NCBI GenBank assembly: GCA_965220205.1
Contig: OZ244812.1
Span: forward strand, 1,705,678 to 1,769,677
Direction of reading: 5' to 3'
Origin: Dehalococcoidia bacterium
Lineage (GTDB): Bacteria > Chloroflexota > Dehalococcoidia > Lucifugimonadales > Australimonadaceae
Length of the DNA: 64,000 nucleotides
Below the pieces are notes generated by a model. The model saw only the letters and a program-made list of their open reading frames with translations, was not told where the DNA came from and did not search any database. The position numbers were made by a program, and so were the translations under genes. This document shows, one piece after another, positions 1-64,000 of this stretch (positions are counted from its first letter, which is position 1; each line of letters starts with the position of its first letter).

Positions 1-51
1 CCGCCCCGCGGCTCGCCGTCATGGGCAGGCCGGGATCGGAGGGAGGCTGAT

Positions 52-636
52 ATGTATGGGCTCGGCGTTCTCAAGGGCCTTACGGTGACGCTCCGCAACC
101 TGGGGCGCAAGCCGGTCACGGTGCAGTACCCCGAACAGCACGCGAGCCAGCACGCGCGCTTCCGCGGCCAGGAGTTCACCTGGTACGAGGACCGTTGCAC
201 CGGCTGCGCGAGTTGCGCCAAGTACTGCCCGCTTGGCATCATCCGCATTGTGACCGACCCGCACGGCGGAGACGAGCAGGAGGGCGGCAGCTACCGCATC
301 GACGTATTCGACATCGACCAGGGCCGCTGCATGTACTGCGGCCTATGCGTCGAGGCGTGCCCGTACGACGCACTGCACATGGGCAGCAGTTTCGAGGCCT
401 CGCAGTACACGCGGGCTGATCTCGTCGTCAACGTCGAGGTGCTGAGGAAACGGGACAAGCACCCCAGCACCTGGTACCGTCCCCAGCTCGAGCGCAAACA
501 GTTCGACCCATTCCGGGACGAGCTCGCGGAGTGGGAATCGGCTGGCCGAGAGCCGTTCTTCTGGCACCCGAAGCGTCCGGCGGAGACGCCGGAGGACATG
601 GCGCAGAAGGCCAGCGCGGACGGCGACTACCAATAG
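52..636 (+). CDS. nuoI: NADH-quinone oxidoreductase subunit I (2x[4Fe-4S])
   Basis: 194-aa ORF with two ferredoxin-type cluster motifs (CTGCASCAKYCP, CMYCGLCVEACP). N-terminus MYGLGVLKGLTVTLRNL is typical of NuoI. Followed by nuoJKLMN. Confidence 0.93.
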   Translation: MYGLGVLKGLTVTLRNLGRKPVTVQYPEQHASQHARFRGQEFTWYEDRCTGCASCAKYCPLGIIRIVTDPHGGDEQEGGSYRIDVFDIDQGRCMYCGLCVEACPYDALHMGSSFEASQYTRADLVVNVEVLRKRDKHPSTWYRPQLERKQFDPFRDELAEWESAGREPFFWHPKRPAETPEDMAQKASADGDYQ

Positions 637-692
637 ACGCGCCCCAGCCGCCAAGTGCGCTGGGCGGCTCTGAGCGGCTGCAAGAGAGGAAA

Positions 693-1211
693 GTGGCGGA
701 CAACGCGTTCACGGAGGCTGTCTTCTGGCTGTTCGCGGCGGTCTCGGTCGCCGGGGCGCTGGGCGTCGTGCGCACCCAGAACATGTTCCGCGCCGCCTTG
801 ATGCTCGTTGTGAGCTTCCTGGGCGTGGCGGGCATCTTCGTGCTGGTCAACGCCGCTTTCCTAGCGGTCATCCAGGTGTTGGTGTACGCGGGCGGCGTAT
901 CGGTGTTGGTGATCTTCGCTGTCATGCTCACCAAGGACGTCGCCGAAGGGAACCGGAGCACGGGTGTGGCGCCCGTGGCCCTGCTGGCGGCGGTCAGCCT
1001 GCTCGCCGTGCTGATCGTTGTCGTCACGGGCGGCCAGTGGCAATTGCTGCCTGCCGACCTAGCGGGCTCAGCGATCGAAGCGGTGCTCGTCGACACGCCT
1101 GCCCACCTCGGGCGCGCACTGCTGAGCGACTTCGTGCTCGCGTTCGAGGTCGTCGGCATCGTGCTGCTCGCCGCGGTGATCGGAGCGTTGGCGCTGGTGA
1201 GGGAACGCTGA
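693..1211 (+). CDS. nuoJ: NADH-quinone oxidoreductase subunit J
   Basis: In-frame GTG at 693 after GAGAGGAAA. Product MADNAFTEAVFWLFAAVSVAG... is polytopic and hydrophobic (VLVYAGGVSVLVIFAVMLT). Sits between nuoI and nuoK. The part of the tracked ORF upstream of 693 is not hydrophobic. Confidence 0.85.
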   Translation: MADNAFTEAVFWLFAAVSVAGALGVVRTQNMFRAALMLVVSFLGVAGIFVLVNAAFLAVIQVLVYAGGVSVLVIFAVMLTKDVAEGNRSTGVAPVALLAAVSLLAVLIVVVTGGQWQLLPADLAGSAIEAVLVDTPAHLGRALLSDFVLAFEVVGIVLLAAVIGALALVRER

Positions 1212-1213
1212 GC

Positions 1214-1582
1214 ATGTTCGAACGGCTCCTCATCCTCTCAGCGGTATTGTTCTGTATCGGGCTCTACGGGGCGCTGTCGCGCCGGCACCTGATCGCGGTG
1301 CTCATCTCAATCGAGATCATGTTCAACGCGGTCAACGTTGCGCTCGTCGCAGCCTCGCGCTACGCGACGCCGGCGGAGCTGCGGGGAGTCGGAGCCGGGG
1401 CCGTGTCCGACGCCATGTCAGACCTGAGCTCGGCAGGGGCGCTGCTCGCGGGGCAGAGCTTCGCGGCGTTCGTCATCGTGATCGCGGCGGCGGAGGCGGC
1501 GCTCGGGCTCGCCCTCGTGATCGCGACGGTGCGCCGGCGGAACACGGTCGATGTGTCGGAGATCAATCTGATGCGCCAGTAG
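1214..1582 (+). CDS. nuoK: NADH-quinone oxidoreductase subunit K, with an extended TM2-TM3 loop
   Basis: ATG at 1214, 2 nt after the nuoJ stop. MFERLLILSAVLFCIGLYGALSRRHLIAVLISIEIMFNAVNVALV matches the NuoK N-terminal pattern. 122 aa, against about 100 aa for typical NuoK. Confidence 0.85.
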   Translation: MFERLLILSAVLFCIGLYGALSRRHLIAVLISIEIMFNAVNVALVAASRYATPAELRGVGAGAVSDAMSDLSSAGALLAGQSFAAFVIVIAAAEAALGLALVIATVRRRNTVDVSEINLMRQ

Positions 1583-1631
1583 GGCGGTCCACGCCCTCCC
1601 TTCCGGGAGCGGCCGGGCGAGGTGTAGCGGG

Positions 1632-1826
1632 ATGTGGGTCGATTACAAGACGGCGCCCAACCTGATGTTGGCCGAGATGTGGAAGGAGATCATCGAAGGG
1701 GAGGGCCTGCCTGTGCGTCTGCTGCCGGAGAGCGACATCCTCGACTACGGAGAGTCGACGCCGTTCCGCATCATGGTGCCGCGCGGCCGTGAGCACGTTG
1801 CGGACGAGATTCTCAGGAAGCTCTGA
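1632..1826 (+). CDS. Small soluble protein, DUF2007-like (putative signal-transducing fold), inserted between nuoK and nuoL
   Basis: 64-aa ORF filling the nuoK-nuoL gap on the same strand. Non-hydrophobic. The pattern APNLMLAEMWKEIIEGEGLPVRLL...PFRIMVPRGREHVADEIL resembles DUF2007-type small domains. The family assignment is by eye only. Confidence 0.45.
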   Translation: MWVDYKTAPNLMLAEMWKEIIEGEGLPVRLLPESDILDYGESTPFRIMVPRGREHVADEILRKL

Positions 1827-1844
1827 CGGCGGGAGCGCGCACGG

Positions 1845-3869
1845 ATGATACCTGAAGCCGCGGTCTGGGCGATCATCGGGCTGCCACTCGCAGCCGGCCT
1901 CATCATCATTGCCGCCCTCCGTCCCTGGACGCCCCGCGCGTGGCGCTACAGCGGCCTCGTGGCGACCGCGGGCATCGGCGCGGCGTTCGCGCTGAGCCTC
2001 TGGGCCCTCGACTCGGCGACCACGAGCGATGGGCCTGCCGGCTTCGCGCCCCGCCACTGGTTCACCGTCGGCGCCACGGACATCCAACCGGGATTCCGCA
2101 TGACCGTCGGCGTACTGCTGGACCCGCTCAACGCCGTCATGCTCGCGCTCGTGTCGGGTGTGAGCATGGTCGTGCAGGTGTACTCGCTCGGCTACATGCG
2201 CAAGGCGAACGAGGACGACGGCGGAGCGTGGGCGGACTACCCGCGCTATTTCGCGTACATGTCGCTGTTCACGGCCGCGATGCTGGGCCTCGTGCTCGCG
2301 TACAACCTCATCCAACTATTCGTGTTCTGGGAGCTGGTCGGGCTCATGTCTTACCTGCTGATCGGCTTCTGGCACGAGCGGCCTGCCGCAGCAGCAGCAG
2401 CGAAGAAGGCGTTCATCATCACACGCGTCGGGGACTTCGGCTTCCTGCTGGCGCTGATATGGCTATTCGTGAACCGCGGCGAGTTCGAGGCGTTGGGCGT
2501 CAACCCGTTCGAGATACCGACGCTGATCTCCGGCGAGGTGCTGCCGCTGTTGTCGGCCGGGCTCGTGACGTGGACGGCGCTCGGGGTGTTCGCGGGCGCC
2601 GCCGGCAAATCAGCCCAGCTTCCGCTAAATACGTGGCTCCCCGACGCGATGGAGGGTCCGACGCCCGTGAGCTCGCTGATTCACGCGGCGACGATGGTGG
2701 CTGCGGGCGTATTCCTGGTTGCGCGTCTCTTTCCGCTGTTCGAGCAGAGCAGCGGCGCGCTGAACACCGTCGCGTTGATCGGCGCAGTGACGGCGTTGGC
2801 CGCGGCGGCCATGGCGCTCGTGGCCAACGACATCAAGCGCGTGTTGGCGTTTTCGACGGTGAGCCAGCTCGGCTACATGTTCCTGGCGCTGGGAGTCGGC
2901 GCGCCTGGAGTGGCCATCTTCCACCTGTTCAACCACGCCTTCTTCAAGTGCCTGCTCTTCCTCGGAGCGGGGAGCGTGCACCACTCGGTGCAGACCTTCG
3001 ACATGCGGCGCATGGGCGGCTTGCGGCACTGGATGCCTGTGACCTACCTCACGATGGTCGTCGCGGCGTTGAGCTTGGCCGGCATCGCCCCGCTGGCGGG
3101 TTTCTGGAGCAAGGACGAGGTGCTCGCGTTCGCCTGGCAGGTCGAGAGCGCCGACCCCGGGCATGAGGCGATTGGGCAGGCCGTCTTCTGGGTGGGCCTC
3201 GTCGCATCGGGCCTGACCGGGTTCTACATCTTCCGGCTCATCTTCATGACGTTCCACGGCGAGTTCCGCGGCGGGATCGACGTCGTGCCACCGGACCAAC
3301 GGCTGCCCGGCGAAGAGGGTCAGCACGTCCACCGGAGCGAATCGCCGGCGTCGATGGTCCTGCCCATGATTGTCCTCGCGCTCTTCGCCGTCTTCTCGGG
3401 GCTCGTCGCCAACAGCTTCATCGAGCTGGGTCCGGTGCCTGCGCACTGGCTCGCCCACGCGCTGCACGCGGACACGCCCGCCTTCCACTGGCCGATCGCG
3501 GTTGCGTCGTCCGCGGTAGCGGCGACCGGCATCCTCGGCGCGGTGCTCGTCTACGGTGTGCGAACTGTCTCGCTGGCGGGGCTCCCGGCGCCGTTCCCGT
3601 TCCTGCGGCGCGTGCTCGAAGAGCGCTTCTACATGGACTACCTGTACGAGACAATCATCGTGCGCCGGGTGCTGTTCCGCGGCCTGTTCTCGCTGTCCGA
3701 CTGGACGGACCGCCGACTGGTGGACGGACTCGCCGACCTCGTGGCGCTCCTGGGGAGGAACGGCGGGCGGTTTGTGGCCCAGTTGCAAACCGGTCAGGTG
3801 CAAGCCTACGGAGTGGGCGTCGCCGTGGGCGTGATCGCCCTTCTCGGCGCCTTCATGGCGCAACGGTAA
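1845..3869 (+). CDS. nuoL: NADH-quinone oxidoreductase subunit L
   Basis: 674-aa polytopic protein with antiporter-like motifs (WLPDAMEGPTPVSSLIHAATMVAAGVFL, AFSTVSQLGYMF) and the long C-terminal extension typical of NuoL. Confidence 0.93.
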   Translation: MIPEAAVWAIIGLPLAAGLIIIAALRPWTPRAWRYSGLVATAGIGAAFALSLWALDSATTSDGPAGFAPRHWFTVGATDIQPGFRMTVGVLLDPLNAVMLALVSGVSMVVQVYSLGYMRKANEDDGGAWADYPRYFAYMSLFTAAMLGLVLAYNLIQLFVFWELVGLMSYLLIGFWHERPAAAAAAKKAFIITRVGDFGFLLALIWLFVNRGEFEALGVNPFEIPTLISGEVLPLLSAGLVTWTALGVFAGAAGKSAQLPLNTWLPDAMEGPTPVSSLIHAATMVAAGVFLVARLFPLFEQSSGALNTVALIGAVTALAAAAMALVANDIKRVLAFSTVSQLGYMFLALGVGAPGVAIFHLFNHAFFKCLLFLGAGSVHHSVQTFDMRRMGGLRHWMPVTYLTMVVAALSLAGIAPLAGFWSKDEVLAFAWQVESADPGHEAIGQAVFWVGLVASGLTGFYIFRLIFMTFHGEFRGGIDVVPPDQRLPGEEGQHVHRSESPASMVLPMIVLALFAVFSGLVANSFIELGPVPAHWLAHALHADTPAFHWPIAVASSAVAATGILGAVLVYGVRTVSLAGLPAPFPFLRRVLEERFYMDYLYETIIVRRVLFRGLFSLSDWTDRRLVDGLADLVALLGRNGGRFVAQLQTGQVQAYGVGVAVGVIALLGAFMAQR

Positions 3870-3881
3870 GGCGGGTGTGAC

Positions 3882-5363
3882 GTGCTGACCGCTGTCATCT
3901 TCTTCCCCGCCGTGGGCGCCGCGGTCGTCATGGCGGCCGGACGCAACCCGCGCGTCGCACGGTGGGTCGCGCTCGCCACGGTCGCGATCGAGCTCGTGCT
4001 TGCTATCGTTGTATTCGCGCGCTACGACCCGGGCGCAGGCGGATACGACCTCGTCGAGCGAGCCAGCTGGGTCGCCGCCTTCGACATCGAGTACCTGGTT
4101 GGCGTCGACGGGCTCAGCGCGCCCCTCGTGCTGCTGAACGGCATCCTCGGCGTCGCCGCCATGCTCGTGTCGTGGAACATTGCACACCGGGTGCGCGAGT
4201 ACTTCATGTGGCTCCTCGTGCTGCAAAGCGCCGTCATGGGCGTTTTCTTGTCGCTTGACCTCATCCTCTTCTTCGTGTTCTGGGAGCTCGAACTCCTGCC
4301 GATGTTCTTCCTGATCTCCATGTGGGGAACGGGCAGGCGCGAGTACTCGGCGATGAAGTTCGTGCTGTTCACCTTCCTCGGCTCGGCGTTCATGCTGGCG
4401 GCGATTCTGGCCATCTACTTCTCGCAGTCGGCCGCCGACCGGACGTTCGACATGACGGCGTTGGCGGACCAGGGCGTGACGGGAGGCGTCGTTCCGGCGT
4501 CGTTCATCTTCGCCGGCTTCCTCATCGCGTTCGCAGTCAAGCTGCCCATCTTCCCACTGCACACGTGGCTGCCCGACGCTCATACGGACGCCCCGACGGC
4601 TGTTAGCGTCATGCTGGCGGGCGTGCTGCTCAAGATGGGCGGGTACGGCCTCCTGCGCATCAACGCGGGACTCATGCCGGATGAGCTGAGGGAGTTCGCC
4701 CCATTGCTGGCGGCGTTGGCGGTGATCGGCGTGCTATACGGCGCGTTCATCGTCGTCATGCAGACCGACCTCAAACGGATGGTCGCCTACAGCTCGGTGA
4801 GCCACATGGGGTTTGTCGTGCTTGGCATCGCGTCCGCCGGCGCGGCCGCGGGCGAGATCAACGGCGTGGGGCTGAACGGCGCCGCGCTTCAGCTCTTCAC
4901 TCACGGCACAATCACCGGGTTGCTGTTCGTGGTGGTCGGCCTCGTGTACGAACGCGCGCATACGCGGCACATCCCCGACATGGGCGGGTTCGCCCGGAGC
5001 ATGCCGCTCATCGCCATAGGCTTCATGATTGCGGGCCTAGCCTCGCTGGGCCTGCCCACCACGTCCGGGTTCGTCGCGGAGATCATGGTGTTCTTCGGCA
5101 CGTTCCCGGTGTACGGGGCCGCCACGGGCCTGGCCGCCTTCGGCGTCGTGCTCGCCGCGGGCTACATCCTCTGGACCGTGCAACGCGTGTTGTTCGGCCC
5201 GCGCCTCGAACGGTGGGATGGGCTCACGGACGCGAAGCTCGTCGACGTCGGAGCGATCGTCGTCCTCGCAGCGCCGATCCTCGTCGTCGGACTCTACCCC
5301 CGGCTGCTCACCGACGTGTTCGACGCCGGCATCAGTCCGATCGTCCGCGGGTTGGGGGGCTGA
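3882..5363 (+). CDS. nuoM: NADH-quinone oxidoreductase subunit M
   Basis: 493-aa protein with FVFWELELLPMFFLISMWG and HTWLPDAHTDAPTAVSVMLAGVLLKMGGYG motifs. Sits between nuoL and nuoN. Confidence 0.93.
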   Translation: MLTAVIFFPAVGAAVVMAAGRNPRVARWVALATVAIELVLAIVVFARYDPGAGGYDLVERASWVAAFDIEYLVGVDGLSAPLVLLNGILGVAAMLVSWNIAHRVREYFMWLLVLQSAVMGVFLSLDLILFFVFWELELLPMFFLISMWGTGRREYSAMKFVLFTFLGSAFMLAAILAIYFSQSAADRTFDMTALADQGVTGGVVPASFIFAGFLIAFAVKLPIFPLHTWLPDAHTDAPTAVSVMLAGVLLKMGGYGLLRINAGLMPDELREFAPLLAALAVIGVLYGAFIVVMQTDLKRMVAYSSVSHMGFVVLGIASAGAAAGEINGVGLNGAALQLFTHGTITGLLFVVVGLVYERAHTRHIPDMGGFARSMPLIAIGFMIAGLASLGLPTTSGFVAEIMVFFGTFPVYGAATGLAAFGVVLAAGYILWTVQRVLFGPRLERWDGLTDAKLVDVGAIVVLAAPILVVGLYPRLLTDVFDAGISPIVRGLGG

Positions 5364-5365
5364 GC

Positions 5366-6880
5366 ATGGGCATCGAGGCGCGCGACCTCTTCCTCATTTC
5401 GCCCGAGCTCTCGCTCGTGGCGTTGGCTGCGATCGTCGTGCTGATCGACCTCGTAGCGAGGCGAGCGGGCGCAGCCGTAGTCGTGGGGCTCGTCGGCCTA
5501 GTCGCTCCCTTCGCCGCCGGCATCGGCCTGTGGAACGAGGTCCACGCCGCCGCCGACGCCGAGCTCGGTTTCAACGGATCGCTCGTGGTCGACAAGTTCG
5601 CGTTGTACTTCAAGTTCCTCATCCTGGGCGTGCTCGCCCTCGTCCTCCTCGCCGGCGCAGACCACCTCAAACGCTTCCGCCCCTACGAAGCGGAGTTCGT
5701 CGCGCTGGTCCTCTTCTCGTCGGCAGGGCTCATGCTGCTTCCCGCGTCGGCCGACCTGATCACGCTGTACGTGTCGTTGGAGCTCGCCTCGCTGCCCGTC
5801 GTGGCGCTTGCGGCATTCGCGAAGTCACAGGCGCGCTCCGTTGAGGCGGGGATGAAGTACCTGGTCCTCTCCGCGATCGCGTCCGCGGTGTTGCTGTACG
5901 GCTTCGCATTCATCTACGCCGCGACCGGGAGCATCCGGCTGATCCCGCTGGACGGCGGACCGACGATCGCGGGGATCGCCTTGGCGGGCGACGACGGATC
6001 GCCCTTCGGGAGCTTGGCGCTCATGGCGGGCGCCGTCATGGCGGCGGCGGGGTTCGGCTTCAAGCTCTCGATGGCCCCCTTCCAGATGTGGACGCCCGAC
6101 GTCTACGAGGGAGCGCCGACGCCCGTTGCCGCGTTCCTCGCGGTAGCGAGCAAAGCCGCCGCGTTCGCCGTGGTCCTGCGCGTCTTCTACGCCGCCTTCC
6201 CGGGCGACCTCAGCGCTGACTGGTCCATCATGTACGCGGCGCTCGCAGTCGTCACGATGAGCGTTGGGAACGTCGTTGCCATCGCGCAGTCCAACATCAA
6301 GCGGCTGTTGGGTTACAGCGCGATCGCGCAGGCGGGATACGTGCTCATCGGCGTCGCGGCGGTCGCGGGACGCAGCCCGGATGCCGCCAACGAGGTCCTC
6401 GGGGTCAGCAGCGTGCTGTTCTACCTCGGCGGCTACGCGGCCATGAACCTGGCGGCGTTCTTCGCCGTCATTGTCATCACGGACCGGACCGCCAACGACC
6501 GGATCGACGGTCTCGCGGGGATGGGCTACCGCTCGCCGGCGTTGGCCGCCGTGCTCGCCTTTGCACTCCTATCGCTGACCGGCTTGCCGCCCACGGTAGG
6601 GTTCATGGGCAAGCTGTTCCTGTTCAACGCAGCCGTGAACGCGGACCTGACATGGCTGGCGGTAGTGGGCGTCGTCAACAGCGTCGTGTCCGCCTACTAC
6701 TACATCGGTGTCGTGCGCGTCATGTATCTGCGGTCGGCCGAGGACGACTCCATCGTCAGCGCGGGCATTCCGGCGCGGGTCGCCATCGGCGTCGCCGCCG
6801 CGGGCGTGCTGGTGCTCGGCCTGTGGCCGGGCGGCCTGCTCAGCGTAGCCAGAACAGCCGCCGACTCCCTGCTTGCTTAG
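5366..6880 (+). CDS. nuoN: NADH-quinone oxidoreductase subunit N
   Basis: ATG at 5366, 2 nt after the nuoM stop. MGIEARDLFLISPELSLVALAAIVV... with the FQMWTPDVYEGAPTPVAAFLAVASKAA motif. The upstream part of the tracked ORF overlaps nuoM. Confidence 0.9.
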   Translation: MGIEARDLFLISPELSLVALAAIVVLIDLVARRAGAAVVVGLVGLVAPFAAGIGLWNEVHAAADAELGFNGSLVVDKFALYFKFLILGVLALVLLAGADHLKRFRPYEAEFVALVLFSSAGLMLLPASADLITLYVSLELASLPVVALAAFAKSQARSVEAGMKYLVLSAIASAVLLYGFAFIYAATGSIRLIPLDGGPTIAGIALAGDDGSPFGSLALMAGAVMAAAGFGFKLSMAPFQMWTPDVYEGAPTPVAAFLAVASKAAAFAVVLRVFYAAFPGDLSADWSIMYAALAVVTMSVGNVVAIAQSNIKRLLGYSAIAQAGYVLIGVAAVAGRSPDAANEVLGVSSVLFYLGGYAAMNLAAFFAVIVITDRTANDRIDGLAGMGYRSPALAAVLAFALLSLTGLPPTVGFMGKLFLFNAAVNADLTWLAVVGVVNSVVSAYYYIGVVRVMYLRSAEDDSIVSAGIPARVAIGVAAAGVLVLGLWPGGLLSVARTAADSLLA

Positions 6881-6943
6881 GCGACGACATGCCATAGGCG
6901 CAGCCAACAAGCAGCATGCGAGTGCAATTTCTCAGAAGTCGTC

Positions 6944-7297
6944 GTGGAGCATCGTCGAATGGAAACACCGAAGATCGCGGACAAAGTCAGGTTCTGGGAG
7001 GAGCAAGACCGCATCAACAAGGAACTCATACCACGCGTGCTGAAGCAACACGAGTTGCTCACCGCGCACGTTGAGCATCACACCCACGCCGACCCTGAGG
7101 CCAGAGCGCAGATAAAGACGCTGGAACAGGAAACGGCGGCCCAGATGAAGACGTTGGAAGAGAGCACCGTGTCACGGATACGGACGCTCGAAGAGAGCGC
7201 GGCGGCGGCGGTGCGCTCCGCCAAGCGTCAGTCGCTGATCGTCTCCTTCACTAGCTTCGCCGTGGCCATCGCGGCGATCGTTCTTGCGCTTACGTAG
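6944..7297 (+). CDS. Hypothetical tail-anchored coiled-coil protein
   Basis: 117-aa ORF in an AT-richer stretch. Charged helical body with three 11-residue repeats (QIKTLEQETAA, QMKTLEESTVS, RIRTLEESAAA). Single C-terminal TM helix LIVSFTSFAVAIAAIVLAL. Confidence 0.55.
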   Translation: MEHRRMETPKIADKVRFWEEQDRINKELIPRVLKQHELLTAHVEHHTHADPEARAQIKTLEQETAAQMKTLEESTVSRIRTLEESAAAAVRSAKRQSLIVSFTSFAVAIAAIVLALT

Positions 7298-7308
7298 GGC
7301 GCGCGCGC

Positions 7309-8445
7309 ATGGAATCGCTCTCCTTACTGCTGGAACTCCAGGCGCTGCCCTCTATCGAAGAGGCCGGCGAGCTCGCCCCCGCGGAGATGATGTCGCGAGT
7401 CCGGGCGATGGACCGAGACAACTTCGCCATCGAGGTCTCGATTGCCGTCGAGGAGGGGCTGGAAGCCCTGTTCGACGCTCGCAATGTGGGCGACCACTTG
7501 TCAACGGCCTATGGCGAGGTCTTTCCGAACGCGGCGTCTGATCATGAGTCCATGTACGATCACTACCTGGCGATGCTGGCGAAAGGGGAGGCGTCAGTAA
7601 CGGGCTTCATCAACCCGTTGAAGGGCAGGCTCGCAGAGTTCGAGGCCGAGTCCGTACTGGAAGAACGATTCCCCGGTTGGAACTTCACCCTTGCTCGCGA
7701 CCCGACGCAGCCGGACTGGGACCTGCAGGGAATAGGCCCGGAGGGTCAAGAGATGCTGGTCCAGATCAAGACCGGCGCGGCAAGTTATGTCGGCGACGTG
7801 TTGGAGCGCATGGAGGGGAGTCCCGACATAGCGTTCGCCGTTAGCGGCAACCTGTTCGCTCAGCTGACCGAGAAGGCGTCGGAATTGTCACACCTGCTCA
7901 TAAACCTTGACGTTAGCAACCACGAATTCACTACTGAGGCTAGAGAAGGTCTGGGAACACTGGCCGCGAACATGGGCATCGACGTTCCCGACTCGATCGG
8001 AGAAGTGTTGCCGTACGTCGGCGAGGTCGTGCTCGGCATCAAGCTCATTCACAGCATCGTCTCGACGGAGCGGACGCTCCGGGGCGAGGCGCTGTCCGAC
8101 CGCTCCCGCGTGCATGGCGTTCAGACGCTGGCGTTGATGACGCGATTCGGCGTCGCGTCGGTATGCGGGATGGCGGGCGCGGCAGGCGGCGGCGCGGCAG
8201 GCACATTTGTGCTGCCGGGCGTCGGGTCGCTTGGGGGATCACTCGCCGGCGGGGTTGCCGGCGCGGGCTTCGCAATGGCGCTGAACCGGAAGCTCCAGCC
8301 TCACATAGAGGACGTCGCCGTCCGGCTGGTTGGCGGGGACCCGGACGACCTGCTCTACCTGATGAACAAGCTGGCAATCGACGAGATAGGAGAGTCGTTG
8401 GCCGCCACCGAACTCGGAGGGCTGGCTCGATTGACACCCCTATAG
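7309..8445 (+). CDS. Hypothetical protein: Mrr-like PD-(D/E)xK nuclease-fold core plus C-terminal glycine-zipper membrane hairpin
   Basis: 378-aa ORF starting 11 nt after the previous ORF. GRLAEFEAESVLEERFPGWNF...QPDWDLQG...EMLVQIKTG matches the helix/strand/D...QxK layout of Mrr-type nuclease cores. GVASVCGMAGAAGGGAAGTFVLPGVGSLGGSLAGGVAGAGFAMAL is a glycine-zipper hydrophobic segment. Assignment is by eye. Confidence 0.6.
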   Translation: MESLSLLLELQALPSIEEAGELAPAEMMSRVRAMDRDNFAIEVSIAVEEGLEALFDARNVGDHLSTAYGEVFPNAASDHESMYDHYLAMLAKGEASVTGFINPLKGRLAEFEAESVLEERFPGWNFTLARDPTQPDWDLQGIGPEGQEMLVQIKTGAASYVGDVLERMEGSPDIAFAVSGNLFAQLTEKASELSHLLINLDVSNHEFTTEAREGLGTLAANMGIDVPDSIGEVLPYVGEVVLGIKLIHSIVSTERTLRGEALSDRSRVHGVQTLALMTRFGVASVCGMAGAAGGGAAGTFVLPGVGSLGGSLAGGVAGAGFAMALNRKLQPHIEDVAVRLVGGDPDDLLYLMNKLAIDEIGESLAATELGGLARLTPL

Positions 8446-8512
8446 GCCGTCGCTAGACTCGTGGCGGCGGGCTCGGCTGGCCGCCCGTTCATTTCGAGAC
8501 CGGGAGGCGGAG

Positions 8513-9820
8513 ATGCTCTCCACGAAGGACAACGAGTTGCTGACCAGGGTGGGCGCCGACGCTCCCATGGGCAAGTTGCTCCGCCAGTATTGGATGCCCG
8601 TCATGGCTTCCGACGAGCTCTCGGCGCCCGACGGCGACCCCATGCGCGTGAGGCTGCTCGGCGAGGACCTCGTCATATTCAGGGCCACGTCGGGGCGCGT
8701 CGGGCTCTTCGCCGAGAACTGCTCCCACCGCGGCGCCTCCCTCTTCTTCGGGCGAAACGAGAACGACGGCCTGCGCTGCGTGTACCACGGTTGGATGTAC
8801 GACGTCACCGGGCGTTGCGTGGATATGCCCAGCGAGCCTCCCGAGAGCAACTTCCGGGACAAGGTCCGCCAGCGCGCCTACCCGTGCCAGGAGCGGGGCG
8901 GCATGATCTGGACGTACATGGGGCCGCGCGAGGAGCCGCCGCCGCTGCCCGACCTCGAGTGGATGTCCCTCCCGGTGAGTCACCGGCGCTTTGCTCCCTT
9001 CATGCGCGAATGCAACTGGTTCCAGGCCCTCGAGGGCGATATCGACACGAGTCACCTCTTCTTCCTCCACGGCCGGCTCAACAAGGAAGACTCGCCCGCT
9101 CTCGGGCTGTACCACACCGACAAGCACCCGCGGCTCGAGGTCGTGAAGACCGACTACGGCGTCGTCTACGGCGCCAACCGCGAAGAGGACCCGCAGACCA
9201 CCTACTGGCGCATCACTCAGTACATGCTGCCGATCCATACGCTCTTCCCCGCCAACCCGGACGGCACCGTGCCGGGACACATGTGGGTCCCTCTCGACGA
9301 CGAGCACACGATGGTCTGGATAATCGCGTGGAATCCGGCGACGCCGATGGACGAAGTCACCATGATGTCCCGTTCGCTCGCCACGGGCGCCGGGGTGCTC
9401 AACTTCCTGCCCGCGACGTCCGACGGCCTCGGCCGGTGGCGTTCCGAGGCGAACCGGCAGACCGACTACTTCATCGACCGCAAGGCGCAGCGCGAGCAGA
9501 CGTTCACCGGCATCCCCACGATACCGTTGCAGGACCAGGCCGTGACCGAGAGCATGGGCCCGATCTACAATCGCACCCAGGAGCACCTTGGGACCTCCGA
9601 CGGCATGGTGATCCAGGTGCGTCGTCGCGCCATCGAGGCGGCGAAAGCGCTCGCGGAGCATGGCGTGACCCCGCCTTGCGTGGACAACCCGGAGGCCTAC
9701 CGCGTACGGTCGGCGGCGGCCACGCTGCCGAAGGGCGTCCCGTGGACCGAGGCCTTGGACGACTGGCTCCACGCCCGGACCATCGAGATTCCGGAGGTCG
9801 TGCTCTCGACGCCAGGCTAG
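8513..9820 (+). CDS. Rieske [2Fe-2S] non-heme iron oxygenase, alpha-subunit-only type
   Basis: 435 aa. Rieske motif CSHRGASLFFGRNENDGLRCVYHGWMYD. RBS GGGAGGCGGAG lies before the ATG. N-terminus (NELLTRVG) is paralogous to the CDS at 57910-59079. Confidence 0.9.
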   Translation: MLSTKDNELLTRVGADAPMGKLLRQYWMPVMASDELSAPDGDPMRVRLLGEDLVIFRATSGRVGLFAENCSHRGASLFFGRNENDGLRCVYHGWMYDVTGRCVDMPSEPPESNFRDKVRQRAYPCQERGGMIWTYMGPREEPPPLPDLEWMSLPVSHRRFAPFMRECNWFQALEGDIDTSHLFFLHGRLNKEDSPALGLYHTDKHPRLEVVKTDYGVVYGANREEDPQTTYWRITQYMLPIHTLFPANPDGTVPGHMWVPLDDEHTMVWIIAWNPATPMDEVTMMSRSLATGAGVLNFLPATSDGLGRWRSEANRQTDYFIDRKAQREQTFTGIPTIPLQDQAVTESMGPIYNRTQEHLGTSDGMVIQVRRRAIEAAKALAEHGVTPPCVDNPEAYRVRSAAATLPKGVPWTEALDDWLHARTIEIPEVVLSTPG

Positions 9821-9850
9821 GAGGGCAGCTGCGGGGATGCGTTAAACGGA

Positions 9851-9880
9851 GAGGCCCGGGACCGCGCGGTCCCGGGCCTC
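9851..9880 (+). terminator. GC-rich hairpin downstream of the Rieske oxygenase gene
   Basis: Perfect 13-bp stem GAGGCCCGGGACC / GGTCCCGGGCCTC with a 4-nt loop, followed by TTGCG. The T-tract is weak. Confidence 0.55.
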
Positions 9881-9905
9881 TTGCGTCGTCTCGCCGTGAC
9901 GGACG

Positions 9906-10046
9906 CTAGTGAACTTCTGAACAACCCGCTGATGCTCTCAGCAGAGCGGAGGGTGAGGCTGGGAAGCAGCCAAGTCCGTTCGTGGGAACCCCCTTCGACA
10001 GGCTCAGGGTGAACGGATGGGACGGAGCTATTCAGAGGTTCGCTAG
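9906..10046. mobile_element. MITE-like repeat family A, full copy 1 (141 bp)
   Basis: Terminal inverted repeats CTAGTGAACTTCTGAA ... TTCAGAGGTTCGCTAG. Internal sequence is closely similar to 26734-26874 (shared blocks GCTGATGCTCTCAGCAG and CCGTTCGTGGGA.CCCTTCGAC.GGCTCAGGG.GAACGGAT). No coding capacity. Confidence 0.7.
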
Positions 10047-11845
10047 TGCGCCGTCGCTTCCGGGGCGGGGGCCGCACCGCGCTTCCCCGTGCGGGCGGTG
10101 CGGGTGTGGCTCACGCCGAGCTGTAGGCCGAACTTCCGGGCGATGAGCGCGATCCCCGCCGTCTGCGCGACGATGAAGAGGCTCACTATCCCCGCGCCCT
10201 CGATGTTCTGGCCGGTCGTGCTCCGCATCATCTCCAGCGCGAGGAGGGACAGCGTCGAGGTCCCCCGGTCGGCCAGCAGGATGATGCTGCTCGTCGTGCC
10301 GGCGGCGATTACGAAGTTGAACGTCCCGATGAGCACCAGCGTCGGCATGAGCAGCGGCACCCATATGCGGAAGTAGGCCCGCCACCACCCCGCGCCGGCC
10401 ACTCGGGCCGCCTCCTCCAGGTCCGCCCCCATCTGCAGGAAGACGCCCTTGATCATCTGCGTGCTCGTGAGCTTCCCCTGCATGATCACCACGAGGACGA
10501 GCGCGTAGAGCGTGCCGTAGAGCGGCGTCAGGATAGGCGTGCCGAGGAACAGCCACAGCAGGCCCAGGCCGGACAGAATGCCGGGCATGGCCGTGGACAT
10601 CCAGAAGAACGCGTCGAGGGCGCCCCGTCCCTGCCATCGGGTCCTCACCAGCACGTACGCGATCATCGAGAACAGCATCGGGCTCACGAGGGCGGTCGAG
10701 AGGCTGATGATCAGCGTGTTCTTCAAGGCGATGACGAAGAAGCGGTTGTCGAACACCTCCCCCCAGTGCCGCAGCGTGTAGGTCGGCGTGCTCGAGAACC
10801 AGCCCACCCGCGTCATGAAGCTCCCGCCTATGAGGACGAGCACGGGAACAACCGTCAGCAGCAGCACCAGTGTCATGATCAACACGAAGACGACCGGTTG
10901 CAGCTTGCCTAAGTCGATGAGGCCCGGCTTGAAGCTGCCCGTGACGGTCGCGTAGTTCCTGCGGGTCGTCAGCCAACGCTGCAAGGGGATGATGAAGGCG
11001 ATGATCACGAGGACCAGGCTCGCCAGGGCCGTCGCGGAGCCGTAAAGCGGCGGGTCGTAGAAGCGGACGAACTGGAAGATCTTGGTCGAGTAGACGAAGA
11101 AGCCGATGGGCGTGCCCAAGAGCAGCTCCGTCTCGAACGACTGGAAGATGCGGACCAGGTTCAGCATGAAGACGACCGTGATGGCCGGGACCATGACGGG
11201 AATCGTCACTCGCATCATAGTGCGGAAGTTCGAGGCGCCGGAGACGCGCGCGGCCTCCTCCATCGACACGTCCATGTTGCGGAACGCGGGCGTCAGCAGC
11301 ATGACCGCGCTCGATATCGTGCCGCCCATCAGGTGCACCCAGATGATCCCGGGCACGCTGTAGATGTTGAACGGCCCGTGGTCGATGAGCGGCAGGTAGC
11401 CCAAGCCCACGTTGAGGATGCCGAAGTCCGGATCGAGCATGAATATCCACCCGATGGTGGTGGAGATGCCCGGCAGCATGAACGAGACCCAGAACATGAA
11501 CTCGAGCCCGTAGCTCCAAGGCATCTTCGTCCGCGCGAGCGACCAGGCGATGAGCACCGCCAGCGGGAATCCGATCGCCTTGTAGCCGAAGTAGACGAGG
11601 AAGGTGTTGCGGATCGACTCCAGTATCCCGGGCTCGTTAAAGGCGAGCCGCCAGTTCTCGAGGGACCACTCGGTCGGTTCGTTGATCCCCGCCACGTTGA
11701 AGCTGTTGACGAGGATCACGACGATGGGCGCGAACACCCAGAAGCCGAATACGATGAGCAACGCGGCCATCACGAAGGTGCTGGTGCCCGGACGGACCCG
11801 AGGGACCCGCCGGTTGCCTGCTGGGGCTATGTCAGTCTTGGCCAC
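10043..11845 (-). CDS. ABC transporter permease, fused two-domain type (iron(III)/polyamine-like family)
   Basis: 600-aa polytopic protein with two EAA-loop motifs (EEAARVSGASNFRTMMRVTIP and EEAARVAGAGWWRAYFRIWVP). Lies downstream of a solute-binding protein gene. Confidence 0.88.
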   Translation of the reverse strand: MAKTDIAPAGNRRVPRVRPGTSTFVMAALLIVFGFWVFAPIVVILVNSFNVAGINEPTEWSLENWRLAFNEPGILESIRNTFLVYFGYKAIGFPLAVLIAWSLARTKMPWSYGLEFMFWVSFMLPGISTTIGWIFMLDPDFGILNVGLGYLPLIDHGPFNIYSVPGIIWVHLMGGTISSAVMLLTPAFRNMDVSMEEAARVSGASNFRTMMRVTIPVMVPAITVVFMLNLVRIFQSFETELLLGTPIGFFVYSTKIFQFVRFYDPPLYGSATALASLVLVIIAFIIPLQRWLTTRRNYATVTGSFKPGLIDLGKLQPVVFVLIMTLVLLLTVVPVLVLIGGSFMTRVGWFSSTPTYTLRHWGEVFDNRFFVIALKNTLIISLSTALVSPMLFSMIAYVLVRTRWQGRGALDAFFWMSTAMPGILSGLGLLWLFLGTPILTPLYGTLYALVLVVIMQGKLTSTQMIKGVFLQMGADLEEAARVAGAGWWRAYFRIWVPLLMPTLVLIGTFNFVIAAGTTSSIILLADRGTSTLSLLALEMMRSTTGQNIEGAGIVSLFIVAQTAGIALIARKFGLQLGVSHTRTARTGKRGAAPAPEATAH

Positions 11846-11902
11846 TCCCGCGCCTCCGCTCTGGCCGCGCGCTCATCCCTGCTATCGAGTTGCTACTCGC
11901 TG

Positions 11903-13186
11903 CTACTTGCCCACCGACGCCAGGGCGTCCCGGACAATCTCCAGCGCCGTGGCGAGCTGGTCCTGGTAGTCGGTCTGGCTCCCGATCACCAAGTAGTCGA
12001 CGTCGGGATTACGGATGCTCGTGGGGTCAACGCCCGTCGTCGGAATGTCCGCGCGCAACGAATGGGCTTCGCTCGCCCGCTGCGCCAGCAGCTGCCCCTC
12101 CTTGCTCATGAACCAGTTGGCGAAGAACTTCTGCGCGTTGGGGTTCGGCGGGCTGTCCATAACGTAGAACGCGCCGCCGCCCGGACTCACGCTCGCCCCT
12201 TCCGCGAGGATGTGGGGCCAGTTGTTCTCGACCGGCTGCCCCTCATTCTTCAGGTTGCGCACGTCGCGCCCGCACGCCCACATGCAGAGCTCGTACTTGC
12301 CCAGCGCCAGCTGTTCCGCGGCTTGCCTGGCGCCTTGGACCACCGTGACGTCCGTCTCCGTCATCATCCGCTGCAGCCAGTCTTCGCCCAGCTCCGGATT
12401 CATGTAGTAGAAGGCGGTCGAGCCGGACGAGCCGACCTCGCGCGGGTCGCGGATGATGATCTTGCCATGCCACCGCGGTTCGAGGAGGTCCCAGAACGAC
12501 TGAATGTCGTTGGGGTCAACCAGGTCCGTGTTGTAGGCGATGCCCGCTGTGCCCCCTGACCCGGTCCAACCGAGGACGTACTGCTTCTCCGGGTCGAACC
12601 AGTGGAGCCGCCCCTCGAACCAGAGGGACTCGTCGACGACCTCGGGCCAGAACAGCAAGGGCTTGAGGGGCGTGAGGGCGCCCGCCGGAATCAGCGTGGG
12701 GATGCCCGGGTTCAGCCCGCCCGACCACACGTCAAGCGTGTACCTGCCGGCCTCGCGCTCGGCGAGGACCTTCGGGGCCTGCTCCCGGGAAGAGCCCCCC
12801 GAGAAGGTCACCTTGATCTCGTACTTGTCCTCGAACTCGCCGACCACGTCGCCCATGCCGGTGCCCAGTCCACAGCAGAAGAAGGCTTGCAGCTCGCCCT
12901 CCTCCTGTGCGGCTGCGAGCAGCGCGTCTTTCTCCGCCTCGATGGCGGCCATGGCGTCGGGCGCCGGCTCCATCGCCTCGGGCATCGCCGTGGGCTCCAT
13001 CGCCTCGGGCATCGCCGTGGGCTCCATCGCCTCGGGCATCGCCGTGGGCTCCATCATTGCCGTCGGCGTCGGCGCCGACGTCGGCGTGGGGCGCGGCGTC
13101 GCCGTCGGGTCGCTGCCGCACGCCGCGAGCATCAGGGCGCCCGCGATTCCCACGATTACTAGCACAGCCGGCCTGGTCCACTTCAT
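11903..13186 (-). CDS. ABC transporter substrate-binding lipoprotein
   Basis: ATG at 13186 preceded by GGGAGG. Signal peptide plus lipobox (MKWTRPAVLVIVGIAGALMLAACGS). Pro/Thr linker with 3 x MEPTAMPEA, then a family-1-like solute-binding body. The tracked ORF extends further upstream, but that part is Arg-rich with no signal peptide. Confidence 0.85.
   Translation of the reverse strand: MKWTRPAVLVIVGIAGALMLAACGSDPTATPRPTPTSAPTPTAMMEPTAMPEAMEPTAMPEAMEPTAMPEAMEPAPDAMAAIEAEKDALLAAAQEEGELQAFFCCGLGTGMGDVVGEFEDKYEIKVTFSGGSSREQAPKVLAEREAGRYTLDVWSGGLNPGIPTLIPAGALTPLKPLLFWPEVVDESLWFEGRLHWFDPEKQYVLGWTGSGGTAGIAYNTDLVDPNDIQSFWDLLEPRWHGKIIIRDPREVGSSGSTAFYYMNPELGEDWLQRMMTETDVTVVQGARQAAEQLALGKYELCMWACGRDVRNLKNEGQPVENNWPHILAEGASVSPGGGAFYVMDSPPNPNAQKFFANWFMSKEGQLLAQRASEAHSLRADIPTTGVDPTSIRNPDVDYLVIGSQTDYQDQLATALEIVRDALASVGK
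12968..13048. repeat. Perfect 3 x 27-bp tandem repeat inside the binding-protein linker
   Basis: CTCCATCGCCTCGGGCATCGCCGTGGG occurs three times without a mismatch. In frame on the minus strand, it encodes MEPTAMPEA x3. Confidence 0.9.
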
Positions 13187-13263
13187 TTCAATCCTCCCAG
13201 CATCGTATCGGCGGACGCGCGTCTGTCGGGCGTGCGTCCCAGTTTCGCCAGCGAGTCTCTCCG

Positions 13264-14691
13264 CTACGGCAGGCCCAACTCCTGCCATCGGCTCGCGATT
13301 TGGGCCATGTACTCCCGGCTCGACTTGTTGATCGGCGGAAGGTTCTCGAACTTGAACTTGAACGACGCATTGATGCCAGTCGGATCCGGCACGTCTGAGT
13401 CGATGTCGTAGTCGGCATTGCGCCCGTGACGCCCCTGCGTCTGCCCCATGTCGGGATGGAACGCCTTCCCCTTGACGAAATCCTGCTCCCAACGAACGTT
13501 CGTGACCATCCGCCAGGTGACGTCGTTCCAGTTCCGGACGTCGCAGTCCTCGTCGACGACGATGATCCAACGGTTGGGGACGATCTTCCACACGGCGTCG
13601 ATGATGCGCAGCGGCTCCTCCGGGTCGTTGATCTCCGCCGATACGACGGCGGCGCCCCAACTGCGTCCGCCAATCTCCGGGAAGAACGCGTGGCGGATGC
13701 TCGTGAGGCCGCTCTCGTTCTTGATCCGCGCCTCGAATGAGCCGGAGCGGAAGAGCCAGCGCGGGTAGTCCTCCTCGAGGAGGCAGATCACGCCGTAGTT
13801 GATGGGGTTGCGCCGGTGCGTGATGCAGGTGACCGTCATGAACGCCGCCTCGAGGTTCTGCCCGTAGAAGCCGCCGGCCTCGCCGTGCGGGCCCTCCACG
13901 TGCGTCGCGTAAGGCGCAATCTCACCCTCGATGATGTACTCGGAGTGGGCCGGGACCATGAGGTCGCTCATCTCGCAGCGCACGAGCTCCGTTGGCGCGC
14001 CGCGCCACGCGCCCGCCGCCTCGTATTCCATATGACCGTTCGCGTCCACGGGCACCGGGCTCCCCGACGCCAGGCAGAGCAGCGGGTCCATCCCGACGGC
14101 AATGGCAATCGGGGTCGGCTTGCCCATGGCGTCGTTCTTTGCGACGTGCGCGCGCAGTTGCCCGGACACCGTCAGGTGGTCCTTGTCCACGATCATCGCC
14201 CGGTAGGTGCCCATGTTGATGATGCCCGTATCGGGGTCGCGCGTGATGACTCCGGCCGAGGTCCCGATGTACTGCCCGCCGTCGAGCTCGTGCCAGTACG
14301 GCGTGGGCATCTCGTAAAGATCAACGTCGCCGCCGGTGGCTATCACCTCTTTGCAGGGGCCCGTCTCCACGTTCAACGAGGAGATGCGGTTGTTGTGACC
14401 GTCGACGATGATCGAGTACATCACGTCCGGGTCGGGGTCGCAGTTGAACGCGAGAGCCAACTGGTCGACCGTCGAGATGATGTTGCTCACTAGCGGCTTG
14501 CCCTCATACCCGATGATGTTGTCGAACACGATGGCCGGGCCCTTGCGTTCGAGCGAGCGGGTGAGGATAGCGCCAGCCTCGTACTTGAGGTCGACCGGCG
14601 CCGTGACGTGTACGAGCAACCCCTTCTCTTCCAGGAGCTGCATGTACTCGCGCATATCCGTATAGCCGACCTGCCTGCCTTGTGTCGCCAC
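13264..14691 (-). CDS. UbiD-family (prenylated-FMN dependent) decarboxylase/carboxylase, paralog 1
   Basis: 475 aa. N-terminus YTDMREYMQLLEEKGLLVHVTAPVDLKYEAGAILTRSLERKGPAIVFDNIIGYEG is the canonical UbiD signature region. Confidence 0.9.
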   Translation of the reverse strand: MATQGRQVGYTDMREYMQLLEEKGLLVHVTAPVDLKYEAGAILTRSLERKGPAIVFDNIIGYEGKPLVSNIISTVDQLALAFNCDPDPDVMYSIIVDGHNNRISSLNVETGPCKEVIATGGDVDLYEMPTPYWHELDGGQYIGTSAGVITRDPDTGIINMGTYRAMIVDKDHLTVSGQLRAHVAKNDAMGKPTPIAIAVGMDPLLCLASGSPVPVDANGHMEYEAAGAWRGAPTELVRCEMSDLMVPAHSEYIIEGEIAPYATHVEGPHGEAGGFYGQNLEAAFMTVTCITHRRNPINYGVICLLEEDYPRWLFRSGSFEARIKNESGLTSIRHAFFPEIGGRSWGAAVVSAEINDPEEPLRIIDAVWKIVPNRWIIVVDEDCDVRNWNDVTWRMVTNVRWEQDFVKGKAFHPDMGQTQGRHGRNADYDIDSDVPDPTGINASFKFKFENLPPINKSSREYMAQIASRWQELGLP

Positions 14692-14810
14692 GATAGCTCC
14701 CTCCCCAGTGAGTACGATCAGCGCCGCGCCTTGGACTCGTCGTCCGAGAGTACGGGGGATGGTAGCACTCCCCGGCGTTTCTCGGCCACCGCCCTGCGCG
14801 TCGCCGCGGT

Positions 14811-16286
14811 CTACTCCAGCCCAAGCTCCTTCCAGCGTCCGTCTACGCGCGCCTTCAGCTCAGGGGTAAGCGCGTTGATCGGCCGGAAGCCCTTCTTCGT
14901 GTTGAAAGTGGCGTCGATGAACACGCTGGACGTTGCCTCGTATTCGACATCCAACGGCTCGTGCCAGATGGCGTCTGTCCGGGCGCCGATCGACAGGTGC
15001 TGATCGGGCATGACCCCGAGCGACACGCGCCACATCACCTCAGCCCAATCCCTGATGTCGCAGCCCTCGTCGACGACGATGGTCCAACGGGGCTTCCGCA
15101 CGAGATAGCGCTCCTCGGCGAGACCGTCGATGACGTCCTTGATGCGTTGGACGTCAGCGGGGCTCTTCGCCTTGGCCGCGATAATCGCGACGAGGCCGAA
15201 GCCGCCTCCGGTGCTGTCGGGGCACCACACGTCGGCGAGCAGGTCGCCGAGGCCCTTGTCCTCGAGCTTGGTCCGCATGCCGGCGGTGTACATGAACTTC
15301 GGGTAGTCCTCCTGCTGGCGGCAGATGAGCCCGTAGTTGATGGCGTCCTTCCGGCAGGTGATCGCCTTGACGTGCAGTACGAACACGTCGTCTACAGCGG
15401 TGTAGAAGCCTTGGTGCTCGCCGTGGGGCCCCTCGCTGGTCCGCTCGTAAGGCGCCACCTCGCCTTCAATGATGATCTCCGAGCTCGCCGGCACGAGCAG
15501 GTCGCTCATCTTGCACTTCACAAGCTCGATCGGCTCGCCCTTCAGCGCGCCGGCCAGCGCGTACTCCGCATGCTCGATCTCGTCGGACTGCGCGAACTGT
15601 CCGGCCGCGTAGGTCAGCGCCGGGTCCATCCCGAGGGCGAGCGCGACCGCGGTCGGCTTGCCCTCGGCCTCGTTCATAAGGATGTGAGACTGTCCGCCGT
15701 ATCCCGTCTTGGTCGGCGCCTCGCCGACGGGGTGTCCGCCGCGGGCCTGGAGCGAGATCGTGTTCTTGTCCAGGATCATGCAGCGGTAGAGGCCCTGGTT
15801 GATATAGCCCGTCTTCGGGTCTGCCGTCGTCACGCCCGCTGTCGTGCCGATGTACTGGCCCGCGTCGCCCTCGTGCCACCAGGGAGTCGGGAACTTGTAC
15901 ACGTCAACGTCGTCCCCGGTGATAACCATCTCCTGGCAAGACCCCTCCGGAACGACGACCGGCGGCACCGGGTGCGTCTTCGCCTCCTCCACCCTGGCGT
16001 ATATCTCCATGTCGTCGGGCTCCGTGCCGACGGCGAGGGCTAGTTGCTCGGTCTTGGCCAGGATATTGGTGACCAGCCTGCTGCCCTCGTACCCATTGAT
16101 GTTCTCGAACATCAGGCCAACGAGGCTGTCTCCGCCCTTGTCCAGCGCGCGGGCTGCGATGCCCCCGACCTCGTACTTGAGGTCGACCGGCGCTGTGATG
16201 TGCTTCAGCAATCCATTCGACTCGAGCACGTCAAGATAGCCCCGTAGGTCCTTGTACCCAACCTTCGATTGCTGAGCGGCCATCAT
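14811..16286 (-). CDS. UbiD-family decarboxylase/carboxylase, paralog 2
   Basis: ATGATG at 16286/16283 preceded by GAGGAGGA. YKDLRGYLDVLESNGLLKHITAPVDLKYEVGGIAARAL aligns with the upstream paralog along its length. Confidence 0.88.
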   Translation of the reverse strand: MMAAQQSKVGYKDLRGYLDVLESNGLLKHITAPVDLKYEVGGIAARALDKGGDSLVGLMFENINGYEGSRLVTNILAKTEQLALAVGTEPDDMEIYARVEEAKTHPVPPVVVPEGSCQEMVITGDDVDVYKFPTPWWHEGDAGQYIGTTAGVTTADPKTGYINQGLYRCMILDKNTISLQARGGHPVGEAPTKTGYGGQSHILMNEAEGKPTAVALALGMDPALTYAAGQFAQSDEIEHAEYALAGALKGEPIELVKCKMSDLLVPASSEIIIEGEVAPYERTSEGPHGEHQGFYTAVDDVFVLHVKAITCRKDAINYGLICRQQEDYPKFMYTAGMRTKLEDKGLGDLLADVWCPDSTGGGFGLVAIIAAKAKSPADVQRIKDVIDGLAEERYLVRKPRWTIVVDEGCDIRDWAEVMWRVSLGVMPDQHLSIGARTDAIWHEPLDVEYEATSSVFIDATFNTKKGFRPINALTPELKARVDGRWKELGLE

Positions 16287-16471
16287 TCCTCCTCGTTCAA
16301 CCTGCCTCGTCCAACCTATCTCGTTGAGGTCCGTCCTCGATCGGCGAGCCCGGCCCCCCGAGAGCACACAGCGCAGCACGCCCGCGCCGGCGGGCTGCGG
16401 AGCACGCGGGAACACTACACGGGGGCGTCGGGGGAGTCAAGGCGAGCGGCGGCGGCGCGCAGGCCGTGGAT

Positions 16472-17488
16472 TCACTCGACCGGAAGCACCTCGTTTCCGG
16501 AGGGTTCGCCCCGCTCGAAGGCGGCGATATTGGCGAGCGTCGTCTCGGCGATGTTCGCCATCGCCTCCCGCGTAAAGAACGCCTGGTGACCCGTGATCAG
16601 CACGTTGGGAAACGTCAGCAACCGCGAGAAGACATCGTCCCTGATCACCTCGTTCGACAGGTCGCGGAAGAACAGGCCGGACTCCTCCTCGTACACGTCG
16701 AGCCCCAGGTGGCCAAGGCGTCCGGTCTTCAGCGCGCCGATGGCCGCCGCCGTGTCGATCAGCGCCCCCCGGCTGGTGTTGATCAGCATTACGCCTGGTT
16801 TCGTCAACGCCAGGCTCTCGAAGTCGATCAGGTGAGTCGTCTCGGGCGTGAGCGGACAGTGCAGCGTGACGATGTCCGACTCGGCCATGAGCTCCTCGAA
16901 CGGGACGTAGGTCCCGGCGTCGGCGAGCGCCGGGTCGGGCCATACGTCGTTCAGCAGCACACGGCAGCCGAAGCCGTTCAAGATGCGGGCCACGATTGCG
17001 CCGATCCGCCCCGTGCCGACGACGCCGACGGTCTTGCCGTAGAGGTCGAACCCCAGCAGGCCGTTCAACGCGAAGTTCCCCTCGCGCACCCGGGCGTATG
17101 CCCGGTGGACCTGCCGGTCCAGCGCGAGAATCAGCCCGATGGTGTGTTCGGCGACGGCGTACGGCGAGTAGGCGGGGACGCGCACGACGCCGATCCCCAT
17201 CCAGCGCGCGAGCTCGATGTCAACGTTGTTGAACCCGGCGCACCGCAGCGCGATGAGCCGCGTGCCGCCGTCGCCGAGCATCCTTACGACGTCCGCGTTG
17301 ACGTCGTCGTTCACGAACACGCACACGGCGGGAATACCGGCCGCCAGCGGCGCCGACTCAGCCGTGAGCCGGGCCTCGTAGAAGCCCAACTCATGCTGGG
17401 CCCCGGGCGTCGATTCGGCCAGCTGTTCGTTGGCCGCTTCGAGGAACTCGCGGTCATAGGGCTTGGTCGAAAAGACCGCCACGCGCAC
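16472..17488 (-). CDS. ldhA: D-lactate dehydrogenase (D-isomer-specific 2-hydroxyacid dehydrogenase)
   Basis: 338 aa, collinear with LdhA: [74 protein letters not shown]. Confidence 0.85.
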
Positions 17489-17504
17489 GGCGTCACTCCC
17501 CGAA

Positions 17505-18557
17505 CTACGTCTGAGACGCGCCCCGGAACGCAGCGAGCAACCGGGCCGCCGCCTCGCAGGGGTCCTCCGCGGCCGAGACCGCCGCGATCACGCAGATGCC
17601 GTCCGCCCCCGCCGCAGCGACCTCTGCCGCGTTCTCCTCGGTGACGCCGCCGATCGCCACCAAGGGAGTACCGTCCGCCGGTACGGCTCCGCGCACCGCC
17701 CACAGCGTCTCGGGCCCAGCTGGGCGCGTATCCGGCTTCGACTGCGTGGGGAACATGCGTCCCACCGCGATGTAGTCGGCTCCGCCGTTCAGCGACGCCA
17801 ACGCCTCGCCGGCCAACGCATTGGAGGTGCCCGCGACCTGCCACGGCGTCAGCACCTCGCGCGCGCGGTTCAACGGGAGGTCGTGCTGACCAAGATGGAC
17901 GCCGTGCGCCCCTGCGGCGACCGCGACGTCGGGATGGTCGTTGATGACGAGCGCGGCGCCCTGGGCCTCGCAGGCCTCGCGGACCCGGACCGCGAGCTCC
18001 AGCCAATCGCCCTTGTCCCTATTCTTCACCCGGAGCTGGACCGCCGTGGCGCCGCCGGCCAGCGCCTGCTCCGCCACCCATGCGGCGTCGCGCCCGTTCG
18101 TCTGCTCGGGGTCGACGATGACGTAGAGGCCCCGGAACGCCTCTGCCGTCCGCCGCCGGAAGCCGGACGCCGACGCCAGCTCGACGCCCGCGAGCACACC
18201 GGCCAGCTCGGTCAGATGCGCGTGCTCGGAGTCGTGGGGGATCAGCGCCGTGCTCACGTCGGCCAGCGTACGGAGCGCGCCCGCGAGCGCGACGTACCGG
18301 TGCTCGAGGCCCCCGGGCCACGCCAGGTTGGCCACGTCGGCGGACGCGCGGTCGAAGGCCGCGATAGCCTCGGCCGCAATGTGGTCGAGCCCGAGCGCTT
18401 GGGCCGTCCGCAGCCGCGAGCGGGCGCGGTCGTCAGCCCCCTCGCCGCTCAACGACGCCGCTAGGTCCCCGCGCAAGTGCTGCACAGCGCCCAGCAGCCA
18501 CTCCCGCGTGAAGTGCGGCGCTTCCTGCCCCGCCGTGCCCTCGCTCGTGCTCGTCAT
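17505..18557 (-). CDS. thiE: Thiamine-phosphate synthase with an N-terminal extension of about 140 aa
   Basis: The C-terminal ~210 aa is ThiE-like ([56 protein letters not shown]). Start chosen at ATG 18557 behind AGGTGAGG. ATG 18584 is an alternative. The rest of the 625-aa tracked ORF overlaps the opposite-strand hydrolase gene. Confidence 0.8.
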
Positions 18558-18704
18558 CGCCTCACCTGCTCGTCGATCGGACATGGGCCAGTATATCAGC
18601 GGCCCCCGCTCCCCTACGCTCCCCGCCCATGACCCTCGCCCTGGCTTCCGGCGCAACGACCGGCGACAATGCTCGAAGCAACACAGCAACACAAGGGAGC
18701 GGCC

Positions 18705-19439
18705 ATGGACATCACCGAGCGGGTCATCGACATCCAGACAGCCGACGGGCCGATGGCGGCCCCGTGGGCCCAACCCGCGACGGGCGGACCCCACCCCGCC
18801 GTGGTCGTCGTCATGGAGGCGTTCGGCGTGAACGCGAACATCACCGGCATCGCCGCCCGCTTCGCCGAGCAGGGCTACGTCGCCGTCGCGCCCGACCTCT
18901 TCCACCGCGCGGGCCGCCTCCGCTACGCCCCCTACGACAAGCTCCAGGAGATGCGCGCCGAGCTCCGCGTCGGGTTCAGCGACGCGTCCATCGACGCCGA
19001 CATCCAGGCGGCCATCGACCGCCTCCGCGCCGACCCCGGCGTCAGCGGCGCCGTCGGCATCGTAGGCTTCTGTCTCGGCGGACGCATCGCCTTGCAGTCG
19101 GCCGTCCGGGCCCGCGGCCTCTCGGCGGCGGCCCTCTACTACGGCGGTTTCATGTTCCCCGGCGACGATCAGCCCGAGGCCTTCTCCGCCCTCGCGGAGT
19201 CGCCCAACCTGAACATCCCCATCGTCGGCTTCTTCGGCAACGACGACCAGAACCCCACGCCGGAGCAGGCGCGCGCCCTCGACGACCGGTTGACGGCCCT
19301 CGGCAAGGACCATCGCTTCCACTACTACGACGGCGCCGCCCACGGCTTCTTCTGCGACGACAGGTCGAGCCACCACCCGCAAGCCTCCGCGGACGCATGG
19401 GAGAAGACCTTGGCGTTCTTCGAGCAGACCTTGCGGTAG
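18705..19439 (+). CDS. Dienelactone hydrolase family protein
   Basis: ATG 18705 behind AAGGGAG. PAVVVVMEAFGVN, nucleophile motif GFCLGG, C-terminal HGF. Length is about 244 aa. Confidence 0.85.
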   Translation: MDITERVIDIQTADGPMAAPWAQPATGGPHPAVVVVMEAFGVNANITGIAARFAEQGYVAVAPDLFHRAGRLRYAPYDKLQEMRAELRVGFSDASIDADIQAAIDRLRADPGVSGAVGIVGFCLGGRIALQSAVRARGLSAAALYYGGFMFPGDDQPEAFSALAESPNLNIPIVGFFGNDDQNPTPEQARALDDRLTALGKDHRFHYYDGAAHGFFCDDRSSHHPQASADAWEKTLAFFEQTLR

Positions 19440-19560
19440 GGTCAGCTGTCGAGTGGGCTACTCCCCGGGCAGGCTGCCGCCGCCGACCCAGCCCCTGGCC
19501 GCGCGAGGGTCTAGCCCGCCCCTTGCCGCTTGCGGCCCGGCTCCGGGACAATGCGGACCC

Positions 19561-20244
19561 ATGATCGATGATGCGGCAACCCGGTTCGGCGAGGTCGTCG
19601 AGGCGTCCGTCGAGACGCTGATCGGCCAGTGCCACCGGCTCTACGAGGCCCCTCCGTTGGGCACGCTCGTGCGGGCCGGGGACGATGTCTACGGCGTCGT
19701 CAGCGGCATCGTCACGAGCGCGCTCGACCCCACGCGACGCGTCATCGCGCGGGGCGCCGACGCTGCGACCGAGTCCGAGGTCTACGCCGCGCACCCGCAG
19801 CTCGAACGTCTGCTGCGCACCGACGTTACGATCGCCGTCGTCGGTCACCGGCCGCCGGCGGACGACGCGCCTCGACGGAACGACGGCCCGTTCGCCCAGT
19901 ACCTGCCGCCGCTCCCGCCGCGCATCCACACGTTCCTCTACGCCTGCAGCGCCGCGGAGGCCCGCGCGTTCCTTGGTCTAGACGGAGGGGGTTTCGGCGG
20001 AGGGGGCTTGGACGGCAAGCGCGGGGGCGCCGCGTCCGTCAGGCTCGATTTCGTCTCGCTGCTCATCGGAGGGGGGCCGGCGGACGACGACGTGCTCGCC
20101 GCTGCGCTGCGCCGTGCGTCGCTCGCGTTCGACGCGCCCGCCGAGTTCCTCCTGGCAGCGAGCCGGGCGGTCGCGGTCCTGCTGGCCAACGACACGGCAA
20201 GGCTCAACACCATTCTGCGGCGGTTGCCGCTGGACCAGAGCTAG
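19561..20244 (+). CDS. Hypothetical protein with a HAS-barrel-like N-terminus (partner of the HerA-like ATPase)
   Basis: ATG 19561. FGEVVEASVETLIGQCHRLYEAPPLGTLVRAGDDVYGVVSGIV resembles the HerA N-terminal barrel. Gly-rich linker (GGGFGGGGLDGKRGG). No Walker motifs. The stop lies 11 nt before the ATPase start. Confidence 0.55.
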   Translation: MIDDAATRFGEVVEASVETLIGQCHRLYEAPPLGTLVRAGDDVYGVVSGIVTSALDPTRRVIARGADAATESEVYAAHPQLERLLRTDVTIAVVGHRPPADDAPRRNDGPFAQYLPPLPPRIHTFLYACSAAEARAFLGLDGGGFGGGGLDGKRGGAASVRLDFVSLLIGGGPADDDVLAAALRRASLAFDAPAEFLLAASRAVAVLLANDTARLNTILRRLPLDQS

Positions 20245-20255
20245 GAGGAGCGGGC

Positions 20256-21902
20256 TTGCAGGACGAACGCCAAGAGGCAGGCGGCGGGGTCGGCGAGGGA
20301 GCGGGCGAGGACCTGGGCATCGTGGCCGGCGGCTCGCTGTCCAGCGGGCTCGACGTGCGGCTGAGCGACTCCGCGGCGGTCGAGACGGCGAAGGTCGGGA
20401 CATTCGTCGTAGTGCACGGCACCGCGAACCGGTTCTTCGGCATCATCACGGACCTCTCGCTCGAGAGCTCCGACGCGCGCCTCGCGTCGAGTCTCGGCCA
20501 CATGGACCCGGCGATGCCGCGAGTGCTCGCGGGCGCCGGCGTATTCGCTCAGGCGCGCGTAACGCCGATGCTGGCCACTGGCGTCGGCGAGGAGGGCCCG
20601 CAGCCGGCCCGGTCGCTCCCCGGCCACTTCGCTCCCGTGAGGCGCGCGAGCAACGAGGACGTGCAGGAGGTGTTCGGCGCCGAGGACGCCCGGCACGTCT
20701 ACATCGGTAGTCCGTTGGACATGGAGGACACGCGCGTCTGCTTGGACCTCGAGGAGCTCGTGAAACGCTCCAACGGCGTGTTCGGGAAGAGCGGGTCCGG
20801 CAAGAGTTTCCTGACCCGCATCCTCTTGGCCGCGGTCCTCCAGCGGGACGTGGCCACGAATCTCGTGTTCGACATGCACGGCGAGTACGGCTGGCAGGCG
20901 ACCTCCGAGTCGGGCTACGCCGCCAAGGGGCTCAGACAGCTGTTCGGCAACCGCGTGTCGGTGTTCTCGCTGGACGCGGACTCGGCCCGCATTCGCCGGC
21001 TCTCGCCCGACGTCGATGTCCGCATCGGGCTGAACGAGATCGAGCCCGAGGACATCGCCATCCTCGCTGGGACGCTCGGTATCTCCGAGGCGGGGCTCAA
21101 CGCCTGCTACGAGCTTCACGCGCGCCATGGGGAGAACTGGATACGCGACTTCATGGCGGACGACGGCGAGGCTATCCGGCAGCTCTCGAGCCAGGGCGAG
21201 CACCAAGGCGCTCTCGAGGCCCTCCGCCGCAAGCTCCGGACCCTCGCGCGCATCGGGTTCGTCACCGACCATCGCGTCGCGCCGGGCGCGAGCGCCGTCA
21301 AGCGCGTCCTCGAACACCTCGAGGACAACCGCCACGTGGTCCTCGAGTTCGGACGCTACGGCGACGACCTGACCGCGTATCTGCTGGCGGCGAACCTGAT
21401 CACACGGCGCATCCACGACGCGTACCGCCGGCGGACCGAGGCGGCGATGGCGGAGAACGCCAGACCGCCCAAGCCGCTCGTCATCACCATCGAGGAGGCC
21501 CACCGCTTCCTCAGCCCCGGCGTCGCGGCCCAGACGATCTTCGGCACGATCGCGCGAGAGATGCGCAAGTACCGCGTCACCCTACTCGTCGTCGACCAGC
21601 GTCCGTCGGGCATCGACGACGAGGTGCTCAGCCAGCTCGGCACCCGCATCACGTGTCAGCTCGACAACGACCGCGACGTGGACGCCGTCCTGCGCGGCGC
21701 GCCCGGCTCGCGCGAGATGCGGTCCGTGCTGTCGCGCCTCGAATCGCAGCAGCAAGCGCTCATCTTCGGGCACGCGCTGCCCATGCCGGTCGTCGTTCGG
21801 ACCCGCGACTACAACCAGTTCGCGGCCGAGGTCGCCGTGCCGGGCTACGGCCTCGCGCAGACCGCCCCCTTCGACAAGCGCGACCTCTTCGGCTCGCCCT
21901 AG
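20256..21902 (+). CDS. HerA/FtsK-like ATPase (DUF87-type)
   Basis: TTG 20256, 7 nt after AGGAGG. N-terminal barrel (GTFVVVHGTANRFFGIITDLSL), Walker A GKSGSGKS, Walker B region LVITIEEAHRF, LLVVDQRPSGID. About 548 aa. Confidence 0.85.
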   Translation: MQDERQEAGGGVGEGAGEDLGIVAGGSLSSGLDVRLSDSAAVETAKVGTFVVVHGTANRFFGIITDLSLESSDARLASSLGHMDPAMPRVLAGAGVFAQARVTPMLATGVGEEGPQPARSLPGHFAPVRRASNEDVQEVFGAEDARHVYIGSPLDMEDTRVCLDLEELVKRSNGVFGKSGSGKSFLTRILLAAVLQRDVATNLVFDMHGEYGWQATSESGYAAKGLRQLFGNRVSVFSLDADSARIRRLSPDVDVRIGLNEIEPEDIAILAGTLGISEAGLNACYELHARHGENWIRDFMADDGEAIRQLSSQGEHQGALEALRRKLRTLARIGFVTDHRVAPGASAVKRVLEHLEDNRHVVLEFGRYGDDLTAYLLAANLITRRIHDAYRRRTEAAMAENARPPKPLVITIEEAHRFLSPGVAAQTIFGTIAREMRKYRVTLLVVDQRPSGIDDEVLSQLGTRITCQLDNDRDVDAVLRGAPGSREMRSVLSRLESQQQALIFGHALPMPVVVRTRDYNQFAAEVAVPGYGLAQTAPFDKRDLFGSP

Positions 21903-21927
21903 GGAACATCTGAATAACTCCGTCCCC
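21899..21927. repeat. Solo terminus of repeat family A
   Basis: CTAGGGAACATCTGAATAACTCCGTCCCC matches the reverse complement of the right end of family A (CTAGGGAACCTCTGAATA.CTCCGTCCC). Similarity decays after about 29 bp. Its TAG is the stop codon of the HerA-like gene. Confidence 0.5.
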
Positions 21928-22041
21928 ACCGCTTCCGGTTGCGGCGCCTCCGCCTGTCAATAACCCCCACAGGAGCTATGCCTAGGCCGTTGTTTGGCCC
22001 ATGTGGGCGATGGTATCCTTATGTCAGAGGGGGCAACGGCC

Positions 22042-23097
22042 ATGCGATTCGTCGAATACATGCAGAAAAAGGGGCATCGTGAGCTAGCGGTGTGGACCGA
22101 TACCGAAACGGGCCTCAAGGCCTTTATCGCGATCCACGACCTCACCCTCGGTCCCGCTCTCGGCGGGACGCGCATCTGGCCCCACGCGACCGACGAGGAC
22201 GCAATCATGGACGTGCTGCGTCTCGCGCGCGCCATGACCTACAAGTCCGCGGCGGCCGGCCTCAACCTCGGCGGCGGCAAGGGGCTCATCCTCGCCGACC
22301 CCCGCAAGGACAAGACCGAGGCCCTGTTGCGCTCGTACGGACGCTTCGTCGATTCGATGGGCGGACGCTACGTGACCACTGAGGACGTAGGCGCGAACGC
22401 GCAGGACATGGAGTGGATATCCCGCGAAACCGAGCACGTTGTCGGCCTCTCCGAGGAGCTCGGGGGCAGCGGCAACCCCGCCAGAGTCACCGGGTTCGGC
22501 GTGTACCAGGCCATGCGGGCCTGCGCCGAGGCCGCCTGGGGCTCCGACTCCCTCGAGGGCCGCACCGTGGCGATGCAGGGTTTCGGCAACGTGGCCTCTT
22601 CCATCGCGGTCCATGTGAAGGAAGCGGGCGCCAAGCTCGTCGTAACCGACATCAACGACGCGGCCATCGCTAAGGCCGAGGCCATGGGCGTCGCCGCCAT
22701 CGTCGAGCCCGACGCCATCTTCGACGTCGAGTGCGACGTCTTCGCGCCGTGCGCGCTGGGCGGGGCGCTCAACTCCGGGACGATTCCGCGGCTGCGCAGC
22801 GCCGTCGTCTGCGGCGCCGCGAATAACCAGCTTGCGGACGACGACAGCGCCGAGCAGCTCCGCAAGCGCGGGATTCTCTACGCGCCCGACTTCATCGCGA
22901 ACGCCGGCGGCGTCATCAACGTCTATTTCGAACTCGGCCGCGCGTACGACCGGGACGCGGCGATGGAAAAGACGGCCCACATCTACGACACGATGGGACG
23001 CGTCATCGCCACGTCGAATCGCGAGGACATCACCACCGCCGAGGCCGCCAACCGCATCGCCGAGGAGCGTCTGGAAGCCGCGCGCCGGGACCGGTAG
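22042..23097 (+). CDS. Leucine (branched-chain amino acid) dehydrogenase, Glu/Leu/Phe/Val dehydrogenase family
   Basis: ATG 22042 behind GAGGGGG. MRFVEYMQKKGHRELAVWTD..., GPALGGTRIW, KSAAAGLNLGGGKG, GRYVTTEDVG, NAD-binding site GFGNVA. Confidence 0.88.
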   Translation: MRFVEYMQKKGHRELAVWTDTETGLKAFIAIHDLTLGPALGGTRIWPHATDEDAIMDVLRLARAMTYKSAAAGLNLGGGKGLILADPRKDKTEALLRSYGRFVDSMGGRYVTTEDVGANAQDMEWISRETEHVVGLSEELGGSGNPARVTGFGVYQAMRACAEAAWGSDSLEGRTVAMQGFGNVASSIAVHVKEAGAKLVVTDINDAAIAKAEAMGVAAIVEPDAIFDVECDVFAPCALGGALNSGTIPRLRSAVVCGAANNQLADDDSAEQLRKRGILYAPDFIANAGGVINVYFELGRAYDRDAAMEKTAHIYDTMGRVIATSNREDITTAEAANRIAEERLEAARRDR

Positions 23098-23106
23098 CCG
23101 CCCCTC

Positions 23107-23472
23107 CTACGACAACCCCCAGTCCGTCAGCTCGGCGTCGGTGATGCCGAAGTAGTGCGCGACCTCATGAACGACGGTGTCGCGGACCTCGCTTACGACC
23201 TCGGCGCGGCTCGAGCAGATGGCTTCGATGGGTGCCTGGAAGATGGTGATGATGTCGGGCGGGACCATGTTCCCGTCGTAGCGGTCGGGCAGCGGCACAC
23301 CGACGTAGAGGCCCAGGAGCGTTTCGCCCTCCTCCATGCCAGCGCCGCTGAGCTGCCGCCTGGTCGGCCAGCGCCGCACCTGAATGTCCACGTTGTGCAT
23401 GATGTCCAGGAAGAAGTCGGGCAGCTCGGTAACGGCTTCCCGCACGATTTCTTCGAATTGCGCTTTCCGCAT
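23107..23472 (-). CDS. Zincin-like metallopeptidase family protein (DUF1025-type)
   Basis: HEVAHYFG zinc motif near the C-terminus. N-terminus MRKAQFEEIVREAVTELPDFF fits the family. No clear RBS, and a TTG at 23490 is an alternative start. Confidence 0.78.
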   Translation of the reverse strand: MRKAQFEEIVREAVTELPDFFLDIMHNVDIQVRRWPTRRQLSGAGMEEGETLLGLYVGVPLPDRYDGNMVPPDIITIFQAPIEAICSSRAEVVSEVRDTVVHEVAHYFGITDAELTDWGLS

Positions 23473-23522
23473 GATGTTGCCGAGGGCCAATGAACGAGGG
23501 AGGGATGAACGAGCGCCGGCGA

Positions 23523-24380
23523 CTACGCCGCAGCCGCAGCCTTCCGCCTGATCTCCTTCATCGTGTCCACGTTCCGCGCGTCCGGCCCCTTGTTCTCGTA
23601 GCCGGGGACCTCGAGGTAGAACGGAACGTCGCGGAACGCGGGGTGCGAGAGGATCGCGTCGAAGGCGGCGAGCCCCATCTGGCCCTCGCCGATGTTCTCG
23701 TGCCGGTCCACGGCGCCGCCGAACGGCGGCTTGGAGTCGTTACAGTGGACTGCGACCAGGTGCTGCAACCCGATCTCGCGGTCGAACTCGTCCATCGCCG
23801 ACGCCACGCCCTCGGGCGTCGTGAGGTCGTAGCCGGCCGCGAAGCTGTGCTGCGTGTCCAGACACACCTGCACGCGTGGGTCGTTCACCTCCCGCATCAT
23901 CGTGCCGAGCTCTGAGAATTTCGAACCCACGTGGTTGCCCATGCCCGCGCTGTTCTCGAGGATCAGCAGCACGTCCTCGGGCGACTGGTCGAGCACATCC
24001 CGAATGCCCTGGGCCACCTGCTCGAGGACGCCCTCGAACCCGCGCCCCTTGTGGCTGCCCAGATGGAAGATGACCCCCATCGCGCCCAGCTCCTGCGCGG
24101 CGTTCATGTACTTGATGAGCGAGCCCTTGCCACGGCTCACCAACGCTGCGTCGTCGCTCCCCAGGCTGACCAGATAGATGCCGTGGAACACGTTCGGGCC
24201 GATGTTGTGCTCGCGCGCCTTGGCCTTGAAGTCGGCGGCCACCTTCTCGTCGATGGGCTTGAAGGCCCATCCTTGCGGAGGCGACACGAACATCTGCACC
24301 GCCTCCGCCCCGATGTTCAGGGCGCGGTCGATGGCCAGGTCGGCGCTCTCCGACGATGAGACGTGTGCTCCGATCCGCAT
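23523..24380 (-). CDS. nfo: Endonuclease IV (deoxyribonuclease IV)
   Basis: ATG 24380 behind GAGGAGG. MRIGAHVS, HGIYLVSLG, IFHLGSH, ILENSAG, DTQHSFAAGYD, HCNDSK, DRHENIG, YLEVP: the Nfo metal-ligand pattern. Confidence 0.9.
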   Translation of the reverse strand: MRIGAHVSSSESADLAIDRALNIGAEAVQMFVSPPQGWAFKPIDEKVAADFKAKAREHNIGPNVFHGIYLVSLGSDDAALVSRGKGSLIKYMNAAQELGAMGVIFHLGSHKGRGFEGVLEQVAQGIRDVLDQSPEDVLLILENSAGMGNHVGSKFSELGTMMREVNDPRVQVCLDTQHSFAAGYDLTTPEGVASAMDEFDREIGLQHLVAVHCNDSKPPFGGAVDRHENIGEGQMGLAAFDAILSHPAFRDVPFYLEVPGYENKGPDARNVDTMKEIRRKAAAAA

Positions 24381-24483
24381 GATGCCTCCTCGCGCGCGGC
24401 GTACGCGGACATTATGCTGAGGCAGGCGCCTTTCGGGCAATGGCGTCGCCCGCGGGCAGAGCCACGCCGCTGCGAGGGAGCCA

Positions 24484-24894
24484 ATGTCGACAGACGCAGA
24501 GGCCTCGGGGCCGGACATCGACATTCATCAGTCCGGTCCGGCCACGGGAGGGGCTGCGTCTTGGGCCGTCTCTTTCGAGGTCGAGAACCGCGGCCCCGGT
24601 CCCGTACAACTCGTCGACGCCAGGATCCCCCATCCGAAGTACCGTGCGGCCCCGCACGAGTTCGGCGGCGAACGTCTCGCCCCCGAGACGCACGTGCGGT
24701 TCGACTGTAGCGTCGCATTCAGCGAGGCCCCAGGCGACGACGCCGAGAACGCCTTCGTCATCTTGCGGGTCGTGTGGCGCGGCCAGACCTGGCGCGTGTT
24801 GCAGAGACTCACGGTACGGGCTGGCCCGCGAGGCGAGCCTACCGCCGTCAACGAGAACATGACCGCGCACGTTGTCGGATTCGCGGGCGACTAG
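24484..24894 (+). CDS. Hypothetical protein
   Basis: 136-aa ORF with GAGGGAG 5 nt upstream and GC-rich third codon positions. Fills the gap between nfo and the dehydrogenase gene. No recognisable motif. Confidence 0.45.
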   Translation: MSTDAEASGPDIDIHQSGPATGGAASWAVSFEVENRGPGPVQLVDARIPHPKYRAAPHEFGGERLAPETHVRFDCSVAFSEAPGDDAENAFVILRVVWRGQTWRVLQRLTVRAGPRGEPTAVNENMTAHVVGFAGD

Positions 24895-25868
24895 GGAACG
24901 AGCACGATGCGGCCCACGGCGCGCCGCTCGCGCAGCTCCTCGCAGGCGGCGCGCAACCCCGCCGCGTTGAGCGTCAGTTCCCGATGAACGACGGGCGACA
25001 GCGCCCCCTCCCGCATCGCCGCGAGCGCCCGTTCGACGTGCCGCCGCTCCGCCCCTCGGCTGCCGAAGGCCTGCGCCTCGCGGAACACCGCCTCGGCCAC
25101 GGGGAACGCTGCAGCGGCCCTGCCGATCTGCCCGAGCAGCACCAGCCTGCCTCTCACGGCGAGTGAGCGGACCGCCGCGTCGACGCTTGCGCCGCCGACC
25201 GTATCGACGACGACGTCCGCTCCGGCGTCGCCGGTGAGCGCTCGCACCATCTCCGGCACGGGCGCCGCGCCGTCGTCCAACAACACGGCGTCCAGCCAGG
25301 GCTGCGCTTCGAGGACGCTGACTTTCGACTCCGACGAGGTGACGCCGAACACGCGGGCGCCAGCGGCGTGAGCTGCCTGAGCGGCATGTTGGCCGAGTCC
25401 GCCGCTCGCGCCGGTGACTACGACCGTTTCTCCCGCGGCGGCGCGCCCCACGTCGACGACCGCCTTCAGCACTACGCCCACGGGACACGCGGCGAGCGCA
25501 GCGGACGCGGCCGGCACGCCCTCCGGCACGCGGACGAGCGAGCCCGCGGGGACGGCAACCAGCTCAGCGAATCCTCCGTCGCGGACATGCCCCAGCTCGC
25601 CCGGCATGAGGACGACGGTTGCGCCAAGCCAGCCGCGCTCCACCCCTGCCCCCAACTGCTCAACGGTCCCCACTACCTCGTGGCCCAACACCAGCGGCAG
25701 CCGCACGCGCCGGCGCAGCACGCCGGTCATGACGAGGATGTCGTGATGGCACACGCCAGCCGCCGCTACTCGCACGACCGCTTCGCCGTCAGCCGGCTCA
25801 GGCGCCGGGAGTTCACGGTCGGCGACGCCTGGGACCTCGCCGGCCGAGTCGAGTACGACTGCTCTCAT
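24891..25868 (-). CDS. Zinc-type alcohol dehydrogenase / quinone oxidoreductase (MDR superfamily)
   Basis: 325 aa. GVCHHD, GHEVVGTV, and a VVVTGASGGLG-type nucleotide-binding site. Confidence 0.85.
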   Translation of the reverse strand: MRAVVLDSAGEVPGVADRELPAPEPADGEAVVRVAAAGVCHHDILVMTGVLRRRVRLPLVLGHEVVGTVEQLGAGVERGWLGATVVLMPGELGHVRDGGFAELVAVPAGSLVRVPEGVPAASAALAACPVGVVLKAVVDVGRAAAGETVVVTGASGGLGQHAAQAAHAAGARVFGVTSSESKVSVLEAQPWLDAVLLDDGAAPVPEMVRALTGDAGADVVVDTVGGASVDAAVRSLAVRGRLVLLGQIGRAAAAFPVAEAVFREAQAFGSRGAERRHVERALAAMREGALSPVVHRELTLNAAGLRAACEELRERRAVGRIVLVP

Positions 25869-25972
25869 TCGCCGCTCCGCATGTGTTCGTTGCGCTCGCT
25901 AGGTTCGGGGCGCCCGTTCAGCGTACTGTAGACTGGGCGTCCTACTCGCCACGCAGCAAGAGAAGGAGGAGC

Positions 25973-26737
25973 ATGAACACCGACGATTTTGTCGCCGAAC
26001 TCTGGGAGTACGCGCTGCAGGCGCCAATGCGCGAGCACCCGTGGTTCCAAGGCATCGCCCAGCACCGGTGGACCCGCGAGGAGATCATCGTCGGCGAGGT
26101 CCAACACTATCTGCGGGTCCGGCAGAACCCGGTCTACTTCGGGTACATCGCCGTCAACGCCGCCATCGAGCGCCAGCCCGGGCTTACGGAGGTCGTGCTG
26201 CAGAACTACATTGAGGAGCTGGCCGGCGATCGGAGCCACGTGGACATCATGTTCCAGTTTCTCGAGGAAGGGGGCGTGAGCCGGGAGGAGGCGGACTCCG
26301 CGGACCCCGCTCCGGGCACGCTCGCCGCAATCGAGATGATCCTGGGGCACTGCCAGCGGCGTTCGGCGCTCGAGGGCATCGCCATGCTGGCGTTCGTCGA
26401 GAGTCAACACGGAGGCGCCGACGGCGCCGCGGCTCTCGCGTACCCCGCGCTCACCGGCTACTACGGGTTCTCCGAGCACGCAGCCGAGACATACAGAATC
26501 CACGCGGAGCAGGATGTCTCCCACGGGGCGAGTCAGATCGAGATGCTCCGCCTCCTGGCCACGGACGATGAGTCTCAGGAGCGCGTGCGGCGCGCCGTGA
26601 AGCTGGGCACCGAGGCGTGGAACCTGGAGTGGGACGGTCACGTGCAGGCGATCACCGGCCGCCGCGAGTACTGGGACGGGGGCGACCGCCGCCTGCTGCT
26701 GCGAAGGCCAACGATCCGGCTCCCGCAGCCCACCTAG
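25973..26737 (+). CDS. Heme-oxygenase-like fold protein (TenA/PqqC-like iron-containing redox enzyme family)
   Basis: ATG 25973 behind GAAGGAGGAG. All-helical, with spaced E/H residues (YIEELAGDRSHVDIMFQF, AFVESQHGG, HAEQDVSHG) as in this family. Assignment is by eye. Confidence 0.6.
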   Translation: MNTDDFVAELWEYALQAPMREHPWFQGIAQHRWTREEIIVGEVQHYLRVRQNPVYFGYIAVNAAIERQPGLTEVVLQNYIEELAGDRSHVDIMFQFLEEGGVSREEADSADPAPGTLAAIEMILGHCQRRSALEGIAMLAFVESQHGGADGAAALAYPALTGYYGFSEHAAETYRIHAEQDVSHGASQIEMLRLLATDDESQERVRRAVKLGTEAWNLEWDGHVQAITGRREYWDGGDRRLLLRRPTIRLPQPT

Positions 26738-26874
26738 GGATCCTCTGAACAACGCGCTGATGCTCTCAGCAGTAGCGGAAGGGAGAGACTGGGAGCCCCC
26801 TCAATCCGTTCGTGGGACCCTTCGACGGGCTCAGGGCGAACGGATTTGGGACGGAGTATTCAGAGGTTCCCTAG
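26734..26874. mobile_element. MITE-like repeat family A, full copy 2 (141 bp)
   Basis: TIRs CTAGGGATCCTCTGAA ... TTCAGAGGTTCCCTAG. Same length as copy 1. The left-end TAG is the stop codon of the preceding CDS. Confidence 0.7.
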
Positions 26875-27126
26875 CGGACCCGCGTCAGAACGGGAACTCG
26901 GCTGGCAACGCCGACCGCAACTCCAGGTATTCGGGGTCGTCAGCGTACTCCTCGGCGATCGCGCGGAGCCGGTCCACGAGGTCCTCGAGCGTCATCTGCA
27001 GGGTGTTGGAGACCATACCCGTGGTCTCTTCGAAGTCGCCGCTTCAGCTGCGGTATCAGCCGCGCATGCGGGACATGAGGTAGGAGTCTTCCTGCCGCAA
27101 CCCGTACTCCCTTCTTCCCGCCGGCG

Positions 27127-28098
27127 CTAGGCCGCCGCGCGCCTGCGCCGGCCGACCAGCGGGATACGCGAGAAGAAGCCGCCGATCTCGCCGTTTTCCC
27201 AGGACACCAGTATAAGGCTCGCAATGCAGATCGAGCTGTAGGTCCCGACGATGACGCCGGCCGCGAGCACGAACAGTAACGGGTGAATCGACGAGCTCGC
27301 GAACAGCACGAGCGAGACCACGACGATCAGCAGTGTAATCGACGTGTTGAGGGAGCGGCCGATGGTCTCGCGGACGCTGAGGTTGACGACCTCGGTGACC
27401 GATCCCGCGGGGAAGCGTCCGACGTTCTCGCGCACCCGGTCGAACACGACGATGGTGTCGTTGACGCTGTAGCCGATCGTCGTGAGCACGCCTGTGATGA
27501 ACATCGCGTTCACCTCGAGGCCCAGCGTCTTGCCCAGCAGCGAAAAGAGGCCGAAGACGATGAGCACGTCGTGCAGCAGGGCCACGATGGCGGCGGCGCC
27601 ATAGCGGAACGGGGACGGCACACGGCGGAACGCCCAGGTCACGTAGAACAGGATCACGACCGCCGCGACGATGACGGAGATGACGGCGCGACGGACGTTC
27701 TCGGCGCCGATAATCCCCGATACGTTGTCGAAGCTGACGATGGTCACGTCGCCGAGATTGTTGAGGGCGCCGCGCACGGCGTCGCGGTCTCCCGGTTGAA
27801 CGTTCCCCTCGCTGTCCGGCCGGCCGGGAGCGAGCTCGCCGACCCGTACGAAGAATGACCGCGGGCCGGTCGACTGGACAACCGCCTCGTCGTGGCCGAC
27901 GAACCGGAGCGCATCCTCGACGCCCTCAGGCGTGACGTCTCGGTCGTACTCGAGGGTGAGCGCCGCGCCGCCGCTGAAGTCGATGCCGGGCGTCAGCGCG
28001 GGCGGCACGGACAGCAGGACAATCGACCCAAGCACGAGTAGGCTCGAGAAGAGGAAGAACCATTTGCGGTAGCCGGCGATGTTCACGCTACGCCCCAT
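27127..28098 (-). CDS. secF: Protein translocase subunit SecF
   Basis: 323 aa. N-terminus YRKWFFLFSSLLVLGSIVLL, FSGGA, and a conserved TM bundle (TIGYSVNDTIVVFDRVREN). Overlaps the secD stop. Confidence 0.9.
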   Translation of the reverse strand: MGRSVNIAGYRKWFFLFSSLLVLGSIVLLSVPPALTPGIDFSGGAALTLEYDRDVTPEGVEDALRFVGHDEAVVQSTGPRSFFVRVGELAPGRPDSEGNVQPGDRDAVRGALNNLGDVTIVSFDNVSGIIGAENVRRAVISVIVAAVVILFYVTWAFRRVPSPFRYGAAAIVALLHDVLIVFGLFSLLGKTLGLEVNAMFITGVLTTIGYSVNDTIVVFDRVRENVGRFPAGSVTEVVNLSVRETIGRSLNTSITLLIVVVSLVLFASSSIHPLLFVLAAGVIVGTYSSICIASLILVSWENGEIGGFFSRIPLVGRRRRAAA

Positions 28099-29461
28099 GC
28101 TCGGTCAACGGTTGGCCTCGCCGGCCCTCGGGCGAGAAGATGCGGGGGAAGCGCCGCAGCCCTGTGCTGACGACAACCGACAGGAGGACGCGGCTGACGA
28201 CAATCGCCGTGAACATGCTGGTCGAGACGCCGATGATGAGGACGATGGCGAAACCGCGGACCGACGAGTTGGCCTCGCCCGCGAACAGGAAGAGCACCGC
28301 GGCGATCAGCAGCGTGGAGATGTTGCCGTCGCGAATCGACTGCCACGCTCGGTTGAACCCGAGCTGCGTGGCGAACTGGAGGTTGCGCCCGATGCGCAGC
28401 TCCTCCTTCATGCGTTCGAAGATGAGGATGTTCGCATCGACCGCCATGCCAAGGGACAGGATGAACCCGGCGACTCCGGCCAGCGTCAGCGTGACGGGAA
28501 CGATCTTGAAGATGGCGAGGACGAACGTCGTGTAGATGATCAGGGCGACGGCCGCGACGAAGCCCGCCATCCGGTAGTACGCCACCATGAAGAAGAGCAC
28601 GAGGGCGAGCCCGATCAGCCCCGCGATCATCGCGTCCTCCAGGGACTTGTCCCCGAGCGACCCGGCGACGACCGACGACGATATCTCTGTAATCTCAATG
28701 GGCAAGCGGCCTGACTCGATCTGGATGGAGAGCCGACGGACGTCATCAGCCGTGAAGCGGCCGCTGATCTGCCCATTGCCGCCCAGGATCGGGCTTTGGA
28801 CGACCGCCGCGACCAGCGTCTCGCCGTCGAGGACGAACGCCAGCTGGTCGGCGCTCGTCGTGGTCAGCGTCTCGAACAGCCGTTGGGTGATGACGGCGAA
28901 GCGGCCCGCCGCGCCCCTGTTCAGCTCGAACAGCAGGATCGGTTCGTTGGTGGTGGTGTTGGTTCCGGCGGAAGTGCGGGAGATGTCGGCACCGGAGAGG
29001 CCGGTGGGCCGGTCCTCGAAGCTGCCGGGGAACGCCTCGGAACATTCCGAGAAGCCGTCGAAGCAGACGCGCTCGATGACGTCCAGCTGCGCGGTCTCGC
29101 CGATGAGCCGCTCGGCCTCCGCGCTGTCCTCGATGCCGGGAAGTTGGATGATGAGGCGGTCGTCGCCGAGCTTCTGAATGCTGGGCTCGGTGACGCCCAG
29201 TCGATTGACGCGGCGCTGGATGTTGGCCACCAGCGCGTCCATCTGCTGCTCGGTCGGCTGGAACTCCGCATCGCCCGCCTGGTACACCAGGTGCGTCCCG
29301 CCTGCGAGGTCGAGCCCGAGCGTGAGGCCGAGCACCTCGTCCGTGCCGCGCTCGAACCCAACGGGACCCGCGTCGATCCGCTGAATGGCCAGCGCGGTGA
29401 CGGCCAACGCGAAGAGTCCCGCGATGAACAGGAGTGATTTCCAGCGGAGATGTCGTAGCAA
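28088..29461 (-). CDS. secD: Protein translocase subunit SecD
   Basis: 457 aa. LGLDLAGGTHLVYQ, a large periplasmic domain, and C-terminal TM bundle LSLGMAVDANILIFERMKEE. Confidence 0.9.
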   Translation of the reverse strand: MLRHLRWKSLLFIAGLFALAVTALAIQRIDAGPVGFERGTDEVLGLTLGLDLAGGTHLVYQAGDAEFQPTEQQMDALVANIQRRVNRLGVTEPSIQKLGDDRLIIQLPGIEDSAEAERLIGETAQLDVIERVCFDGFSECSEAFPGSFEDRPTGLSGADISRTSAGTNTTTNEPILLFELNRGAAGRFAVITQRLFETLTTTSADQLAFVLDGETLVAAVVQSPILGGNGQISGRFTADDVRRLSIQIESGRLPIEITEISSSVVAGSLGDKSLEDAMIAGLIGLALVLFFMVAYYRMAGFVAAVALIIYTTFVLAIFKIVPVTLTLAGVAGFILSLGMAVDANILIFERMKEELRIGRNLQFATQLGFNRAWQSIRDGNISTLLIAAVLFLFAGEANSSVRGFAIVLIIGVSTSMFTAIVVSRVLLSVVVSTGLRRFPRIFSPEGRRGQPLTEHGA

Positions 29462-29576
29462 GTTACGGTCCCTCGGCGGGACTCGGGCTGCGAGTACCGG
29501 GTGGTCTGGGAGGCGGGCCGAATGCCAATGCTACCACGGGCGCGCCCGGCCCGGAAGGCGCCTGCGCCGACAGACG

Positions 29577-29691
29577 CTGTTCAGAGTCGATGAGGCAGAT
29601 GCCTACGGAGGGGTGGATAACGACCTAGTCAGGGATAAACCGTGCTATCGGCCCCACCTTGGGCAAGACGGGTCTCACGAAGTCGGAACAG
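29577..29691. repeat. Repeat family B, copy 1 (about 115 bp, inverted termini CTGTTCAGAG / TCGGAACAG)
   Basis: Collinear with 30008-30124 (shared blocks GATGAGGC.GATGCCT.CGGAG, GACGGGTCTCAC). Imperfect terminal inverted repeats. Confidence 0.65.
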
Positions 29692-30007
29692 TCAGCGGCG
29701 GGGCGGGTGTTCTCGGGGTACTTCGGCTTCTTGATGGGGACTTGTACTCGTAAATGTTTGGTTCTTGTGTCGCCGGTGGGGTACCTTCGGCTTCTTAATC
29801 GAGGCTGTTTAGCAGGCCACGGCCTGCTTCCTGCGATTAAGGGGGCGTGTGAAACGCGCAAACGCACTTTTCGACATAGCTCTCTCTATGGGCGGCGGGT
29901 GAGTTGTAGGACACGGTAGGGGGTTCGGAGCGGACGGCCACGAGGGAGCATCTGGTGAGCATACCGGAGGGGGGAGGGTTGGGGTAAGGGGCAAGTGTCG
30001 TGGGCAA

Positions 30008-30124
30008 CTGTTCAGCGTTGATGAGGCGAATGCCTGCGGAGAGCGTGGACGACGACCTGGTCAGAGGTCAACCGCGCTATGGGCGGCGCCCCTGGTCGAG
30101 ACGGGTCTCACCAACTCTGAACAG
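30008..30124. repeat. Repeat family B, copy 2 (about 117 bp)
   Basis: CTGTTCAGCG ... CTCTGAACAG termini. Aligns with copy 1 at roughly 70 percent identity by eye. Confidence 0.65.
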
Positions 30125-30150
30125 TTACCGCCGACGGAGGCTGCTGGGCA

Positions 30151-30181
30151 GGGGTTCCGGTGTCTACGCACGAGATTACGG
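30151..30181. repeat. Repeat family C, partial copy
   Basis: GGGGTTCCGGTGTCTACGCACGAGATTACGG matches the 3-prime part of the 69-bp family C unit (GGATTCCCGTGTCTACGCACGAGAATGACGG). Confidence 0.5.
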
Positions 30182-30192
30182 TGGGGGCGCGT

Positions 30193-30261
30193 TCATGCGC
30201 GGTGGGCAGTCGATCCGCGCGAGGGGGCATGGATTCCCGTGTCTACGCACGAGAATGACGG
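30193..30261. repeat. Repeat family C, 69-bp direct repeat, left copy
   Basis: TCATGCGCGGTGGGCAGTCGATCCGCGCGAGGGGGCATGGATTCCCGTGTCTACGCACGAGAATGACGG. 66 of 69 positions are identical to 30569-30637. Confidence 0.7.
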
Positions 30262-30398
30262 CGGGGGGCGGCGCAGGAATGGGGGCGGGCCGGACACGGA
30301 AGTGAACGGAAATGGGCCAAAATGGCCGGAAATCGGCCCAAAACGTGAGGTTTTTCACTCGTAGATTGCAGGGGTTCACGAGTGGAGGGGCGAAATAG

Positions 30399-30428
30399 TG
30401 CGACATTCTGCGACATTTTGCGACATTT
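30399..30428. repeat. 3 x 10-bp tandem repeat (TGCGACATTY)
   Basis: TGCGACATTC TGCGACATTT TGCGACATTT. Helical-turn spacing, in an AT-richer patch. Confidence 0.7.
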
Positions 30429-30568
30429 ACTCGTAAATCGGGCCGGCGGCCCGGCGCGCCAGGACGCGGGGGTTTCGAGGGCCCTTCGACAGGCTCAGGA
30501 CAGGCTTCGATGGCCATGGTAGGGGTTGGGAGGCACTGGGGGGAGGGGCGGATGTCGTGGCGAGGGGC

Positions 30569-30637
30569 TCATGCGCGGTGAGCGGTCGATCCGTGCGAGG
30601 GGGCATGGATTCCCGTGTCTACGCACGAGAATGACGG
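30569..30637. repeat. Repeat family C, 69-bp direct repeat, right copy
   Basis: Same orientation as 30193-30261, with 3 mismatches. The two copies bracket a 307-bp AT-richer segment. Confidence 0.7.
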
Positions 30638-30660
30638 TGGCGAGGGGTGGGGAACTGCGG

Positions 30661-30822
30661 CTAGTCGCGGCCCGGGGTGGGAATACTGGGACGGGCCGGT
30701 AGCTCGCAGGCGGCGACGGGGCCGACGTAGTGCCCTTGGTCAACGCACGGCGCGGCGCTCACACCGGGGGGATAGACCTCGCCGCAGTCGTGGCACTCCA
30801 ACGCCGGCGCCGCCTCGGTCAT
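30661..30822 (-). CDS. Possible small Cys-containing protein, translationally coupled to def
   Basis: 53-aa ORF (MTEAAPALECHDCGEVYPPGVSAAPCVDQGHYVGPVAACELPARPSIPTPGRD). Its ATG overlaps the def TGA (ATGA), and GGGAGGGAG lies 4 nt upstream. Contains a CxxC plus two further Cys. No homology assessed. Confidence 0.3.
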   Translation of the reverse strand: MTEAAPALECHDCGEVYPPGVSAAPCVDQGHYVGPVAACELPARPSIPTPGRD

Positions 30823-31400
30823 AGCTCCCTCCCGGGAGACGCGGCTGCCCGAGCGCGTGCGTCCTCGTCCGCTTGTTCTTCGTCCGGCCCGTCGTCCTCG
30901 TCCTCGTCGTCCTCTTCGGAGCCCTCCCTGACTTCGTAGAGGTCGTCTTTGGACTGGAGGAGGTCGATGTACAGGATGCCGTTGAGGTGGTCCTCCTCGT
31001 GCTCGAGCGCCTGGGCCAGAAGGCCATCGACACCCTTGTAGCGGACGGGATTCCCGTCGAGGTCCACCGCCCGCGCCCACACCTTCTCGGCTCTCTGGAT
31101 GCGGGCCCGCCAGCCTGGGAGGCTGAGGCAGCCTTCGGTTACCTCGCGCTCGCCCTCTTTGCGGGTGACCTCGAGGTTGACGAGCACCGTTGGCGCCTCG
31201 TCCTCAGGCATCTCGATGACGCAGATACGCTTGAGTGAGCCAATCTGGTTCGCCGCGAGGCCCACGCCGCTGTAGTGGCGCATCGACTCAATCATGTCAT
31301 CGGCAAGCGCGCGCAACGCCGGGTCCCGGGTGTCGCGCACCTTACGCGCCTTCTGCCGGAGGACCGGGTCGGAGACGTAGTGCATGGGTAGGACAGCCAT
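30819..31400 (-). CDS. def: Peptide deformylase with an acidic C-terminal tail
   Basis: Start MAVLPMHYVSDPVLRQKA at 31400. The three Def motifs are GVGLAANQIG, EGCLSLPG and HEEDHLNG. About 35 extra Asp/Glu-rich residues at the C-terminus. Confidence 0.9.
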   Translation of the reverse strand: MAVLPMHYVSDPVLRQKARKVRDTRDPALRALADDMIESMRHYSGVGLAANQIGSLKRICVIEMPEDEAPTVLVNLEVTRKEGEREVTEGCLSLPGWRARIQRAEKVWARAVDLDGNPVRYKGVDGLLAQALEHEEDHLNGILYIDLLQSKDDLYEVREGSEEDDEDEDDGPDEEQADEDARARAAASPGREL

Positions 31401-31450
31401 GGCCCTAGTATACCGGGAGGGCCGCGCCGGCCATACCGTTTCCATAGGCG

Positions 31451-31522
31451 TCCAAGTTCGTGGGACCCTCTTCGACAGGCTCAGGGCGAACGGATGGGAC
31501 GGAGCTATTCAGAGATCCCCTA
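31451..31522. repeat. Repeat family A, right-half copy
   Basis: TCCAAGTTCGTGGGACCCTCTTCGACAGGCTCAGGGCGAACGGATGGGACGGAGCTATTCAGAGATCCCCTA matches the right half of family A. Its terminal CTA is the complement of the priA TAG stop. Confidence 0.6.
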
Positions 31523-34021
31523 CACGTTCACCGGGTCGATGTCCACGGTCCAATGCGGCGGGACGCTCGTCTTGGCCAGCAACAGACGCGGGTTGGACGC
31601 CCGGAGGACGACCTGCCAACGCCACGCTCCGCGGACTCGCGGCGGGTAGGCGGGGGCGGGTCCGACGACATCGACGTCCCGCATGTCCCACTTCCGCGCC
31701 AGCCGCCTGAGGTCGCCAGCGAGCCGGTGCGCTTCGGCGCGGGCGCTTTGCGGGTCCGCGTGGCCGAACAGCAGCAGGGCGAGCCGCCCGAATGGCGGGT
31801 TGCCCTGGGCCCTCCGGTAGCGCATCTCGTCGCGGTAGAACGCATCGTAGTCCTGCCGGGCGGCGGCTACGATCGCATAGTGCTCGGGAACGTAGGTCTG
31901 GATGACGGCGCGTCCCGGCGTGTCGCCCCGCCCCGCGCGCCCCACGACCTGTGTGAGCAGCTGGAACGTACGCTCGGGCGCGCGGAAGTCCGGCGCGTGC
32001 AGACCCACGTCGGCGAGCACGACCCCCGCGACGGTCACCGCGGGGAAGTCGAGGCCTTTCGCGACCATCTGTGTGCCGACGAGCACGTCGGCTTCGCCGG
32101 AGGCGAAGCGCGCAAGCAGCCGTGCGTGAGCCGCCGCCGTCGGGGCCGCGTCACGGTCCCAGCGGAGCACCCGTGCGGACGGCAGGAGCCGGCGCACCTC
32201 CTCCACGAGGCGTTGCGTGCCGAGACCGAGGTCCCGGATACGGTCGCTTCTACAGCGGGGACAGCGCGCGGGCCGGGCTCGCCGCCGGTTGCAGTGGTGG
32301 CACACGAGCACGCCCCGCCCGCCAGCGGCGTCCGTCGTATGGTGCGTGAACGCCGTCCCGCACCGGTAGCAGCGCATGACGTGACCGCACGAGCGGCACT
32401 CGACGACGCTGCCAGCCCCGCGCCGGTTCAAGAAGAGGACCGACTGCTTCCCGGCCTGCGACGCGCCGGTCAGCGCGCCGGCGAGCGCACGACTGAAGAC
32501 GCCTCGGTTGCCGTCCCGCAACTCAGCCCGCATGTCGACGACCTCGACCGAGGCCATCGACGCCGGGGCGCCGGAGCGGTCGATACGCTGGGGCAACGCC
32601 AGGCGCCGGCGCCCCCGCTCGGCAGCGTCCGCCGTGACGACGTCGGGGGTCGCGCTCCCGAGCACCACGACGGCCCCGGCGGCCCTCGCCAGCTCCATCG
32701 CGGCCTCCCGCGCGTGGTAACGGGGCGAGGCGTCGCTCTGTTTGTACGTCCACTCGTGCTCTTCATCGACGATGATGAGGCCGAGGTCCGGCTGCGGCGC
32801 GAACAGCGCGCTGCGGGCGCCGATCACCACTCCGCGCTCGCCGCGGTGCACCGCCCACCACTGCGACCACTGCTCCGGGGCGCCCATGCTGCTGTGCAGC
32901 ACGCCGACCTGTCCCGGGAAGCGGGCCTCGAAACGCTCGACCATCTGGGGGGTGAGCGCGAGTTCGGGCACGAGGACGATGGCCCGCTTCCCGAGGTCCA
33001 GGCACCGCGACAGCGACTGGAGATAGACCTCCGTCTTGCCGCTGCCGGTCACTCCCCGGAGGAGGAACCAACGCGGCTCGTGGGCGGCATCACGCAGCGC
33101 GGCGCTGATCGCGGCCAGCGCCGCCGACTGCGCGGGAGTGGGGAGAAGCGGCGGCTCCGGCAACCTAGCGGCGACAGCGGGCTCGGGACGCGGGACCAAT
33201 CCGAGCGTCGCGACGCCCCCGCGCACGAGCGACGCGACAGCTGAGGAGCCGTACTCGGCCCGGGCGTCCGCGGCCGTGAGCGGAGTCTCGCCGCCCCGCG
33301 CAAGCCTTCTCGCCAACTCGGCCTGACGGGGCGCCCGCGCCGACCGGACGTCGGCGTACGCGGAGAGGTCGGCCGGCGCAACGGCGGGCAAGACCGCCTG
33401 CACGCTCCGGGGAACGCGAACGGCAGGCGCGACGACTCGCTGCTCCACGACTCCCGCCTTGACCAACGCCCGCGCCGCACTCTGCGCCCATGGACCGAGC
33501 GCTTGGACCAGGCGCGCGAGCTGGCGCGGCTGCGGGTTGGCGCGCAGGTAGGCAAGTAGGCGGCGCGCCGCGGGCGAGAGGTCCGCGGGCTCCTCGGCGT
33601 CCGCCACGGGCCAGATCGTCAACCGCGCCCGTCCGCGCCAACCCGGGGGGAGCATCGGCGCCAGCGCGTCGAACAGAGGGGCCATGTAGTAGTCGGCGAT
33701 CCACCTGGCCAAGGCCATGCGCGGCCCGTCGATCAGCGGCTCCGGGTGCAGCAGGCGCGCCACGGGCTTGACGTAGTCGACGCGCAGGACGTCGGTGAGC
33801 GAGGTGACGACGCCGCGTACGGAGCGGCGGCCGAACGGCGCCTGCACGAGGTGGCCTGGGCGCAGGTCCAGCGTATCGGGGATGGCGTAGGTGAACTCGT
33901 CGCCAGGAAGCGACGTCTTGGCGTCGACAGCGACGTTGACGTAACGAGGAGCGGCGGACGCCGGGATGTCGGATCGTGAGAGCGGCGACAACGGATGCGC
34001 CTCCGCGCCGAGTATACCCAT
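31520..34021 (-). CDS. priA: Primosomal protein N-prime (replication restart helicase PriA)
   Basis: 833 aa. Walker A GVTGSGKTEVY, DEEH box (IIVDEEHEW), Cys-rich zinc insertion (CRSCGHVMRCYRCGTAF...CHHCNRRRARPARCPRC), C-terminal domain. Confidence 0.9.
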   Translation of the reverse strand: MGILGAEAHPLSPLSRSDIPASAAPRYVNVAVDAKTSLPGDEFTYAIPDTLDLRPGHLVQAPFGRRSVRGVVTSLTDVLRVDYVKPVARLLHPEPLIDGPRMALARWIADYYMAPLFDALAPMLPPGWRGRARLTIWPVADAEEPADLSPAARRLLAYLRANPQPRQLARLVQALGPWAQSAARALVKAGVVEQRVVAPAVRVPRSVQAVLPAVAPADLSAYADVRSARAPRQAELARRLARGGETPLTAADARAEYGSSAVASLVRGGVATLGLVPRPEPAVAARLPEPPLLPTPAQSAALAAISAALRDAAHEPRWFLLRGVTGSGKTEVYLQSLSRCLDLGKRAIVLVPELALTPQMVERFEARFPGQVGVLHSSMGAPEQWSQWWAVHRGERGVVIGARSALFAPQPDLGLIIVDEEHEWTYKQSDASPRYHAREAAMELARAAGAVVVLGSATPDVVTADAAERGRRRLALPQRIDRSGAPASMASVEVVDMRAELRDGNRGVFSRALAGALTGASQAGKQSVLFLNRRGAGSVVECRSCGHVMRCYRCGTAFTHHTTDAAGGRGVLVCHHCNRRRARPARCPRCRSDRIRDLGLGTQRLVEEVRRLLPSARVLRWDRDAAPTAAAHARLLARFASGEADVLVGTQMVAKGLDFPAVTVAGVVLADVGLHAPDFRAPERTFQLLTQVVGRAGRGDTPGRAVIQTYVPEHYAIVAAARQDYDAFYRDEMRYRRAQGNPPFGRLALLLFGHADPQSARAEAHRLAGDLRRLARKWDMRDVDVVGPAPAYPPRVRGAWRWQVVLRASNPRLLLAKTSVPPHWTVDIDPVNV

Positions 34022-34057
34022 GCGCGGGCTCTCGGCGTTACGGCCCGATGTCGCAGG

Positions 34058-34411
34058 CTAGCGCTTGCCCGTTTGGGTGCGCTCCTTGATGCGCGAGGCC
34101 TTGCCGGAGAGGCCGCGCAGGTAGTAGAGCTTGGCCCGTCGAACGATGCCGCGCCGCATGACCTCCACGCTCTCGACGTTGGGGGAGTGGAAGAAGAAGC
34201 TGCGCTCGACGCCAATCCCGGACGCGACGCGACGGACGGTGAAGGAGCTCGACGGCCCGCCGCCGCGCTTGCGGATGACGACTCCCTGGAAGCTCTGCTG
34301 CCGTCGCCGCTCGCCCTCGCGGATCCAGACGTTCACCTTGACGGTGTCGCCGGGTTGGAACTCTTGAATCTTGGGGTTCGCCTCGAGTGCGACAACTTCG
34401 CGGGCTTCCAT
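34058..34411 (-). CDS. rplS: 50S ribosomal protein L19
   Basis: ATG 34411. [35 protein letters not shown]...[19 protein letters not shown] is the L19 signature. The upstream part of the tracked ORF is spurious. Confidence 0.93.
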
Positions 34412-34457
34412 GGGACTCTCCGTGCAGTAGCGGTAGGGCGCAGACGCGCGAAGCTTG

Positions 34458-34486
34458 ATTATACGGAACGCAGACCGGGGCGGCAA
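34458..34486 (-). promoter_or_regulatory. Candidate sigma-70-type promoter for rplS
   Basis: On the minus strand: TTGCCG, a 17-nt spacer, then TATAAT, about 45 nt upstream of the rplS ATG and just downstream of the pfkA stop. Confidence 0.4.
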
Positions 34487-34499
34487 TGGCGCGCGCCCG

Positions 34500-35465
34500 C
34501 TACGTCGTCGTGACCCGGTACACGCGCCACAGCTCCTCGCTCCACGGGTCAGGCACCGGGGCCAAGTGGTCGATGTCCTCGATGGCGACTTGATTATGCC
34601 GCCACCCAATGAGCACATTGGACCGGCCCTCCAGCAGCGCCTCGGTGGCCGCGACCCCCATGCGCGTGGCGAGGATGCGGTCGAACCGACTCGGCACGCC
34701 GCCGCGCTGGATGTAGCCCAGGACCGTGTACCGAGCGTCGTAGGGGTTGGGAGCCTCGTTGATCAGTTCCGTGAGCTGCGCCGCGCTCCAGCGCGCGCCC
34801 TCGGCAATGACCACGATGAAGTGGCGCTTGCCCCGCACGTCCATCTCCCGCATCTCGGCGAATATGCTCTCGAGCTCGGAGGCGCGCTCGGGGGTGATGA
34901 TCATCTCGGCGCCCGTGGCGATCCCGGCCATCATGGCGATGTAGCCTGAATGCCTGCCCATCACCTCGACAATCATGGCCCGCTGGTGGGCGCTGGCGGT
35001 GTCCCGCAGCCGGTCGATGGCCTCCACGGCGGTGTTGATGGCAGTGTCCGCTCCCACGGTGATCTCCGTGCCGCGCATGTCGTTGTCGATGGTGACCGGC
35101 ACCACGACCGTCGGAACGCCGAGCAGGTGGAGCTCCCTCGCGCCGTTCATCGAGCCGTCGCCGCCCATGACCACGAGCCCTTCGATGCCCTCGCCGCGCA
35201 GATAGTCGGCGCACGCCTGGCGCGTCGCCGCGTCGAAGAATGCCGGGCACCGTCCCGCGCCGATCATGCTGCCGCCGCGTTGGAGAATCCCCGCGACGCC
35301 CCGGCTGGTCAGCTGCTCTATGCGCCGGTCGACGAGTCCGTTGTACCCGTCCCATACGCCCCAGACCTCGAGTCCCCGCTCGAGGGCGCTGCGCGTCACC
35401 GCGCGGATGCACGGGTTCATCCCAGGGGCGTCGCCCCCGCTGCCGAGGATCGCGATCTTGTTCAC
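34500..35465 (-). CDS. pfkA: ATP-dependent 6-phosphofructokinase
   Basis: 321 aa. [30 protein letters not shown] and GYIQRGG motifs in canonical order. Confidence 0.9.
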
Positions 35466-35573
35466 AGCCGCACTCCCTCACCGGGCTCCATCGGGCCCCA
35501 AAATCTTACCAGACCCCATTATGCGAAAATGCCAGGCGCTGCGCGGCGGCCACGGTAAGGGCAAATGCGCCTG

Positions 35574-35602
35574 TTGACAGGTTCTGCGCGAGGTGCTATA
35601 GT
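35574..35602 (+). promoter_or_regulatory. Near-consensus sigma-70-type promoter upstream of the 5S rRNA gene
   Basis: TTGACA (35574-35579), a 17-nt spacer, then TATAGT (35597-35602). The mature 5S 5-prime end lies about 15 nt downstream. Confidence 0.6.
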
Positions 35603-35616
35603 TTTCTGACAGCTTT

Positions 35617-35729
35617 TGGTGGTCAGAGCGAGGCGGAAACACCCGTTCCCATCCCGAACACGGAAGTGAAACGCTTCAGCGCCGACGGTACTGGTGGAGC
35701 AATCCGCTGGGAGAATAGGCCACCGCCAA
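35617..35729 (+). rRNA. rrf: 5S ribosomal RNA (stand-alone gene)
   Basis: Contains CCCGUUCCCAUCCCGAACACGGAAGUGAAACGC...CAGCGCCGACGGUACUG...GGGAGAAUAGG. Terminal helix UGGUGGUC / GGCCACCGCCA. About 113 nt. No 16S or 23S in the window. Confidence 0.9.
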
Positions 35730-35746
35730 GAGCTCAATTAGCAACG

Positions 35747-35778
35747 AGGCCCGGGTCTGCAAGATCCGGGCCTTTCTT
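35747..35778 (+). terminator. Rho-independent terminator after the 5S rRNA gene
   Basis: AGGCCCGG, an 11-nt loop, then CCGGGCCT followed by TTCTT. Confidence 0.7.
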
Positions 35779-35850
35779 CATGTTGTCACCGCGGTGGCGC
35801 AGGACTACAATCGATGAGTAGGTCTAGGAGACCGTGATTGCGGGGTCAAT

Positions 35851-37029
35851 GTGGCGGAAGAGCCGGACACGGACCGCCTTAAGCAACCGAGCATGGCGGA
35901 ATTGCTTGAAGAGTCAACTCCACTTCGTGAGTTGCGCCGCGGCGAGATAGTTGAAGGGCAGGTCATGCGGATCGACCAAGATGGCATCTTGGTATCGGTC
36001 GGCCATAAGTCCGAGGGGGTGGTGCCGCAGCGCGAGATGCGCAGCGTCACGCCCGAGGCGGCAGAGAAGCTCCGCGTCGGCGAGAGCATCCTGGTGTACG
36101 TCCTCGACGCAGCCAACGGCGAGGGCCAGGCGGTGCTCTCCGTGGACCGGGCGCGGGGCGAGGCGGCGTGGCACGTGCTGGAGGAGCTGTCCGAGAGCGG
36201 CGGTACGGTCCAGGCGCGAATCACCGGGTACAACCGTGGAGGGGCGGTGGTGGACGTCGACGGCCTGCAGGCCTTCATCCCGCTCTCGCAGGCGGTCCTG
36301 CCGCAGGGCGTGGAGCACGAGGCGGCCCTGGCGGCGCGCGTCGGCGAAGAGGTCACCGTCAAGGTGCTCGAGGTCAACCGGCGCCGGAACCGGGCGGTCC
36401 TCTCCGAGCGGGCGGCAATGCGCGAGCAGCGCGAAGGCCTGAAGGACAAGCTGCTCGACGTTCTCGAGGAGGGCGAGCGCCGAACGGGCCGGGTCACGGG
36501 AGTCTCGAGCTTCGGCGCCTTTGTCGATATCGGAGGCGCCGACGGGTTGATTCACATATCGGAGCTGTCCTGGGCGCCCGTGGCGTCTGTCGAGGAGGTG
36601 GTGCAGGTCGGTCAGGAAGTGGATGTCTACGTGCTGCGGGTCGACCGGGAGTCGCGCCGCATCGCGCTGAGCCTGCGCCGACTGGAACCGACGCCCTGGG
36701 AGCAGGCCGCGACGAGGTTCCAGTTGGGCCAACTCGTGACGGGGACGATCACCAAACTGACGGACTTTGGCGCGTTCGCCCGCATCGAAGACACCGTAGA
36801 GGGCCTGATTCACGTCTCAGAGTTGACGGAAAGGCACATCAGACACCCAAGGGAAGTTGTCGACGTGGGCGATACAATGGCCATGCGTATAGTGAGCATG
36901 GACCTGGAGCGGCATCGCCTGAGCCTGAGCCTGCGCCAGGCGGACGATAGCCCAACCGAGTACCGCGACCCCGACCCCGGCTCCTCTCGATGGAGCTTCG
37001 AGGCCGACGACGAGGAGTCGTACCGCTAG
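35851..37029 (+). CDS. rpsA: 30S ribosomal protein S1 (short form with four S1 domains)
   Basis: Four repeats of the S1 OB-fold pattern (GEIVEGQVMRI.., GGTVQARITGY.., GERRTGRVTGVSSFGAFVDIGG.DGLIHISEL, GQLVTGTITKLTDFGAFARIEDTVEGLIHVSEL). The start could be GTG 35851 or ATG 35893. Confidence 0.88.
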   Translation: MAEEPDTDRLKQPSMAELLEESTPLRELRRGEIVEGQVMRIDQDGILVSVGHKSEGVVPQREMRSVTPEAAEKLRVGESILVYVLDAANGEGQAVLSVDRARGEAAWHVLEELSESGGTVQARITGYNRGGAVVDVDGLQAFIPLSQAVLPQGVEHEAALAARVGEEVTVKVLEVNRRRNRAVLSERAAMREQREGLKDKLLDVLEEGERRTGRVTGVSSFGAFVDIGGADGLIHISELSWAPVASVEEVVQVGQEVDVYVLRVDRESRRIALSLRRLEPTPWEQAATRFQLGQLVTGTITKLTDFGAFARIEDTVEGLIHVSELTERHIRHPREVVDVGDTMAMRIVSMDLERHRLSLSLRQADDSPTEYRDPDPGSSRWSFEADDEESYR

Positions 37030-37073
37030 ACCGAAGTGTCGAATATCGACATGGGCGTGGAGAAGCCAAGATC

Positions 37074-39539
37074 ATGGCAAGCAGATTCGAGAAGTTCTCA
37101 GAGCGCGCGCGCAGGGTGCTGTCACTCGCACAAGAGGAAGCACAGCGCTTCAACCACAACTATATAGGGACGGAGCACATTCTGCTTGGCTTGGCCCGAG
37201 AGACCGACGGCGTGGCCGCGCGCGTGATGAGCAGCCTCGGCGTAGAGCTCTCGAAGGTCCGGTCGGCGGTGGAGTTCATCATCGGCAGGGGCGAGCGCCC
37301 CTCGCCGGGCGACATCGGGCTCACGCCCCGCGCCAAGAAGGTGATCGAGCTTGCGGTGGACGAGGCGCGCCGGCTGAGCCATCACTACATCGGCACGGAG
37401 CACCTGCTCATCGGCATCATGCGGGAAGGGGAAGGCGTGGCCGCAGGCGTCCTCGAAAGCCTGGGCGTCTCCTTGGACAAGGTCCGCGCCGAGACGACGC
37501 GCATCCTGAACCAGAGCGTGTCGCAGGGGCACGGGCAGCGCCCGGGAAGCACGCGCACGCCTACGCTCGACCAGCTGGGCATCGACCTCACCGCGGCCTC
37601 CCGCGCGGGCAAACTCGACCCGGTCATCGGCCGGTCGAAGGAGATTGCCCGCGTGATTCAGATACTGAGCAGACGCACGAAGAACAACCCGGTGCTCATC
37701 GGCCCGCCCGGCGTGGGCAAGACGGCAATCGTCGAGGCTCTGGCGCATCGCGTCGTCAGTGGGGGCGTCCCGGAGAACCTGGGCAACAAGCGCGTTGTCA
37801 CTATGGACATGGGCGCGCTGGTCGCCGGAACGAAGTACCGCGGCGAGTTCGAGGAACGCCTCAAGAAGGTCATCGAAGAGATCAAGTCCGCCGGCAACTG
37901 TGTGCTGTTCATCGACGAGATGCACACGATGGTTGGCGCGGGCGCCGCTGAGGGAGCGGTGGACGCCGCCAACATCCTCAAGCCGTCATTGGCGCGCGGC
38001 GAGCTGCAGTGCATCGGCGCGACGACCCTCGACGACTACCGCAAGTACGTTGAGCGCGACCCGGCGCTCGAGCGCCGCTTCCAACCCGTCAACGTCGAGG
38101 AGCCGACCACCGAGGAGACGGTGGATATCCTCAAGGGCATCAAGAGCAAGTTCGAGGAGCACCACGGCGTTGCCATCGAGGACGACGCCTTGCAGGCGGC
38201 GGCCCACCTCGCCTCGCGGTTCATCGCCGACCGCTGGCTGCCCGACAAGGCCATCGATCTGATGGACGAGGCGGGTTCGCGCGTGCGCATCCGCACGAGC
38301 GGCACTCCACTCTCCGTCAAGGAGTCGCAGAAGGTGCTGGAGACGGTCCGCCGCGAGAAGGACGAGGCCATCAATCAGTCGCAGTACGAGTACGCCGCGG
38401 AGCTCCGCGACCGCGAGCTGAAGCTCGCCGAAAAGCTCCAGGCGCTCCAGGCTGAGTGGCAAGCCTCAACGCCCGACGAGCAACCCGTCGTTACCCCTGA
38501 GGAGATTGCCGAAGTCGTCAGCATGTGGACCGGCATCCCGGTGACCCGTATGGCGGTGGAGGAGACCGAGCGCCTGCTGCACATGGAGGAGAACATCCAC
38601 CGGCGGATCGTCGGGCAGGAAGAGGCGATCGTCAAAATCTCCAAGGCGGTGCGGCGCGCTCGCGCGGGCCTCAAGGACCCGCGCCGCCCCATCGGCAGCT
38701 TCCTCTTCCTCGGGCCCACGGGCGTGGGCAAGACCGAGTTGGTCCGTGCTCTCGCCGAGTTCATGTTCGGCTCCGACGACATGATGATCCGGTTGGACAT
38801 GTCCGAGTTCATGGAACGCCACACGGTCGCACGTCTGGTCGGCGCGCCTCCCGGCTACGTCGGCTACGACGAGGGCGGACAGCTCACCGACGCGGTCCGC
38901 CGTCACGGCTACACGTGCATTCTGTTCGACGAGATCGAGAAGGCACACCCCGAGGTGTTCAACATCTTGCTGCAGATATTCGACGACGGTCACCTGACCG
39001 ACGCGAAGGGCCGCAAGGTGGACTTCCGCAACACCATCGTCGTGATGACCTCGAACATCGGGTCGGACCTAATCAAGCGCGAGACGGGCATCGGCTTCGC
39101 GGTCCAACACGATGACGACAAGGCAGCCGGGTACGCGTACGAAAAGATGAAGGGGAAGGTCGAGGATGAGGTCAAGCGCTTCTTCCGGCCTGAGTTCCTC
39201 AACCGCATCGACGGTCAAGTCGTGTTCCACTCGCTCTCGAAGGAGCACATCGTCAGCATCGTGGACCTGATGCTGAACGACGTGCGCAAGCCCATGCTGG
39301 AGAAGGGCCTCACCCTCGAGGTGACCCTCGCCGCGAAGAACTGGCTCGGCGAGAAGGGCTACGACCCGAACTTCGGCGCCCGCCCGCTGCGCAGACTGAT
39401 CGAGCAGGCCATCGAGGACCCGCTATCGGACGAAGTGCTCAGCGGCCGGTACAAGCCGGGCGACACCGTGATTGTCGATGTCAACGCCGACGACGGCGAG
39501 TTGCTCATCAGCCCGCAGGTCGAGGCAACCGCCACCTAA
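37074..39539 (+). CDS. clpC: ATP-dependent Clp protease ATP-binding subunit ClpC
   Basis: ATG 37074. Double Clp-N repeat ([33 protein letters not shown] / [32 protein letters not shown]), two AAA modules ([17 protein letters not shown]), and a UVR-like linker ([10 protein letters not shown]). Confidence 0.92.
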
Positions 39540-39563
39540 GCAGCACGGACGCGGATTCAATGG

Positions 39564-39597
39564 GAGGGGGACGCACTGCGTCCCCCTCTTCTTTTCT
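39564..39597. terminator. Strong hairpin terminator between convergent clpC and the VOC gene
   Basis: GAGGGGGACGC, loop ACT, then GCGTCCCCCTC followed by TTCTTTTCT on the plus strand. Confidence 0.75.
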
Positions 39598-39630
39598 CCC
39601 GCGTGGAGCGCACGCCCCTGGGCCGCCGAC

Positions 39631-40851
39631 CTACCCCAGCGGGCCGAGGAACGTCTGGTCGGCGTAGGTGTCCGAGAGCGGGTCGAGCGTCTCGGGCCAC
39701 TCGGCCGCCGCGACCCGCCGGGCCTCGTGGGGGCGCGGGACGCCCTGCCAGCCGAGTTGCTCCATGTAGTAGTAGAGCTGGACGGCGTGACCGTCGGGGT
39801 CCAACGCGTAGGCCGCGTAGTCGATTCCCGGGTGCAGCTCCGGCGGCATGTCGATGAACTCCACGCCGTGTTCGCGCAGGAAGGCGACGCCGTTGCGCAG
39901 TTGCGCGTAGCTCCCCACCCGTACGCCGAATGACGCCGACGTGCTCTTGTCGGTAAGGCCAAGCTCGTCGCGCGCGGACTTCGGGAACAGCCCGAGGCTG
40001 TGGTGCTCGGCGCCGACTCGCAGGAACGCGAAACGCTTGCCGGCATAGGCAACGTCCTCGGTGAGCGTGAAGCCAAGCTCGCGGGTGTAGAACTCGACCG
40101 AGGCGTCCACGTCGTCGACGAAGATGTTGACGGGACCGATGTTCGTGATCTTGAACGGCCGCGGAAGCAGCACGCCCTCGACGTCGTAGACGAACGGCAT
40201 GTCGTCGAGGTCGCGGAACCCGGACTCAATGTCGATGCCCCGCTCCTTTGCCTCCTCGACCTCGGCCTCCTCCGACGGCTGTGGGAGCTCCGGCGCCTCG
40301 GCGAACCGCCGGTAGTGCATATCGCGCGGCTTGCTCCGGCCTCCCCAGCCGATCTGCTCCATGCCGTAGTAGAGCTCGACGGTGTGCCCGTCGGGGTCGG
40401 AGATATACGTGTGCCAGTTGCTGCCGGGCATATCGCGCCCGGAGCGGTTGACCCTGACGCCGCGCTCTCGGAAGAACTCGACGCCGTTCACCACCTCGGC
40501 CAGGGAGCCGGTCTGCCATGTGATCTGGTTGATGTCGACGCCGGCGGGCCCTCCCCGGATGGCTTCCAGCGCCTCCCGGGGGAAGAGCACGAAGGAGTGG
40601 TGGTCGGTGTTGTAGTGGAAGAACCCGCCCTTGCCGCTCGCGATCCCCTTCTCCTCGAGGACCTTTGCGCGCTCGGGGTTGGCGGCGAAATCGATGATGT
40701 CGGACTGCTTGAAGCCCAGCAGACCCCGGTAGAAGTGGATGCACTCGTCCATCCGGTAGACGTTGTAGCCGAAGTGGCCGAGTCGCCGCAGCTTGAACGG
40801 CCTGGCCAAGCGGACCCCGCCGACGCTGTAGATCTTTTCCTGCGTAGCCAT
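39631..40851 (-). CDS. VOC-superfamily protein (glyoxalase / extradiol dioxygenase-like, tandem modules)
   Basis: 406 aa with repeated beta-alpha-beta-beta-beta module signatures (LGHFGYNVYRMDECIHFYRGLLGF, GPVNIFVDDVDASVEFYTRELGF, DPDGHTVELYY, DPDGHAVQLYY). Confidence 0.8.
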   Translation of the reverse strand: MATQEKIYSVGGVRLARPFKLRRLGHFGYNVYRMDECIHFYRGLLGFKQSDIIDFAANPERAKVLEEKGIASGKGGFFHYNTDHHSFVLFPREALEAIRGGPAGVDINQITWQTGSLAEVVNGVEFFRERGVRVNRSGRDMPGSNWHTYISDPDGHTVELYYGMEQIGWGGRSKPRDMHYRRFAEAPELPQPSEEAEVEEAKERGIDIESGFRDLDDMPFVYDVEGVLLPRPFKITNIGPVNIFVDDVDASVEFYTRELGFTLTEDVAYAGKRFAFLRVGAEHHSLGLFPKSARDELGLTDKSTSASFGVRVGSYAQLRNGVAFLREHGVEFIDMPPELHPGIDYAAYALDPDGHAVQLYYYMEQLGWQGVPRPHEARRVAAAEWPETLDPLSDTYADQTFLGPLG

Positions 40852-40892
40852 AGCTGGACTCCCCTACTCCATATGCTTCATGCCACAAGCTT

Positions 40893-41651
40893 CTAAGCTT
40901 CCAGCGCAGTGATTCGTCGCTCGAGGTCCTGCACAGCGGCGTAGTCCTCGTCGAGCAGCTTGTAGCATCGCTCGACGTAGAACTGCGCGAGGCTTGCGCC
41001 CCGTTCGCTCATATCACGGGCGGCCCGGCGCACCCTATCCGTCCAGTAGCGCGTGGGCAACAGGCGCTCCAACGCCTCCAGCGACGCCTCGCTCTCGCTG
41101 ACCAGCGCAGTGTCGCCCCGCTCCTGTGCGAAACGGAGCGTGCCAACGAGCTTCGATAGCTCGCCAAGGCGGTCGCGCTCGGTCAGCAGCTCGTACAACA
41201 TGCGCTGGACATCGACCGACGCATCGGCGGCGATGGCGGCGGGCTCCGGAGCGTGGGCGGGCACGCTGTCGCGGTGGCGCTCGTAGAGCCGGTTGTACTC
41301 CTGCACGGCCTCGGCCGCCTCGTGCATCGCCGCGGCGATGTCGCCGAGCGTGACGTTGCCGCCCATCACCAGGTCGTCGCCTCGGAGCCGGGCGAGCGCC
41401 TCCAGGTACGGCAATCCGTCGACCTGCTCAGGGGCCGGGGGCGCCGCAAAGCTGCCCATGCCGGCGCCAAGCGCCTCGCCGGCCATTCCGCCCAGCTGGG
41501 ACGCGAGCAACGGCGGCAGGTACTTGCCCATGTCCATGGGGACCGGGAGCACGACCGCGTAGGTGGCGAGCACGTCCGGGCCGGAGCGGAAGTAGACGAT
41601 GGCATGGCCGAGCGGCCTGTCCGGATCGCCGATGTCGAAAGTGAGCGTCAT
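40893..41651 (-). CDS. Hypothetical protein
   Basis: ATG 41651 (MTLTFDIGDPDRPLGHAIVYF...). 252 aa with a helical C-terminal half. No recognised motif. Divergent from the ABC-2 exporter genes. Confidence 0.5.
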   Translation of the reverse strand: MTLTFDIGDPDRPLGHAIVYFRSGPDVLATYAVVLPVPMDMGKYLPPLLASQLGGMAGEALGAGMGSFAAPPAPEQVDGLPYLEALARLRGDDLVMGGNVTLGDIAAAMHEAAEAVQEYNRLYERHRDSVPAHAPEPAAIAADASVDVQRMLYELLTERDRLGELSKLVGTLRFAQERGDTALVSESEASLEALERLLPTRYWTDRVRRAARDMSERGASLAQFYVERCYKLLDEDYAAVQDLERRITALEA

Positions 41652-41791
41652 GTGCCGCGCCTCCCCGCACATTATAGGCCCGCCAACGACACGCTTTCCC
41701 CTTGGCTCCGGCACCCGCGCTCTGGCACGATTACCGTCCGGCCACCGGCTCGCGCCGAGCCTGCAACCCCCGCCAAGCAAGACGGAAACTC

Positions 41792-42700
41792 GTGAACAGC
41801 TACGTCATCAAGACCAGTGGCCTGACCAAGCGCTTCGGCCGGATCCTAGCCGTAGACGATCTTTCCATCCAGGTGCCCCGCGGCCACGTCTTCGGGTTGC
41901 TGGGCCCCAACGGCTCCGGCAAGACCACCACCATGAATATGTTGCTGGGCCTGATCAAGCCCACCGCCGGGAAGTTCAGTCTGTTCGGCTCCTCCGAGAG
42001 GAGCGACAAGACGCTGCGCCGCGTTGGCGCCATCATCGAAAGCCCCACCTTCTATCCCTACCTCACCGGCCGTCAGAACCTCGCCTACTTCCAGGGCGTC
42101 CTGGGCAGAGGCAGCCCCAGAGAGCTCGACAGCCTGCTCGAGCAGGTGGGGCTGGCAGGGCGGGGCGACCACCGCTATCAGACCTACTCCCTCGGAATGA
42201 AGCAGCGCTTGGGGCTGGCCTACACCCTCCTGGGAGACCCGGAACTGCTCTTCCTGGACGAGCCCACGAACGGCATGGATCCCGCGGGCGTGGCGGAGAT
42301 TCGGGAGATGATCCGCAGCCTGGCGACCGGCGGGCGCACGGTGCTCCTCTCGAGCCACCTCCTCAACGAGGTCGAGCAGGTGTGCGATAGCTTGGCCATC
42401 CTTTCCAAGGGACGCCTCATCGCCCAGGGGAACATCAAGGATCTCTTACAGACCGAAGGCCAGATCCGCCTGCGCACGACCGACAACGACGAAGCCTTCG
42501 AAATCCTATCTGACCTCGCTTGGGTGCAAGGCGTGAAGACGCAGGGCGGGTCGCTCGTGGCCATGGCCCCTGTAGAGCGCTCCTGGGAACTGACCGCCGT
42601 GTTGAGCCAGTCTCGGGTGTACGTCACCGAGATGAGGCCCATCACGCTGTCTCTGGAGGACTACTTCATGGAGGTCACCGGCGAGGAAGGGTCCGCATGA
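41792..42700 (+). CDS. ABC transporter ATP-binding protein (ABC-2 exporter type)
   Basis: GTG 41792. Walker A GPNGSGKTT, signature YSLGMKQRL, Walker B LLFLDEPTNGMD, H-loop SSHLL. Confidence 0.9.
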   Translation: MNSYVIKTSGLTKRFGRILAVDDLSIQVPRGHVFGLLGPNGSGKTTTMNMLLGLIKPTAGKFSLFGSSERSDKTLRRVGAIIESPTFYPYLTGRQNLAYFQGVLGRGSPRELDSLLEQVGLAGRGDHRYQTYSLGMKQRLGLAYTLLGDPELLFLDEPTNGMDPAGVAEIREMIRSLATGGRTVLLSSHLLNEVEQVCDSLAILSKGRLIAQGNIKDLLQTEGQIRLRTTDNDEAFEILSDLAWVQGVKTQGGSLVAMAPVERSWELTAVLSQSRVYVTEMRPITLSLEDYFMEVTGEEGSA

Positions 42701-43743
42701 GCCAGATCCTCCACGTCCTCCGTCTCACTCGATGGGAGTTGTTCAAGCTCCGGCGCCGGCGGCTGCCGTGGGTGCTGCTGGGCATTGCCCTCGCCATCTC
42801 CCAACTCTTCCTGTGGGGCGCCTATTTCACCTACCACAATTCCGCCATCCGCAGCGTCTTGGTCAACCCGACCAGCACGACTTTCTCCAGCACCGCTATG
42901 GTGGACGGCCAAGAAGTGCCCGTATCCGTTGAAGTGACGTGTTTCAACGCTTTCGACGACGACCTGCCCCCGGAGGCGGCGGCGCTCTCCGAGCGAGAGC
43001 AAATGGCTGTCCGGGAGGCCATGGAAGAGCTGCAGGAGCAATGCGGCAACCCTGAAGACATCGAGTTCGTCTCCGATACGGAATCTTGGCGGTCCGGCTT
43101 TACGCTGCCCGCCAGCCTGGCCGACGAGAACGGCGATGGGCTCCCGTTCTTCATCATGCTCGTCATGGTTTTGGCTGCCTCCGCCATGGGCGCCGAGTAC
43201 GCCTGGGGGACCCTGCGAACGACGATAACCAAGGGTTCGGGACGCTGGCAGCTCATCACGGCCAAGTTTCTGACTATGCTGCTGGCCAGCGCAGGCGCGC
43301 TCGTAGCGTTGGGCGCGGTCACCGCCGCCGCCAGCCTCCTGGCGCACGTCATCCCGCCATCGGAGGAGGGCGGCGTCGCCGACGCGGGAGAGTGGTTGCC
43401 GGTGGCCACGACCCTTGCCAAGACGCTCTACGGATTGGCGCCCTTCATCGCCTTGGCGACATTCCTAGCGGTGTTCAGCTCATCGACAGCCGTCGGCGTC
43501 GCAGTCGGCTTGGGCTACTACTTCGGCGAGCTCATCCTGAGGGGCATTCTCGGCGGCTTCTTCGACTGGTTCCGGCACGTCTCCCCGTACCTGCTGGGGG
43601 AGGCCTCGGGCGACTGGGCAGGCCAAGGCTTCAGCGACGGCGTTCGCCCCTTCCTCGTGGTGCTGGCCTACGTGGTCGTGTTGGTAGCCGCCACGGTCTA
43701 CATCTTCCAGAAGCGAGACATCGGCGGCGCGAAGGGCTCCTAG
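42697..43743 (+). CDS. ABC-2 type transporter permease
   Basis: The ATG overlaps the ATPase TGA (ATGA). One N-terminal TM helix, a large extracytoplasmic loop, then five hydrophobic helices. Confidence 0.75.
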   Translation: MSQILHVLRLTRWELFKLRRRRLPWVLLGIALAISQLFLWGAYFTYHNSAIRSVLVNPTSTTFSSTAMVDGQEVPVSVEVTCFNAFDDDLPPEAAALSEREQMAVREAMEELQEQCGNPEDIEFVSDTESWRSGFTLPASLADENGDGLPFFIMLVMVLAASAMGAEYAWGTLRTTITKGSGRWQLITAKFLTMLLASAGALVALGAVTAAASLLAHVIPPSEEGGVADAGEWLPVATTLAKTLYGLAPFIALATFLAVFSSSTAVGVAVGLGYYFGELILRGILGGFFDWFRHVSPYLLGEASGDWAGQGFSDGVRPFLVVLAYVVVLVAATVYIFQKRDIGGAKGS

Positions 43744-43780
43744 CGCCGGGCGGCGGGACGGCGACAGGGCGCCGCGCTCC

Positions 43781-43809
43781 TTGACACGCCATACCCTGCC
43801 GCGTACTCT
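43781..43809 (+). promoter_or_regulatory. Candidate promoter for the mrp-like cluster
   Basis: TTGACA (43781-43786), a 17-nt spacer, then TACTCT (43804-43809), about 55 nt upstream of the first ORF. Confidence 0.35.
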
Positions 43810-43863
43810 GGCCCGCGAGCCCGCCTCTGGGGGCGGCCTCATGGTTGTGAGGCCGTCGAGCGT

Positions 43864-44514
43864 ATGGGCGGCGAGGCTCAGCCCCTTCGCGACGGATCGG
43901 GAATGAGCGGGAACCTCCGCCCGGCACACACCCACTACCCGGCATGGAAGCACACGGCCCGGCGCGCGGCGCAATGGTCGCTGCTGTTTGGCCTGTGGGT
44001 CGCTCTCTCCGGTCAGACGGGCGTCGAATTCCTCGTGATCGGCGCGGTCGCAGCGGCCGCTGCGATTGGGTTCTCTGAGCTCTTGTTCCGTGGGTCGCAC
44101 GAGGGCCTGTTCGCGCCATCGCCAGCGCGGGTCTCGTGGTACGCGCGCACGACGCTGCGCTTCTTCCTGTACCTCCCCTGGCTGGCGTACCAGATCGTCG
44201 TCTCGAACATCCATGTCGCGTACCTCGTCCTGCACCCGCGCCTCCCCATCGATCCATCGCTTGTCGAGTTCGACACGACACTGCGGTCGGAGGCCGGGCA
44301 GGTGGCGCTGGCACAGTCGATCACGCTTACGCCGGGCACGGTGACGGTCGACGCGTCCAACGGCAGGTTCCTGGTCCACTGCCTCTCCCGCCGGTCCCGC
44401 GCGGGGCTCGCCGAGGGCACGTTGCAGCGCAGGATCGCCGGCGTGTTCGATGAGCAGCGGGCGCCGCGGATCGAGCTCACCGACATCGAGCGTCCCGGCC
44501 AAGTGCCGCTGTGA
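43864..44514 (+). CDS. mrpE: Mrp/Mnh-type antiporter subunit E (MbhA-like)
   Basis: WSLLFGLWVALSG...VSNIHVAYLVLHP...LAQSITLTPGTVTVD is the MrpE signature. The start is uncertain (ATG 43864 or 43903). Confidence 0.8.
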   Translation: MGGEAQPLRDGSGMSGNLRPAHTHYPAWKHTARRAAQWSLLFGLWVALSGQTGVEFLVIGAVAAAAAIGFSELLFRGSHEGLFAPSPARVSWYARTTLRFFLYLPWLAYQIVVSNIHVAYLVLHPRLPIDPSLVEFDTTLRSEAGQVALAQSITLTPGTVTVDASNGRFLVHCLSRRSRAGLAEGTLQRRIAGVFDEQRAPRIELTDIERPGQVPL

Positions 44515-44801
44515 GCGAGCTCGTGGCGGCGGCGAGCCTGGTGACCGCTTTCAGCGCGATCATGTTCCTGCGGGTCGTGCGTGGCCCCACGGTGTTCGAC
44601 CGTCTCCTCGCCGCCGGGGCCATCGGCACGAACACGATCGCGTTTCTCGCGATCGCCGGTTTCATCTTCGAGCGTCCCGATATGTTCGTAGACCTCGCCT
44701 TGAGCTACGCCCTACTGAACTTCATCGGCACGGTCGCCGCAGCCAAATATCTCGAGCGGCGCGGGCCTGACGACGCTTCCGCCGACGGCGAAACGTCGTG
44801 A
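44511..44801 (+). CDS. mrpF: Mrp/Mnh-type antiporter subunit F
   Basis: 96 aa. FLRVVRGPTVFDRLLAAGAIGTN matches the MrpF motif. The GTG overlaps the previous stop. Confidence 0.8.
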   Translation: MSELVAAASLVTAFSAIMFLRVVRGPTVFDRLLAAGAIGTNTIAFLAIAGFIFERPDMFVDLALSYALLNFIGTVAAAKYLERRGPDDASADGETS

Positions 44802-45124
44802 GCATCGTCGCGCTAACGCTGCTAGCGGCGGGGCTTTTCCTGATGGGCGTCACTGCCTTGGGCATGCTGCGGCTGCCCGACTTCTTCAGTCGCGTCCACG
44901 CCGTCTCGAAGGTCGAGACGCTCGGAATCGCCCTGGTGTTGCTGTCGCTCATGGCGCACAACGGCGCGAGCCTGACAAGCCTAAAGCTTGCGCTGATCGT
45001 GCTGTTCGTAGGCATCGCGAACCCCGTTGGCGCGCATGTGTTGACCAGGGCGGCTGTGCGCACCGGGCTGATGCCGTGGCGACAGTCCGGGTCGGGCGAC
45101 CGCGCCCGGGCGGAGGAGGCATAG
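44798..45124 (+). CDS. mrpG: Mrp/Mnh-type antiporter subunit G
   Basis: 108 aa. LGMLRLPDFFSRVHAVSKVETLG is the MrpG signature. Confidence 0.85.
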   Translation: MSIVALTLLAAGLFLMGVTALGMLRLPDFFSRVHAVSKVETLGIALVLLSLMAHNGASLTSLKLALIVLFVGIANPVGAHVLTRAAVRTGLMPWRQSGSGDRARAEEA

Positions 45125-45369
45125 TGGTCTGGGGCATCGAACTCGCGCTGTACGCATTCCTCGTCGTCGTGGCGGTGTTGGCATTGGAGATCCGCGACAT
45201 GTTGGCGGCGGTCGCAGCGCTGACGGTCTACAGCTTTCTCGCGGCCGCCCTGCTGGCCATCATGGGCGCGGTCGACGTCGCGCTGACGGAGGCGGCGCTC
45301 GGCGCCGGCATCACCGGCGTCCTGTTCATCGGCGGCATCAGCCTGATAGGCCGGAGGTCGGTCGATTGA
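45124..45369 (+). CDS. Small membrane subunit, MbhD/DUF4040-like
   Basis: GTG 45124 overlaps the mrpG stop. 81 aa with three hydrophobic helices. Position is equivalent to MbhD in Mbh/Mrp-type clusters. Confidence 0.55.
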   Translation: MVWGIELALYAFLVVVAVLALEIRDMLAAVAALTVYSFLAAALLAIMGAVDVALTEAALGAGITGVLFIGGISLIGRRSVD

Positions 45370-45662
45370 GGTTGCTCGGCCTGGCCCTCGCTGTGGTAGT
45401 CGTCGCCCTGTTCGGCTACGTCTCGGCCGACCTGCCCGACCGCGGCGCCGTCGACGCGCCGGCGAACGTGCACCTAGCGCCGGAGTTCGTCGAGCTCACC
45501 GAGGACCACGACGTGGTCGGCATCCCCAACTTGGTCACGGCGGTCCTCGCTGATTTCCGGAGCTATGACACCCTCGGGGAGACGGTGGTCGTCTTCACGG
45601 GCGGCCTCGCTGTGCTGCTGGTGCTCACACGAAGAAGGGGGCGCGATGACGGAACGTCATGA
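45366..45662 (+). CDS. MnhB-domain N-terminal part (MbhE-like)
   Basis: 98 aa. NLVTAVLADFRSYDTLGETVVVF is the conserved MnhB-family motif. Confidence 0.65.
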   Translation: MRLLGLALAVVVVALFGYVSADLPDRGAVDAPANVHLAPEFVELTEDHDVVGIPNLVTAVLADFRSYDTLGETVVVFTGGLAVLLVLTRRRGRDDGTS

Positions 45663-46101
45663 CAGTGTGATCCTGCACTTCATCGTGCGCTCGTTCATGG
45701 TCCCGTTCATCTTCGTGTTCGGCGCCTACGTGCTGGTCCATGGCGAAGCGAGCCCGGGCGGCGGGTTCCAGGCGGGGGCCATCGTGGCAGCCGCTGCTAT
45801 CCTCGCGCGGCTGACGCTGGGCGCCGAGCACTCGGCGGGCCGCCTCACCACGGGCATGCTGACGTGGGCGGCGAGCGTCGGTCTCGCCCTCTACGCGCTC
45901 ACCGGGGTAGTCCCGCTCTTCTTCGGCGAGAACTACCTCGACTACAGCGCGCTGCCGCTGGAGTGGTTCAACAGCGTCGCCAGCCACGCGCGGACCAACC
46001 GGGCGATGGGCATCTTCATCGTCGAGTTCGGGGTGTTCATCGTCGTGTTCAGCACCATGGTCCTCATCTACGACTACCTGACGCGGGCGCACGATGATTG
46101 A
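45646..46101 (+). CDS. mrpB: Mrp/Mnh-type antiporter subunit B (MbhF-like)
   Basis: ATG 45646. HGEASPGGGFQAGAIVAAA motif. 151 aa, polytopic. Confidence 0.8.
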   Translation: MTERHDSVILHFIVRSFMVPFIFVFGAYVLVHGEASPGGGFQAGAIVAAAAILARLTLGAEHSAGRLTTGMLTWAASVGLALYALTGVVPLFFGENYLDYSALPLEWFNSVASHARTNRAMGIFIVEFGVFIVVFSTMVLIYDYLTRAHDD

Positions 46102-46459
46102 CGAGATCGCGGCAAGGTTCCCTTTCTGGGGCAACGGCGCGCTGATTGCCGTGGGCCTGTACGGCATGATCGGCAAGCGCAGCCTCGTCAAGAAGCTGAT
46201 CGGGATGAACATCTTCCAGTCGGCAATCATCCTGTTCTTCATCGCCGGGAGCGTTCAGGACGGCGCAACGCTGCCGATACTCTTCGAGAGCGGGCACGGC
46301 GACGCGCGGTACATCAACCCTCTGCCCCACGTGCTTATGCTGACGGCGATCGTCGTCGGCATCGCGACGACGGGGGTCGCGTTGGCGTTCCTCGTCCGGA
46401 TACGACGCGAGTTCGGGAGTACGGACGAAGCGACCCTCCTCGAGCAGGTGCGGTCATAG
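46094..46459 (+). CDS. mrpC: Mrp/Mnh-type antiporter subunit C (NuoK-like)
   Basis: 121 aa. LIAVGLYGMIGKRSLVKKLIGMNIFQSAIILFFIA is NuoK/MrpC-like. Confidence 0.85.
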   Translation: MIDEIAARFPFWGNGALIAVGLYGMIGKRSLVKKLIGMNIFQSAIILFFIAGSVQDGATLPILFESGHGDARYINPLPHVLMLTAIVVGIATTGVALAFLVRIRREFGSTDEATLLEQVRS

Positions 46460-46509
46460 CCGATCAACTCCCCGTCCTCATACCGCTGCCGCTGCTGCTG
46501 CTCGCGCTG

Positions 46510-48000
46510 GTGGTCCCGTTGGCGGCGAGGCTGCGCCCTGGACTCGCCTACCCGGCAACGCTGGCAGGCGTCCTGGCCTCCGCCGGCGCGTCGGCCTGGG
46601 CGCTGGCCCGAGTCCTGCAAACGGATGCGCCGCTCCACTACGATCTGGGCGGCTGGGCGCCGCCGGTGGGCATCGAGTACGTGGTCGACCACGTCTCGGC
46701 GCTCGTCGCGATGGTAGTGACCGGCGTGTCGGCGCCGGTCGTAATCGCAACGCGGCGCTGGGCCGTTCGCGAGGCGGGCGACCGGCTTGGCCCGTTCTAT
46801 GGGCTGGTGCTGCTCTTGCTGGCGGGCCTGACCGGCATCGTCGTCACAGGCGACCTGTTCAACCTGTTCGTCTTCCTCGAAATCTCCTCGCTGTCCGCCT
46901 ACGCGCTGGTGTTTCAGGGCGGGCGCCACGGCATGATTGCCGGCTTCCGCTACCTGGTCCTGGGGTCGATCGGCGGCTTCTTCTACCTGCTGGGGGTTGG
47001 GTTTCTCTACTTCACGACGGGCACGCTGAACATGGCGGAGACGGGCGAAATCCTGGCGGACGACGCCTCCGCGCGCTCCGTGCAGGCCGGGGCCGTGTTC
47101 ATCTTCGTGGGGCTCGGCCTCAAGATGGCCGTGGTCCCGCTGCACCTGTGGCTGCCCGACGCGTACACCCACGCCCCCTCGTCGGTCAACACGCTGCTCG
47201 CCCCCGTGATGACGAAGGTCGGCGCCTACGCCATGATCCGGATGTTCCTGAGCGTCTTCCCCGACGACTACCTGACCGACGTTGTCCCGGTCGCGGACGC
47301 TCTCATCGTCCTCGGTCTCGCCGGCGTCGTATATGGCGGGGCAGCGGCCATCGGCCAGCAGGACATCCGGCGGATGCTCGCCTACAGCTCGATAAGCCAG
47401 ATCGGCCTGATCGCCGCCGCGATTGGCCTGGCCTCGCCGCTCGGGTTCATAGCAGCGTTGTTGCACATCATGAACCACGCCGTGATGAAGGCCGCACTCT
47501 TCATCGCCGCAGCGTCGGTCCGCTACCGGACGGGCGAGTCGTCGGTGGACGGCTTCACGAGGCTCGGCAGAACGATGCCGCTGACGATGGGCGTGTTCAC
47601 GGTGGCCGGGGTCTCGATGATCGGGATTCCGCCGACGGCGGGGTTCTTCAGCAAGTGGTGGGTGGCGCAAGCGGGCACGCAGACGGGCACGGGGGCGGAA
47701 CAGTGGGCCGTCGTCGCCGTCGTGCTGGGCTCCAGCATGCTGACGGCGGCCTACCTCTTCCGCGTGCTGGAGCGCGCGTACCTCAGGCCGGCGCAGCGCG
47801 AGTCGGCCGCGGCGTCCGTCCACACGGGCGCCGAAGGCGACGGCGGCTCGCAGGCCGAACCGAGCAACGAGGCAGCGGCAGGAGGCGGCGAGGCGCCGCT
47901 GGACATGGCGCTGCCGGCGGCGGCCCTAGCAGTGGCAACGGTCGTACTCGGTCTGCTCAACACGCCCATCGTGACGCGAGTCCTGGAGCCCGGCCTCTGA
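46510..48000 (+). CDS. mrpD: Mrp subunit D-like proton-conducting antiporter subunit, copy 1
   Basis: NuoM/N-MrpD family motifs (LFVFLEISSLSAY, HLWLPDAYTHAPSSVNTLLAPVMTKVGAY, AYSSISQIG). The start is uncertain (see findings). Confidence 0.85.
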   Translation: MVPLAARLRPGLAYPATLAGVLASAGASAWALARVLQTDAPLHYDLGGWAPPVGIEYVVDHVSALVAMVVTGVSAPVVIATRRWAVREAGDRLGPFYGLVLLLLAGLTGIVVTGDLFNLFVFLEISSLSAYALVFQGGRHGMIAGFRYLVLGSIGGFFYLLGVGFLYFTTGTLNMAETGEILADDASARSVQAGAVFIFVGLGLKMAVVPLHLWLPDAYTHAPSSVNTLLAPVMTKVGAYAMIRMFLSVFPDDYLTDVVPVADALIVLGLAGVVYGGAAAIGQQDIRRMLAYSSISQIGLIAAAIGLASPLGFIAALLHIMNHAVMKAALFIAAASVRYRTGESSVDGFTRLGRTMPLTMGVFTVAGVSMIGIPPTAGFFSKWWVAQAGTQTGTGAEQWAVVAVVLGSSMLTAAYLFRVLERAYLRPAQRESAAASVHTGAEGDGGSQAEPSNEAAAGGGEAPLDMALPAAALAVATVVLGLLNTPIVTRVLEPGL

Positions 48001-49514
48001 TGGGCGGGACGCTCTCGTCGCCGCTGCCGCTGATCGCGGTGCTCATCCCCGCTGTCGGGGCGCTGCTCGTTGCGCTCTCCGGCGAGCGGCACAGGAATCT
48101 CCGCGACGCGTGGTCGACGTTGGCGGCGCTCGCTCTCGTCGGCGTCGTCGCGTCGATGCTCCCCAAGGTCCTCGACGGCACGGCACCGGAAACGACGCTG
48201 ATCGAGCTGTCCCCCGGCATCGACGTGACGCTCCGGGCCGACCCTGCCGGCATGATTTTCGCTCTCCTCGCATCCTCACTATGGGTGCTGGCCGGCGTCT
48301 ACGGCGTTGGGTACATGCGGGCAGGGGGCGAGCACAAGCAGACGCGGTTCTTCAGCGTCTTTGCCCTGAGCTTGGGCGCGACCATTGGCGTTGCATTCGC
48401 TGGCAACCTGCTCACGTTCGTCCTGTTCTACGAGCTACTCACGCTGTTCACGTACCCGCTCGTGATTCACCGGGAGACCGAGGAGTCCATCGCGGCGGGC
48501 CGCAAGTACCTTGCGTACACGCTGTCCGGGGGCGTGCTGCTCATCGGCGCGACCGCTTGGGTCCATACGCTAGGCATCGACGCGAGCTTCACGGCGGGCG
48601 GATTCCTCGGCGGCAGAGACATCTCGGACGCGACTCTGTGGGGCCTGCTGGCGCTGCTGGGGCTGGGCGTTGGCGTGAAGGCGGCGGTCATGCCGCTGCA
48701 CAGCTGGCTGCCCGCGGCGATGGTCGCGCCGACGCCCGTTTCGGCGCTGCTGCACGCGGTGGCCGTCGTGAAGGCGGGCGTATTCGGCGTCGTGCGCATG
48801 CTCGTGTTCGTGTTCGGCGCCGACGTATTGCGCGAGATGGGCGCGTGGCAGGTCATCGCGGGGTTCGCCGCCGCGACGGTAATCATGGCGTCGGCGCTCG
48901 CGTTGCGGCAGGACAATCTCAAGCGGCGGCTCGCGTACTCGACCGTGATCCACCTCTCCTACATCGTGCTCGGCGCTGCGCTGCTGGGCTACACTGCGCT
49001 CATCGGAGCGCTGCTCCACATCGTGGGCCACGGCGTAACGAAGATCACGCTGTTCTTCTGCGCAGGCGCCATACACGCGCGGACGCACCGCGAGAACGTG
49101 AGCGAGTTGAGCGGCATCGGCCGTCAGATGCCCATCACGATGACCGCGTTCGCGCTCGCGTCCCTCAGCATGGTCGGCATCCCTCCGTTCGTCCTGTTCG
49201 CGAGCAAGTTCTACCTGGGCTGGGGCGCGGCGGGAGTCGATCAACAGCTGTTCATGGTCTTGTACATCGCGAGCGGGGTGCTGAGCGCCGCGTACTTGTT
49301 CCCCATCGTCATCCGGGCATTCTGGGGTTCGTCGCCCCAGTTCACGCGCTACGGCGAAGCGGACATGCGGATGGTCGTGCCGCTCGCCATCACGGGCGTG
49401 CTCGCTCTCGTGCTCGGCATCGTCCCGAACGTGCCGTTCGCGTTCCTTGAGCTCGCGTCCGACGTGGCTGACGCCGCGTTCGGCGCCGGCGCGACGGCGG
49501 GAGGCGCGCCGTGA
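48000..49514 (+). CDS. Mrp subunit D-like antiporter subunit, copy 2
   Basis: The ATG overlaps the previous TGA (TGATG). LFYELLTLFTYPL, HSWLPAAMVAPTPVSALLHAVAVVKAGVFG, AYSTVIHLSY. Confidence 0.85.
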   Translation: MGGTLSSPLPLIAVLIPAVGALLVALSGERHRNLRDAWSTLAALALVGVVASMLPKVLDGTAPETTLIELSPGIDVTLRADPAGMIFALLASSLWVLAGVYGVGYMRAGGEHKQTRFFSVFALSLGATIGVAFAGNLLTFVLFYELLTLFTYPLVIHRETEESIAAGRKYLAYTLSGGVLLIGATAWVHTLGIDASFTAGGFLGGRDISDATLWGLLALLGLGVGVKAAVMPLHSWLPAAMVAPTPVSALLHAVAVVKAGVFGVVRMLVFVFGADVLREMGAWQVIAGFAAATVIMASALALRQDNLKRRLAYSTVIHLSYIVLGAALLGYTALIGALLHIVGHGVTKITLFFCAGAIHARTHRENVSELSGIGRQMPITMTAFALASLSMVGIPPFVLFASKFYLGWGAAGVDQQLFMVLYIASGVLSAAYLFPIVIRAFWGSSPQFTRYGEADMRMVVPLAITGVLALVLGIVPNVPFAFLELASDVADAAFGAGATAGGAP

Positions 49515-49771
49515 GCAACCGGATGCGCATGACCGTCGCGCTGGTCGCCGCATTCGCGGTCTCCGTCGCCGCGGACGCCATTCTCGTGGACCGCGGCAGC
49601 ATCGACGAGACGATCTACGGCGGCCGCGTGATCGGCGTGTGGCCGGCGCTCGGCCTCGCGTCGGCTGTGGCGTTCGTCTACGCGGCGTGGTGGGCGGGGC
49701 GCATGTTGCAACGCCGGGGCGACCCCTACGACAAGACCAACGATGACAGCGAGGGCGGCGGCGATGGATAG
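49511..49771 (+). CDS. Small membrane protein of unknown function within the mrp-like cluster
   Basis: 86 aa, two hydrophobic helices, acidic C-terminus. Overlaps both neighbours by a few nt, consistent with operon coupling. Confidence 0.45.
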   Translation: MSNRMRMTVALVAAFAVSVAADAILVDRGSIDETIYGGRVIGVWPALGLASAVAFVYAAWWAGRMLQRRGDPYDKTNDDSEGGGDG

Positions 49772-51449
49772 CGTCCCCCCCGCCCTGCTGATGCTCGCGG
49801 CGGCTGCGGTCGTCCCGCTGCTGCCCGGGGCGGCGCGGCCCTGGGTGGTCGTCGCGGCGCCGGCAATCGTTCTCGTGCAGCTCATGGTGTGGCTGGAGCC
49901 GGAGTCGACGAGGACGATCGGCTGGCTGGTTCTCGAGCTCACACTGCTCGCGGTCGACGACGTGAACGAGGTTTGGGCGACCGTGTTCGCGCTGGTGGGC
50001 GTCGGCGGCGGGCTCTTCGGCCTGCACCTGCGAGACCGCTGGCAGCAGACCGCAATCCTGGCGTACGGGGGCAGCGCGCTGGGCGTGCTGTTCGCGGGCG
50101 ACCTGCTCACCCTGATTGCGTTCTGGGAGAGCATGGCAGTCGCATCGACCGTACTCATCCTGCAGGGAGGCAGGCCGCGGTCGCACGGCGCCGGGCAACG
50201 CTACTTCTATGTACACATCGTCGGCGGGAGCCTGCTGCTGGCGGGGATCCTCTGGCACTTTGGCGAGACTGGTTCGCTCGCCATCGAGCACGTCGACAGC
50301 GGAGCGGCCGCGTGGCTGATGTTCGCAGGCGTTGCCGTCAACGCCGCCCTCGTGCCGGTCCACGCTTGGCTGTCGGACGCCTACCCCGAGGCGAGCGCCG
50401 CTGGCATGGTGTTCCTCGGCGCGTTCACGACGAAGACCGCCGTGTACGTGATGCTGCGCATGTTCGACGGCTGGGACATACTGCTCGCGGCAGGGCCCGC
50501 GATGGCCGTCTACGCCGCGGTGTTCGCGCTGATGGAGAACGACATCCGTAGATTGCTGGCCTACCACATCATCAGCTCCGTGGGCTTCATGGTGACTGCG
50601 GTGGGTTTGGGGACAGCGGCGGGCGCAGCATCGGTCGCCGACCAAGTGTTCACGCACGTCCTGTGGCAAGCGGCGATGGTCATGAGCGCGGGGGCCGTGC
50701 TGCACGCCACCGGCGCGACAAAGCTCACGGACCTCGGCGGGCTCGCGGCGCCGCTGCGCTGGGTGCTCGCGGCGTACCTCGCGGGCGCGCTGTCCATCTC
50801 AGTGTTTCCGCTGCTCGCCGGCCTGGAGGCAAGCCATCTGTACACCGAGCACGCGGCGGGCGCGGACCTCCGATGGGCGGCGACGCTGCTCTACGCCGCG
50901 TCGGTCGGCACAGTTCTAGCCGTGGCGGTCAAGCTGCCCTACTACGCGTTCTTCGCCCCCGCTCGCGACAGCGCGACCGCGACGACCCGCGTCCCATGGG
51001 GCATGTACGCCGCGATGGGAGCGGCCGCCGTGCTGTCGATCGCGGTCGGCGTGCTTCCGGGCGCTGCGCCCAAGGTTTTCGGCCTGCACTTGGAGCACCC
51101 AGAGTACACGACCACAACCATCGTCTCCGGACTCCAAGTGCTGGCGCTCTCAGCGATAGGGGCGTGGCTCTTCCTGCCGAAGCTGGCGCGCCGGGACACG
51201 GTAACACTGGACGCCGACTGGGTGTACCGCAAGGCGGGGCGTCCCTTCAGCGCGCTGGTCCTGCAGCCGTTGGAGGGCGCGTTCACGGCCTCCGAGGCCG
51301 CAGCCGCGTGGACGGCGCGCGTCACGACTCGTTTGATCGCAACGCCGGAGCTGGGGCGGGCATGGGTAAGCCGGCCTCCGCTGGGAGCGGCGGTGGCGGC
51401 GCTCATCGTGACGTTCGGCGTCGTAGTCCTCGTCGCCGAGCTCTGGTGA
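49764..51449 (+). CDS. Mrp subunit D/A-like antiporter subunit, copy 3
   Basis: ATG 49764. FWESMAVASTVLI, HAWLSDAYPEASAAGMVFLGAFTTKTAVY, AYHIISSVGFM. 561 aa, with an extra C-terminal region. Confidence 0.8.
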   Translation: MDSVPPALLMLAAAAVVPLLPGAARPWVVVAAPAIVLVQLMVWLEPESTRTIGWLVLELTLLAVDDVNEVWATVFALVGVGGGLFGLHLRDRWQQTAILAYGGSALGVLFAGDLLTLIAFWESMAVASTVLILQGGRPRSHGAGQRYFYVHIVGGSLLLAGILWHFGETGSLAIEHVDSGAAAWLMFAGVAVNAALVPVHAWLSDAYPEASAAGMVFLGAFTTKTAVYVMLRMFDGWDILLAAGPAMAVYAAVFALMENDIRRLLAYHIISSVGFMVTAVGLGTAAGAASVADQVFTHVLWQAAMVMSAGAVLHATGATKLTDLGGLAAPLRWVLAAYLAGALSISVFPLLAGLEASHLYTEHAAGADLRWAATLLYAASVGTVLAVAVKLPYYAFFAPARDSATATTRVPWGMYAAMGAAAVLSIAVGVLPGAAPKVFGLHLEHPEYTTTTIVSGLQVLALSAIGAWLFLPKLARRDTVTLDADWVYRKAGRPFSALVLQPLEGAFTASEAAAAWTARVTTRLIATPELGRAWVSRPPLGAAVAALIVTFGVVVLVAELW

Positions 51450-51511
51450 ACAGGCCAGGCGTCGGGTCGGATAGGATACGGACGATTCGGTAGGACGCTC
51501 GAAGGGGGCTT

Positions 51512-52612
51512 ATGGCCATCGGCATCTTCGGCCTGCCTCGCACGGGCAAGACCACGATCTTCAACGCGGTGACGCGCGGCCACGCCGATACGGGCGGGTC
51601 CCGCGCGGGCGGCGCTCAGCCCCACGTGGGCGTCGTCAAGGTGCCCGACCCGCGGCTCGGCGTGCTCGCGGAAATCTCGCATCCCAAGCGGGTGGTCCCC
51701 GCGGAAGTCGAGTACATCGACGTGCCCGCCGCCCCCGAGGGCATCGGCAAGGCGAAGGGCATCGGCGGCGAGTACCTGAACGCTCTGCAACGGTGCGACG
51801 CGCTGCTCATGGTCTCCCGCGCGTTCGAGAACCCGGCGGTGGCTCACGTCGAAGAAACGCTGGACCCATACCGCGACGCCGGTACGCTGGCGCTCGAGCT
51901 CGCCTTCTCGGACCTCGCCATCCTCGAGCGGCGCGAGCAGCGGATCGCAACGCAGCTCAGGGGCGCCAAGGCGCAGGAGCGCGACGCGCTCGGCAGGGAG
52001 CAGCAGCTGATCGTTCGCATCCGCCAAGGGCTCGAAGCGGAGACGCCGGTCCGCGAGCAGGAGCTTCCCCCCGAGGCAAAGGGGCTCCTCAACAACTTCC
52101 AGCTGCTCACCGCGAAGGCCCTGATCATCGTGTTCAACATCAACGAGGACGATGTGGCGAGGACTCCCGAGATCGAGGCGGAGATGGCGGCGGCGCTCGG
52201 CCGGCCAGGGGTCGGGACCGCGGCGTTGTGCGGGCGGCTCGAGGCGGAACTCGCCCAGATGACAGCCGAGGAGGAGGCGGAGTTCCGCGAATCGCTCGGC
52301 GCGGGCGAGCCGGGACTCGACCGGATGGTGCGCCTCTCGTACGACCTGCTCGGTCTCATCTCGTTCCTGACGACCGGCGAGGACGAGACGCGCGCGTGGA
52401 CGATCCGCAAGGGAACGGCCGCGGTCGACGCCGCGGGCGCCGTGCATTCGGACATCCAACGCGGCTTCATCCGCGCGGAGGTTGTCAGCTACGACGACTT
52501 CGTGCGCACACGGAGCGTCGCCGAGGCCCGCAAGCAGGCGGTGTTGCGCACTGAGGGCAAGCAGTACGTCATGCGCGACGGCGACGTGGTGAACTTTCTG
52601 TTCAACATTTGA
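51512..52612 (+). CDS. ychF: Ribosome-binding ATPase YchF
   Basis: 366 aa. G1 motif GLPRTGKTTIFNA, a coiled-coil insertion, and a C-terminal TGS-like region (IRAEVVSYDDF...EGKQYVMRDGDVVNFLFN). Confidence 0.9.
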   Translation: MAIGIFGLPRTGKTTIFNAVTRGHADTGGSRAGGAQPHVGVVKVPDPRLGVLAEISHPKRVVPAEVEYIDVPAAPEGIGKAKGIGGEYLNALQRCDALLMVSRAFENPAVAHVEETLDPYRDAGTLALELAFSDLAILERREQRIATQLRGAKAQERDALGREQQLIVRIRQGLEAETPVREQELPPEAKGLLNNFQLLTAKALIIVFNINEDDVARTPEIEAEMAAALGRPGVGTAALCGRLEAELAQMTAEEEAEFRESLGAGEPGLDRMVRLSYDLLGLISFLTTGEDETRAWTIRKGTAAVDAAGAVHSDIQRGFIRAEVVSYDDFVRTRSVAEARKQAVLRTEGKQYVMRDGDVVNFLFNI

Positions 52613-52623
52613 TGTAGCTGGGC

Positions 52624-52652
52624 TTGACAGGCAGTATCAATATTGCTACTGT
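52624..52652 (+). promoter_or_regulatory. Candidate promoter with an embedded palindrome upstream of hicAB
   Basis: TTGACA (52624-52629), a 17-nt spacer, then TACTGT (52647-52652). The spacer contains CAGTA-TCAATATTGC-TACTG, with a CAATATTG core. Confidence 0.45.
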
Positions 52653-52705
52653 CAGAACACAGGAGGAGTGACTATGGGCGAATATGACTGTTATTGGAGT
52701 CTGAA

Positions 52706-52954
52706 ATGGAACGCTCCCCTGCCATCGAGGCACTTCGCAGTAATCCTAAAGGCGTTCGGTTCGCAGACCTAGCCAAGATATGCGACTACTTCTTCGGAGA
52801 ACCCCGTCAGCAGGGTACGAGTCACCGGGTCTACCGGACTCCGTGGCAGGGCAACCCCAGGGTGAACATACAGAACGACAGGGGCATGGCGAAACCGTAT
52901 CAAGTGCGCCAAGTCGCCGAGGCCCTTGAGCGATTACAAGAAAGTGATAGCTAG
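52706..52954 (+). CDS. hicA: HicA-family toxin (type II TA)
   Basis: 82 aa. The QQGTSHRVYRTPWQGNPRVNIQNDRGMAKPYQVRQV pattern corresponds to the HicA GSH...core. AT-richer island, followed by hicB. Confidence 0.7.
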   Translation: MERSPAIEALRSNPKGVRFADLAKICDYFFGEPRQQGTSHRVYRTPWQGNPRVNIQNDRGMAKPYQVRQVAEALERLQESDS

Positions 52955-53276
52955 TCATTACACATACAGAGTTACGTGGTCCGCTGAGGACGAGGAATAC
53001 GTTGGGCTGTGCGCCGAATTTCCTTCGTTGAGCTGGTTGGCGTCCACCCAGGAAGAGGCCTTTTCCGGAATCCGGCAGCTGGTCGAGGACTGCGTCACGG
53101 ATATGCAGTCCAACGATGAACCTCCGCCAGAACCGATGGCCGACCGCTCCTACAGCGGGAAATTCATGGTTCGCGTACCCCCGGAAACGCATCGCGCCCT
53201 TGCCATACGGGCCGCCGAGGAAGGCGTTAGCCTGAATCGTCTAGTCAGCGCAAGGCTCGCCAACGACGCCCTGTAA
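52926..53276 (+). CDS. hicB: HicB-family antitoxin with a C-terminal ribbon-helix-helix
   Basis: YTYRVTWSAEDEEYVGLCAEFPSLSWLASTQEEAFSGIRQLV is a HicB/UPF0150 N-domain. GKFMVRVPPETHRALAIRAAEEGVSLNRLVSARL is RHH-like. The start is TTG 52926 or GTG 52944. Confidence 0.75.
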   Translation: MSDYKKVIASHYTYRVTWSAEDEEYVGLCAEFPSLSWLASTQEEAFSGIRQLVEDCVTDMQSNDEPPPEPMADRSYSGKFMVRVPPETHRALAIRAAEEGVSLNRLVSARLANDAL

Positions 53277-53351
53277 GAATCCGTCGGCGCCTAGACGACG
53301 TCAGGCCGCGTCTCCGCTGCTCTCCCTCCCTCGCCCCGCTATACTCAGGGA

Positions 53352-54578
53352 ATGAGCCAGCCGATCGCCCTGTACGTCCATATCCCGTTCTGCGAGACGC
53401 GCTGCCCCTACTGCGACTTCAACACCTACGCGGGCATCGAGTCGCTGATGCCGCGCTACGTCGACGCGCTGTGCCACGACCTCACGCAGTGGGGCGCGTG
53501 GCTCGGCAGGCCCCGGCTCGCGAGCCTCTTCTTCGGCGGGGGCACGCCGTCGTACCTCCCTACCCGCGACATCGGACGGCTGATGGGCGCCGTCACGACG
53601 TCGTTCGATCTGCCGTCGGACGCGGAGGCCACGCTCGAAGCGAACCCCGGCGATTGCGCCCGCGAGCGGCTCGCGGCGATACGCGCCGCCGGCGTCAACC
53701 GGCTCAGCATTGGCGTGCAGTCGCTCGACGACAACGAGCTGCGCCTGCTCGGCAGGCGGCACTCCGCCGCCGACGCAGCCGCGGCGGTGCACGCGGCCAG
53801 GCAAGCCGGGTTCGACAACCTCAGCATCGATCTCATGTTCGGCCTGCCCTATCAGTTCGTCTCGTCGTGGGAGCACACGCTCGAACGGGCGATCGAGCTG
53901 CTCCCGGACCACGTCTCCGCCTATGCGCTCACGCTCGAAGGGGGCACCGAGATGGAGGCCAGCGTGCGGCAGGGACGGCTCCCCGACCCCGACCCCGACC
54001 TCGCGGCCGAGATGTACCTGCTGGCGCAGGGCATGTTCGCCGACGCCCGCTACGAGCAGTACGAGATCTCCAACTGGGCCGCGCCGTCGCGGGCCTCGAC
54101 GCATAACCTCGCCTACTGGCAGAACCGTCCCTACCTCGGCGTGGGTCCCGGCGCTCACTCGTACCTCATCGGCGACCGTGCCGAAACTCGCGGTCTGGGC
54201 CCGCATGGGGTGCGGTTCGCGGCGATGCTGTCGCCCCGCGCCTACGTCGACCGCGCCGAGTCGTGGCGCGCCGAGGGCGCCGTCGACGCGGCGGCGCTCG
54301 GCGCAGTGCCCACGGTCGGCTTCTACGAGGAGGTCTCCGAGGGCACGGCCATGGCGGAGACGATGATGATGGGCCTGCGCCTCAACGCCGGCGTATCGGA
54401 CGCAGCCTTCGCGCAGCGGTTCGGCGAAGGCATCGCCGAACGCTTCCCGTCCGTCGTCGCGGACTGCATCGACCTTGGCCTCCTCGAGTGGAGCCGCGGC
54501 AATCTCCGGCTCACCGAGGAGGGGCGGCTGCTCGGCAACGAGGCGTTCGGGAGGTTCGTGGGGGCGGTGGCGCCGTAG
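53352..54578 (+). CDS. hemW: Radical SAM heme chaperone HemW (HemN-like)
   Basis: 408 aa. [19 protein letters not shown] radical-SAM motif, GGGTPS, and a HemN C-terminal domain. Confidence 0.88.
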
Positions 54579-54654
54579 CGCGTCTCCGCCCTGTTTCGCG
54601 GCTGCGCCGGCGCCCGGTAGAATCAGGGCAGACTCCCCGAAGGAGCGAGCGCAC

Positions 54655-55404
54655 ATGCATCAGGTAGTCCTGCTCCGTCACGGCGAGAGCATCTGGAACC
54701 TCGAGAACCGGTTCAGCGGGTGGACCGACGTCGACCTCACGGACACGGGCCGCGAGGAGGCCGCCCGCTCGGGCAAGCTCCTCATGGACGAAGGCTTCAC
54801 GTTCGACGCCGCCTACACCTCCGTCCTCAAACGGGCCGTCCGCACCCTCTGGATCGTGCTCGACGAGATGGACCTGATGTGGATCCCGGTGGTGCGGAGC
54901 TGGCGGCTGAACGAGCGCCACTACGGTGCGCTTCAGGGGCTGAACAAGGCCGAGACGGCGGCCGAGCACGGCGAGGAGCAGGTGCAGGTGTGGCGCCGCA
55001 GTTTCGACGTGCCGCCGCCGGCGCTCGAGCCAGCGGACCCCCGCCACCCACGCAACGACCCGCGCTACGCAAGCCTGACGCCGGACGAGCTCCCGCTCAC
55101 CGAGTCGCTCGAACAGACCATCGCGCGTTTCGTGCCCTACTGGTCGGGGACCATCGCGCCCGAGATCGCGGCGGGCAAGCGCGTGCTGATCGCAGCGCAC
55201 GGCAACAGCCTGCGGGCGCTGGTCAAGCACCTCGACCACGTCTCCGACGAGGAGATCGTCGACCTGAACATCCCGACGGGCGTGCCGCTGGTGTACGACC
55301 TCGACGACGACCTGCGGCCGGTCGGCCATCGCTACCTGGGCGACGCGGAGGAGATCGAGCGGGCGATGGCGCAGACGGCGTCCCAGGGCAGAGCGCCTCA
55401 ATGA
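54655..55404 (+). CDS. gpmA: 2,3-bisphosphoglycerate-dependent phosphoglycerate mutase
   Basis: ATG 54655 behind [48 protein letters not shown]. Confidence 0.92.
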
Positions 55405-56174
55405 CGCTGCGCCTGCTGTCCTGGAACGTCAACGGGCTCCGCTCGATCCACCGTCACAGCAACTTCCTCGACTGGTTTCGCGCCGATTCGCCGGACATCC
55501 TCTGCCTGCAGGAGACAAAATCGCTGGCGGAGCAGCTGCCGCCCGAGCTGCGGCGGGTCGAGGGCTATCACGCCTACTTCGCCTCCGCCGAGCGCAAGGG
55601 GTACAGCGGCGTCGCCATCTACACCAAGGAGGAGCCCGTCGACGTGATCGCGGGTCTGGGCGTTCCCGAGTTCGACGTCGAGGGGCGCGTCCTCATCGCG
55701 GAGTACCCGAGCTTCGTCCTGATGAACATCTACTACCCCAACGGGAAGATGTCGGATGAGCGTCTCGCGTACAAGATGCGCTTCTACGACGCGTTCCTCG
55801 AGTTCGCCGACGGACTGTCGGCGGCGGGGCAACGGGTTGTCGTCTGCGGCGACGTCAACACGGCGCACCGCGAAATCGATATCGCGCGGCCGAAGGAGAA
55901 TGCGAAGATATCGGGCTTCCTGCCCGAGGAGCGGGCGTGGATCGACACCTTCCTCGCGCACGGCTACGTCGACACGTTCCGCATGTTCGACGACCGCGCG
56001 GAGCAATACTCGTACTGGGACGTGAAGAGCCGGGCCCGCGAGCGGAACGTCGGGTGGCGCATCGACTACTTCTTCGTCAACCGCGACTTCCGCGAGAGCG
56101 TCAAGGGAGCCTGGATCATGCCGGAGGCGCCAGGGTCCGACCACTGCCCCGTCGGGATCGAGCTCGACGTCTAG
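55401..56174 (+). CDS. xthA: Exodeoxyribonuclease III
   Basis: The ATG overlaps the gpm[50 protein letters not shown]. Confidence 0.9.
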
Positions 56175-56186
56175 CGTCACTCGTCC

Positions 56187-56528
56187 CTAGTGATGGTGAG
56201 CGTCGTGGTCGTGGTCGTGGTCGTGATCGTCGTCGTCCCGCTCGCCACGGCGGTACTCCTCTGTCCTCGCGCCAAGCTCCTCGGCGGTGACGAAGCCCTT
56301 GGCGATGAGCAGCTGCTCGAGGGACGCGAGCCACCGCTCGTAGTAGGTCGACTCGACGCCATCCCGGTCTGCGGCCGCGGTCTCATCGACCAGACGGTCG
56401 ACGAACTCCCGCCATTCGTAGCGGTTGTCCTCGCTCAGGCGCACTGCGACGCCAAAGGCGCGGCCTTCCCACGGCGCCTCGAAGACGAGCTCGCCGTTGC
56501 TGCGCGGCAGCGCCTGGACGCCTTCCAT
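56187..56528 (-). CDS. Nitrile hydratase accessory (activator) protein with a His/Asp-rich tail
   Basis: ATG 56528. LPRSNGELVFEAPWEGRAFGVAVRL...YYERWLASLEQLL matches the NHase accessory-protein pattern. The C-terminus is DDDDHDHDHDHDAHHH. Confidence 0.75.
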   Translation of the reverse strand: MEGVQALPRSNGELVFEAPWEGRAFGVAVRLSEDNRYEWREFVDRLVDETAAADRDGVESTYYERWLASLEQLLIAKGFVTAEELGARTEEYRRGERDDDDHDHDHDHDAHHH

Positions 56529-56571
56529 GTTGGAGATCTGACGGTCGGTCTCCCAGCTCACGGCAGCCCTC

Positions 56572-57195
56572 CTACCCCACGCCGGCGGGCGCGGCGGCCT
56601 TCGCAACGCCGACCATCGCGTCGCGCGACACCAGCGGAACCAGCTCCGCTTCGCTCAGGCGCTCGGTCCCCGCGGGCCGCTCCGGCAGCACCATATAGCG
56701 CACCTCTGCGGTACTGTCCCACACACGTACCTCGACCTCATCGCCCAGCCGCAACCCGAACTCCTCGAGCACGGCCCTCGGCTCGATGACAGCCCGGGAA
56801 CGGTACGCGGCTGATTTGTACCACGTGGGCGGCAGGCCCAAGATGGGCCAGGGATAGCAGGAGCAAAGCGTGCAGACCACCATGTTGTGCAGCGACGGCG
56901 TGTTCTCCAGCACGATGATCTGCGCGCCTTCGCTGCCCTTGAAACCCATGTCAGCTATCGCGGCCGTGCCGTCCGCGAGCAACCAACGCCGGTAATCCGG
57001 GTCCGTCCACGCGCGCGCCACGACCCTCGCTCCATTCAGCGGACCGATGTCCTGCTCGTAGGTCCGAACGATCTCGTCGACCGCGTCCGTGGAGATCACG
57101 CCCTTCTCGATGAGAAGCGACTCGAGCGCCTTGGTGCGGAGCGCTGCGTAGGACTCCGGTTCCGGGTGATGGACCGGCTCGTGGCTGCTGCTCAT
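56572..57195 (-). CDS. nthA: Nitrile hydratase alpha subunit (cobalt type)
   Basis: ATG 57195 behind GGAGGGAG. The metal-binding claw [10 protein letters not shown] has Thr at the position diagnostic for Co-type enzymes. Confidence 0.92.
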
Positions 57196-57220
57196 ACTGC
57201 TCCCTCCGCCGCTCGACCGG

Positions 57221-57877
57221 TTAGACCGGATCGAGGTAGCTTTCCCACATGTCGATGAAGACGCTCTGGTTGGCCTCTGCCTGTTCTCCCCAAAGCTCCG
57301 CCGCGTCGAACCGCACGTTGTACACAGGTTGCGGTCCCGCGAGAGCTGCGGGCGCCTCGTCCTGGAAATCGTGGACGCCGTGGTAGAGCGCGACGACGCC
57401 CCGTTTGCCCCGTGCGTAGCGAGGAAGGCGCGTATGACCAATCGGATGGATGTTGCGTACGCGCACGCCGTCCCCGACGGCGAACGCGGGCTCGATGCCG
57501 ACGTCACGCCGGGGCCATTGAATCGCCATGATCGAGCCGGCGGCGCGCGCCTTCATCTCGGGGTCGTCGCGGACGGTGACAGTCGCCCCGGGGTCGTCGG
57601 CGAACAGCGCCGCCTTCTCGTCGAGTTCCTCTCGCGTAAGGACACCGCCCGCTACTAGCGTGTCGAGTGTCGACCGCAGCCACCGCTCGTAGTAGCTCAC
57701 GCTGAGATACACTGCCGGGTCCAGCCGCTCGATAGCGGGCCGCATCGGTCCCGTCCGCAGCAAACGACGCATGGCGTAGAGGCGGCCCTCCCACGCCTCG
57801 TGGAAGACAGGCTCGTTCTCTTCGCGCACGACGGGGCCGAACCCATGCATGCCGCCCATATCGTGGACGCCGTTCAT
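57221..57877 (-). CDS. nthB: Nitrile hydratase beta subunit
   Basis: [16 protein letters not shown]...[11 protein letters not shown] is the canonical NHase beta N-terminus. 218 aa. Confidence 0.9.
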
Positions 57878-57909
57878 GCCACGCGGCTCTCTCCTCGCGT
57901 GCCCTAGGG

Positions 57910-59079
57910 CTACTTCCGTTGGGCGTTGGCGGCGGCTGTGCTCCCGCCGGTGCGCTGCCAGAAGTCCTCATCGATGTTGGTGTTGATCATGGCGTGATCG
58001 GGGTCTCGCTGGACGCCCATCGGGTCATCGCCCCGCTGCACCCGCTCGATCTGCTCCTTCATCACCCGCCGGAGCAGCACAACGCCGCGGTCGGAGTAGC
58101 TCAGGTGCTCGATCCCGCGATTCGCGATGGGGCCCTGCGTCTCCCACGCCATGTGGTCCTGCGGGATGACGTGTTGGAGCTGGAACTTGGCCTCCGGGTA
58201 CAGCTTGTCGGCCGGCAGCTTGTAGGCCTCCATGATCTCGACGGCCGGGTCGAACGCGTCGGGCGGCTCGGAGCCGTCCCCGGTGACGCGGAAGTTCACG
58301 TGGATGTGCATCGTGTGCTCGTCGTCGATGGGGGTGCGGAACTGGGTGCTCTGCCCCTGGCGCAGGATCGACGGGAAGCAGACGGGGTGCTCGTCGATGG
58401 AGCCGTTCTTGTAGGTCCGCTTCTTCATCAGGCCGTAGTCGGTCGTGTAGAACTCGAAACCCTCGACGTCGTCGGTGTACCCACGGGTGGTGCTGACGGG
58501 CTGACGTCCGCCGCCGATGAACTCCTGGTGCAGCACCTGGAGGTGCGCCGGGTCCATGGAGTTCTCCATGGCCTGGAACCAGTTGCAGTCGAGCACCGGG
58601 TGCACGCGGATGCTGCGGTGGCCGTCCTTGCGGAACAGCGTGTCGTAGCGGGTCATGGGCGGGACGGGCTGCGGGCCCATGTAGGCCCAGACCAGGCCGA
58701 TGTAGACCTGAACGGGATACGCCTTCTGCTTGACGCTGCGCATGATGGCGTCGTTCCGCTCGGGCGGGGTCTCGAGGATGTTGCCCTCGCAGTCGTACAG
58801 CCATCCATGGTAGGCGCACGCGATGCCGCGCTCCTCGACGCGCCCGTAGACGAGCGACGCGCTGCGGTGCGAGCAGTGGTCGGCGAGCAGGCCGGTGCGG
58901 CCCGACTTGTCGCGGAACAGGACGAGGTCTTCGCCAAGCACACGGACGAACTTGGTGGGAGTCTCGTCGCTGAGGTCTCTCGCGAGGGCGATGGGGTGCC
59001 AGTAGCGGCGGAGCAACTCACCCGCCGGAGTGCCGGGGCCGACTCTGGTCAGCAACTCGTTCTCTTCCCGTGTCAGCAT
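57910..59079 (-). CDS. Rieske [2Fe-2S] non-heme iron oxygenase, alpha-subunit-only type (paralog 2)
   Basis: ATG 59079 behind GAGAGGTGG. CSHRSASLVYGRVEERGIACAYHGWLYD Rieske motif. N-terminus ENELLTRVGPGTPAGELLRRYWHPIA is paralogous to the CDS at 8513-9820. Confidence 0.88.
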   Translation of the reverse strand: MLTREENELLTRVGPGTPAGELLRRYWHPIALARDLSDETPTKFVRVLGEDLVLFRDKSGRTGLLADHCSHRSASLVYGRVEERGIACAYHGWLYDCEGNILETPPERNDAIMRSVKQKAYPVQVYIGLVWAYMGPQPVPPMTRYDTLFRKDGHRSIRVHPVLDCNWFQAMENSMDPAHLQVLHQEFIGGGRQPVSTTRGYTDDVEGFEFYTTDYGLMKKRTYKNGSIDEHPVCFPSILRQGQSTQFRTPIDDEHTMHIHVNFRVTGDGSEPPDAFDPAVEIMEAYKLPADKLYPEAKFQLQHVIPQDHMAWETQGPIANRGIEHLSYSDRGVVLLRRVMKEQIERVQRGDDPMGVQRDPDHAMINTNIDEDFWQRTGGSTAAANAQRK

Positions 59080-59251
59080 GGGCCACCTCTCGGCGTAACG
59101 CCGTGGATTCCGCCGCCAAGGGCCCCTGGGGCCCCGCAGCTTGCGGCCCCAAGTATAGCGCGCCGCCGCCGCGCCGTCCTTTCCGCTATCATGCGTTCGG
59201 CGCGGGGACCGCCCGCGCGCGAGAGCACACCCATCCGGAGGAACGAACCCC

Positions 59252-60232
59252 ATGGAATACCGCAAGCTCGGCACGTCCGACCTGCACGTCTCGACCATCG
59301 GCCTCGGCACGAACAACTTCGGCAACCCCAGCCGCATCCCGGACCCGGCTGTGAGCGCCCGCGTCATTCACCAATGCCTCGACGTCGGAATCAACTTCAT
59401 CGACACCTCGAACAACTACGGCCAGGGCAAGAGCGAGGTCCACATCGGCGAGGCGCTCAAGGGCCGGCGGGATGAAGCCATCATCGCCACCAAGTTCAAC
59501 CTCAACCGGCTCGAGGGCGAGTCGATTCCCGACCGCATCAACCGTTGTGTCGACGAGAGCCTCGGCAAGCTCCAGACGGACCACATCGACCTCTACCAGA
59601 TCCACTGGCCCGTACGGAGCCTGCCGCACGAGGAGGTACTGGGCCCGCTCAACGACCTCGTGCAGGCGGGGAAGGTGCGTTACATCGGCGAGTGCAACTA
59701 CTCTAGCGGACGCCACGCCCAGTCCGACGCCGTCTCCGAGCGCAACGGGTGGCCCGCAATGGTCTCCGCCCAGAACTACTACCACTTGTTCCGCCGTCAG
59801 ATAGAGCTCGAGCTGCTCCCCTTCTGCACGGAGAACGACATCGGCGTGCTGCCCTACTACCCCCTGGCGGGCGGTTGGCTGACCGGCAAGTACAAGGCCA
59901 GCGACACGGCGCCCGACGGCTCCCGGCGCATGGTCGGTCAACTCCAGGGCGACGACCGGGCGCGCGACACGCTGGCCAAGCTCGACGCCTTCGCGGCTGA
60001 GCGCGGCCACACCATGCTCGATCTCGCGTTCTCCTGGCTGCTGGCGCACCCGGCCGTCAGCTCCGTCATCGCCGGGGCCATGACGCCCGAACAGGTGCAG
60101 GCGAACGCCGCCGCCGGCGGCTGGGCGATGACCGAAGAGGAGCGCGACGCCATCGACGACATCGCCTCGTGGGACGGGGACGGCGAAGATGTCGAGGGAT
60201 TCGGCGCGGGCGGCTCCAAGATCATCCGCTAG
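59252..60232 (+). CDS. Aldo/keto reductase
   Basis: 326 aa. MEYRKLGTSDLHVSTIGLGT, FIDTSNNYG, DLYQIHWP, C-terminal VIAGAMTPEQV. Confidence 0.9.
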   Translation: MEYRKLGTSDLHVSTIGLGTNNFGNPSRIPDPAVSARVIHQCLDVGINFIDTSNNYGQGKSEVHIGEALKGRRDEAIIATKFNLNRLEGESIPDRINRCVDESLGKLQTDHIDLYQIHWPVRSLPHEEVLGPLNDLVQAGKVRYIGECNYSSGRHAQSDAVSERNGWPAMVSAQNYYHLFRRQIELELLPFCTENDIGVLPYYPLAGGWLTGKYKASDTAPDGSRRMVGQLQGDDRARDTLAKLDAFAAERGHTMLDLAFSWLLAHPAVSSVIAGAMTPEQVQANAAAGGWAMTEEERDAIDDIASWDGDGEDVEGFGAGGSKIIR

Positions 60233-60294
60233 CCTGCCTACATCCCAAGATTGGCGGCGGCAGCCGTCCGCCGTGGGGCCGGAGCTAGGCCGGA

Positions 60295-61071
60295 TTACGG
60301 CGGTCCCCCCCCCCCCCCCGCGGTTGCTGGCGCAGCGGCTGCGGGCTCGACGCCCCCGTCGTCGGCGCGCTCGTTTGGCGCGGTTCCCGGCTGGGCTCGT
60401 GCGATGACGACCGCCGCGACGAGGAACACGGTCGAACCGACCAGCTCCGAGGACTCCTCGAGCCAGATCGCCGCGCCGAACCAGAACCGGTGCTCGATGA
60501 GGAATGTCATCTCCACGAACTCGGTGACGAGCGCCAGCGCCCAGATAGCCAACGTGGCGAGTCCCAGCGGGAACGCAGGCGCGGCGCGGCGTCGTTCCTG
60601 GAAGACCAACGCCAGTACCAGCAGCGCGATCGCAACGAAGAGCGGGGCGAACAGCGCCTCCCAGAGCGCGGGCGTGATCTCGTAGTGCAGCATCCGGTCG
60701 TAGACGCCGAGACGCTGGAAGACGGCGCGCGAGGCGCGCTCGTGCAGTTCGAGCGCCTCGTCCATCGACATGTACGCGAACGCAACGCCCAACGCAGCCC
60801 ACAGCGGCAGCCGCTCAATCTCGCCGCGTCCCTGCCGCCGGGCGCGCCAGCCGCGGGCGGCCACCGCGAACAGCACGGCTGCCGAAGCAGCGAGCACGCC
60901 GCTGTGAAGGAACGTCGGAAACTCGCCCTCCTGACCTAGCTGAAGCGCCGGGGGCACTGGCGGGATGTTGACGACAATCAGGACCGCCTCGAGCGCGAAG
61001 AGGGCGGCGAAGGCGCGGAAGAGCGTCTCGCCGAGACGGGACCGGAGCGTCGCCAGGACTGATGCGAGCAT
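60295..61071 (-). CDS. Hypothetical polytopic membrane protein
   Basis: ATG 61071 (MLASVLATLRSRLGETLF...). Six or more hydrophobic helices. The rest of the 448-aa tracked ORF runs antisense through tRNA-Gly and era and is rejected. Confidence 0.55.
   Translation of the reverse strand: MLASVLATLRSRLGETLFRAFAALFALEAVLIVVNIPPVPPALQLGQEGEFPTFLHSGVLAASAAVLFAVAARGWRARRQGRGEIERLPLWAALGVAFAYMSMDEALELHERASRAVFQRLGVYDRMLHYEITPALWEALFAPLFVAIALLVLALVFQERRRAAPAFPLGLATLAIWALALVTEFVEMTFLIEHRFWFGAAIWLEESSELVGSTVFLVAAVVIARAQPGTAPNERADDGGVEPAAAAPATAGGGGGPP
60305..60319. repeat. C15 homopolymer (G15 on the coding strand)
   Basis: 15 consecutive C on the plus strand. On the minus strand it encodes the GGGGG run 3 codons before the stop of the membrane protein. 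Confidence 0.95.
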
Positions 61072-61142
61072 GGCGCCAAGCCTACCACCCGCGCGTCCCC
61101 TATCGTCACGTCCGGCCCGCGCGCCACGCTCACGCCAACCGG

Positions 61143-61151
61143 TGATAGAAT
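61143..61151 (+). promoter_or_regulatory. Candidate extended -10 element upstream of tRNA-Gly
   Basis: TGATAGAAT (TGn plus TAGAAT) ends 10 nt before the tRNA 5-prime end. No good -35 element. Confidence 0.35.
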
Positions 61152-61161
61152 GAGGGGCGGC

Positions 61162-61236
61162 GCGGGCGTGACGCAGCGGTAGCGTACCTGCTTCCCAAGC
61201 AGGTTGTCGTGGGTTCGAATCCCATCGCCCGCTCCA
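61162..61236 (+). tRNA. tRNA-Gly (anticodon CCC), with encoded CCA
   Basis: Cloverleaf folded by hand: acceptor GCGGGCG/CGCCCGC, D stem ACGC/GCGT, anticodon stem CCTGC/GCAGG with loop TTCCCAA, T arm GTGGG-TTCGAAT-CCCAT, discriminator T, CCA. Confidence 0.93.
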
Positions 61237-61255
61237 GCGCGCTACACTAGCGGCG

Positions 61256-62158
61256 ATGGAGAACCACGTCTTCCCCGGTGATTTTCGCAGTGGCTTTGTC
61301 GCACTCGTAGGCCGCGCCAACGTCGGCAAGTCGACGCTGCTCAACGCCATGCTCGGCCAGAAACTGGCCATCGTCAGCCCCAAGCCGCACACGACGCGCC
61401 ACAAGCTCCTCGGCGTGCTCCACGGCGAGCAGTTCCAGGCCGCGCTTCTCGACACCCCCGGCTTCCTGCGCAAGGGGCGCGACCAGCTGGACGCCGCCAT
61501 GTCGCGCCAGCTTGCGTCAGCCCTCGGGGACGCCGACCTCGCTGTGCTCGTCGTCGAGCCCCGCCCTCCCGGCGACGTGGAGGAGCAGCTGATGGCCCAG
61601 CTTTCGGCGGCGCGGACGCCCGCCGTCCTGGCCATCAACAAGACCGACGAGGCGGCGAAGCAGAAGCTACTCCCAGTGATTCAGCGCTACAGCGAGGCGC
61701 ACAGCTTCTCCGACATCGTCCCGGTGTCAGCCCTGACCGGCGACGGCGTGGACGTTCTGCTCGCGCAGACGGCGGCCCACCTGCCGGCCCAAGAACCCAT
61801 CTTCTCCGCCGACGTGCTCACTGACCGGCCGCTGACCTTTCTCTGCTCCGAGATCATCCGCGAGAAGGTGTTCAACCTCTACGCCCAAGAGGTGCCCTAC
61901 GACGTCGCCGTCGAGATTGACTCCTATGAGGAACGCGACGGCGCCGAGCCCGACATGGTCCGCGCGATCGTGTACGTTGACAAGCAATCGCAGAAGCAGT
62001 TGCTCATCGGCCGCGCAGGCCAGGCGCTGAAGGAGGTCGGCGTGCAGGCGCGGGAAGAGATAGAGGGCATCGTCGAGAAGCGGGTTTACGTCGAGCTCTG
62101 GGTCAAGGTCAATCCCAAATGGCGGCGCAAGGCCGGGTTCATCCAACGCACGCTGTAG
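61256..62158 (+). CDS. era: GTPase Era
   Basis: 300 aa. G1 GRANVGKSTL, DTPG, NKTD, and a C-terminal KH domain (LIGRAGQALKEVG...VYVELWVKV). Confidence 0.92.
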   Translation: MENHVFPGDFRSGFVALVGRANVGKSTLLNAMLGQKLAIVSPKPHTTRHKLLGVLHGEQFQAALLDTPGFLRKGRDQLDAAMSRQLASALGDADLAVLVVEPRPPGDVEEQLMAQLSAARTPAVLAINKTDEAAKQKLLPVIQRYSEAHSFSDIVPVSALTGDGVDVLLAQTAAHLPAQEPIFSADVLTDRPLTFLCSEIIREKVFNLYAQEVPYDVAVEIDSYEERDGAEPDMVRAIVYVDKQSQKQLLIGRAGQALKEVGVQAREEIEGIVEKRVYVELWVKVNPKWRRKAGFIQRTL

Positions 62159-62178
62159 CCGGGCGGCAGATCCAGGGT

Positions 62179-62676
62179 CTATGGCTCCAGGCGATGCCAG
62201 GCGACCGCGGCTGCGACGCCGACCCCCGCGAGCACGAACGCGGCCCCGAGCGATAGCTCGAACAGGGCGAAGAGCAGATCGGGGAGCGTCGCAATCGCCA
62301 CGCCGCCCACGGCGATGTACTGGTACGTTCGCCCCCTGCGCCGGTTCACTGCGGCGCCGACGCCTTCGCCGATCAGATAGCCCAGTCCCATCATCACGAA
62401 CAGGTTGACGAACCCGATGGACGGCCCCACGAACCATCGGAGCGCCCCGAGCACGACCAACCCGGCCACGCCCAGCCCAGCCGCGGCGGCGGCGCCGCGG
62501 GCGATGTATCCCTTCGACACCCTGTACGTGGGGAGCCGAGCGGCGGACGCGCACTCCTTGCAGCGGATGCCCACCGGGTGCTGGCGTACGCACTCGACGC
62601 ATACGGGCTTCCCGCAGTTGCCGCATCGAAGCCCCGTCGCGCGGTCGGCGTGCCAGTGGCAAGTCGTAGTAGTCAC
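62179..62676 (-). CDS. B-box-type zinc-finger membrane protein
   Basis: GTG 62676, 2 nt after the plsY stop. CHWHADRATGLRCGNCGKPVCVECV...CKEC Cys/His cluster followed by hydrophobic helices. The start is uncertain. Confidence 0.6.
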   Translation of the reverse strand: MTTTTCHWHADRATGLRCGNCGKPVCVECVRQHPVGIRCKECASAARLPTYRVSKGYIARGAAAAAGLGVAGLVVLGALRWFVGPSIGFVNLFVMMGLGYLIGEGVGAAVNRRRGRTYQYIAVGGVAIATLPDLLFALFELSLGAAFVLAGVGVAAAVAWHRLEP

Positions 62677-62678
62677 GT

Positions 62679-63353
62679 CTACTCCGGGGCGGCTTGGCCG
62701 CGTCGCACCCACGCGTCGTGGTCCCGGATGTCCCGGTCGAACACGAGGCGGTTCCACAGCAGCGGGACCAAGCCCGAACCGGACGGATTGCGGCCATTGG
62801 ACGCCAGCCGCTTCACCACGGTCACGGCGAGAATACCCGTCATCAGCAGGACGGCCGGGGCCGGGCGCTCCCACCAGAGTGCAAGCAGCGGCAGCGACGC
62901 CATCCCAACCAACACCCATACCGCGGCGGCGTGCGTGACCCGCCATCCCGCCGTACCGATGATGATGAACACGCCCAACTCGAGCCGACCCAGCGCGACG
63001 AGCACGCCAACGATAGGCGCGACTCCCCGCCCGCCCCGGAACTTCAGGAAAACGGGCCAGTTGTGGCCTACCACCGCAAGCAGTCCCGCGCCCGCCTGCA
63101 CTCCCAGGTCGAGGCCGAGCGCCTGCGCCACGTACACCGGCGTCGTGCCCTTCACGAACAGGTCGAATATCCCGACCGGGAAGATCCAGCGCTTGCCAAC
63201 GTTGTACCAGACGTTGGAGCCGCCTACGGTGCCGCTGCCCACGTTCCTGAGGTCAACGCCCCTGACCAGCCTACCCACGACGTAGCCCGAGGGGACGGAC
63301 CCCAGCAGGTACGCGTAGGCGAGGGCCAGCGCAACCTTGACCGAATCATCCAT
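62679..63353 (-). CDS. plsY: Glycerol-3-phosphate acyltransferase PlsY
   Basis: ATG 63353. AYLLGSVPSGYVVGR and VGHNWPVFLKFRGGRGVA match PlsY motifs. 224 aa. The upstream part of the tracked ORF overlaps the PHP gene in another frame. Confidence 0.88.
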   Translation of the reverse strand: MDDSVKVALALAYAYLLGSVPSGYVVGRLVRGVDLRNVGSGTVGGSNVWYNVGKRWIFPVGIFDLFVKGTTPVYVAQALGLDLGVQAGAGLLAVVGHNWPVFLKFRGGRGVAPIVGVLVALGRLELGVFIIIGTAGWRVTHAAAVWVLVGMASLPLLALWWERPAPAVLLMTGILAVTVVKRLASNGRNPSGSGLVPLLWNRLVFDRDIRDHDAWVRRGQAAPE

Positions 63354-63369
63354 GGCGGCCTCGATGCGG

Positions 63370-64000
63370 CTAGGCTCCGGACCGCCGGGCGCGGGCGCGC
63401 CGCTCGAGCTCGTCGGCTGTCTCCGCGGGCGGTCCCGCGGTCCCCGGCAACGACTCCCCCTCGTGGCCCATGGCGTGGTAGTCGCTCCCACCGCATTGGA
63501 GCATCCCGTACCGGTCCGCCAGCTCCGCGAGGTCCCGCCGCTGCTCGGGAGAGAAATCGCCGTAGTGGACCTCGAACCCCTCGAAGCCCAAGTCGGCAAG
63601 ACCCGGCAGCACGTCCTGATAGCCAGGGATGAACAGCGGGTGCGCGAGCACCGCGACGCCGCCGGCGTCTCGGATGAGCTGGACCGACTCCCGCATGCTG
63701 ATGTGGCTGCGCCCGACGAACGCCGCTCCGCGGTCGTCCAACAGCCCGTTGAACGCGTCCCGGATCGTGGCGACGTACCCCCGTTCCACCAGCGCTTGCG
63801 CAATGTGCGGACGTCCGATGCCGGCTTCTCCCGCGATCTGTTGGACCCGCTCCCAGTCGACCGGGTACCCGATCTCGCCGAGCCGCTCCACCATCCGCTT
63901 CCCGCGCAACTCCCGGTCGCTCCGGAACGAGCGCAGTTTCTCGTTGAAGGCCGGGTCGTGCGGGTCGAAGAAGTAGCCGAGGACATGGACGTCGGACTGC
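63370..64000 (-). CDS. PHP-domain phosphoesterase (TrpH/YciV-like), N-terminus beyond the window edge
   Basis: The frame stays open to the window edge (..SDVHVLGYFFDPHDPAFNEKL..). GRPHIAQALVERGYV, AHP and GGSDYH motifs. Confidence 0.8.
   Translation of the reverse strand, partial: QSDVHVLGYFFDPHDPAFNEKLRSFRSDRELRGKRMVERLGEIGYPVDWERVQQIAGEAGIGRPHIAQALVERGYVATIRDAFNGLLDDRGAAFVGRSHISMRESVQLIRDAGGVAVLAHPLFIPGYQDVLPGLADLGFEGFEVHYGDFSPEQRRDLAELADRYGMLQCGGSDYHAMGHEGESLPGTAGPPAETADELERRARARRSGA

What the first reader, a model, noticed from the sequence alone, without database searches (positions are those of the whole stretch)
6944..8445. AT-richer two-gene cassette after nuoN: tail-anchored coiled-coil protein plus Mrr-like nuclease-fold protein with a glycine-zipper membrane hairpin
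Composition becomes visibly AT-richer directly after the nuoN stop, especially at 6900-7100, compared with the flanking nuo and Rieske genes. Two same-strand ORFs follow, separated by only 11 nt, and neither has an evident role in complex I. ORF1 (117 aa) is a charged helical protein with three 11-residue repeats and a single C-terminal TM anchor. ORF2 (378 aa) has a helical N-region, then GRLAEFEAESVLEERFPGWNF..QPDWDLQG..EMLVQIKTG. That segment fits the helix-strand-D...QxK layout of Mrr-type PD-(D/E)xK cores. It ends with a glycine-zipper hydrophobic hairpin (GVASVCGMAGAAGGGAAGTFVLPGVGSLGGSLAGGVAGAGFAMAL) and about 55 C-terminal residues. A nucleic-acid-binding or cleaving fold fused to a membrane-inserting glycine zipper, with a small membrane-anchored coiled-coil partner, is typical architecture for abortive-infection or defence effectors. 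I do not recognise this pairing as a named system. It is my best candidate for an undescribed system in this window.
Basis: partly seen in the sequence, partly recalled or inferred. Interest (0 to 1): 0.7.

Follow-up and report, generated by a model that had tools for sequence, protein, structure and literature searches.

The report
Mobile membrane-anchored nuclease gene pair
Two unannotated genes after the complex I operon form a self-contained, horizontally transferred pair: a tail-anchored coiled-coil protein and a restriction-enzyme-like nuclease on a glycine-zipper membrane module. It is probably a conflict or defence module, but its function is untested.

Summary
Two same-strand ORFs (6944/6959-7297 and 7309-8445, 11 nt apart) follow nuoN. 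They are the AT-richest genes in the window (GC3 0.77-0.78 against 0.87±0.05).

They are not complex I parts. In 80 related genome loci an ORF1 homolog lies directly upstream of ORF2 in 77, yet the neighbouring genes differ.

ORF2 residues 58-206 fold confidently (pLDDT 88.7) as an alpha-beta-beta-beta-alpha-beta core with invariant E110, D138 and Q152-x-K154. The leading structural matches are PD-(D/E)xK nucleases (NucS, EcoT38I, Mrr-type). Family members match PADLOC's untested candidate PDC-M72B, and weakly match Mrr_cat.

The nuclease is not the conserved core. The core is ORF1's near-invariant FWEEQDxINxxLIPRV motif plus its membrane anchor, together with ORF2's C-terminal ~175-residue glycine-zipper module. 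Variants without the nuclease (Exiguobacterium, metagenomes) still have the ORF1 partner.

The pair crosses phyla, has low GC3 in most hosts, and changes protein sequence 6-9 times faster than its flanks. Some copies are broken by an IS element or by stops or frameshifts.

Against a defence role: no clear defence-island enrichment, no phage or plasmid copies, and a very acidic nuclease domain.

Best reading: a mobile, membrane-anchored nuclease conflict module of undescribed type.

The parts
6881..6958 (+). Upstream non-coding leader of the pair, with a Shine-Dalgarno-like GGAG at 6947-6950
   Evidence: About 60 nt before ORF1 are conserved with the relative L006, although L006 has about 1.45 kb of extra DNA between nuoN and this leader. 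The sequence is shown.
6944..7297 (+). ORF1: tail-anchored coiled-coil partner protein (117 aa from GTG 6944; probably 112 aa from ATG 6959)
   Evidence: Homologs lie directly upstream of ORF2 homologs in 77 of 80 loci. No Pfam, NCBIfam, PADLOC or PHROG family matches.
6974..7081 (+). ORF1 N-terminal signature motif (residues 11-46): IADKVRFWEEQDRINKELIPRVLKQHELLTAHVEHH
   Evidence: I, F, W, E, I, N, L and R are invariant across 53 sequences from several phyla. The 48-residue motif stretch averages 67% pairwise identity, against 49% for ORF2. The motif is kept in the partners of nuclease-less variants.
7094..7204 (+). ORF1 variable coiled-coil: three 11-residue repeats, encoded by three 33-nt DNA repeats
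   Evidence: The length of this segment varies: trimmed ORF1 homologs run from about 90 to 387 aa. It gives only coiled-coil-type matches to the ZorA tail, LmuB and JetC.
7235..7294 (+). ORF1 C-terminal transmembrane anchor (residues 98-117); no residues follow it
   Evidence: Kyte-Doolittle maximum 2.62. A C-terminal hydrophobic tail is present in the homologs inspected.
7309..8445 (+). ORF2: 378-aa protein made of an N-terminal helical region, a PD-(D/E)xK domain and a C-terminal glycine-zipper membrane module
   Evidence: 101 homologs. A profile search found 726 representatives of 50%-identity clusters at E<=1e-3.
7480..7926 (+). ORF2 PD-(D/E)xK (Mrr/NucS-like) nuclease-fold domain, residues 58-206. 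Motif codons: E110 7636-7638, D138 7720-7722, Q152 7762-7764, K154 7768-7770
   Evidence: AF2 domain model has pLDDT 88.7 and pTM 0.78, with an alpha-beta-beta-beta-alpha-beta core. The leading Foldseek matches are PD-(D/E)xK nucleases at probability 0.91-1.00, with E no better than 3.9e-3 in PDB and 9.8e-4 in BFVD. K105, G106, E110, D138, Q152 and K154 are invariant in 46 sequences. PDC-M72B is hit by 27 of 46 members, best E 1.9e-8. Mrr_cat is hit by 7 of 46, best E 0.0047.
7900..8430 (+). ORF2 C-terminal conserved module (residues ~198-374): NxGIDVPD loop, LP, two amphipathic/hydrophobic helices, glycine-zipper hairpin, DDLFYxxN helix
   Evidence: It aligns with nuclease-less relatives at hhalign probability 100%, E 1.4e-39. 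Invariant residues: N221, P227, P235, G290, G294, P303, G306, G314, Y350, N353.
8149..8283 (+). Glycine-zipper hairpin (residues 281-325) around the Pro303-Gly304 turn
   Evidence: Sequence. Sub-threshold matches to Gly-zipper_Omp, Rick_17kDa_Anti and DUF1269 in family members. Weak matches to a short stretch of the PADLOC LeoB model. AF2 confidence here is low.
8429..8463 (+). Promoter-like TTGACA-17-TAGACT stretch overlapping the ORF2 stop, upstream of the Rieske gene
   Evidence: In L006 a 67-nt copy of this stretch also lies 610 nt upstream of ORF1, so the two copies bracket the pair.

Best explanation
The two genes form an autonomous, horizontally mobile two-gene membrane module, most likely a conflict system.

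Candidate roles: defence against incoming DNA or phage, abortive infection, or an addiction-type toxin/antidote pair.

ORF2 (proposed): anchored in the cytoplasmic membrane by its C-terminal glycine-zipper hairpin module. It holds an Mrr/NucS-like PD-(D/E)xK nuclease head with an intact E-D-QxK site on the cytoplasmic face.

ORF1 (proposed): a tail-anchored protein. Its near-invariant N-terminal helix-Pro-helix motif (FWEEQDxINxxLIPRV) docks on the conserved non-nuclease part of ORF2. Its variable-length coiled coil acts as spacer, oligomeriser or regulator.

Working model: tethering and the partner keep the nuclease away from the chromosome or inactive. A trigger at the membrane (DNA entry, membrane perturbation) releases or activates it. 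The glycine zippers may then also oligomerise into a leak or pore.

Shown:
- the pair is a unit
- fold class and motif conservation
- core versus optional parts
- horizontal transfer, atypical composition, fast evolution and occasional decay

Inferred:
- nuclease activity
- membrane insertion
- contact between ORF1 and ORF2
- the trigger and any protective role
For: Unit:
- An ORF1 homolog lies directly upstream of ORF2 in 77 of 80 genome loci. The three exceptions hold only disrupted or fragmentary ORF2 remnants.
- Gaps between the two genes are 1-25 nt in independent gene calls.
- Pairwise identities of the ORF1 motif and of ORF2 are correlated, r=0.72.

Autonomy:
- Flanking genes differ between loci. 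The recurrent neighbours are only common metabolic paralog families: luciferase-like monooxygenases, short-chain dehydrogenases, MFS transporters.
- The pair is inserted between thrS and infC in Moraxella and between two tRNA-Arg genes in L011.

Mobility and conflict-like evolution:
- Copies in Latescibacterota, Bryobacterales and Gemmatimonadetes are 56-67% identical to their closest copy in another phylum, mostly Chloroflexota. Many copies within Dehalococcoidia are only 31-40% identical to the window protein.
- GC3 is low relative to the host in most loci.
- Window against L006: ORF2 dN 0.075 and omega 0.39, against nuoN 0.012/0.11 and Rieske 0.008/0.08.
- Broken copies exist: an IS inside the zipper in L049, and split ORFs in L047, L056, L068, L074, L076, L080 and L081.
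- A tandem duplication of the pair in L025, and two loci in one genome.

Nuclease head.

Core is ORF1 plus the C-module:
- Nuclease-less relatives in Exiguobacterium sp. NG55 and in metagenome contigs have an FWEEQ-motif tail-anchored gene 1-14 nt upstream.
- Other relatives carry duplicated nuclease domains.

Defence-flavoured contexts do occur:
- The P0241 variant lies in a cluster of GmrSD, an REase_II-like gene and an HTH+Peptidase_M78 gene.
- Toxin-antitoxin cassettes, a transposase, an integrase or Eco57I lie near the pair in L004, L006 and L088.
- Among 147 immediate neighbours there are single strong hits to PDC-M41B, PDC-M30B, a type II nicking REase, SoFic, PsyrT and mad2.
Against: - No experimental data exist for any member.
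- Neighbourhoods are mostly metabolic. Only a few per cent of the 147 genes within two positions match defence models, and several of those matches are generic.
- There are no copies in 50,697 phage records, 72,556 plasmids or IMG/VR contigs.
- The window protein itself reaches only E=0.023 against PDC-M72B. ORF1 matches no PADLOC model, so this is not PDC-M72.
- The nuclease domain is very acidic throughout the family: pI 4.1-5.1, net charge -15 over 149 residues. That is unusual for a DNA-binding enzyme.
- The glycine-zipper region is only moderately hydrophobic, and AF2 gives it pLDDT below 50. Membrane insertion of ORF2 is therefore not shown.
- Foldseek E-values are weak: the best is 3.9e-3 in PDB.
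Confidence: 0.45

Rival explanations
1. Membrane effector with a sensing head. The real effector is the glycine-zipper module, which oligomerises into a pore and depolarises the cell (abortive infection). The PD-(D/E)xK domain mainly senses or binds a nucleic-acid or nucleotide signal. ORF1 gates the pore. This would resemble TM-effector proteins of CBASS or type III CRISPR systems, such as Cam1 and Cap15.
For: - The C-module plus ORF1 is the constant part, and the heads vary or are absent.
- Glycine-zipper matches.
- The acidic head fits poorly with non-specific DNA binding.
- The structural match list includes Card1 and Can2, which are ligand-activated nucleases.
Against: - The catalytic E110, D138, Q152 and K154 are invariant in all 46 aligned members. 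A pure sensor would not need them.
- No cyclase or other signal-producing gene is linked to the pair.
- Pore formation is untested.
Confidence: 0.2
2. A non-conflict accessory membrane function. Examples: an envelope or stress-related scaffold, or a membrane-tethered nucleic-acid processing enzyme of the host. It is widely kept in Dehalococcoidia and occasionally transferred.
For: - Usually a single copy on chromosomes, among metabolic genes.
- Synteny is kept within clades: window with L006, L001 with L005, L003 with L087.
- Purifying selection overall: omega 0.17-0.26 for ORF2 and 0.08-0.10 for ORF1 at larger distances.
- No clear defence-island signal.
Against: - Distribution across phyla does not follow phylogeny.
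- GC3 is low in most hosts.
- Non-synonymous divergence is 6-9 times that of the flanking genes.
- Copies broken by an IS or by stops or frameshifts are tolerated.
- Insertion into the thrS-infC operon and into a tRNA cluster.
Confidence: 0.2
3. A lineage-specific accessory subunit pair of respiratory complex I, as suggested by its position directly after nuoN.
For: Position after nuoN on the same strand, in the window and in L006.
Against: - Only the window and its closest relative L006 have this position. The other annotated contexts and the neighbour clustering show no recurring link to nuo genes.
- In L006, 1.45 kb including an antitoxin-like gene separates nuoN from the pair.
- Composition and evolutionary rate differ sharply from nuoN.
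Confidence: 0.02
4. A remnant of a prophage lysis or superinfection-exclusion cassette (holin- or spanin-like membrane proteins).
For: - Both are small membrane proteins.
- Weak similarity of the zipper to the glycine-rich parts of tape-measure proteins.
- An integrase or a transposase lies within 6-7 kb of the pair in L004 and L088.
Against: - No homolog in phage genomes or viral contigs, and no significant PHROG match.
- No phage structural genes in any of the 11 contexts with Pfam-annotated gene calls.
- Tail-anchor topology puts ORF1 in the cytoplasm, unlike spanins.
Confidence: 0.03

Closest known systems
Mrr/NucS-type PD-(D/E)xK nucleases (Pfam Mrr_cat PF04471; structures 2vld NucS, 5gke EndoMS, 7edb EcoT38I, 3dnx)
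   Same: Alpha-beta-beta-beta-alpha-beta core with E on the first helix, D on strand 2 and QxK on strand 3. These are the top structural matches at probability 0.91-1.00.
   Different: - Sequence similarity is below the Pfam threshold: best E 0.0047, in 7 of 46 members.
- The domain is strongly acidic.
- It is fused to a membrane module and paired with a tail-anchored partner, which the compared nucleases are not, from my knowledge of them.
PADLOC phage-defence candidate PDC-M72, component B. A two-gene cassette predicted by 'guilt by embedding', with 31 occurrences and untested (bioRxiv 10.1101/2024.01.29.577857)
   Same: The nuclease head (about residues 80-200) matches the PDC-M72B models in 27 of 46 family members, best E 1.9e-8.
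   Different: - The PDC-M72B models are only 168 and 193 positions long and cover only the nuclease head.
- The window protein scores E=0.023.
- ORF1 has no PADLOC match and no PDC-M72A model appears among the 25 families listed for ORF1 relatives, so the A component does not correspond.
- The pair was not seen embedded in BREX, DISARM or RM loci in the contexts examined.
- PDC-M72 itself has no demonstrated function.
Glycine-zipper 2TM domains (Pfam Gly-zipper_Omp PF13488, Rick_17kDa_Anti PF05433, DUF1269)
   Same: Repeated GxxxG helices around a Pro-Gly turn. Weak matches in several family members.
   Different: - All matches are below the gathering scores.
- Here the hairpin sits inside a larger conserved ~175-residue module with its own invariant motifs (NxGIDVPD, LP, DDLFYxxN) that those families lack.
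Zorya (ZorA cytoplasmic coiled-coil tail) and Kiwa (membrane sensor KwaA plus DNA-binding KwaB). An analogy from my own knowledge.
   Same: A membrane-embedded component with a long cytoplasmic coiled coil coupled to a nucleic-acid-directed activity. Long ORF1 relatives match ZorA models in the tail region, best E 2e-8.
   Different: - The matches lie only in the variable coiled coil, not in the conserved motif. There is no MotA/ExbB domain.
- KwaB is matched by one member only, at E=0.025.
- This is not membership.
Type II toxin-antitoxin pairs and nuclease/inhibitor pairs
   Same: A small upstream gene plus a larger downstream gene with a probable toxic activity, closely spaced, scattered as solo cassettes among metabolic genes and next to other TA cassettes.
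   Different: - ORF1 is a membrane-anchored coiled-coil protein with no DNA-binding domain.
- Its most conserved part goes with the non-nuclease module, not with the nuclease.
- No toxicity data exist.

Membership tests
PD-(D/E)xK nuclease superfamily (Mrr-like) | Alpha-beta-beta-beta-alpha-beta core fold | tested here: met
   AF2 domain model has pLDDT 88.7, with elements H37-63, E68-71, E82-85, E91-97, H101-113 and E117-121. The same elements appear in the full-length model.
PD-(D/E)xK nuclease superfamily (Mrr-like) | Catalytic motif: E on helix 1, D on strand 2, (D/E/Q)xK on strand 3 | tested here: met
   E110, D138, Q152 and K154 are invariant in 46 sequences of 35-96% identity, at the expected secondary-structure positions.
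PD-(D/E)xK nuclease superfamily (Mrr-like) | Significant structural match to solved members | tested here: inconclusive
   The leading hits are PD-(D/E)xK nucleases at probability 0.91-1.00, but the best PDB E-value is 3.9e-3 and TM-scores are 0.33-0.43. One BFVD hit reaches 9.8e-4.
PD-(D/E)xK nuclease superfamily (Mrr-like) | Pfam Mrr_cat match above the gathering score | tested here: not met
   The window protein has no hit. 7 of 46 members hit, best E 0.0047.
PD-(D/E)xK nuclease superfamily (Mrr-like) | Metal-dependent phosphodiester cleavage | not testable with these tools
   Needs purified protein. The acidic surface (pI 4.1-5.1) is a caution.
PADLOC PDC-M72 candidate system | B component matches the PDC-M72B model | tested here: inconclusive
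   Window protein E=0.023. 27 of 46 family members match, best E 1.9e-8, over the nuclease head only.
PADLOC PDC-M72 candidate system | A component present next to B | tested here: not met
   ORF1 has no PADLOC hit. No PDC-M72A model is among the 25 PADLOC families listed for the 53 ORF1 relatives, the least frequent of which were hit by 2 members.
Glycine-zipper 2TM families (Gly-zipper_Omp, Rick_17kDa_Anti) | Pfam match above the gathering score | tested here: not met
   Best E 1.1e-4, in 4 of 46 members. Relatives P0239 and P0243 score 17 bits against cut-offs of 24-25. The GxxxG pattern itself is plain in the sequence.
Anti-phage defence system (generic criteria) | Enrichment next to known defence genes (defence islands) | tested here: inconclusive
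   Eleven Pfam-annotated contexts are mostly metabolic, with scattered TA, transposase, Eco57I or GmrSD genes. Of 147 genes within two positions in 53 loci, only a handful give strong defence-model hits. No background rate was computed.
Anti-phage defence system (generic criteria) | Protection against phage when expressed | not testable with these tools
   Needs an experiment.
Type II toxin-antitoxin module | Small labile antitoxin with a DNA-binding domain that neutralises the adjacent toxin | tested here: not met
   ORF1 has no DNA-binding domain in Pfam or NCBIfam. It is a tail-anchored coiled-coil protein. Neutralisation cannot be tested here.
Eleos (LeoA/LeoBC dynamin-like) and Zorya (ZorA) | Dynamin GTPase domain; MotA/ExbB channel domain | tested here: not met
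   Matches are confined to the zipper stretch of ORF2 (LeoB model positions 395-477) and to the coiled coil of ORF1 (ZorA tail positions). E-values run from 1e-3 to 2e-8, and the defining domains are not matched.
Respiratory complex I operon member | Conserved linkage to nuo genes | tested here: not met
   Only the window and L006 share this position.

The most novel reading that the evidence does not exclude
This would be a previously undescribed class of membrane-embedded conflict module.

Its invariant core is a tail-anchored 'FWEEQD' protein plus a ~175-residue glycine-zipper module. That core carries exchangeable cytoplasmic heads: a single or duplicated Mrr-like nuclease, an unknown ~100-residue head, or a TM/coiled-coil head.

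It would guard the inner face of the membrane against entering foreign DNA, or kill the infected cell. It would spread between unrelated bacteria that share a habitat.
Probability: 0.3. Interest if true: 0.8.

Novelty: new variant of a known kind. Interest (0 to 1): 0.58.

Why it matters
The family is large and diverse: 726 representatives of 50%-identity clusters, across Chloroflexota, Latescibacterota, Acidobacteriota, Gemmatimonadota, Bacillota and Proteobacteria. It has no Pfam, NCBIfam or PHROG family, and only a domain-level match to an untested PADLOC candidate.

If it is a defence or addiction system, it adds a new architecture with a constant membrane core and swappable heads. It would also be a candidate immune module for uncultivated Dehalococcoidia. 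By name, several source genomes look like sponge-associated bins; that is my reading and was not checked.

If it is not a conflict system, the near-invariant 40-residue ORF1 motif still marks an unknown, strongly constrained membrane-proximal interaction worth solving.

Culturable carriers exist (an Exiguobacterium strain and Moraxella relatives), so the question is directly testable.

Tried and rejected
Direct family and structure-sequence searches:
- Both window proteins gave nothing significant against Pfam, NCBIfam, PADLOC or PHROGs.
- PDB sequence searches with the single protein and with the profile gave nothing.

ORF1 motif search:
- The big protein database returned only short unnamed fragments. 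It gave no annotation and no alternative partners.

Phage and plasmid searches:
- tblastn against phages and plasmids, and a scan of IMG/VR, found no relatives.

Complex I accessory-subunit idea:
- Rejected on context.

A conserved third gene:
- Rejected. Clustering of 864 flanking ORFs gave only common metabolic paralog families.

Kinship with Eleos or Zorya, suggested by PADLOC hits to LeoB/LeoC/ZorA:
- Rejected as compositional. The hits fall in the glycine zipper and the coiled coil, not in the defining domains or in the ORF1 motif.

Flanking direct repeats as a general mobility signature:
- Found only in L006, L062 and L086 (27-49 nt). Not general.

tRNA adjacency:
- tRNA genes lie within about 1.5 kb of the pair in only a handful of 60 loci, most clearly L011 and L013.

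ORF1-ORF2 fusion proteins (P0190, P0231) as 'Rosetta stone' evidence:
- They look like read-through or deletion artefacts. I do not rely on them.

Metagenome scan for nuclease-less variants:
- It mostly returned full-length members.

Literature:
- No paper names PDC-M72 in its main text.
- The PADLOC preprint's supplement lists it only as cassette FAM_01979>>FAM_01904, with no description.
Full report
**1. What is in the window**

- After nuoN (stop at 6880) come two same-strand ORFs: 6944-7297 (117 aa from GTG) and 7309-8445 (378 aa from ATG), with 11 nt between them.
- The true ORF1 start is probably ATG 6959. GGAG lies 9-12 nt upstream, homologs begin 'METPKI', and the relative in L006 was called at 112 aa.
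- ORF1 has three 11-residue repeats, encoded by a 33-nt tandem repeat at 7106-7204. It ends in a 20-residue hydrophobic anchor with nothing after it.
Its glycine zipper spans residues 281-325 around Pro303-Gly304, followed by 53 residues.

**2. Composition**

- GC drops to 0.57 at 6901-7200 and 0.58-0.60 at 7651-8100, against 0.66-0.68 nearby.
- The two genes have the lowest GC of about 40 gene-like ORFs in the window. Their GC3 is 0.77-0.78 against 0.87±0.05.
- The same holds in other hosts. The pair's GC3 is below the neighbour median in 93% of 72 loci, median -0.12. My neighbour set there is biased upward.
- With independent gene calls the pair is still lowest or nearly lowest in four loci.

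**3. No named family, but a large one**

- Neither protein matches Pfam, NCBIfam, PADLOC or PHROGs at a meaningful level. Neither matches any PDB sequence.
- ORF2 nevertheless has about 100 mostly full-length homologs at 35-96% identity on long chromosomal contigs.
- A profile search of 1.84 billion representatives finds 726 at E<=1e-3 and 147 at E<=1e-30.
- In species-representative genomes the family is mostly in Dehalococcoidia/Chloroflexota. It is also in Latescibacterota, Bryobacterales, Gemmatimonadetes and Moraxella lacunata.

**4. The two genes are one unit, independent of their surroundings**

- In 77 of 80 genome loci an ORF1 homolog ends just before the ORF2 homolog. The three exceptions hold only disrupted or fragmentary ORF2 remnants.
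- Gene-call gaps are 1-25 nt.
- Pairwise identities of the ORF1 motif and of ORF2 correlate, r=0.72.
- The flanks differ between loci. Only the window and its close relative L006 have the pair after nuoN. In L006, 1.45 kb including an antitoxin-like gene separates nuoN from the pair.
- Clustering 864 flanking ORFs gave no conserved third gene. It gave only luciferase-like monooxygenases, SDRs, MFS transporters, ADHs, Rieske oxygenases and CoA-transferases.
- In Moraxella lacunata the pair sits between thrS and infC. In L011 it sits between two tRNA-Arg genes.
- The complex I idea is therefore rejected.

**5. The middle of ORF2 is a PD-(D/E)xK fold**

- The full-length AF2 model is confident only for residues 60-200.
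- A domain-only model (residues 58-206, 26 sequences) has pLDDT 88.7 and pTM 0.78, with a helix, three strands, a helix and a strand.
- Foldseek against the PDB lists, with the highest probabilities:
  - 3dnx (probability 1.00, E 3.9e-3)
  - NucS 2vld (0.98)
  - EcoT38I (0.97)
  - EndoMS and the DdmD nuclease domain
  - further down: Card1, EcoO109I, YaeQ, AvaII, Ecl18kI, Bax1 and SfsA
- The viral library gives 'nuclease', 'Mrr domain', 'Holliday junction resolvase' and 'VRR-NUC' proteins, best E 9.8e-4.
- E-values and TM-scores are weak, but the fold class of the leading matches is consistent.
- K105, G106, E110, D138, Q152 and K154 are invariant in 46 sequences. They sit on helix 1, strand 2 and strand 3 as expected for E...D...QxK.
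- Scanning members one by one, 7 of 46 touch Mrr_cat (best E 0.0047). 27 of 46 match PADLOC PDC-M72B (best E 1.9e-8) over residues ~80-200.
- PDC-M72 is a two-gene 'phage defence candidate' predicted from embedding in known systems. It has 31 occurrences, no test and no description.
- One caution: the domain is very acidic in every member, pI 4.1-5.1.

**6. The conserved core is not the nuclease**

- ORF1 relatives vary from about 90 to 387 aa once trimmed to the motif, because the coiled coil varies.
- About 40 N-terminal residues are nearly invariant across phyla: IxEKVRFWEEQDxINxxLIPRVxxQxELLTxH.
- PADLOC hits of long ORF1 relatives to ZorA, LeoBC, LmuB and JetC all fall in the coiled coil, so I treat them as compositional.
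- In ORF2, residues ~198-374 form a second conserved block with these features:
  - NxGIDVPD
  - LP
  - two helices with conserved charges
  - the zipper
  - DDLFYxxN
- Some relatives have this block with a different, shorter N-terminus and no nuclease. hhalign aligns only this block, at probability 100% and E 1.4e-39.
- Two independent nuclease-less examples still have an FWEEQ-motif tail-anchored gene immediately upstream:
  - Exiguobacterium sp. NG55: 76 aa, 'KIKFWEEQEEINKIL...' plus a TM segment
  - a low-GC metagenome lineage: 129 aa
- Other relatives have two nuclease domains (P0102, P0105).
- One variant has a TM segment and coiled coil fused to the block. It lies in a cluster of GmrSD, an REase_II-like gene, an HTH+Peptidase_M78 gene and a Zn-ribbon gene.
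- So ORF1 most probably works with the C-terminal module, and the nuclease is an exchangeable head.

**7. Evolutionary behaviour**

- Copies in Latescibacterota, Bryobacterales and Gemmatimonadetes are 56-67% identical to their closest copy in another phylum, mostly Chloroflexota. Many Dehalococcoidia copies are only 31-40% identical to the window protein. Transfer between phyla has therefore occurred.
- Window against L006: ORF2 has dN 0.075 and omega 0.39. ORF1 has omega 0.65. nuoN has dN 0.012 and omega 0.11. The Rieske gene has 0.008 and 0.08.
- At greater distance omega is 0.17-0.26 for ORF2 and 0.08-0.10 for ORF1. The genes are under purifying selection but evolve fast.
- About one locus in nine holds a broken ORF2. 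One is cut inside the zipper by an IS element.
- L025 has a tandem duplicate of the pair. One Latescibacterota genome has two loci. L001 has three ORF1 paralogs.

**8. Evidence bearing on a defence role**

- For:
  - mobility, atypical composition, fast evolution and decay
  - a nuclease head related to a defence candidate
  - toxin-antitoxin cassettes, a transposase, an integrase or Eco57I nearby in L004, L006 and L088
  - the GmrSD cluster of the P0241 variant
- Against or neutral:
  - Most neighbourhoods are metabolic.
  - Among 147 genes within two positions in 53 loci, only a handful give strong defence-model hits: PDC-M41B, PDC-M30B, a nicking REase, SoFic, PsyrT and mad2. The other hits shown are generic: oxidoreductase, cysteine desulfurase and ThiF-like.
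  - There are no phage, plasmid or viral-contig copies.
- The PADLOC authors note that many real systems are 'solo'. The lack of island enrichment is therefore not decisive.

**9. Verdict**

- The fold and zipper assignments are supported.
- The pairing is one of the most rigid features of the family.
- The 'defence effector' reading is plausible but unproven.
- My best explanation (confidence 0.45) is a mobile two-gene membrane conflict module. A tail-anchored partner controls a glycine-zipper-anchored protein whose usual head is an Mrr-like nuclease.
- The main rivals are these:
  - pore effector with a sensing head (0.20)
  - non-conflict accessory membrane function (0.20)
  - prophage remnant (0.03)
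  - complex I subunit (0.02)
- As a system it is undescribed. As a kind, a membrane-tethered nuclease module with a small partner, it is a new variant of something known.

Noticed in passing
window 1632-1826 (+): A 64-aa ORF (MWVDYKTAPNLMLAEMWKEII...) sits between nuoK and nuoL inside the complex I operon. The same small gene is present in the relative L006 (879-1073) with no Pfam family.
   Followed up: no
window 8429-8463 (+); L006 6976-7042 and 9124-9190: A promoter-like TTGACA-17-TAGACT stretch overlaps the ORF2 stop, upstream of the Rieske/LigXa gene. In L006 a 67-nt copy (first 26 nt identical) also lies 610 nt upstream of ORF1. The two copies bracket the pair plus about 600 bp of repeat-rich non-coding DNA. 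This may be a trace of how the cassette was inserted or rearranged.
   Followed up: partly
L006 6237-6542 (-) and 6543-7650: The closest relative has an antitoxin-like gene (Pfam dnstrm_HI1420) and about 1.1 kb of repeat-containing non-coding DNA between nuoN and the pair. The window lacks both, so this junction is a variable spot.
   Followed up: partly
window about 12900-13100 (-), inside the ORF listed as 11903-13660: The solute-binding lipoprotein gene has a threefold 'AMEPTAMPE' tandem repeat in its N-terminal linker. Its real start is probably the internal MKWTRPAVLV... signal peptide.
   Followed up: no
L049 7018-8415 (-): A 465-aa DDE transposase (an IS element) is inserted inside the glycine-zipper coding part of the ORF2 homolog. 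The remainder of ORF2 resumes at 8318.
   Followed up: partly
L056 (Moraxella lacunata contig) 2173-4202: The pair is inserted between thrS and infC, which are normally adjacent. ORF2 is split just before the catalytic Asp. An intact close relative exists as protein P0336.
   Followed up: partly
L011 5330-7293: The pair lies exactly between tRNA-Arg(CCG) and tRNA-Arg(CCT).
   Followed up: no
L025 2304-4322 and 5380-7095; L001 6902-7990: L025 has a tandem duplication of the whole pair. L001 has three consecutive ORF1 paralogs before a single ORF2.
   Followed up: no
L095 1218-6421 (also L096, L097): A variant with an N-terminal TM segment and coiled coil fused to the C-module (P0241) closes a cluster of GmrSD, an REase_II-like 237-aa protein, an HTH+Peptidase_M78 protein and a 106-aa zinc-ribbon protein. 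This may be a separate multi-gene defence locus.
   Followed up: partly
proteins P0231 and P0190 (representative library): Apparent fusions of the ORF1 motif to ORF2. P0231 also has a lysine-rich, histone-H1-like N-terminus. They may be read-through or deletion artefacts.
   Followed up: no
L015, L022, L034 (Latescibacterota), upstream part of the ORF1 reading frame: The open frame that contains ORF1 extends upstream through one or two glyoxalase/VOC-like repeats (HLVTGDLEESVKFYTQTLGLKEIE...). I did not resolve whether this is a real fusion or an adjacent gene with no intervening stop.
   Followed up: no
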